Shown here piece by piece: positions 1-13,866 of a DNA stretch of 13,866 bases. The position numbers were made by a program, and so were the translations under genes. The stretch is from the UHGV virus genome UHGV-0091536. One strand, given 5' to 3'. This DNA comes from a virus. Each line of letters begins with the position of its first letter. The first letter of the stretch is position 1. The notes beneath the pieces are model-generated. The model searched no databases, was not told the origin of the DNA, and saw only the letters and a list, made by a program, of their open reading frames with translations.

Positions 1-2340
1 ACCCGTCAGGCTGATGTGATATTCGTTTTTACTCTGGTCCACATAAGAGCGGCCAGCCGGTGCCGTAACCGGCTGATAAGCCTGATAACCTGCATAAGAG
101 CTGGTCGCCGGAATATAACCACCGGTGCCATACGTGGCGGCATGAGTCCTTGCGGCGGTCTGGTCAAGTGTGTCTGACTCTTTGTTGATAACCCCGAGTT
201 TTTCCAGTACCCAGTCAATACCGCTGCGCAGTTTGTTGAACGCATTAAGCGGCAGCATCAGCGCGTCAGCCAGTGCCTGCCCGAACATGACACCCGTGTC
301 ACGGCAACTGTTCAGGGTGTCCTGGGTGGCTTTGACCGGGGCAATCAGGTTTTTAAACCACTGCCACGCGGCCTGTAACTTTTCGCCCAGCCAGTCAAAC
401 ACCGGTTTCAGTGGCGTGAACAGTTCCCCCACCGGCGCAAATGCCGCTTTCAGCCCTTCCACCACACCGCCAAAGAATGCGCTGACAGGCTCCCAGTATT
501 TACGGATAAGTAACGCCCCGGCGACAATGGCGGCCACCACGGCCACAACCGGCCAGCTAATCGCCCCGATGGCGGTCATAACAGCACTGCCAACCGTCGT
601 GAAAATTGCCCCCATTGCGCCTGCTGCCGCGATGATGGCATTAATGCCGGTGATAACCGGCCAGGCTACAAGACCAATGGCACCGATGATGCCAGTCAGC
701 GCCAGTGCGCCACCGACAATGAGGCCGATGGTTGACGCCAGTGATTTGTTTTTCTGTATCCAGCCGTCGAGTTTTAACACATACTTTGTGGCCGTCTGCG
801 TAAGCTTACGCAGTGCGCCTTCCTGCTGGTCAAACAGGTCTGTCCCCACCGCCTCATAAGCGGACTGAAACTCCTTAAAGTCACCGCCGAGGTTGTCCTG
901 CATGATATTTACCAGCTCGGCGGTCTTCCCGTCTGAGGCTTTAAACGCAGCGGTCAGTTTGTCCAGCTTTCCGGTTGAGGCGGCAGTCATCAGCACGGCG
1001 GCGGCTGAGCTGGCCTCCTCCCCGAAAATGGTTTTCATGTATTCAGCCTGCTGGGCAGTACCGAGCCGGTTTTTCTCAAAACTGGCCTGCATTTCTTTCA
1101 GAATGGTAAATACTGGCCGGGTGTTTCCCTTGCTGTCTGAGGTTTTCACACCAAGCTCTTTCAGTGCATCCCATGCTTTTCCCGTCGGTGCCTGCAGGCG
1201 GCTTAACACGGCACGGCTTCCCGTCCCCGCCATTGAACCGGTAATTTTTGCATCATGCAGCGCCCCGACCATTGCGGCGGTTTCTTCAATGCTGACACCG
1301 GCATTTTTTGCCACAGGTGCGGCATAGGTCAGCGCATCGCTCATGCCGTCAAAATCGGCGGCGGTTTTGTTCATCGTCATGGAGAGAACATCCCCGATAT
1401 GAGCGACCTTATCGTTTGAAAGCTGAAAGGCGGATTTCATCCCCATCAACAGGGCGGCGTTTTCTTCCATCGTGCGGCGGTTCGCCAGCGCCATGTTCAG
1501 CGTGACCGGCGTTGCCGCCTGAATGGCATCAACATCCCCACCGGCTTTCGCAATAATAATCTGCGCACCGGCTGCATCATCTGCCGAGGCGGCGGTATTG
1601 TCGCCGAGCTGGCGCGCCTGCTTGCGGAGTGCGGCCATTTCGGCGGAGTCTTTTGCCACACCTAGCACGGCCTGCAATTCTGAGTTTTTCTGCGCAAACT
1701 CATAACCGGGCATCAGTAGCTTAACACCGGCCATCGTTCCCGCCGCCGCAATCCCCACACCGGCAGCGCCCACTGAGGCCATATTTCCGGCCAGTTCCTT
1801 TCCGGCCTGATAACGCTGTTTTACTGCGTTAAGTTTTGCCTGTTGCGCACTGACACGCGCCAGCGCGTCACGCTGCCGGTTAAGCTGCGCGGTGGTTTCA
1901 CTGATACGGTTTTTCAGCCCCTGCTCATCATGTGCAAGATTGCGGGTATTAATTCCCACAGCAGCCAGTTCCCGCTGCTGGCGTTTAACGGAATCCGTCA
2001 GGCGGTTATATTTCGCCTGTAAGTCCTCCGCTGCTCGCTTTGCGGATTCCAGCACTTTCGCCTGAGCACGGGTCGGACGCTCGGTGTTTTTAAACTGTGT
2101 GGCAAGGGCTTCGGCCTCCTGCCGTGCCTTTTCAAGTGCATGACCAGTCACGGCGAGCTGTGCACTGGTCTTGCGGAATCCCTCAATACGGGATGCCTGA
2201 CCGTTCAGCTCGCGCAGTGATTTTTGTGTTTCCCGGATATCCCCCGACAGCGACTTGCTCGCTGTGCGGATGGATTTAAACGGGCGGGATGCCTGGTCAA
2301 CAGCCCTGAGCAATACCTGTAATTTTACATTGTTACTCAT
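1..2340 (-). CDS. T: Tail tape measure protein (P2 gpT family), partial; C-terminus runs off the window start
   Basis: Continuous minus-strand frame from ATG at 2340-2338 to position 1 with no stop (780 codons). N-terminus translates as MSNNVKLQVLLRAVDQASRPFKS..., with coiled-coil-rich middle and Gly/Ala-rich hydrophobic segments typical of tape measure proteins. Sits immediately downstream of E/E' as in P2. Absent from the ORF track only because no stop lies in the window. Confidence 0.88.
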   Translation of the reverse strand, partial: MSNNVKLQVLLRAVDQASRPFKSIRTASKSLSGDIRETQKSLRELNGQASRIEGFRKTSAQLAVTGHALEKARQEAEALATQFKNTERPTRAQAKVLESAKRAAEDLQAKYNRLTDSVKRQQRELAAVGINTRNLAHDEQGLKNRISETTAQLNRQRDALARVSAQQAKLNAVKQRYQAGKELAGNMASVGAAGVGIAAAGTMAGVKLLMPGYEFAQKNSELQAVLGVAKDSAEMAALRKQARQLGDNTAASADDAAGAQIIIAKAGGDVDAIQAATPVTLNMALANRRTMEENAALLMGMKSAFQLSNDKVAHIGDVLSMTMNKTAADFDGMSDALTYAAPVAKNAGVSIEETAAMVGALHDAKITGSMAGTGSRAVLSRLQAPTGKAWDALKELGVKTSDSKGNTRPVFTILKEMQASFEKNRLGTAQQAEYMKTIFGEEASSAAAVLMTAASTGKLDKLTAAFKASDGKTAELVNIMQDNLGGDFKEFQSAYEAVGTDLFDQQEGALRKLTQTATKYVLKLDGWIQKNKSLASTIGLIVGGALALTGIIGAIGLVAWPVITGINAIIAAAGAMGAIFTTVGSAVMTAIGAISWPVVAVVAAIVAGALLIRKYWEPVSAFFGGVVEGLKAAFAPVGELFTPLKPVFDWLGEKLQAAWQWFKNLIAPVKATQDTLNSCRDTGVMFGQALADALMLPLNAFNKLRSGIDWVLEKLGVINKESDTLDQTAARTHAATYGTGGYIPATSSYAGYQAYQPVTAPAGRSYVDQSKNEYHISLTG

Positions 2341-2760
2341 TCGTGTTTCCGCTTCGCCGGAGCGCCTTTTCGCGCCATGTGATGAGTTCGGTCAGGCTCA
2401 TGGGATACAGTTCTGATGGCGGCCAGTGAAATATCACTGCCACATCCGCCATCAGGTCATCGACCGAGAGATTTTTCGGAAACGTTACTGCACCGAGTTC
2501 GGCGACAAAAAACCGACCACCTTACCGGCCAGCGCCACAAGGTCAGGCAGTTCCAGCGCGGCGACCTCCTGCTCGGTCAGCATTGGTGCCGTCATGCGCG
2601 GCAGCACCTTAATCAGCGCATCGACTTCGGAGTTTGCGACCGCAGCCAGACTGACACCGCGCAGCGTCCCGGCATTGGGTTTCATCAGCGTGACCTGTTC
2701 GATAACCTGCTCACCACGCTTGACCGGATTGTCCAGGGTAATCACATTTTCTTTGTTCAT
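2333..2760 (-). CDS. E': E+E' fusion tail chaperone produced by programmed -1 ribosomal frameshift
   Basis: The -1 frame downstream of heptamer TTTTTTG stays open to TAA at 2335-2333, reading ...FFVAELGAVTFPKNLSVDDLMADVAVIFHWPPSELYPMSLTELITWREKALRRSGNTNE*. Its stop overlaps the T start (ATGAGTAA). This is the conserved G/GT-type chaperone arrangement upstream of the tape measure gene. Confidence 0.7.
2485..2760 (-). CDS. E: Tail assembly chaperone E (P2 gpE), 91 aa
   Basis: ORF 2485..2760 (-) translates MNKENVITLDNPVKRGEQVIEQVTLMKPNAGTLRGVSLAAV...GFLSPNSVQ. Size and position (between FII and T) match P2 gpE. ATG at 2760-2758. Confidence 0.88.
   Translation of the reverse strand: MNKENVITLDNPVKRGEQVIEQVTLMKPNAGTLRGVSLAAVANSEVDALIKVLPRMTAPMLTEQEVAALELPDLVALAGKVVGFLSPNSVQ
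2506..2512 (-). other. Slippery heptamer T_TTT_TTG for the E/E' -1 frameshift
   Basis: Minus-strand sequence ggt ttt ttg tcg (plus-strand caaaaaa at 2506-2512) lies near the 3' end of E, where the -1 frame opens into E'. Confidence 0.65.
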
Positions 2761-2788
2761 GGTTTTCTCACTTCTGAATCGGGGTTAA

Positions 2789-2809
2789 CCGGTCAGCCAG
2801 GCTGACCGG
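2789..2809. other. Perfect GC-rich palindrome/hairpin in the FII-E intergenic region
   Basis: ccggtcagcc-a-ggctgaccgg: a 10-bp perfect inverted repeat centred on 2799, lying between the FII stop (2817) and the E start (2760). No T-run follows on the transcribed (minus) strand. Confidence 0.4.
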
Positions 2810-2816
2810 ATGAAAA

Positions 2817-3335
2817 TCACAGGCCGATATTGCGGCGGTGTTGCTCCAGCCGGTCGACGCCGTTCACCTTCTCAATCATGTTGATGGTGTCGATTTCGAC
2901 CAGCTCCTTACCGTCCATCGTCAGCCGGAAATAGGTGCAGACCACGGAGATTTTCGACTCGGTGTCTTCTCCCTGTTTGCCCTCGCCGGTGTCGATTTCT
3001 TTCTGACGTCCACGCATGACCACTTCGACGGCCACCGTTTCGCCGGTATCGTCACGCTGGTAAGAGCCTGCAAAACGAATCGGCACAGCATCCACACCGG
3101 TTGCGGCGTAAAGCTCCCAGATAACCGAATCCGGGAAGCCACCGAGCGACCACTCCATTGACAGCGCATCGTCATCAAGGCCGAGGTCTACCGGTGCGCT
3201 GCCGTTCATCCCCGCACCGCGATAGTTTTCGAGCTTACGGGTCAGTTTTGGCAGCGTGACGGACTTTGCAACGCCCTGATAGCTGTAGCCGTTCAGAAAG
3301 ACGTTCATTAACTTGAGTTTGCGCGGCATTGCCAT
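2817..3335 (-). CDS. FII: Tail tube protein FII (P2 gpFII), 172 aa
   Basis: ORF 2817..3335 (-) translates MAMPRKLKLMNVFLNGYSYQGVAKSVTLPKLTRKLENYRGAG.... Length and sequence match the P2 tail tube family. AGGAG RBS upstream (minus-strand aggagcctgacc ATG). Confidence 0.9.
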   Translation of the reverse strand: MAMPRKLKLMNVFLNGYSYQGVAKSVTLPKLTRKLENYRGAGMNGSAPVDLGLDDDALSMEWSLGGFPDSVIWELYAATGVDAVPIRFAGSYQRDDTGETVAVEVVMRGRQKEIDTGEGKQGEDTESKISVVCTYFRLTMDGKELVEIDTINMIEKVNGVDRLEQHRRNIGL

Positions 3336-3347
3336 CGGTCAGGCTCC

Positions 3348-4157
3348 TTAATTGCTGTTAACCGAAGTGACCAGATTTGCCAGGTATTTATCGGTAATGC
3401 GCTGGCGCAGGGTCAGATTTTCAAGAGGAGGCACCGGGGTATAGTCGTAGTCGATATACAGTTTTCCGGCCTTGAGGGTTTCCGCATCGTTGGACTCTTC
3501 GCTGAACCAGCAGGTCGCATCCACGATATAGCCGTTTGTTTTCAGCTCACGGAATTTGGCATTGATGCCGTCAACGATGTCGCGAATCAGCGTTGCGGTG
3601 ATGGGCTTGTCCACCGCCCACATGTGCGCCTCAGCCATCGTGTCGGCCAGCACCTGCGCGGTGCGGGTGTAGTTTTCAAAGAGGAACAGCGGGTCATCAG
3701 AGCAGGTACGGTTACCCCAGAAGCGGAAACCGTCACGGCGAATCAGCGTTGTGACGCCTGACTCGTTAAGCAGGTCAGCATCGGTGCCGGACTCCTGCAA
3801 ATCCCAGAATACGGACGCGCTGATGCCGGTAACACCGTTCACCCCGACGTTGGACAGCGTTTTATGCCAGCCCTGCTCCTGGTCGATTTTAGCGCGCAGA
3901 CCCAGCGCACGGGCGGTGGCATACGCGGTAGCGGTGGTACTGGCGACCGTATCCCATGCGAGGAAATCCGGCCAGATGACCATCAGCTCACGCTGGCTGA
4001 AATTCTGGCGGTAGGCTTTCACCTCGGAAATGGTCTTACAGCCCCATGCGCTGATATACCCGAAAGCGCGCAGCTTCTGACAGACTGATGCCAGTGCTAC
4101 AGCCACCTCTTTGGTATCCAGTCCCGGCACACCAAGAATACGCGGTTTAACACCGGT
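3348..4157 (-). pseudogene. FI: Contractile tail sheath gene FI, 5'-truncated remnant (C-terminal ~270 codons only)
   Basis: Sheath-like sequence begins abruptly at ...[25 protein letters not shown]... and runs to the C-terminus ...[22 protein letters not shown]. The ~38 residues upstream in the ORF ([38 protein letters not shown]) are the gpI 5' end read in the wrong frame. No ATG or RBS sits at the start of homology; P2-type sheath proteins are about 390-400 aa. Confidence 0.75.
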
Positions 4158-4275
4158 TATCCGGGTTCCACAGCTCACGAATACTGACCGGCGTTTTTTC
4201 AATTTCCGCACAGGCTCTTGCGGCGGCGACTTCAAGCGGTGATGAGCCGGTCGGCAGCAGGCGCGAATCACTCAT
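4147..4275 (-). pseudogene. I: Baseplate gene I, 42-codon 5' stub (39 gpI-like codons, then NRC and stop)
   Basis: ATG at 4275-4273 overlaps the J stop (gATGAgtga). It translates [39 protein letters not shown], matching the gpI N-terminus as I recall it, followed by NRC* where the sequence becomes FI in another frame. Full-length gpI is about 176 aa. Confidence 0.7.
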
Positions 4276-5176
4276 CCGAGCCTCCGGTCACGACGCGGTA
4301 TTCGGTACAGAAAGACGCCTGCGTACTGTTGAGCACGATGTCAGCCAGTGGTGCAGCCAGTTCGACACGCTGCACGCCTTCCACATGCAAAGCGGCATAA
4401 ATGGCAGACAGACGGATGTCGCGCCCAAGCCGGTGCTGTGCCGTGATGTACGCTTCCAGTTTTTTCACGGCAGCAGCGCGGATGGGTTCGCTTTCAGGAC
4501 CTGGGTAAAGGTAAAGCGTGGCGTTTATCTGATATTCAACAATGGCGGCAGACTGCACGGTCACGCGGTCGGCCACCGGCCTGACGTCCTCGCCATTAAG
4601 GGCGTTACGCACCACGGCCAGCAGGTCTTCGGATGCGACGCCGTTATTTTCACGTGACAGCACGGAGATAGTGACGCAGGCCGGAGACGGACTGGTGACA
4701 GAGATATCCGCGACACGCCCGTCAGCACTGCGACCATGATACTGATAGGCTCCCACCGACCCGGCAACGCTTAAGCCCTCAAACGCCTGCTGAATACGCA
4801 GACGATAATCGGTGTCAGACTCCATCACTGCAGGTGTCGGCGGGATAGTCGAATCATCTGCCGGGGTGATAATCAGGCGCGTGGTGTTGTAATTGGCACC
4901 AATCACATCAAGGTCATTACCGGCGGCACAGGCCAGCATCACCGCCCGTGCGGCCTCATTCACACGCTGACGCCAGATAAGCTCACGATAAGCATTTTCC
5001 TCCAGAAGTTTGACGAGAGGCTCGGATTCCAGCGTCAGGGTACGGGCGACCGCCTCCTGCTGGTCTTCCGGGTAAAGGGAAATCAGTGTCGCCTTGCGTT
5101 CGGCAAGAATGGTTTCAAAGTCCAGCTCCTCGACCACATCCGGTGCGGGTAGCTGGTTCAGGTCGATAATCGGCAT
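4268..5176 (-). CDS. J: Baseplate assembly protein J (P2 gpJ), 302 aa
   Basis: ORF 4268..5176 (-) translates [47 protein letters not shown].... Length and position after W match P2 gpJ. Confidence 0.9.
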
Positions 5177-5180
5177 GGTT

Positions 5181-5528
5181 TCAACTCACAGGGATGGTTA
5201 ACGAAAGTGGCTGGCCGGTGTCGTTGTGCTGGCCGGTTAACGTGACCGTCATTCGCCCGTCAAAACTGCGCGCCGTGGTGACGGATGACAGGGTGACGCG
5301 GGGTTCCCATTTCAGCACCGCCATGTAACAGGCGACCTTAATCTGCAACTCAAGCGCCGGGGTCTGCGGCTGGTCAATCATTGACGCCAGCAACGAGCCG
5401 TAATCACGACGCATCACCCGTGAGCCGACCGGTGTGCGCAGGATATCGCCGATACTCTGGCTGATATGCTCAAGGTCAGTGACAGTCAGGCCATCACTGC
5501 GATTCATTCCGAGATAACGCGCTGTCAT
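5181..5528 (-). CDS. W: Baseplate protein W (P2 gpW, gp25-like), 115 aa
   Basis: ORF 5181..5528 (-) translates MTARYLGMNRSDGLTVTDLEHISQSIGDILRTPVGSRVMRRDYGS.... Its start overlaps the V stop (ATGA). Confidence 0.9.
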   Translation of the reverse strand: MTARYLGMNRSDGLTVTDLEHISQSIGDILRTPVGSRVMRRDYGSLLASMIDQPQTPALELQIKVACYMAVLKWEPRVTLSSVTTARSFDGRMTVTLTGQHNDTGQPLSLTIPVS

Positions 5529-6160
5529 AGAGGTCCCCCGGTTGTGCCGCCGCTGTCGCCGGGGTGTTTATGGGTATGCAGTACCTTACCGTTTGATGAG
5601 AGTTCACCGCCGGTGTGTTCAATGTTGCCGCGCATCGTCCCGCCCTTCTGTACTTCCAGCGTGCCGGTAATCAGCCTGTTGGTGCAGACCACCTCCGGTG
5701 TGTCCAGGGTGATGCGGGTTGACGCTTTCACCATGACCACCGGCACCGTGGCGGTAACAGAATCAGAAGCCGTCACGCTGGCCGTTTTTATTCCGCTTAC
5801 CGTCAGTGCACTGGTTTCAGGTTCATACTCAATCACCGCCCCGTCAGGGAAACGTATGTGCAGGGCATCCGCCGACGCAGACGGCGGAGGGTTATCGCCG
5901 GAATAAATCCCCGGCAGAACGAACGCCGTGTCGAGTTCACCGCCCACGGACAGAATCAGCACCTGTTCCCCCACGGAAGGTGCCCACCATGTGCGCGAAC
6001 GTCCGGCACGATGGGTCAGCCACTGAAGCCAGTCGGTGCACATGCCGCCGGTCTGCACACGGCAGCGACCGGCGTTAAGGTCGGTTTCGACGATAATGCC
6101 GGTGCGGATCATGTTGCGCAGTGCGCGCGCGAGTTCCTGAATATTTGCGAGAGTGTTCAT
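5525..6160 (-). CDS. V: Baseplate spike/assembly protein V (P2 gpV), 211 aa
   Basis: The track ORF 5525..6178 begins at a non-ATG codon (MCNLTR). The conserved start is the internal ATG at 6160-6158, giving MNTLANIQELARALRNMIRTGIIVETDLNAGRCRVQTGG..., which matches the gpV N-terminus and a 211-aa length. Confidence 0.88.
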   Translation of the reverse strand: MNTLANIQELARALRNMIRTGIIVETDLNAGRCRVQTGGMCTDWLQWLTHRAGRSRTWWAPSVGEQVLILSVGGELDTAFVLPGIYSGDNPPPSASADALHIRFPDGAVIEYEPETSALTVSGIKTASVTASDSVTATVPVVMVKASTRITLDTPEVVCTNRLITGTLEVQKGGTMRGNIEHTGGELSSNGKVLHTHKHPGDSGGTTGGPL

Positions 6161-6243
6161 GCGTGTGAGATTGCACAATATATAAAAGTTATGCTATCTG
6201 GATTCATTTGTAGAACGACCATACAACATTCGAGGAGAGCGTA
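6161..6243 (+). promoter_or_regulatory. Putative promoter and strong RBS for the cargo ORF
   Basis: GAGGAGAG at 6232-6239 lies 4-5 nt upstream of ATG 6244. Candidate sigma70 elements are TTGCAC (6171-6176) and a weak TG-extended -10 (tgcTATCTg, about 6192-6200) with roughly 18-bp spacing. The region is AT-rich. The promoter assignment is tentative. Confidence 0.35.
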
Positions 6244-7029
6244 ATGTTCAGTGATAATGTGACTAATGCGTGGTGGTTTATCTCTTTGTATCTATTTTTA
6301 TTAATAGCATTAACATTTATTACCTTTGGTAAAAGTAATCTTATGAGGTTTATTGCACATCATTTCAATTTTGAGTATTCAGACAGAAAGTTAAAAATGC
6401 TCGACAAAAAATGGCGCGACATTCAACTATTTAAAATAATTAACGGAATCAATGTATCAGGCATCGAAGATGTGAGAATGATACAGCAGGGGCTGATTGA
6501 TGGAAAACTAAAAACATCGTATTTTTTTCTTACTCGCTTCTGGGGTGACATAACAAAACCACCACACATAATTAAAACAATAATTGTAATTCTGTCCAGC
6601 ATTATTTATATTCTCTTCGCATGTTATATACACAACAAACAATCCGCTATAGTAAGAGATGCCATAGGCATACCATATAAAAATATGATGTACTATGTTT
6701 ATAGTGACAAAGTTCTTTTATCCTTCAACAATAAAACAGTTGAATTCAATAAAACTTATAGCCTTGCCGATTGCAAGAGGCTACGAAACGTATTTATAAA
6801 AGACACACTTCCTGAGATCGCCTGCAATAAGCTCTTACAGCTAAACGAGGAGGACTCGGAATGGTTAAGTCAGGAGATTAAAGATAATAACAGCCAAAAA
6901 AAAGCATTATTAATAATATCCCTCATCTATTTCATTTCAGGTCTGGTTATATTCCTGTCATATACAAAATTCCTTTACGCCAATAAGAAGGTTGTAGAAT
7001 ACAAAGCATCAAATAAAAATCACTCATAA
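6244..7029 (+). CDS. Hypothetical membrane protein, 261 aa, AT-rich cargo (moron) gene at the S-V junction; function unknown
   Basis: Complete ORF on the strand opposite the whole late operon. Three hydrophobic segments predicted by eye: about aa 9-28 (AWWFISLYLFLLIALTFITF), 108-129 (IIKTIIVILSSIIYILFACYI) and 221-240 (ALLIISLIYFISGLVIFLSY). It is Lys/Asn/Ile-rich and uses many AT-rich codons, while flanking P2 genes are GC-rich. Strong RBS upstream and a hairpin terminator downstream. I recognise no homolog. Confidence 0.75.
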   Translation: MFSDNVTNAWWFISLYLFLLIALTFITFGKSNLMRFIAHHFNFEYSDRKLKMLDKKWRDIQLFKIINGINVSGIEDVRMIQQGLIDGKLKTSYFFLTRFWGDITKPPHIIKTIIVILSSIIYILFACYIHNKQSAIVRDAIGIPYKNMMYYVYSDKVLLSFNNKTVEFNKTYSLADCKRLRNVFIKDTLPEIACNKLLQLNEEDSEWLSQEIKDNNSQKKALLIISLIYFISGLVIFLSYTKFLYANKKVVEYKASNKNHS

Positions 7030-7035
7030 ACCTCT

Positions 7036-7070
7036 AAACATTGAGCGACCAGCATGGCCGCTCAATGTTT
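7036..7070. terminator. Bidirectional intrinsic terminator hairpin between the cargo ORF (+) and S (-)
   Basis: Perfect 12-bp stem aaacattgagcg (7036-7047) / cgctcaatgttt (7059-7070) with an 11-nt loop. It is followed by tttaatt on the + strand and by a moderately U-rich stretch on the minus strand. It lies exactly between the two convergent stop codons (7029 and 7101). Confidence 0.6.
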
Positions 7071-7100
7071 AATTGCGCATCAGCCTCTGCCTGGATAAAA

Positions 7101-7553
7101 CTAACGCTCAAGGTGAGCCAGGATAATCTCTTCAATCATCTGCACATCCTCACTGGTAAAGCCGAGCAGAGGACGCGCCGGATAATCAATTTTCTTACCG
7201 TCTTTCCGGTTTTCTTCCGACAGACCGAACTGATGCACGCTGGCGATTTTCGGTGACTTCCCGCCGTAAAACTCCATTGATGCCTGTTCCGGGCTGGCGC
7301 GGATATGCAAAAAACGACTGGTGATAAGTTTCGCAAACATTTTTCGCTTAACACGACCAGTCTTTTTTCTGGCGCTCTGCTGCTGGCGTGGCGCGTAGGG
7401 TGTGCCGTCCGGGGCTTTCTGAGCCATCACCCGACGCTGCTGACTCTGCCGCAGACGTTTCGCCAGTTCGGCGCTCAGTCGCCGACGCCCTGACGGTGAC
7501 AGCGATTCAATCAGTCCGGTCAGCCGGTCTTCAAAACGCTTAAACTCATTCAT
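7101..7553 (-). CDS. S: Tail completion protein S (P2 gpS), 150 aa
   Basis: ORF 7101..7553 (-) translates MNEFKRFEDRLTGLIESLSPSGRRRLSAELAKRLRQSQQRRV.... Length and order after R match P2. Confidence 0.9.
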   Translation of the reverse strand: MNEFKRFEDRLTGLIESLSPSGRRRLSAELAKRLRQSQQRRVMAQKAPDGTPYAPRQQQSARKKTGRVKRKMFAKLITSRFLHIRASPEQASMEFYGGKSPKIASVHQFGLSEENRKDGKKIDYPARPLLGFTSEDVQMIEEIILAHLER

Positions 7554-8013
7554 CCCACTTGCTCACCAGTTCGCCATTGATATAAAGCTCCACCGGGCGG
7601 GTGACCGGCTCCGGCGGCGTGGGTTCCGGGATATTCTTCACATGCAGTGCGCCGTCCACCTCACTGACCAGCGTGCGCTCGGTCAGCATCAGGCTGATGC
7701 TGATATCAAAGCTGCTGTCATTGTTGATGTCTGCATAAAACGTGAAGCCCTTTTTCTGGCCTTCGTCGGTGGTCATGATGTCGGGCTGATTTTCCCGCAG
7801 CCACGCCAGCACCGGCACGATGAGCAGGTCAAAATCACCGGTAAAGTCGGTCACAATGACATTGAGCGTGTAACGCTTTTCAAATGACAGCGACGTCGCC
7901 AGTGTGGAGGCAATACTCCCGTTATCCACGAATATCCGCAGCATCTCGGGGCTGGTTTTCAGCACCGTGACGGCATCAGTCAGCGCCCTGCGCAGGCTGT
8001 CGGGTTTGAGCAT
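7546..8013 (-). CDS. R: Tail completion protein R (P2 gpR), 155 aa
   Basis: ORF 7546..8013 (-) translates MLKPDSLRRALTDAVTVLKTSPEMLRIFVDNGSIASTLATSL.... It overlaps the S start by 8 nt, suggesting translational coupling. Confidence 0.9.
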   Translation of the reverse strand: MLKPDSLRRALTDAVTVLKTSPEMLRIFVDNGSIASTLATSLSFEKRYTLNVIVTDFTGDFDLLIVPVLAWLRENQPDIMTTDEGQKKGFTFYADINNDSSFDISISLMLTERTLVSEVDGALHVKNIPEPTPPEPVTRPVELYINGELVSKWDE

Positions 8014-8266
8014 CGTTTTCGTCCTGACAGTGTTTAATCATTTTTACCTGGCTGGCACAGCGTGCCAGCGCGTTCTCAAGCTGCCGGATATCGGCACTTA
8101 AATCGCCGTTCGTCTGCGGGTCACTGCCCGGCATCGGGCAAAGACTCACTTTCGGGCAGGCGTTGTGGACAATCACTGGCGTCTGCGCAGGCCGGGCGCT
8201 GGTGCAACCGGCGCACAGCATCAGGCAGGTCAGCACCGTACCAGCGGCGAAAATCTTCGTTTTCAT
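7976..8266 (-). CDS. lysC: LysC, Rz1-like outer-membrane lipoprotein spanin, 96 aa, starting inside lysB in another frame
   Basis: Internal ATG at 8266-8264 gives MKTKIFAAGTVLTCLMLCAGCTSARPAQTPVIVHNACPKVSLCPMPGSDPQ.... This has a signal peptide, a lipobox-like LCAGC and a Pro-rich mature region. It starts in an alternate frame inside lysB and extends past its stop, as for Rz/Rz1 pairs. Confidence 0.8.
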   Translation of the reverse strand: MKTKIFAAGTVLTCLMLCAGCTSARPAQTPVIVHNACPKVSLCPMPGSDPQTNGDLSADIRQLENALARCASQVKMIKHCQDENDAQTRQPAQGAD

Positions 8267-8546
8267 TGAGTAACCTCGTGATGGTTTTCTCGCGCTGTGC
8301 TTCACGCTTCGCGGCGTTCTCCAGTTCCTGACGCAGTGCCACCTGCGCCAGCTCGTTTTTGTCTGCCCTGGTAAGGGCAACATGAAGCTGGTTTTTCAGC
8401 ATAGTGATGGTCGTCTGCTGCCCGCTGGCGACATTGTTCGCCCTGTCCAGTGAGGCGCGCAGTCTGGCGTTTTCATGCTTCGCCAGAAACAGCCCCGCCA
8501 CCGCCAGCGATAACAACACGACCAGTGCAATCATCAGCTTTGACAT
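8121..8546 (-). CDS. lysB: LysB, Rz-like inner-membrane spanin, 141 aa
   Basis: ORF translates MSKLMIALVVLLSLAVAGLFLAKHENARLRASLDRANNVASGQQ.... It has an N-terminal TM segment followed by a coiled-coil-like periplasmic domain and sits downstream of lysA. Confidence 0.85.
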   Translation of the reverse strand: MSKLMIALVVLLSLAVAGLFLAKHENARLRASLDRANNVASGQQTTITMLKNQLHVALTRADKNELAQVALRQELENAAKREAQREKTITRLLNENEDFRRWYGADLPDAVRRLHQRPACADASDCPQRLPESESLPDAGQ

Positions 8547-8959
8547 AGTTCCCGCCCCTCAAGACGCTGACGGCAGGCCGTGCGTATCAGCCGGAAAAAC
8601 AGCGACGCCACGAGATAAATCAGCGCGGTAAAAATCCACCCGGCAGCGACCAGCGCGATAAACGTCGCCACCATCACCACCAGAGCCGCCGCCCGTCTGC
8701 GCCACGGCACCGGCTGCAAAAACAGCGCCGTGACAATCTTCACGGCCAGCGATTCCGGCGGCAGCTCCCGCCCGTAGCGTTCCAGCACATACTCAGTGGC
8801 ATACACGCCGACACCACCGGCAACCACACAGATAACCGTCGCCAGAATCGCCCAGGCGGCGACAAAATTGACGGCCACGCTCTGCGGGTAAATCAGGGAC
8901 AGTGCCAGCATCAGCGCCAGCGACACGTTCAGCATCAGTGAAAGGGATAATTTCTTCAT
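8534..8959 (-). CDS. lysA: LysA, lysis-timing membrane protein (antiholin-like), 141 aa
   Basis: ORF translates MKKLSLSLMLNVSLALMLALSLIYPQSVAVNFVAAWAILATVICVVAGGV.... It has multiple TM segments and lies between K and lysB as in P2. Confidence 0.85.
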   Translation of the reverse strand: MKKLSLSLMLNVSLALMLALSLIYPQSVAVNFVAAWAILATVICVVAGGVGVYATEYVLERYGRELPPESLAVKIVTALFLQPVPWRRRAAALVVMVATFIALVAAGWIFTALIYLVASLFFRLIRTACRQRLEGRELCQS

Positions 8960-8973
8960 GGTGTTTACTCCGT

Positions 8974-9471
8974 TTAAGCCGGTACGCCGCCAGCGGTACG
9001 CCAGACGGTGACCAGTTTTTCCAGTGAATGCTCACGCTGACCGTAACCGGCACCCGGCAGGGACGCCCAGATATTGCGACAGCGTGAAATGGCGCGCTCA
9101 ATGCGTCCCGTCCGGATGTCATTCAGTGCACCACGTTCGCGGATCAACTGAATGGCGAGTCTGTCCTGTGACAACGGACTGAAATCAGGCAGGGCAAGCT
9201 GTTTGCGGTAATGCGGCCAGAACAGGTAAAGCTGCTGATAGCGACCGGAGGCCGTGGATTTTTCACCGCGACGGTTAAACACCTTCGCCGGTCGGCCATG
9301 CGCGAACGGGTGGTCACTGTAGTCGGTGAAGATTTCCGGCTTTCCGTCCAGTCCGGTGACTATCACGTCATAGCCCCGGTTTTTCGTCAGCGGATGATTC
9401 GCCGTCCCTTCGGACACGGCCAGCATGTCGAGAAAGGCCGCGATATTCTGATGTGTGTTAATAACCGGCAT
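8974..9471 (-). CDS. K: Endolysin K (P2 gpK, lysozyme-like), 165 aa
   Basis: ORF translates MPVINTHQNIAAFLDMLAVSEGTANHPLTKNRGYDVIVTGLDGKPEIFTDYSDHPF.... Its start overlaps the Y stop. Confidence 0.9.
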   Translation of the reverse strand: MPVINTHQNIAAFLDMLAVSEGTANHPLTKNRGYDVIVTGLDGKPEIFTDYSDHPFAHGRPAKVFNRRGEKSTASGRYQQLYLFWPHYRKQLALPDFSPLSQDRLAIQLIRERGALNDIRTGRIERAISRCRNIWASLPGAGYGQREHSLEKLVTVWRTAGGVPA

Positions 9472-9752
9472 TACGGTTTCCCCCTGCCCTTAAAGCGGCG
9501 CTGAATGGCAATCTCAATCACCTGATAACCGGCGATACCCAGCATGGAGCCGATGCCGCACACCGCAGGCAGTGACAGGTCAGGAAACTGCACCAGAACA
9601 ACACCGGCAACCATCGAGACAAAACCACCGAGCAACATGCGCCCGATAAACAGACGCGGGGTGATGGGTTCACCACCGGCAAGCACCTTGCCGACAACAA
9701 TCAGCACCCCAATCATGAAAAGCGACAGGACGCTTTTTTCTTCTGCTGTCAT
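9471..9752 (-). CDS. Y: Holin Y (P2 gpY), 93 aa
   Basis: ORF translates MTAEEKSVLSLFMIGVLIVVGKVLAGGEPITPRLFIGRMLLGGFVSMVAGVVLVQF.... It has hydrophobic TM segments and a charged C-terminus, and sits immediately upstream of the endolysin. Confidence 0.9.
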   Translation of the reverse strand: MTAEEKSVLSLFMIGVLIVVGKVLAGGEPITPRLFIGRMLLGGFVSMVAGVVLVQFPDLSLPAVCGIGSMLGIAGYQVIEIAIQRRFKGRGKP

Positions 9753-9755
9753 GCG

Positions 9756-9959
9756 TTACTCCCACAGATTGACAGTTTCAGCCACGGGCGCGGTCTGAAC
9801 ATCGGGCAGTTCGACGGCGGTGCCGTGTGGCAGCACCACACCCAGTTCAGCCAGTCCCGGATTTGCGGCGAGCACGGCCTCGACCACACCCTCAGTGCGC
9901 CCGTAATACCGGACACAGATGGCGTCGAGCGTGTCGCCCTGTAGCGCAAAGGTCTTCAT
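9756..9959 (-). CDS. X: Tail protein X (P2 gpX, LysM-like), 67 aa
   Basis: The true start is the internal ATG at 9959-9957, giving MKTFALQGDTLDAICVRYYGRTEGVVEAVLAANPGLAELGVVLPHGTAVELPDVQTAPVAETVNLWE. The track ORF 9756..10028 begins 23 codons further upstream (MAGYALG...), inside L. The X start overlaps the L stop (ATGA). Confidence 0.85.
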   Translation of the reverse strand: MKTFALQGDTLDAICVRYYGRTEGVVEAVLAANPGLAELGVVLPHGTAVELPDVQTAPVAETVNLWE

Positions 9960-10468
9960 CAGATTTGACTCACAATGCAGCGCGGCTTGTCCTGGATTCG
10001 CGCCACTGCCCAGCGCATATCCCGCCACAGCTCATCAATGGTGCTGTCAATGCTGTCGGCCTTCTTGTCGCCTTTGGCACTGGCATCAACGCCGCGATAA
10101 CGCTCATAAAGCGATGCGGTCGCCATCGCACACACGGCGCGCTCGTAGTAAAAAACTTTGATGCTTTCACCGTCGATGTCGTCCGCCGGGACTTCCGCCA
10201 GACGCGTAAAACCGGCGGCAATTTTCTGTTCGCGGTACTCGTACAGCTCCGCATTCGTCTCCGCCATGCCTGACTTGATGGCCTCACGCAGACGGGCGGG
10301 GGCGACGGTCTGCTCAAGGCGCATACGTTCCCGGACGCGCTTCGGGTCGATATCGGGAAAAAAGAACGTGTTTTTAATCACCGGCTCGTCGCCTGCCGGT
10401 TGCGGGATGACCACCGTACCCTCACCGGACACGGGAGCCTCCTTTCGCGGAATAATCAGCGTCATCAT
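9959..10468 (-). CDS. L: Head completion/stabilisation protein L (P2 gpL), 169 aa
   Basis: The conserved start is the tandem ATG ATG at 10468-10463 (MMTLIIPRKEAPVSGEGTVVIPQPAGDEPVIKNTFFFPDIDPKRV...), with a GAGGT RBS 5 nt upstream. The track ORF extends 20 codons further to a less likely start. Confidence 0.88.
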   Translation of the reverse strand: MMTLIIPRKEAPVSGEGTVVIPQPAGDEPVIKNTFFFPDIDPKRVRERMRLEQTVAPARLREAIKSGMAETNAELYEYREQKIAAGFTRLAEVPADDIDGESIKVFYYERAVCAMATASLYERYRGVDASAKGDKKADSIDSTIDELWRDMRWAVARIQDKPRCIVSQI

Positions 10469-10567
10469 GACTACCTCTGAAAAGTCGGGCGGTGGACGCC
10501 GGTGCAGTGTCAGGTGATTCACCCTCACTGACCGGCGTGCCGCCCTGGCGCGGGGCGCATTCGGTTG

Positions 10568-11311
10568 TTAACTGGCTTTCTTTTTCGGGCGTCCACGTTT
10601 TGCCGGTGTCACGCTCCGGGTCTTACGCGGGGCGCGGGTGGCCGCTTTGGGCTGCGGCTCCGGCTTCGGTTTCAGCTCCCGCTCCAGTCGTTCAATCTCT
10701 TTTTTGACGCCTGCCTGACAGTCGAGCTGTGTCGCACGTTGCAGGTGAGCCAGCGCACCGGCGGCATCACCAGCGTCACGCAGAAACAGACCGGTGATTT
10801 TGTGCAGCTTTGCGCGCACTTCATCAGGCATGTCAGCCGTGGCGGTCAGTTCAAGGGTCTCCGTCAGCAGGCGGGTATCCACAGACTCACCGGCAGCGTG
10901 AGCGCGCATGGCCGCGAGCGCCACCTCCTCGGTGAACATGTACGGCGGGGTGCGGCGGTGTTTACCCGGCATGGTCAGACCGTACTTCAGGGCATAACGG
11001 GCAATCTCCAGCGCACCGGCAATATCGCCGGTATCCAGACGCCACAGCATGACCGTCATCAGAATGTCATCCTGTGCACCTTTGCCCTGCTCCAGCACGC
11101 CGTTCACCCACGGCAACCAGAACGGCAGCAGTTCGCGTTTTTTTGCGGCCTTCAGCTCTTTTGAATAAATCGCTTTCAGTGTGCGCTGGTCTGCGGCCAG
11201 CTTGACCAGCATCTGCTCATAGACAGTTGCATGTCGCAGCGGGGCGGCTTCCCGCTGCGCGGTCATCGCTGCCGAGACCCGCATCATGTGGCGCTGTGCG
11301 GGACTCGTCAT
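10568..11311 (-). CDS. M: Terminase small (endonuclease) subunit M (P2 gpM), 247 aa
   Basis: ORF translates MTSPAQRHMMRVSAAMTAQREAAPLRHATVYEQMLVKLAADQRTLKAI..., with a basic C-terminal tail. It lies 3 nt downstream of the N stop. Confidence 0.9.
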   Translation of the reverse strand: MTSPAQRHMMRVSAAMTAQREAAPLRHATVYEQMLVKLAADQRTLKAIYSKELKAAKKRELLPFWLPWVNGVLEQGKGAQDDILMTVMLWRLDTGDIAGALEIARYALKYGLTMPGKHRRTPPYMFTEEVALAAMRAHAAGESVDTRLLTETLELTATADMPDEVRAKLHKITGLFLRDAGDAAGALAHLQRATQLDCQAGVKKEIERLERELKPKPEPQPKAATRAPRKTRSVTPAKRGRPKKKAS

Positions 11312-11314
11312 CGG

Positions 11315-12388
11315 TTACGCTCCCGGCTCTGCGGTCACTTTGGCCGGTGTGGAGAAATCACCGACCTTAATTTTTTCCACCAGACAACCGGCGGCGTAGT
11401 CTTCCACCACGTAATCAATGTTCATTGACTCGTAGTTCTCCACGCGGTCGAGTTTCGGGTTTTCCTCAATCACACGGCGATGACTGTCATCCATGTAGTA
11501 GATGGACAGGTTTTCCAGCTTCGTGATGAGCATCGCATCCGCCGGGAAGTACGGGACGCGTACCGCCGGCAGGTTACCGATGCGTTTCTGGCTGATGATG
11601 ACGTCAGCGGCCAGCATTTCGCTGTTATCCTGCTCCTTGTTAACGATGGGGAAATACTTGTCCGCCAGTAGCTGACGTCCCACAATCACCACAAGGTCCG
11701 GGTCTTCCTGATACCACGGTTCAATCAGGTTGTTGGTCGCATCCATCACCAGTGCATCGAGGCTGGCATAATCACCGCCCTTACCCACGCGGATGACCTC
11801 AGAGGTGGTGTGCCCTTCCTCGTCAGTGACCTTGCTCATCACGCGCGCCGGGGCTTCATTGCGGTATTTCTGCAGCCAGCCGACCGCCACATCCTGCAGC
11901 ATCGGATTGCTGCTGCGGTCAGAGGTTTCGGCACGCTTCACGCCGTTAAAACCGGCCATGATGAAATCAAGGGACTGGCGTTTGATAATGGCGTTACGGA
12001 TACGGAGCTGGAAATCCTGATAACGCGCCCACAGGTCCAGCGTTTTGTAGCGGATATAAAAATCGAAGTTAATCTGGTCGCATTCGTACTTGTTTGACGC
12101 CAGCTTCGAGAAGTCCTTCGGCTGACGCTCGGTGCCACCGGCGGTGTCGGTGGTGCTGGCGATGGAGCCGGTGACACCAATACCAATTTTTTCCCCTTTC
12201 ATTTCGCTGACCGGCACAATGTTGATGCGGGTCAGAAAGTCAGAAGACTCCTGCATGGTGTTCATCAGGGTCTGGGTGACCGACGGTTCAACGGTGAATT
12301 TTTTCGACACATCACCGGCGTCGATGCCGTTCAGTTCGGCAACACGGGACAGGTAGGCATTAAATTTAAAGCGGGTTTCCTGGCGCAT
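11315..12388 (-). CDS. N: Major capsid protein N (P2 gpN), 357 aa
   Basis: ORF translates MRQETRFKFNAYLSRVAELNGIDAGDVSKKFTVEPSVTQTLMNTMQESSDFLTRINIVPV.... Length and sequence match the P2 major capsid precursor. AGGA RBS upstream. Confidence 0.93.
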   Translation of the reverse strand: MRQETRFKFNAYLSRVAELNGIDAGDVSKKFTVEPSVTQTLMNTMQESSDFLTRINIVPVSEMKGEKIGIGVTGSIASTTDTAGGTERQPKDFSKLASNKYECDQINFDFYIRYKTLDLWARYQDFQLRIRNAIIKRQSLDFIMAGFNGVKRAETSDRSSNPMLQDVAVGWLQKYRNEAPARVMSKVTDEEGHTTSEVIRVGKGGDYASLDALVMDATNNLIEPWYQEDPDLVVIVGRQLLADKYFPIVNKEQDNSEMLAADVIISQKRIGNLPAVRVPYFPADAMLITKLENLSIYYMDDSHRRVIEENPKLDRVENYESMNIDYVVEDYAAGCLVEKIKVGDFSTPAKVTAEPGA

Positions 12389-12446
12389 AGTTTTTCCTGA
12401 AATTAAGGGTTAATCGTGAAGGTTTTCCCGGACTGGCTGACGCCGG

Positions 12447-13301
12447 TCAGCAGTTCGTCATCAGGGCGTCACCGCCACCGCCGGTGGCCTTGCTGCGACG
12501 CTGCTGGGTCAGACTTTCGGTGCTGTCGAGACTGTTTTTCAGGCTGGTGAATGCCTGACTGGTTTCATCCGCCCTGTCAGCCACATCCTGCTTAAGTGCG
12601 GAAAAGGCGGTTTCCATCTCAGCGAGGCGCTGCTCAGTGGCGCTCAGTTTTTCCTGCACATGTTCAGCAACAGCGGTAACCGCTTCATGCACGTCATTCA
12701 GACGGGCGTCATCGCTGGCCTGTTTGCGGCCAAAAATGGATTTCACCTTTTCGGTCAGGGCGGTGAACACGGTTTCAGGCAGGTCTTCAAATTCCAGCTC
12801 AACAGGCGTTGCCACTGAAATCAGGTTTTCAGGGCTTAATTTGAAGCGGTTCAGAGGGTTGTGTTTTGCCGTGCGGCAGAATTCCAGGTATTCCGTGCCG
12901 AGGCTTGCCGGGTCATCGGTGACGGCCAGACCCACCAGATAACATTTGCCTGTATTGGCAAAGTTCGGCTGAATTTCCATTGAGGTATAGACCTTCTGCG
13001 CGGCCTTGTTCATCGCGATAAGGTCATCGGTCGGGGTGATTTTCGCAAACAGCGCCCATTTGCCTTTCAGCGCCGAATCATCGTCAATCTTTTCGGCCTT
13101 CAGTTCGGCCACATCGCCATAACGCTTAAAAATACCGTCAGGCAGGATGCCGCGCAGATGTTCCAGGTTAATACGGCAACCATAGACACGCGGGTCAAAG
13201 GTTTCGGCCATTTCCTGAATATCCTGCGCACTGATGACACGCCCGTCACAGGTGTCACCCTCAACGCCGATACGAAAGAATTTTGAGACTTTTTTTGCCA
13301 T
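12447..13301 (-). CDS. O: Capsid scaffolding protein/protease O (P2 gpO), 284 aa
   Basis: Conserved start at ATG 13301-13299 (MAKKVSKFFRIGVEGDTCDGRVISAQDIQEMAETFDPRVYGCRINLEHLRG...). The track ORF extends 22 codons further upstream to an unlikely start. Confidence 0.9.
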   Translation of the reverse strand: MAKKVSKFFRIGVEGDTCDGRVISAQDIQEMAETFDPRVYGCRINLEHLRGILPDGIFKRYGDVAELKAEKIDDDSALKGKWALFAKITPTDDLIAMNKAAQKVYTSMEIQPNFANTGKCYLVGLAVTDDPASLGTEYLEFCRTAKHNPLNRFKLSPENLISVATPVELEFEDLPETVFTALTEKVKSIFGRKQASDDARLNDVHEAVTAVAEHVQEKLSATEQRLAEMETAFSALKQDVADRADETSQAFTSLKNSLDSTESLTQQRRSKATGGGGDALMTNC

Positions 13302-13474
13302 TGTCAGGAGTCCTGAATAGTGATTAGAGGAGTCACATGTCGGCATCAGTTTCCCGACGATGCGCATCCTCCGCCATCAGTCCCGGATGGCTTATCACTG
13401 ACACAACAGCACCTTAGCGAATCGCAGGGCGCGACTCAGTAGCCTTGCCGTGTATTCATCACGGCGAGGTATTC
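13302..13474. promoter_or_regulatory. Divergent intergenic region between O (-) and P (+), the expected location of the two divergent late promoters
   Basis: A 173-bp non-coding gap between divergent starts. It contains dyads such as gtcgg-N10-ccgac (about 13339-13358), tcagt-N15-actga (13377-13401) and an imperfect TGG-N12-ACA (13388-13405). None is an exact TGT-N12-ACA Ogr-type site, so the assignment is positional. Confidence 0.4.
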
Positions 13475-13866
13475 ATGACCATCACCACAGACACCACTCT
13501 TTTACACGACCCGCGTCGTCAGGCGGCGCTGCTGTACTGGCAGGGATTTTCCGTGCCGCAGATTGCCGCCATGTTGCAGATGAAACGCCCGACAGTGCAG
13601 AGCTGGAAACAGCGCGACGGCTGGGACAACGTTGCCCCCATCAGCCGTGTCGAAATGAGCCTGGAAGCGCGGCTGACCCAGCTCATCATCAAACCGCAGA
13701 AAACCGGCGGTGACTTCAAGGAAATTGACCTGCTGGGACGCCAGATTGAACGACTGGCACGGGTAAATCGTTACAGCCAGACCGGCAACGAGGCAGACCT
13801 TAATCCGAACGTCGCTAACCGCAACAAAGGCGGGCGTCGCAAACCGAAAAAGAATTTTTTCAGTGA
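13475..13866 (+). CDS. P: Terminase large (ATPase) subunit P (P2 gpP), N-terminal ~130 codons; continues beyond the window
   Basis: ATG at 13475 preceded by GAGGT. The frame stays open to the window end and reads MTITTDTTLLHDPRRQAALLYWQGFSVPQIAAMLQMKRPTVQSWKQRDGWDNVAPISRVEMSLEARLTQLIIKPQ.... It diverges from O, as P does in P2. Absent from the ORF track because no stop lies in the window. Confidence 0.85.
   Translation, partial: MTITTDTTLLHDPRRQAALLYWQGFSVPQIAAMLQMKRPTVQSWKQRDGWDNVAPISRVEMSLEARLTQLIIKPQKTGGDFKEIDLLGRQIERLARVNRYSQTGNEADLNPNVANRNKGGRRKPKKNFFS

Follow-up and report, generated by a model that had tools for sequence, protein, structure and literature searches.

How did a gene called as a phage tail sheath come to start inside the DNA of a baseplate gene, and can the element that carries it still build a tail? 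The DNA that raises this question, hereafter the window, is one whole metaSPAdes contig of 13,866 bases (ENA ERZ1742842, NODE_2421_length_13866_cov_10.49; coverage 10.5), whose minus strand carries a P2-like (Peduovirus) late region. In P2 the late operons concerned are V-W-J-I-H-G and FI-FII-E-T-U-D, and no functional tail is made without the genes I, H, G, and FI. The window departs from this plan between I and FI, where the following features are found:

2817 to 3335, minus strand: tail tube gene FII, intact, with zero amino-acid differences from FII of the E. coli C7 prophage
3348 to 4159, minus strand: 3' two-thirds of the sheath gene FI, codons 127-396 plus stop, aligned without gaps to the C7 prophage (L004) from its position 26285 onward
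3348 to 4271, minus strand: mechanical 307-aa ORF with a GTG start, made of 38 codons of out-of-frame I and then FI codons 127-396; the gene call of the source pipeline
4147 to 4275, minus strand: truncated baseplate gene I, a 42-codon ORF made of 39 native codons, the three codons NRC, and a stop
4157 to 4160, no strand: deletion junction, with the last base of I at 4160-4158 and the first of FI at 4159-4157, according to three-way alignments with three relatives
4268 to 5176, minus strand: baseplate gene J, 302 aa, full length, from the ORF list and matched by Baseplate_J Pfam families

Gene content of the window

From one end, which lies inside P, the contig reads as a P fragment, O, N, M, L, X, holin, endolysin, lysA, lysB, lysC, R, and S, followed by an AT-rich cargo ORF of 938 bp on the plus strand and then by V, W, J, FII, E, E', and T, the last of which runs off the other end. 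We could not find any integrase, att site, or host DNA within the contig, and the initial annotation's term "prophage" is an assumption, as the contig has no host flank.

Pfam families were matched for O, N, M, L, X, holin, LysA, LysC, R, S, V, W, J, the sheath, the tube, and E. The genes that are whole in the contig, the I and FI remnants aside, are of full length and show 0-9 amino-acid differences from those of the C7 prophage. Their intactness had already been noted from the sequence, and indeed neither internal stops nor frameshifts are present in O, N, M, L, X, Y, K, lysA, lysB, lysC, R, and S, nor in the cargo ORF, V, W, J, FII, E, and E'. J, the last intact gene of the V-W-J-I-H-G operon in the contig, has a single amino-acid difference from its C7 homologue and no internal stop.

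When compared with the Peduovirus late operons (V-W-J-I-H-G and FI-FII-E-E'-T-U-D), the contig displays the same gene order and 96-99% nucleotide identity in gapless alignments over all that it contains, but it lacks the DNA from I codon 40 to FI codon 126. It therefore belongs to the Peduovirus late-gene module in all but the I-to-FI interval.

The junction between I and FI

Three intact references were used to define the breakpoints: Salmonella phage MET_P1_103_31, the P2-like phage of E. coli T22, and the prophage of E. coli C7 (intact relatives carry the alignment labels L001, L002, and L004). The last of these, L004 (NZ_CP010240, 4,283,104-4,325,546), is sited between yegR and yegQ and is the closest intact relative that we found. 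It also has the cargo gene between S and V, as do some other relatives, whereas this gene is missing from the two phage references. The contig lysB is of a shorter type, corresponding to the 141-aa form in the phage references.

Window positions 13866-4160 align without gaps to L004 12001-21707 (97.9% identity), and positions 4159-1 likewise to L004 26285-30443 (98.3%), so that 4,577 bp of the C7 prophage (L004 21708-26284) are lacking in the contig. The missing span amounts to 4,304 bp with respect to MET_P1_103_31 and to 4,512 bp with respect to the T22 phage, and in the IMG/VR contigs that hold both flanks the two native sites lie 4.3-6.1 kb apart. What is lost comprises I from codon 40, H, G, the accessory gene or genes between G and FI, the FI upstream region, and FI codons 1-126; in the C7 annotation, the same interval holds the 3' part of I, a tail fiber gene, a fiber assembly gene, an accessory gene marked as hypothetical, and the beginning of the sheath gene, and a terminator-like hairpin at L004 25784-25800 also falls inside it. 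The initial annotation had proposed just such a deletion of several kilobases, taking with it the 3' part of I, H, G, the G-FI locus, and the 5' part of FI, and the gapless alignments to three intact relatives bear this out. The contig thus has what is expected of a cryptic or defective element that has lost essential genes: it lacks H and G and retains only parts of I and FI.

At the nucleotide level, window positions 6160 to 4160 align to V-W-J-I as far as I codon 39 (to 4158 with respect to L002, which has the T allele), and positions 4159 to 1 match FI, beginning with the second base of codon 127, and continue into T. The native sequence is CCCGGA(T/C)A^CCTG at the I site and GTCGGTA^ACCGG at the FI site (the caret marking the break), and the product reads CCCGGATAACCGG. 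The microhomology is consequently 0-2 nt, that is, TA (4159-4158) if the parental I codon 39 was GAT and none if it was GAC, a silent polymorphism of which both alleles are common. Alignment to complete P2-like phages, which the initial annotation had suggested, therefore defines both breakpoints and the extent of microhomology, and the position first read by eye, ggat^aaccgg at 4158/4159, proves right within the 2-nt ambiguity when checked against both native sites.

On the I side, a gpI-like ORF with a stop three codons beyond the native sequence had been described directly after J; the stub and its stop are there, but its ATG at 4275 overlaps the J stop by 8 nt. The last three codons of the stub (Asn-Arg-Cys) and its stop are FI DNA read in the wrong frame. 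It matches Pfam Tail_P2_I (PF09684) over positions 1-34 of 139, whereas the intact 176-aa gpI of C7 covers positions 1-139; functional gpI spans the full profile in 176-203 aa, which the 42-aa product does not. An exact look-up found no record of this 42-aa protein.

On the FI side, a sheath-type protein had been noted in a different frame through to its C-terminus, and the FI frame is in fact open from window position 4159 down to the stop at 3348. The remnant has neither its own start, nor a promoter region, nor the N-terminal domain: it matches Phage_sheath_1 (PF04984) over positions 15-168 and Phage_sheath_1C (PF17482) completely, and Gp18_domIII_N (PF22671), present in the intact 396-aa FI, is absent. 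A functional contractile sheath protein gpFI has all three domains and its own start codon, and the remnant falls short of both. The GTG at 4271 from which the 307-aa ORF is read uses the same GGAGG (4285-4281) as the ATG of I, with a spacing of 9 nt against 5 nt, and one may speculate that a small amount of the chimeric product might be made from it. In annotation, the 307-aa "sheath" call should be treated as an artefact of the fusion and the element counted as non-viable.

Overall, we consider it highly probable that the contig derives from a P2-like phage or prophage genome in which one illegitimate recombination between I codon 39 and FI codon 127, with 0-2 nt of homology, removed about 4.3-4.6 kb. 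Since only 0-2 nt are shared, with no inserted bases at the junction, we assign this event to RecA-independent illegitimate recombination, a class that comprises both end joining after a double-strand break and topoisomerase-linked events independent of short homology. The short-homology-dependent type of illegitimate recombination was rejected: it needs a repeat of about 4 nt or more, and the two sites here have at most TA (2 nt) in common. In E. coli, illegitimate recombination has been described as a process similar to microhomology-mediated end joining (MMEJ) that is initiated by resection of a break (PMC11372144).

Loss of these genes has predictable consequences. Judging from the gene content and from established P2 genetics, no infectious particle would be formed, as neither a gpI baseplate, nor fibres, nor a sheath could be made, and DNA-filled heads and cell lysis would still be within reach of the element. 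Moreover, because the terminator and the FI promoter region are deleted, FII-E-T and all genes downstream would depend for their transcription on polymerase reading through from the V operon. A fairly recent event fits the lack of any second lesion, which in 14 kb is a weak constraint.

The decay of prophages into cryptic ("grounded") ones proceeds by deletion of essential morphogenetic genes, with others left intact. Compared with such cryptic prophages, the contig has one lesion only, which would mean, provided that it is a prophage, that its decay has barely begun. The deletion is ordinary prophage decay, a new allele of a well-known kind (internal deletion in a P2-like element), and taken alone it adds a further case of a temperate phage without essential tail genes. 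Defective P2-like elements with pseudogenised core genes have been reported as common (PMC13586616).

Two of these defective elements resemble the contig closely. The prophages of E. coli FORC_082 (NZ_CP026641) and NCTC9041 (NZ_LR134296) also have the 5' part of I fused to the 3' part of FI and have lost H and G; their junctions show 2-5 nt of homology and are annotated by PGAP as a partial I plus a partial sheath. However, their I ends lie at about codon 143 or 95 and their FI ends at about codon 275, whereas the contig joins I codon 39 to FI codon 127, and they have accumulated further lesions (an O::M fusion, a frameshifted portal gene, a cox-to-S deletion), whereas the contig has a single one.

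Other origins of the junction

The gene caller annotated one gene of 307 aa with sheath Pfam domains, and the ORF at 3348..4271 could accordingly be thought a genuine short sheath gene, differently organised, of a distinct phage lineage. However, the predicted protein starts with 38 residues of out-of-frame I, it has no N-terminal sheath domain, and the flanking DNA is 97-98% identical to ordinary P2-like I and FI. Moreover, the arrangement is present in no other genome (5,426 complete E. coli genomes searched), and in the 90% protein cluster of the ORF (780 members, of which 40 were read and six had their sequences examined) the six examined are contig-end fragments or other truncations of the 396-aa sheath, none sharing the N-terminus. 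The chance that this is a true gene of its own is, in our opinion, practically nil. An R-type tailocin or domesticated tail module was likewise rejected, the sheath being truncated and the fibres absent, and genes for capsid, scaffold, and small terminase being present.

The initial annotation had also pointed to turnover of the accessory hotspot between G and FI as the cause of the deletion. The machinery of that locus, be it gene turnover at Z/fun, a Hin/Cin-type invertase, or an IS located there, is a natural suspect, since the G-FI interval is variable, relatives carry invertases, IS21-, IS66-, and IS4-family elements, and cargo genes in it, and Z/fun has been described as an accessory and defence locus of P2 (PMC13586616). 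However, the deletion ends inside core genes. In the C7 relative, where the accessory locus starts after G, the two ends fall about 3.1 kb upstream of it (in I) and about 0.4 kb downstream (in FI), not at its edges. The alignments are gapless, with no IS, extra base, repeat, or invertase-type site at the junction, and no invertase is encoded in this interval of the closest relative, E. coli C7. A deletion by an invertase of the Hin/Gin/Cin/Pin type was rejected, as the 26-bp sites TTNTCNNAAACC-NN-GGTTTNNGANAA score 8/18 and 9/18 at the breakpoints, against 17/18 consensus positions at the true crossover sites of L001 and L002; near the breakpoints, moreover, the dinucleotide predicted for the crossover is 4-5 nt off the observed exchange. 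An IS-mediated adjacent deletion was rejected as well, given that the junction retains neither an IS copy nor an added base and that the window lacks transposase ORFs. We thus abandon hotspot turnover as the cause and hold any role of the accessory machinery to be very improbable.

An artefact has to be weighed with more care. According to this reading, the join was made by a chimeric library fragment or a metaSPAdes mis-join, and the real phage in the sample was intact. The sequence does come from a metagenome assembly with only about 10x coverage, a ligation chimera would also be expected to show 0-2 nt of microhomology, and the junction is a singleton among the public sequences searched: it was found in none of 5,426 complete E. 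coli genomes, about 1,700 of which contain matching P2-like DNA, its exact 26-mer is absent from GTDB species representatives, JGI metagenome contigs, and IMG/VR, and a degenerate 30-mer found no match in JGI metagenomes. As a control, the single flanks were searched in IMG/VR, where one is present in 32 contigs and the other in at least 120. However, a de Bruijn mis-join requires a shared (k-1)-mer, and the longest exact word common to both native breakpoint regions (+/-300 bp) is 9 nt, and a comparison widened to 2 kb on each side gives at most 12 nt, at a place other than the junction. Repeat collapse can be excluded because this is below any k used by SPAdes; the worry about assembly collapse voiced in the initial annotation is met to that extent, and it stands as regards a chimeric library fragment, the evidence being the assembled contig. 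Such a rare chimera competing with an intact path at 10x would normally be expected to give a branch or a removed edge, not an unbranched 13.9-kb contig, and here the contig continues unbranched for 9.7 kb and 4.2 kb through the junction. Furthermore, both partners belong to the same phage, in the same orientation and 4.5 kb apart, and three other loci (L201, L152, and L238) have a breakpoint at exactly the FI nucleotide used here; with seven re-used sites in about 30 kb (see below), a random chimera would hit one of them with a probability of roughly 0.1%. We therefore judge an artefact improbable. Somewhat less improbable, if still unlikely, is a real deletion in a defective variant that exists beside an intact P2-like helper phage, for example as a complemented minority genome. 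The contig ends inside P and T in a way typical of graph branches from a second related P2-like genome, and with its head, packaging, and lysis genes intact it could presumably be packaged with tails supplied in trans. However, no second haplotype is visible in the contig, and an intact copy with identical J/I or FI should have broken the contig at the junction.

Re-used deletion ends in P2-like loci

Returning to a real deletion by illegitimate recombination, a first sign that its FI end might not be random came from a search for other I-to-FI fusions, which turned up two complete genomes, those of FORC_082 and NCTC9041. Their prophages have different I breakpoints and different integration sites, and share the same FI breakpoint, GGGGTA^ACCGT. 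FI holds two copies only of TAACCG, one at the window junction and the other at the breakpoint of these two prophages; the latter is retained in the contig:

3709 to 3714, minus strand: FI-2, the second TAACCG site of FI, within ggggTAACCGtacc at 3718-3705

FI-2 is the right-hand deletion end in FORC_082, NCTC9041, and the IMG/VR locus L195. E. coli W170 was rejected as a further case of a junction at an FI site, since the query itself started FI there (position 9704) and FI of W170 is intact.

We surveyed 391 fetched loci by alignment to the C7 prophage, counting as a clean deletion any event with at least 300 bp missing and at most 6 unaligned bases at the join, and obtained 27 distinct events. 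Breakpoints of different events lie within 10 nt of each other 18 times, compared with 1.0 expected and a maximum of 6 in 5,000 trials of size-preserving random placement, a null model that ignores regions too variable to align. The re-used sites, in L004 coordinates, are:

16892: 2 events
17778, in lysC: 3 events
18346, in S: 3 events
19974, in V: 2 events
26285, in FI: 4 events
26731, in FI: 3 events
27864, in E: 2 events

The four events at 26285 are those of the contig, L201, L152, and L238, with L152 and L201 coming from one isolate. The partners joined to re-used sites differ every time, and the exactly shared sequence never exceeds about 8 nt, most often being just TA or TG. CCGG is found within 8 nt of 26 of the 54 breakpoints (48%, against a background of 13%; P about 7e-10), or of 17 of the 42 when unique sites are counted (P about 1e-5), for a motif that was noticed post hoc and with two of the locus-fetching anchors abutting the FI sites. 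GCGC, CGCG, GGCC, and CCAG/CTGG are not enriched near the surveyed breakpoints.

Because the TA step at the FI end of the contig (GGTA^ACCGG) is also a deletion end in three other defective loci, we propose that the event would have begun at a preferred break site and not at a random one. More generally, these data raise the possibility, which we advance as a tentative hypothesis, that the deletions inactivating P2-like prophages are not random and re-use a few sites, with changing partners and 0-6 nt of homology, through a sequence- or structure-specific break-and-rejoin process. The re-used sites may be TA or TG steps beside ACCG or CCGG, several of them in the short spacer of small CCGG-type inverted repeats, and possible agents include type II topoisomerases, nucleases, and transposases that act on pseudo-sites. 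If this were true, such a process would be a main route to defective P2-like prophages, the inactivation of prophages in E. coli would be mechanistically biased in a manner measurable over thousands of genomes, and the sites would provide a nucleotide-level marker to separate real deletions from metagenome assembly chimeras. We found no description of such a concentration of deletion ends at few sites in the open-access literature searched, and it may be new; the same literature yielded nothing usable on the P2 A-protein nick site or on known prophage deletion hot spots.

Several specific mechanisms for the re-used sites were tried and rejected. Both FI sites are GGTAACC, of which FI has five in all, but restriction of the BstEII/Eco91I type at GGTNACC does not account for the hot spots in S, J, and E or for the left partners, which are not GGTNACC. 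Ligation of CCGG cohesive ends does not fit the junction sequences, and invertase sites, given their low scores at the contig breakpoints, do not fit either. Unusually stable local folding was also rejected, the 60-nt folding energies at the hot spots being unremarkable (percentiles 16-88). Concerning the idea of IS pseudo-ends, the ends of ISEc22 in L232 gave no usable inverted repeat. By contrast with a background of 4.9%, 10 of the 42 sites have their break inside a 3-10-nt loop closed by a 4-bp all-GC stem, a post hoc count from which both FI sites are missing. Finally, illegitimate recombination mediated by gyrase or another topoisomerase would place both ends at topoisomerase II cleavage sites and the exchange within a 4-nt stagger. 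The gyrase core is said to have been given by Lockshon and Morris in 1985 as T^GRYC(T/G). TGACCG, found at several of the recurrent sites, presumably fits this core when compared by eye; the contig site reads TAACCG.

Recurrent deletion ends in P2-like loci

Clean deletions in other P2-like loci, aligned to the E. coli C7 prophage (L004, the closest intact relative found), indicate that across independent defective loci a few sites serve repeatedly as deletion ends, each time joined to different partners. Counting each distinct deletion as one event, we found 18 cases in which ends from different events lay no more than 10 nt apart, where random placement would give 1.0. The re-used sites are TA or TG steps adjoining ACCG or CCGG, and CCGG lies near 48% of deletion ends, compared with a background of 13%. 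The FI end of the deletion that joins baseplate gene I to sheath gene FI in the window belongs to this same set of sites.

Re-used deletion-end sites
L004 16892, 17778, 18346, 19974, 26285, 26731 and 27864: re-used sites
Window 3709-3714 and 4154-4159: the two FI sites as they stand in the window

Two complete E. coli genomes harbour prophages with an I::FI fusion of their own, annotated by PGAP in both cases as a partial I and a partial sheath gene. In the FORC_082 prophage O is additionally fused to M, and the portal gene is frameshifted; the NCTC9041 prophage has also lost ~15 kb from cox to S.

I::FI fusions in other prophages
L150 14902-15692: fusion in E. coli FORC_082
L151 14902-15553: fusion in E. 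coli NCTC9041

A single isolate genome in IMG/VR (UViG_2548876938) contributes two differing defective P2-like fragments, on contigs 000002 (L152) and 000003 (L201). Together these hold five clean deletions, and the FI site used in the window is a deletion end in both; a strain-specific cause behind their deletions is conceivable.

Short-word composition

Over its whole 13.9 kb the window strongly avoids the Dam site GATC (3 copies) and CTAG (1 copy), although random sequence would be expected to contain 54 of each. By contrast, there are 146 copies of CCGG and 125 of GCGC. Within the 1.2 kb of FI (L004 25906-27096) the BstEII/Eco91I-type sequence GGTNACC is found five times, and it is absent from I, H and G. 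This richness of FI is probably an effect of codon usage, through GGT and ACC codons.

Cargo gene, lysB and contig ends

Window 6244-7029, plus strand: 261-aa ORF, within a non-P2 insert (6161-7098)
Window 8121-8546: lysB, 141 aa

The insert, of 34% GC, lies between S and V, and its ORF runs on the strand opposite to the late genes. The match of its product to PHROG 2407 (unknown function) is full-length; Pfam gives only a sub-threshold hit, and PADLOC gives no match. The E. coli C7 prophage carries the same gene at the same position with one amino-acid difference, and the WCHEC020031 prophage an ORF that is alike as judged by size, strand and position only; the two phage references (L001 and L002, intact P2-like relatives) have a 64-bp spacer there instead.

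At window position 1 the contig stops 108 bp short of the end of T, and at position 13866 it stops 392 bp into P; these are not genome ends. Ends inside T and P are typical of assembly-graph branches, and a second P2-like genome may have been present in the same sample.

Finally, the lysB annotation of the E. coli C7 prophage gives 147 aa, and both phage references have the 141-aa form seen in the window. The difference is a natural polymorphism of stop position and not a lesion.

Follow-up and report, generated by a model that had tools for sequence, protein, structure and literature searches.

P2 is among the best-studied temperate phages, and its old, tin and fun genes, together with the hotspots at which they are located, have yielded many anti-phage systems. 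The genes old, tin and Z/fun of the TO and Z hotspots represent AT-rich, nonessential cargo at the gaps or ends of operons that is seen as horizontally acquired, and the classical exclusion phenotypes seen in P2 lysogens have been assigned to old, tin and fun. The P2 genome record AF063097 includes an additional gene annotated as 'Orf30, nonessential' at the junction of the tail genes S and V. This junction is not covered in the recent hotspot surveys examined, and a literature search yielded no paper tying orf30 to a phenotype or function. The nearest functional analogue with data is the Kunado protein (YmfE) of the cryptic prophage e14, an H-NS-silenced membrane protein that was proposed to act as Sie protein against T5-like phages. 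Small inner-membrane proteins that are expressed apart from the structural operons and block genome entry are also represented by P22 SieA, T4 Imm and HK97 gp15. Class I holins, by comparison, are proteins of about 90-130 aa with three transmembrane (TM) helices, N-out/C-in topology and a charged C-terminal tail that are encoded in the late lysis cassette and required for lysis.

The DNA analyzed here, referred to as the window, is a stretch of 13,866 nt from the virus genome UHGV-0091536. It contains an ORF on the plus strand (6244..7029) that starts with ATG and specifies 261 aa followed by a stop codon. The junction is anchored on the left by the gpV baseplate spike gene (5525..6160, minus strand), recognized by Phage_base_V, Phage_spike and Apex matches and by the P2 record, and on the right by the gpS tail completion gene (7101..7553, minus strand), recognized by Phage_tail_S (E=2.7e-44) and by the P2 record. 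The ORF thus lies between gpS and gpV and runs opposite to the tail genes; it occupies the space separating the late O operon, of which S is the last gene, from the late V operon, of which V is the first. Position and orientation are the same as in P2. As judged from its match to the phrog_2407 profile (E=8e-144, or 8.3e-144 unrounded, residues 1-261 on profile positions 1-261) and from an amino acid identity of 84.7% to P2 Orf30 (AAD03281.1 in AF063097; both proteins comprise 261 aa), the ORF is an allele or ortholog of bacteriophage P2 orf30 and a member of phrog_2407. Length, S-V position, orientation, upstream region and terminator hairpin are shared with P2, whereas the window contains a distinct allele, and its prophage has lost 4.7 kb in the tail-fibre region. 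The closest named allele is that of Peduovirus P24A7b (99.2% amino acid identity), and the cassette of an E. coli A36 prophage is identical to that of the window at the nucleotide level (100%). The gene itself has long been annotated in P2. A sequence-only reading of the window had correctly described a plus-strand gene for a 261-aa protein with three TM helices between S and V, as is evident from the ORF, its three hydropathy peaks and the flanking gpV and gpS genes. It had also cited the right site by referring to the orf30 position of P2, but it did not recognize the gene as orf30 itself, and its proposal of a best candidate for an undescribed system was superseded by the assignment to P2 orf30 and phrog_2407.

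The GC content calculated in 300-nt windows was 0.32-0.35 over positions 6150-7049 versus 0.56-0.62 in the flanks, and the orf30 CDS showed a value of 0.323 versus 0.575 for the flanking tail genes, in agreement with an earlier estimate by eye of about 30% versus more than 50%. The strong GAGGAG Shine-Dalgarno sequence that had been recorded upstream of the gene is located at 6232..6237 on the plus strand, 6 nt upstream of the ATG, and is present as (G/A)AGGAG in all close alleles. The V-orf30 intergenic region of 83 bp (6161..6243) contains the divergent late pV promoter and is nearly invariant, with 80-83 of 83 nucleotides identical between alleles whose coding sequences are 86-96% identical. 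A putative Ogr activator site of pV was placed at 6202..6229 on the minus strand by positional transfer of the P2 feature from AF063097 (locus L001, 1803-1830; offset 4399), and an ACACAAC(A)-like motif recurs equally far from V in diverged lineages. A sigma-70 consensus scan of the plus strand at 6161-6243 yielded no match, and a promoter candidate that was selected manually upstream of orf30 (TTGCAC ... TATCTG) was rejected as too weak. The orf30 promoter must overlap the 83-bp region or sit within gpV. The gene had been regarded as independently transcribed, which is overstated in view of the lack of a convincing upstream sigma-70 promoter, the distance of only about 15 nt between the annotated pV activator site and the ATG and the sole expression data, described below, which show H-NS silencing of a probable distant relative in BL21.

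Downstream of the CDS, a hairpin whose ends are marked by an A-tract and a T-tract is located at 7035..7071. According to ViennaRNA, the stem is formed by 13 pairs between the arms 7035-7047 and 7059-7071 and includes a perfect 12-bp core; the free energy was calculated to be -21.3 kcal/mol on the plus strand and -26.8 kcal/mol on the minus strand (z-scores of -6.0 and -6.2, respectively), and 0 of 200 shuffled sequences folded as well. In the P2 record, the annotation places this hairpin on the opposite strand as the late O operon terminator. Since the structure folds well on both strands and is annotated for the O operon in P2, it is best read as a bidirectional intrinsic terminator that serves orf30 on the plus strand and, on the minus strand, the late O operon with gpS as its last gene; the perfect 12-bp-stem hairpin that had been described at the end of the gene is accordingly present, but it does not belong to orf30 alone. 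The hairpin is kept in all close alleles, with changes confined to the loop. Known RNA families provided chance-level matches only, for instance a hit of a miRNA model to the hairpin that scored far below the gathering cutoff. No direct or inverted repeats were found to bracket the cassette, and the empty junction of 66 bp has no sequence in common with either end of the occupied junction of 940 bp, so that the cassette begins and ends with the gene and its limits do not disclose an insertion mechanism.

The members of the family comprise about 250-270 aa and share three hydrophobic helices and a cysteine pair between helices 2 and 3, an arrangement into which the window protein fits. Three Kyte-Doolittle peaks above 1.6 were detected at residues ~11-29, 109-127 and 221-239, and the deduced segments, all on the plus strand, are TM1 (residues ~10-28, 6271..6327; helix 5-40 in the models), loop 1 with a helical domain (residues ~29-108, 6328..6567), TM2 (residues ~109-130, 6568..6633, by hydropathy and model), loop 2 with a four-strand sheet and helices (residues ~131-220, 6634..6903) and TM3 (residues ~221-241, 6904..6966), beyond which a basic tail extends to residue 261. 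The protein would adopt an N-out/C-in topology with a cytoplasmic loop 1 and basic tail and a periplasmic loop 2, because the N-terminus ahead of TM1 is devoid of K/R, loop 1 has a net charge of +5 across the family, loop 2 has a net charge of 0 and contains the cysteine pair, and the tail is basic. Loop 1 is moreover characterized by the motif D-x-Q-L..G-(I/V)-N-V..D-A, and loop 2 by exactly 2.00 cysteines per sequence family-wide, with C177 being near-invariant and C194 invariant; architecture and motifs are conserved down to approximately 20% identity. Localization in the inner membrane is predicted from the hydropathy peaks, the positive-inside pattern and the long helices of the model. 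The AlphaFold model is confident (pLDDT 86), and neither PDB nor BFVD provided a structural relative of it. Nothing was found to link Orf30 to virion structure or lysis. No catalytic motif was recognized in Orf30, as had been noted before. Pfam provided only a sub-threshold DUF6535 match on TM1 of the window protein and NCBIfam nothing, and PADLOC-DB 2.0 yielded 0 families at E values up to 10; the best match of four other family members was PD-T4-10_B (E=0.018, 12 bits, in one member), which is not meaningful. These data characterize the locus as an accessory cassette, consisting of the CDS and the shared bidirectional terminator, that encodes a non-enzymatic three-pass membrane protein.

All 42 full-length alleles, which represent 33 distinct nucleotide sequences, are intact, and one allele is interrupted by IS2. 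With an overall value of 0.45, omega is 3-8 times as high in orf30 as in its flanking genes. Both soluble domains showed values of 0.23-0.35 (0.35 in loop 1 and 0.23 in loop 2) and the tail a value of 0.33, and an excess of change was confined to TM1 (1.18) and TM3 (1.42). Diversifying selection on the soluble surface was therefore rejected as the source of the raised overall dN/dS, which stems from TM1 and TM3. A view of the gene as decaying or selfish AT-rich filler, whose ORF has survived by chance, could draw on the raised omega, on the frequent absence of the gene and on the IS2-disrupted copy. It is hardly credible and already disfavoured in view of the intact alleles, the constraint on the soluble domains, the architecture and motifs conserved among very distant members, the confident structure model and the retention across genera amid the decay of neighbouring genes.

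The occupancy of the S-V junction was deduced from viral contigs and bacterial genomes. Among 80 viral contigs with 98-99% identical gpS, 48 junctions were empty, 30 contained a member of the family and two contained other cargo, and orf30 carriage in close P2 relatives amounts to about 30-38%, the remainder being mostly empty junctions. Among the complete E. coli genomes, orf30 was present in 464 (about 9%), a P2-type gpS in 1576 and one or more empty junctions in 1024, and none of the 482 orf30 places in E. coli is on a plasmid. The search of species-representative genomes for the Orf30 branch found nothing. Eight of the 11 sampled family members are located at the S-V junction. Members with 22-41% identity hold the same junction and orientation beside tail proteins that are 47-85% identical, and the GC content of the diverged members is invariably 0.32-0.35. 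The sequence comparisons indicate that the family is deeply diverged and has long been associated with the S-V junction of Peduoviridae, which is a new result of this analysis, and the occupation of the same junction in diverged P2-like lineages is at odds with a recent one-off insertion. Vertical co-divergence with the tail genes was likewise rejected, as the groupings of Orf30 disagree with those of V and S; the cassettes have therefore been exchanged among P2-like phages. The locus displays foreign composition (GC 0.32 versus 0.58), presence/absence polymorphism and its own terminator. The earlier description as accessory, opposite-strand cargo at a known variable junction of P2-like phages rather than a structural or lysis gene is supported, and the polymorphism, the annotation as nonessential in P2 and the survival in decayed prophages are in line with a role on the lysogen side. 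While the TO and Z hotspots contain many unrelated systems, the sampled S-V junctions are either empty or occupied by one superfamily, with other cargo being rare. Such other cargo is of the conflict type and includes an HNH-like protein in R18C as well as an HExxH protein and a T6SS-type immunity lipoprotein that occur alongside the family at the L109 junction (L109/L110). The 741-bp junction ORF of R18C was considered as a family member and rejected, being a same-strand gene for a soluble, HNH-like protein that was missed by both HMMs. One family member adjoins a DsbA-like gene.

A second branch of proteins at this junction is represented by WP_000115390.1 of E. coli BL21(DE3), a DUF6216 protein (PF19723) encoded at the S-V junction of the P2-like prophage remnant containing retron Eco1, on the opposite strand. 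It resembles Orf30 in its size of about 265 aa, three TM segments, the aligned cysteine pair, a GC content of 0.33 and the same junction and orientation, but BLASTP and the family HMM fail between the BL21 protein and Orf30, and the TM1-TM2 region of the BL21 protein is much shorter and not alignable with Orf30. The hhalign comparison of the Orf30 family with DUF6216 resulted in a probability of 79% (E=1.6e-5, 160 columns over TM2, loop 2 and TM3), which is supportive but below the usual level of proof. Five of 24 family members matched Pfam DUF6216 at E<0.01, one of them above the gathering threshold, and L108 matched both DUF6216 and phrog_2407; the window protein itself had no DUF6216 match at E<0.1. 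Loop 2 is part of the stretch from TM2 to the C-terminus that aligns with Pfam DUF6216 proteins. On the basis of these alignments, the Orf30 family is probably related to DUF6216. In a preprint on H-NS, the BL21 junction gene was reported to coincide with an H-NS ChIP peak and to be upregulated in an hns stpA mutant, and we verified that it is the DUF6216 gene at the S-V junction. The hns and hns stpA mutants of BL21 gained a defence against T5 and Gostya9 that was entirely due to retron Eco1, and the derepressed DUF6216 gene was thus without visible block of these phages. A promoter-like block (TTGCAA / 16 nt / TACAAA) has been preserved upstream of the DUF6216 genes, orphan copies included. 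Both the H-NS data (ChIP and RNA-seq) and the cleanest cases of lone genes come from the DUF6216 branch and not from orf30.

Both branches include genes that outlast the prophages around them. In the window prophage, the 4.7-kb deletion has removed I, H and G as well as a portion of the sheath gene, and orf30 is intact; a remnant in E. coli B has kept orf30 (99.6% amino acid identity) beside truncated gpS, portal and tube genes, and the E. coli B lineage contains this copy together with the probable distant DUF6216 relative in a second remnant. A decay series of DUF6216 loci at the ybjL/rcdA site ends with the gene alone in Citrobacter sedlakii, the DUF6216 gene being intact across genera while its neighbours decay. 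Retention after prophage decay therefore probably reflects a benefit to the bacterium, most plausibly in the envelope, and not a role in virus building.

We consider Orf30 to be a lysogen-side factor of the host envelope that most likely excludes phages or contractile-tail attack, and assign this reading a probability of roughly 0.4. The protein would be made on the lysogen side, conditionally and under H-NS silencing owing to its AT-richness, and would serve neither assembly nor lysis. The periplasmic domain of about 85 aa would be stabilized by a disulfide, anchored to the inner membrane through TM2 and TM3, and interfere with an arrival from outside, most likely the entry of a superinfecting phage genome in the manner of Sie proteins or puncture by related contractile tails, whereas the cytoplasmic helical domain of about 80 aa may be a lineage-specific addition. 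Kunado and Orf30 are alike in being membrane proteins of comparable size that are encoded by AT-rich single-gene cassettes of prophages, and H-NS silencing is known for Kunado as well as for the probable Orf30 relative in BL21, but Kunado belongs to a different prophage family and position, and a phenotype has been demonstrated for Kunado and none for orf30. Homology to Kunado/YmfE was rejected (hhalign probability of 0.1%). P22 SieA, T4 Imm and HK97 gp15 are shorter than Orf30 and are devoid of two folded soluble domains. Pfam, PHROG annotations, PADLOC, PDB and BFVD provided no sequence or fold tie to characterized Sie proteins, and membership of Orf30 among the classical Sie proteins cannot be claimed. 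With no Kunado homology and no structural relative in PDB or BFVD, the Sie reading draws on architecture and context. The lysogenic-conversion role that had been proposed for the gene thus fits on the lysogen side, while exclusion or abortive infection, having neither a PADLOC match nor homology to Kunado/YmfE, is still a working hypothesis. Purifying and not diversifying selection acts on the soluble domains among close alleles, which differs from what is usually seen at a surface engaged in a direct arms race. An extended version, which is speculative and unlikely, would regard Orf30 and DUF6216 as new, structurally unprecedented inner-membrane guards of prophages against contractile injection machines (P2-like phages, R-type tailocins and possibly T6SS); encoded next to the VgrG-like spike gene, they would protect the lysogen and then the domesticating host, with H-NS controlling their expression and Ogr, bound within their own promoter, switching it off late in lytic growth.

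The same retention in decayed prophages could be explained by an envelope protein that serves host fitness independently of phage exclusion, for instance in envelope-stress tolerance, in immunity to membrane-active bacteriocins or T6SS effectors or as a colonisation trait. Persistence after complete prophage loss requires a benefit to the host only, not a phage-related one, and a periplasmic domain with a cysteine pair and a membrane anchor would suit many envelope roles; the T6SS-type immunity lipoprotein and the HExxH protein at the same junction in L109/L110, the lack of a defence-system match and the failure of the derepressed BL21 homolog to protect against T5 and Gostya9 point in the same direction. 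The ties of most sampled members to the junction of one phage family, the absence from plasmids in E. coli and the anti-phage nature of the characterized accessory genes at the other variable sites of P2 make this explanation possible but doubtful. An abortive-infection or toxic membrane effector, such as an H-NS-silenced pore-former or depolarizer that kills or arrests the infected cell when derepressed or triggered, would be in line with three TM helices devoid of an enzymatic motif in a single-gene cassette, with the silencing of a probable homolog in the manner of the adjoining toxic Eco1 effector and with omega values of 1 or more in TM1 and TM3. However, the selected and conserved parts are the two soluble domains and not the TM helices, survival as a solitary gene that has kept its promoter-like block would be unexpected for a toxin, and the 940-bp cassette contains no partner gene for a sensor or antitoxin and provided no Abi match in PADLOC, so that we regard such an effector as quite unlikely.

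A helper of the lytic cycle, acting in lysis timing like a holin or antiholin, in tail or baseplate assembly or in DNA ejection, is suggested by the site between lysis/tail-completion and baseplate genes, by a position that is strictly conserved across lineages and by an inferred topology with three TM helices, N-out/C-in orientation and a charged tail that equals that of class I holins. With its 261 aa and two folded soluble domains, Orf30 is unlike holins, it is encoded on the strand opposite the lysis genes and indeed all late operons, and the near-identical A36 prophage contains a separate holin-family gene. This role is very improbable, as the gene is annotated as nonessential in P2, is missing from about 60% of the phages whose S and V are nearly identical and is intact in prophages no longer able to make tails or heads, and the annotated pV activator site is too near the ATG to serve orf30.

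Taken together, orf30 is not a stray insertion but belongs to a family of non-enzymatic membrane proteins that is deeply diverged and associated with a single junction of Peduoviridae. The retention of intact copies of the probable sister branch amid prophage decay and the published H-NS silencing of the BL21 relative make the gene a well-defined and cheap experimental target. If Orf30 is an exclusion or immunity factor, the S-V junction would represent a third functional hotspot of P2-like phages and the protein a new membrane-protein fold in bacterial conflict; if it is not, orf30 would stand as a rare case in which a prophage gene was domesticated to serve the envelope in another way.

The ORF at 6244..7029 on the plus strand starts with ATG, specifies a product of 261 aa and is located between gpV (5525..6160, minus strand; matches to Phage_base_V, Phage_spike and Apex) and gpS (7101..7553, minus strand; Phage_tail_S), the latter being followed by gpR. 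A GAGGAG sequence lies 6 nt upstream of the start codon, and the gene is followed by a hairpin with a 13-bp stem at 7035-7071, with folding energies of -21.3 kcal/mol on the plus strand and -26.8 kcal/mol on the minus strand (z about -6; equal folding in 0 of 200 shuffles). The deduced protein shows three hydropathy peaks of transmembrane grade at residues of about 11-29, 109-127 and 221-239. All features described in the sequence-only reading, namely ORF, strand, AT-richness, ribosome binding site, hairpin, three transmembrane helices and flanking genes, are thus present; the deviating composition, there estimated by eye, was confirmed by a GC content of 0.323 for the coding region against 0.575 for the adjoining tail genes, and by windowed values of 0.32-0.35 over 6150-7049 against 0.56-0.62 in the flanks.

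The protein matched the PHROG family phrog_2407 from end to end (E=8e-144), and over the 1.4-kb region Peduovirus genomes show 94-99% identity. The identity amounts to 84.7% with Orf30 of bacteriophage P2 (AF063097) and 99.2% with the counterpart of Peduovirus P24A7b, while the cassette of the E. coli A36 prophage is 100% identical to that of the window. The P2 record labels the homologous ORF 'orf30, Orf30, nonessential'. On the strand opposite to orf30 the hairpin is entered there as 'putative rho-independent terminator for O operon', and at 15-42 nt ahead of the orf30 start codon the record marks an 'activator binding site; activation of pV promoter'. Orf30 has been listed as 'unknown' and its position as one of three foreign-gene regions in P2-like phages (PMC3091744), whereas recent hotspot surveys cover the old/tin, Z/fun and tail-CI hotspots and do not include the S-V junction. 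The window gene is therefore already known as P2 orf30, to which no function has been assigned in the literature searched. Its interpretation as accessory membrane cargo was borne out, but as P2 orf30 and a member of phrog_2407 it cannot be called undescribed.

Among 80 viral contigs with a gpS gene 98-99% identical to that of the window, 48 carry an empty junction of 66 bp, 30 hold a member of the Orf30 family and two an unrelated AT-rich insert. P2-type gpS was detected in 1576 of 5426 complete E. coli genomes; at least one empty junction is present in 1024 genomes and the orf30 cassette in 464, with a chromosomal location in every case. Empty and filled junctions have no sequence in common, so that the entire intergenic region differs, including the stretch that contains the pV promoter in P2. 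The empty junction of phage pro483 (L014, 1762-1827) has a GC content of 0.62 and its own GC-rich hairpin (GCCGCCGG..CCGGCGGC), and no part of its sequence recurs at the ends of the 940-bp orf30 junction (window 6161-7100). Accordingly, phages with near-identical S and V genes use wholly different intergenic regulatory DNA for pV. Flanking repeats were not found around the orf30 cassette.

The S-V junction also accommodates other genes. Two IMG/VR contigs (L073, L085) carry a 1039-bp junction with unrelated AT-rich cargo (GC 0.33) that comprises ORFs of 66 and 126 aa, possibly one frameshifted soluble protein, and a separate hairpin (GGCCACGATA..TATCGTGGCC); the 60 bp proximal to S resemble the empty type, including a second GGCACAA motif. 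In two P2-like prophages (L109, 2965-4816, and L110) the junction contains three genes on one strand, encoding a 180-aa protein with an HExxH motif (NWFMHEFVHIWQH) and no family match, a 133-aa lipoprotein with the lipobox LTGC that matched DUF7480 and NCBIfam NF045617 ('putative T6SS immunity periplasmic lipoprotein', E=5e-20), and an Orf30-family protein. The former two genes look like an effector-immunity pair beside a VgrG-like spike gene. The junction gene of phage R18C (L121, 1081-1821; MN016939, 9380-10120) is oriented like S and V, is AT-rich (GC 0.36) and encodes a soluble protein with CxxC...H...CxxC motifs and a sub-threshold match to HNH_5; it is unrelated to Orf30. The R18C paper gives P2 ORF30 as '261-bp-long', the actual length being 261 codons (786 bp).

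A word-indexed search with the window protein yielded four close clusters and one relative with 41% identity, and a profile search of every protein in 1.84 billion representatives yielded 44 Orf30-family proteins. Some 25 of these are full length (249-271 aa), with 17-32% identity to the query; phrog_2407 also takes in distant members. The family alignment revealed a common layout: TM1 is followed by a helical stretch that bears the motif D-x-Q-L...G-(I/V)-N-V...D-A, then by TM2, a stretch containing the near-invariant C177 and the invariant C194, TM3 and a basic tail. A conserved set of catalytic-type residues is absent from this alignment, in agreement with the earlier statement that no catalytic motif is recognisable. 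Among 11 members whose genomic context was examined, eight occupy the junction between gpV and gpS in P2-like prophages, in the orientation opposite to that of the tail genes; the other three have non-phage or unresolved surroundings, and one of these three adjoins a DsbA-like gene. In five lineages compared, the Orf30-family proteins are 22-41% identical against 47-85% for V, W, J, S and R, and the GC content of each copy is 0.32-0.35 against 0.52-0.58 in the flanks. The groupings of the family conflict with those of V and S, which indicates recombinational exchange of the cassettes between P2-like phages.

Several members deserve separate mention. In L107 (4001-5658), a degraded prophage whose J gene is truncated, two tandem paralogs of 256 and 252 aa lie next to gpV, both strong family-HMM matches. 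The distant member P0017 (250 aa) is divergent from a DsbA/thioredoxin-fold gene on short metagenome contigs (L111, 66-1743, and L112), a single association weakly suggestive of a periplasmic disulfide in the cysteine-pair domain. The relative with 41% identity, the closest outside E. coli, stems from Enterobacter sp. (L016, 1-788) and has chromosomal-looking neighbours (outer-membrane beta-barrel, PadR, chemoreceptors); gpS and gpV were not detected in this contig, which ends within the gene, and it may represent an orphan copy of the Orf30 branch.

The full length of one family member (L108) is covered by a match to Pfam DUF6216 that exceeds the gathering score; five of 24 members matched at E<0.01, the window protein not being among them. 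In E. coli BL21(DE3), the gene for a 'DUF6216 family protein', WP_000115390.1, occupies exactly the gap that separates gpS from gpV, in opposite orientation (L115, 26316-27122; GC 0.33), in the prophage remnant at the rcdA-ybjL site. It is too diverged for detection by BLASTP or the Orf30-family HMM. Profile-profile comparison of the Orf30 family with a 15-sequence DUF6216 alignment gave a probability of 79% (E=1.6e-5); the match begins at TM2, reaches the tail and comprises 160 columns, in which both cysteines are aligned. By virtue of this match and the same junction, Orf30/phrog_2407 and DUF6216 are probably branches of one superfamily that owns the S-V junction. The BL21 gene was reported to be bound by H-NS and derepressed in an hns stpA mutant, and by extension orf30 may be controlled likewise; the defence against T5 and Gostya9 gained in that study was entirely dependent on Eco1. 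The E. coli B lineage holds both branches, the DUF6216 gene beside retron Eco1 (L115) and orf30 (L113, B-RalR) in a second decayed P2 remnant at yegP-yegR, where the copy is 99.6% identical to that of the window.

The prophage represented by the window is itself defective. It lacks about 4.7 kb present in the intact A36 prophage (L002, 1293-5998), with the joint near 4160-4163, and the deletion removed the 5' third of the sheath gene, the Z/fun-position gene (annotated as 'lysogenic conversion protein' in A36), G, H and most of I, leaving a truncated sheath ORF at 3348-4271 (within 2817-4275) that abuts the baseplate gene J. In the E. coli B remnant, likewise, orf30 is intact and its neighbours, the gpS, portal and tube genes, are truncated; in E. 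coli DC71 an intact orf30 adjoins a truncated gpV. A decay series for DUF6216 was assembled from species-representative genomes at the site of the BL21 prophage, ybjL / rcdA-ybjJ-ybjI (L116, L117, L118, L119 and L120, around 3001-3800), with orthologous flanking genes of 81-96% identity (L117: 39-92%). It extends from a Buttiauxella MAG with intact J, W, V, DUF6216 gene, S and R within the 6.8 kb examined, to Citrobacter youngae with an intact DUF6216 gene amid mere fragments of V, S and R, an uncultured Enterobacteriaceae MAG with the gene and an ogr remnant, and Citrobacter sedlakii (L118) with the order ybjM-ybjL-[DUF6216 gene]-rcdA-ybjJ-ybjI, where no other phage genes were detected at the ybjL-rcdA site. 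The persistence of an intact gene in decaying prophages speaks against a part in lysis or the building of virions and in favour of an advantage to the host. One counter-example is an orf30 allele of E. coli 98224 split by IS2 (L009, 2581-4702) between tail genes annotated as intact, the sole disrupted copy among the loci examined.

All 42 full-length orf30 alleles (33 distinct nucleotide sequences, 28 distinct proteins) are intact. The dN/dS ratio (Nei-Gojobori) is 0.45 for orf30 and 0.05-0.14 for V, W, S and R, and the excess is restricted to the membrane helices, with values of 1.18 for the N-terminus and TM1, 0.52 for TM2 and 1.42 for TM3 against 0.35 and 0.23 for the soluble segments and 0.33 for the tail. 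Orf30 is a functional protein to which its soluble domains are important, and dN/dS by segment gave no pattern of diversifying selection on the soluble surface.

The 83-bp V-orf30 intergenic region is identical at 80-83 of 83 positions among alleles with 86-96% identity in the coding region, as would be expected if the essential pV promoter constrains this DNA; a scan of the upstream region gave no acceptable sigma-70-like site for orf30. Six of six loci in the DUF6216 branch have kept a block CTTCTTGCAAATT...GATGGTACAAATTGAT...AAAGGA (L115, 27123-27225; the 220 nt preceding the gene in L116-L120). Three loci with an intact or near-intact gpV contain in this block the dyad TGT-N12-ACA, the Ogr/Delta-type activator consensus at the divergent pV promoter, enclosed by the hexamers TTGCAA and TACAAA at a distance of 16 nt. 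In the three most decayed loci TGT is changed to TAT, yet the hexamers and their spacing are retained. Judged by its sequence, the block fits a candidate cargo promoter with the pV activator site as spacer, and activator binding late in infection could then switch the cargo gene off.

These data characterize Orf30 as an accessory, selected and non-enzymatic membrane protein of a junction-locked family. We infer that it acts at the envelope of the lysogen or host, with a periplasmic domain as conserved core and under silencing by H-NS. Our tentative main reading, with a probability of roughly 40%, is that Orf30 hinders incoming phages, or contractile machines related to them, at the inner membrane in the manner of superinfection exclusion. 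This reading is favoured by context, because the characterised P2 accessory genes are anti-phage, because other S-V cargo is of conflict type (the HNH-like ORF of R18C, and the HExxH protein with the T6SS-type immunity lipoprotein of L109), and because Kunado, an H-NS-silenced prophage membrane protein that blocks T5-like phages, is analogous to Orf30, albeit not homologous. It is weakened by the lack of a defence-model match for Orf30 and of a reported phenotype in the literature searched, by the missing effect of the derepressed BL21 relative on T5 and Gostya9, and by the purifying selection on the soluble domains.

An envelope fitness or immunity factor without relation to phages is a somewhat less probable explanation for a gene of apparent benefit to the host, and a membrane toxin of the abortive-infection type appears unlikely. 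A helper of the lytic cycle is improbable and non-functional filler highly so. The interest of orf30 lies in the family-level picture and not in the window locus by itself, and the standard laboratory B strains represent ready-made test beds for both branches of the putative superfamily.
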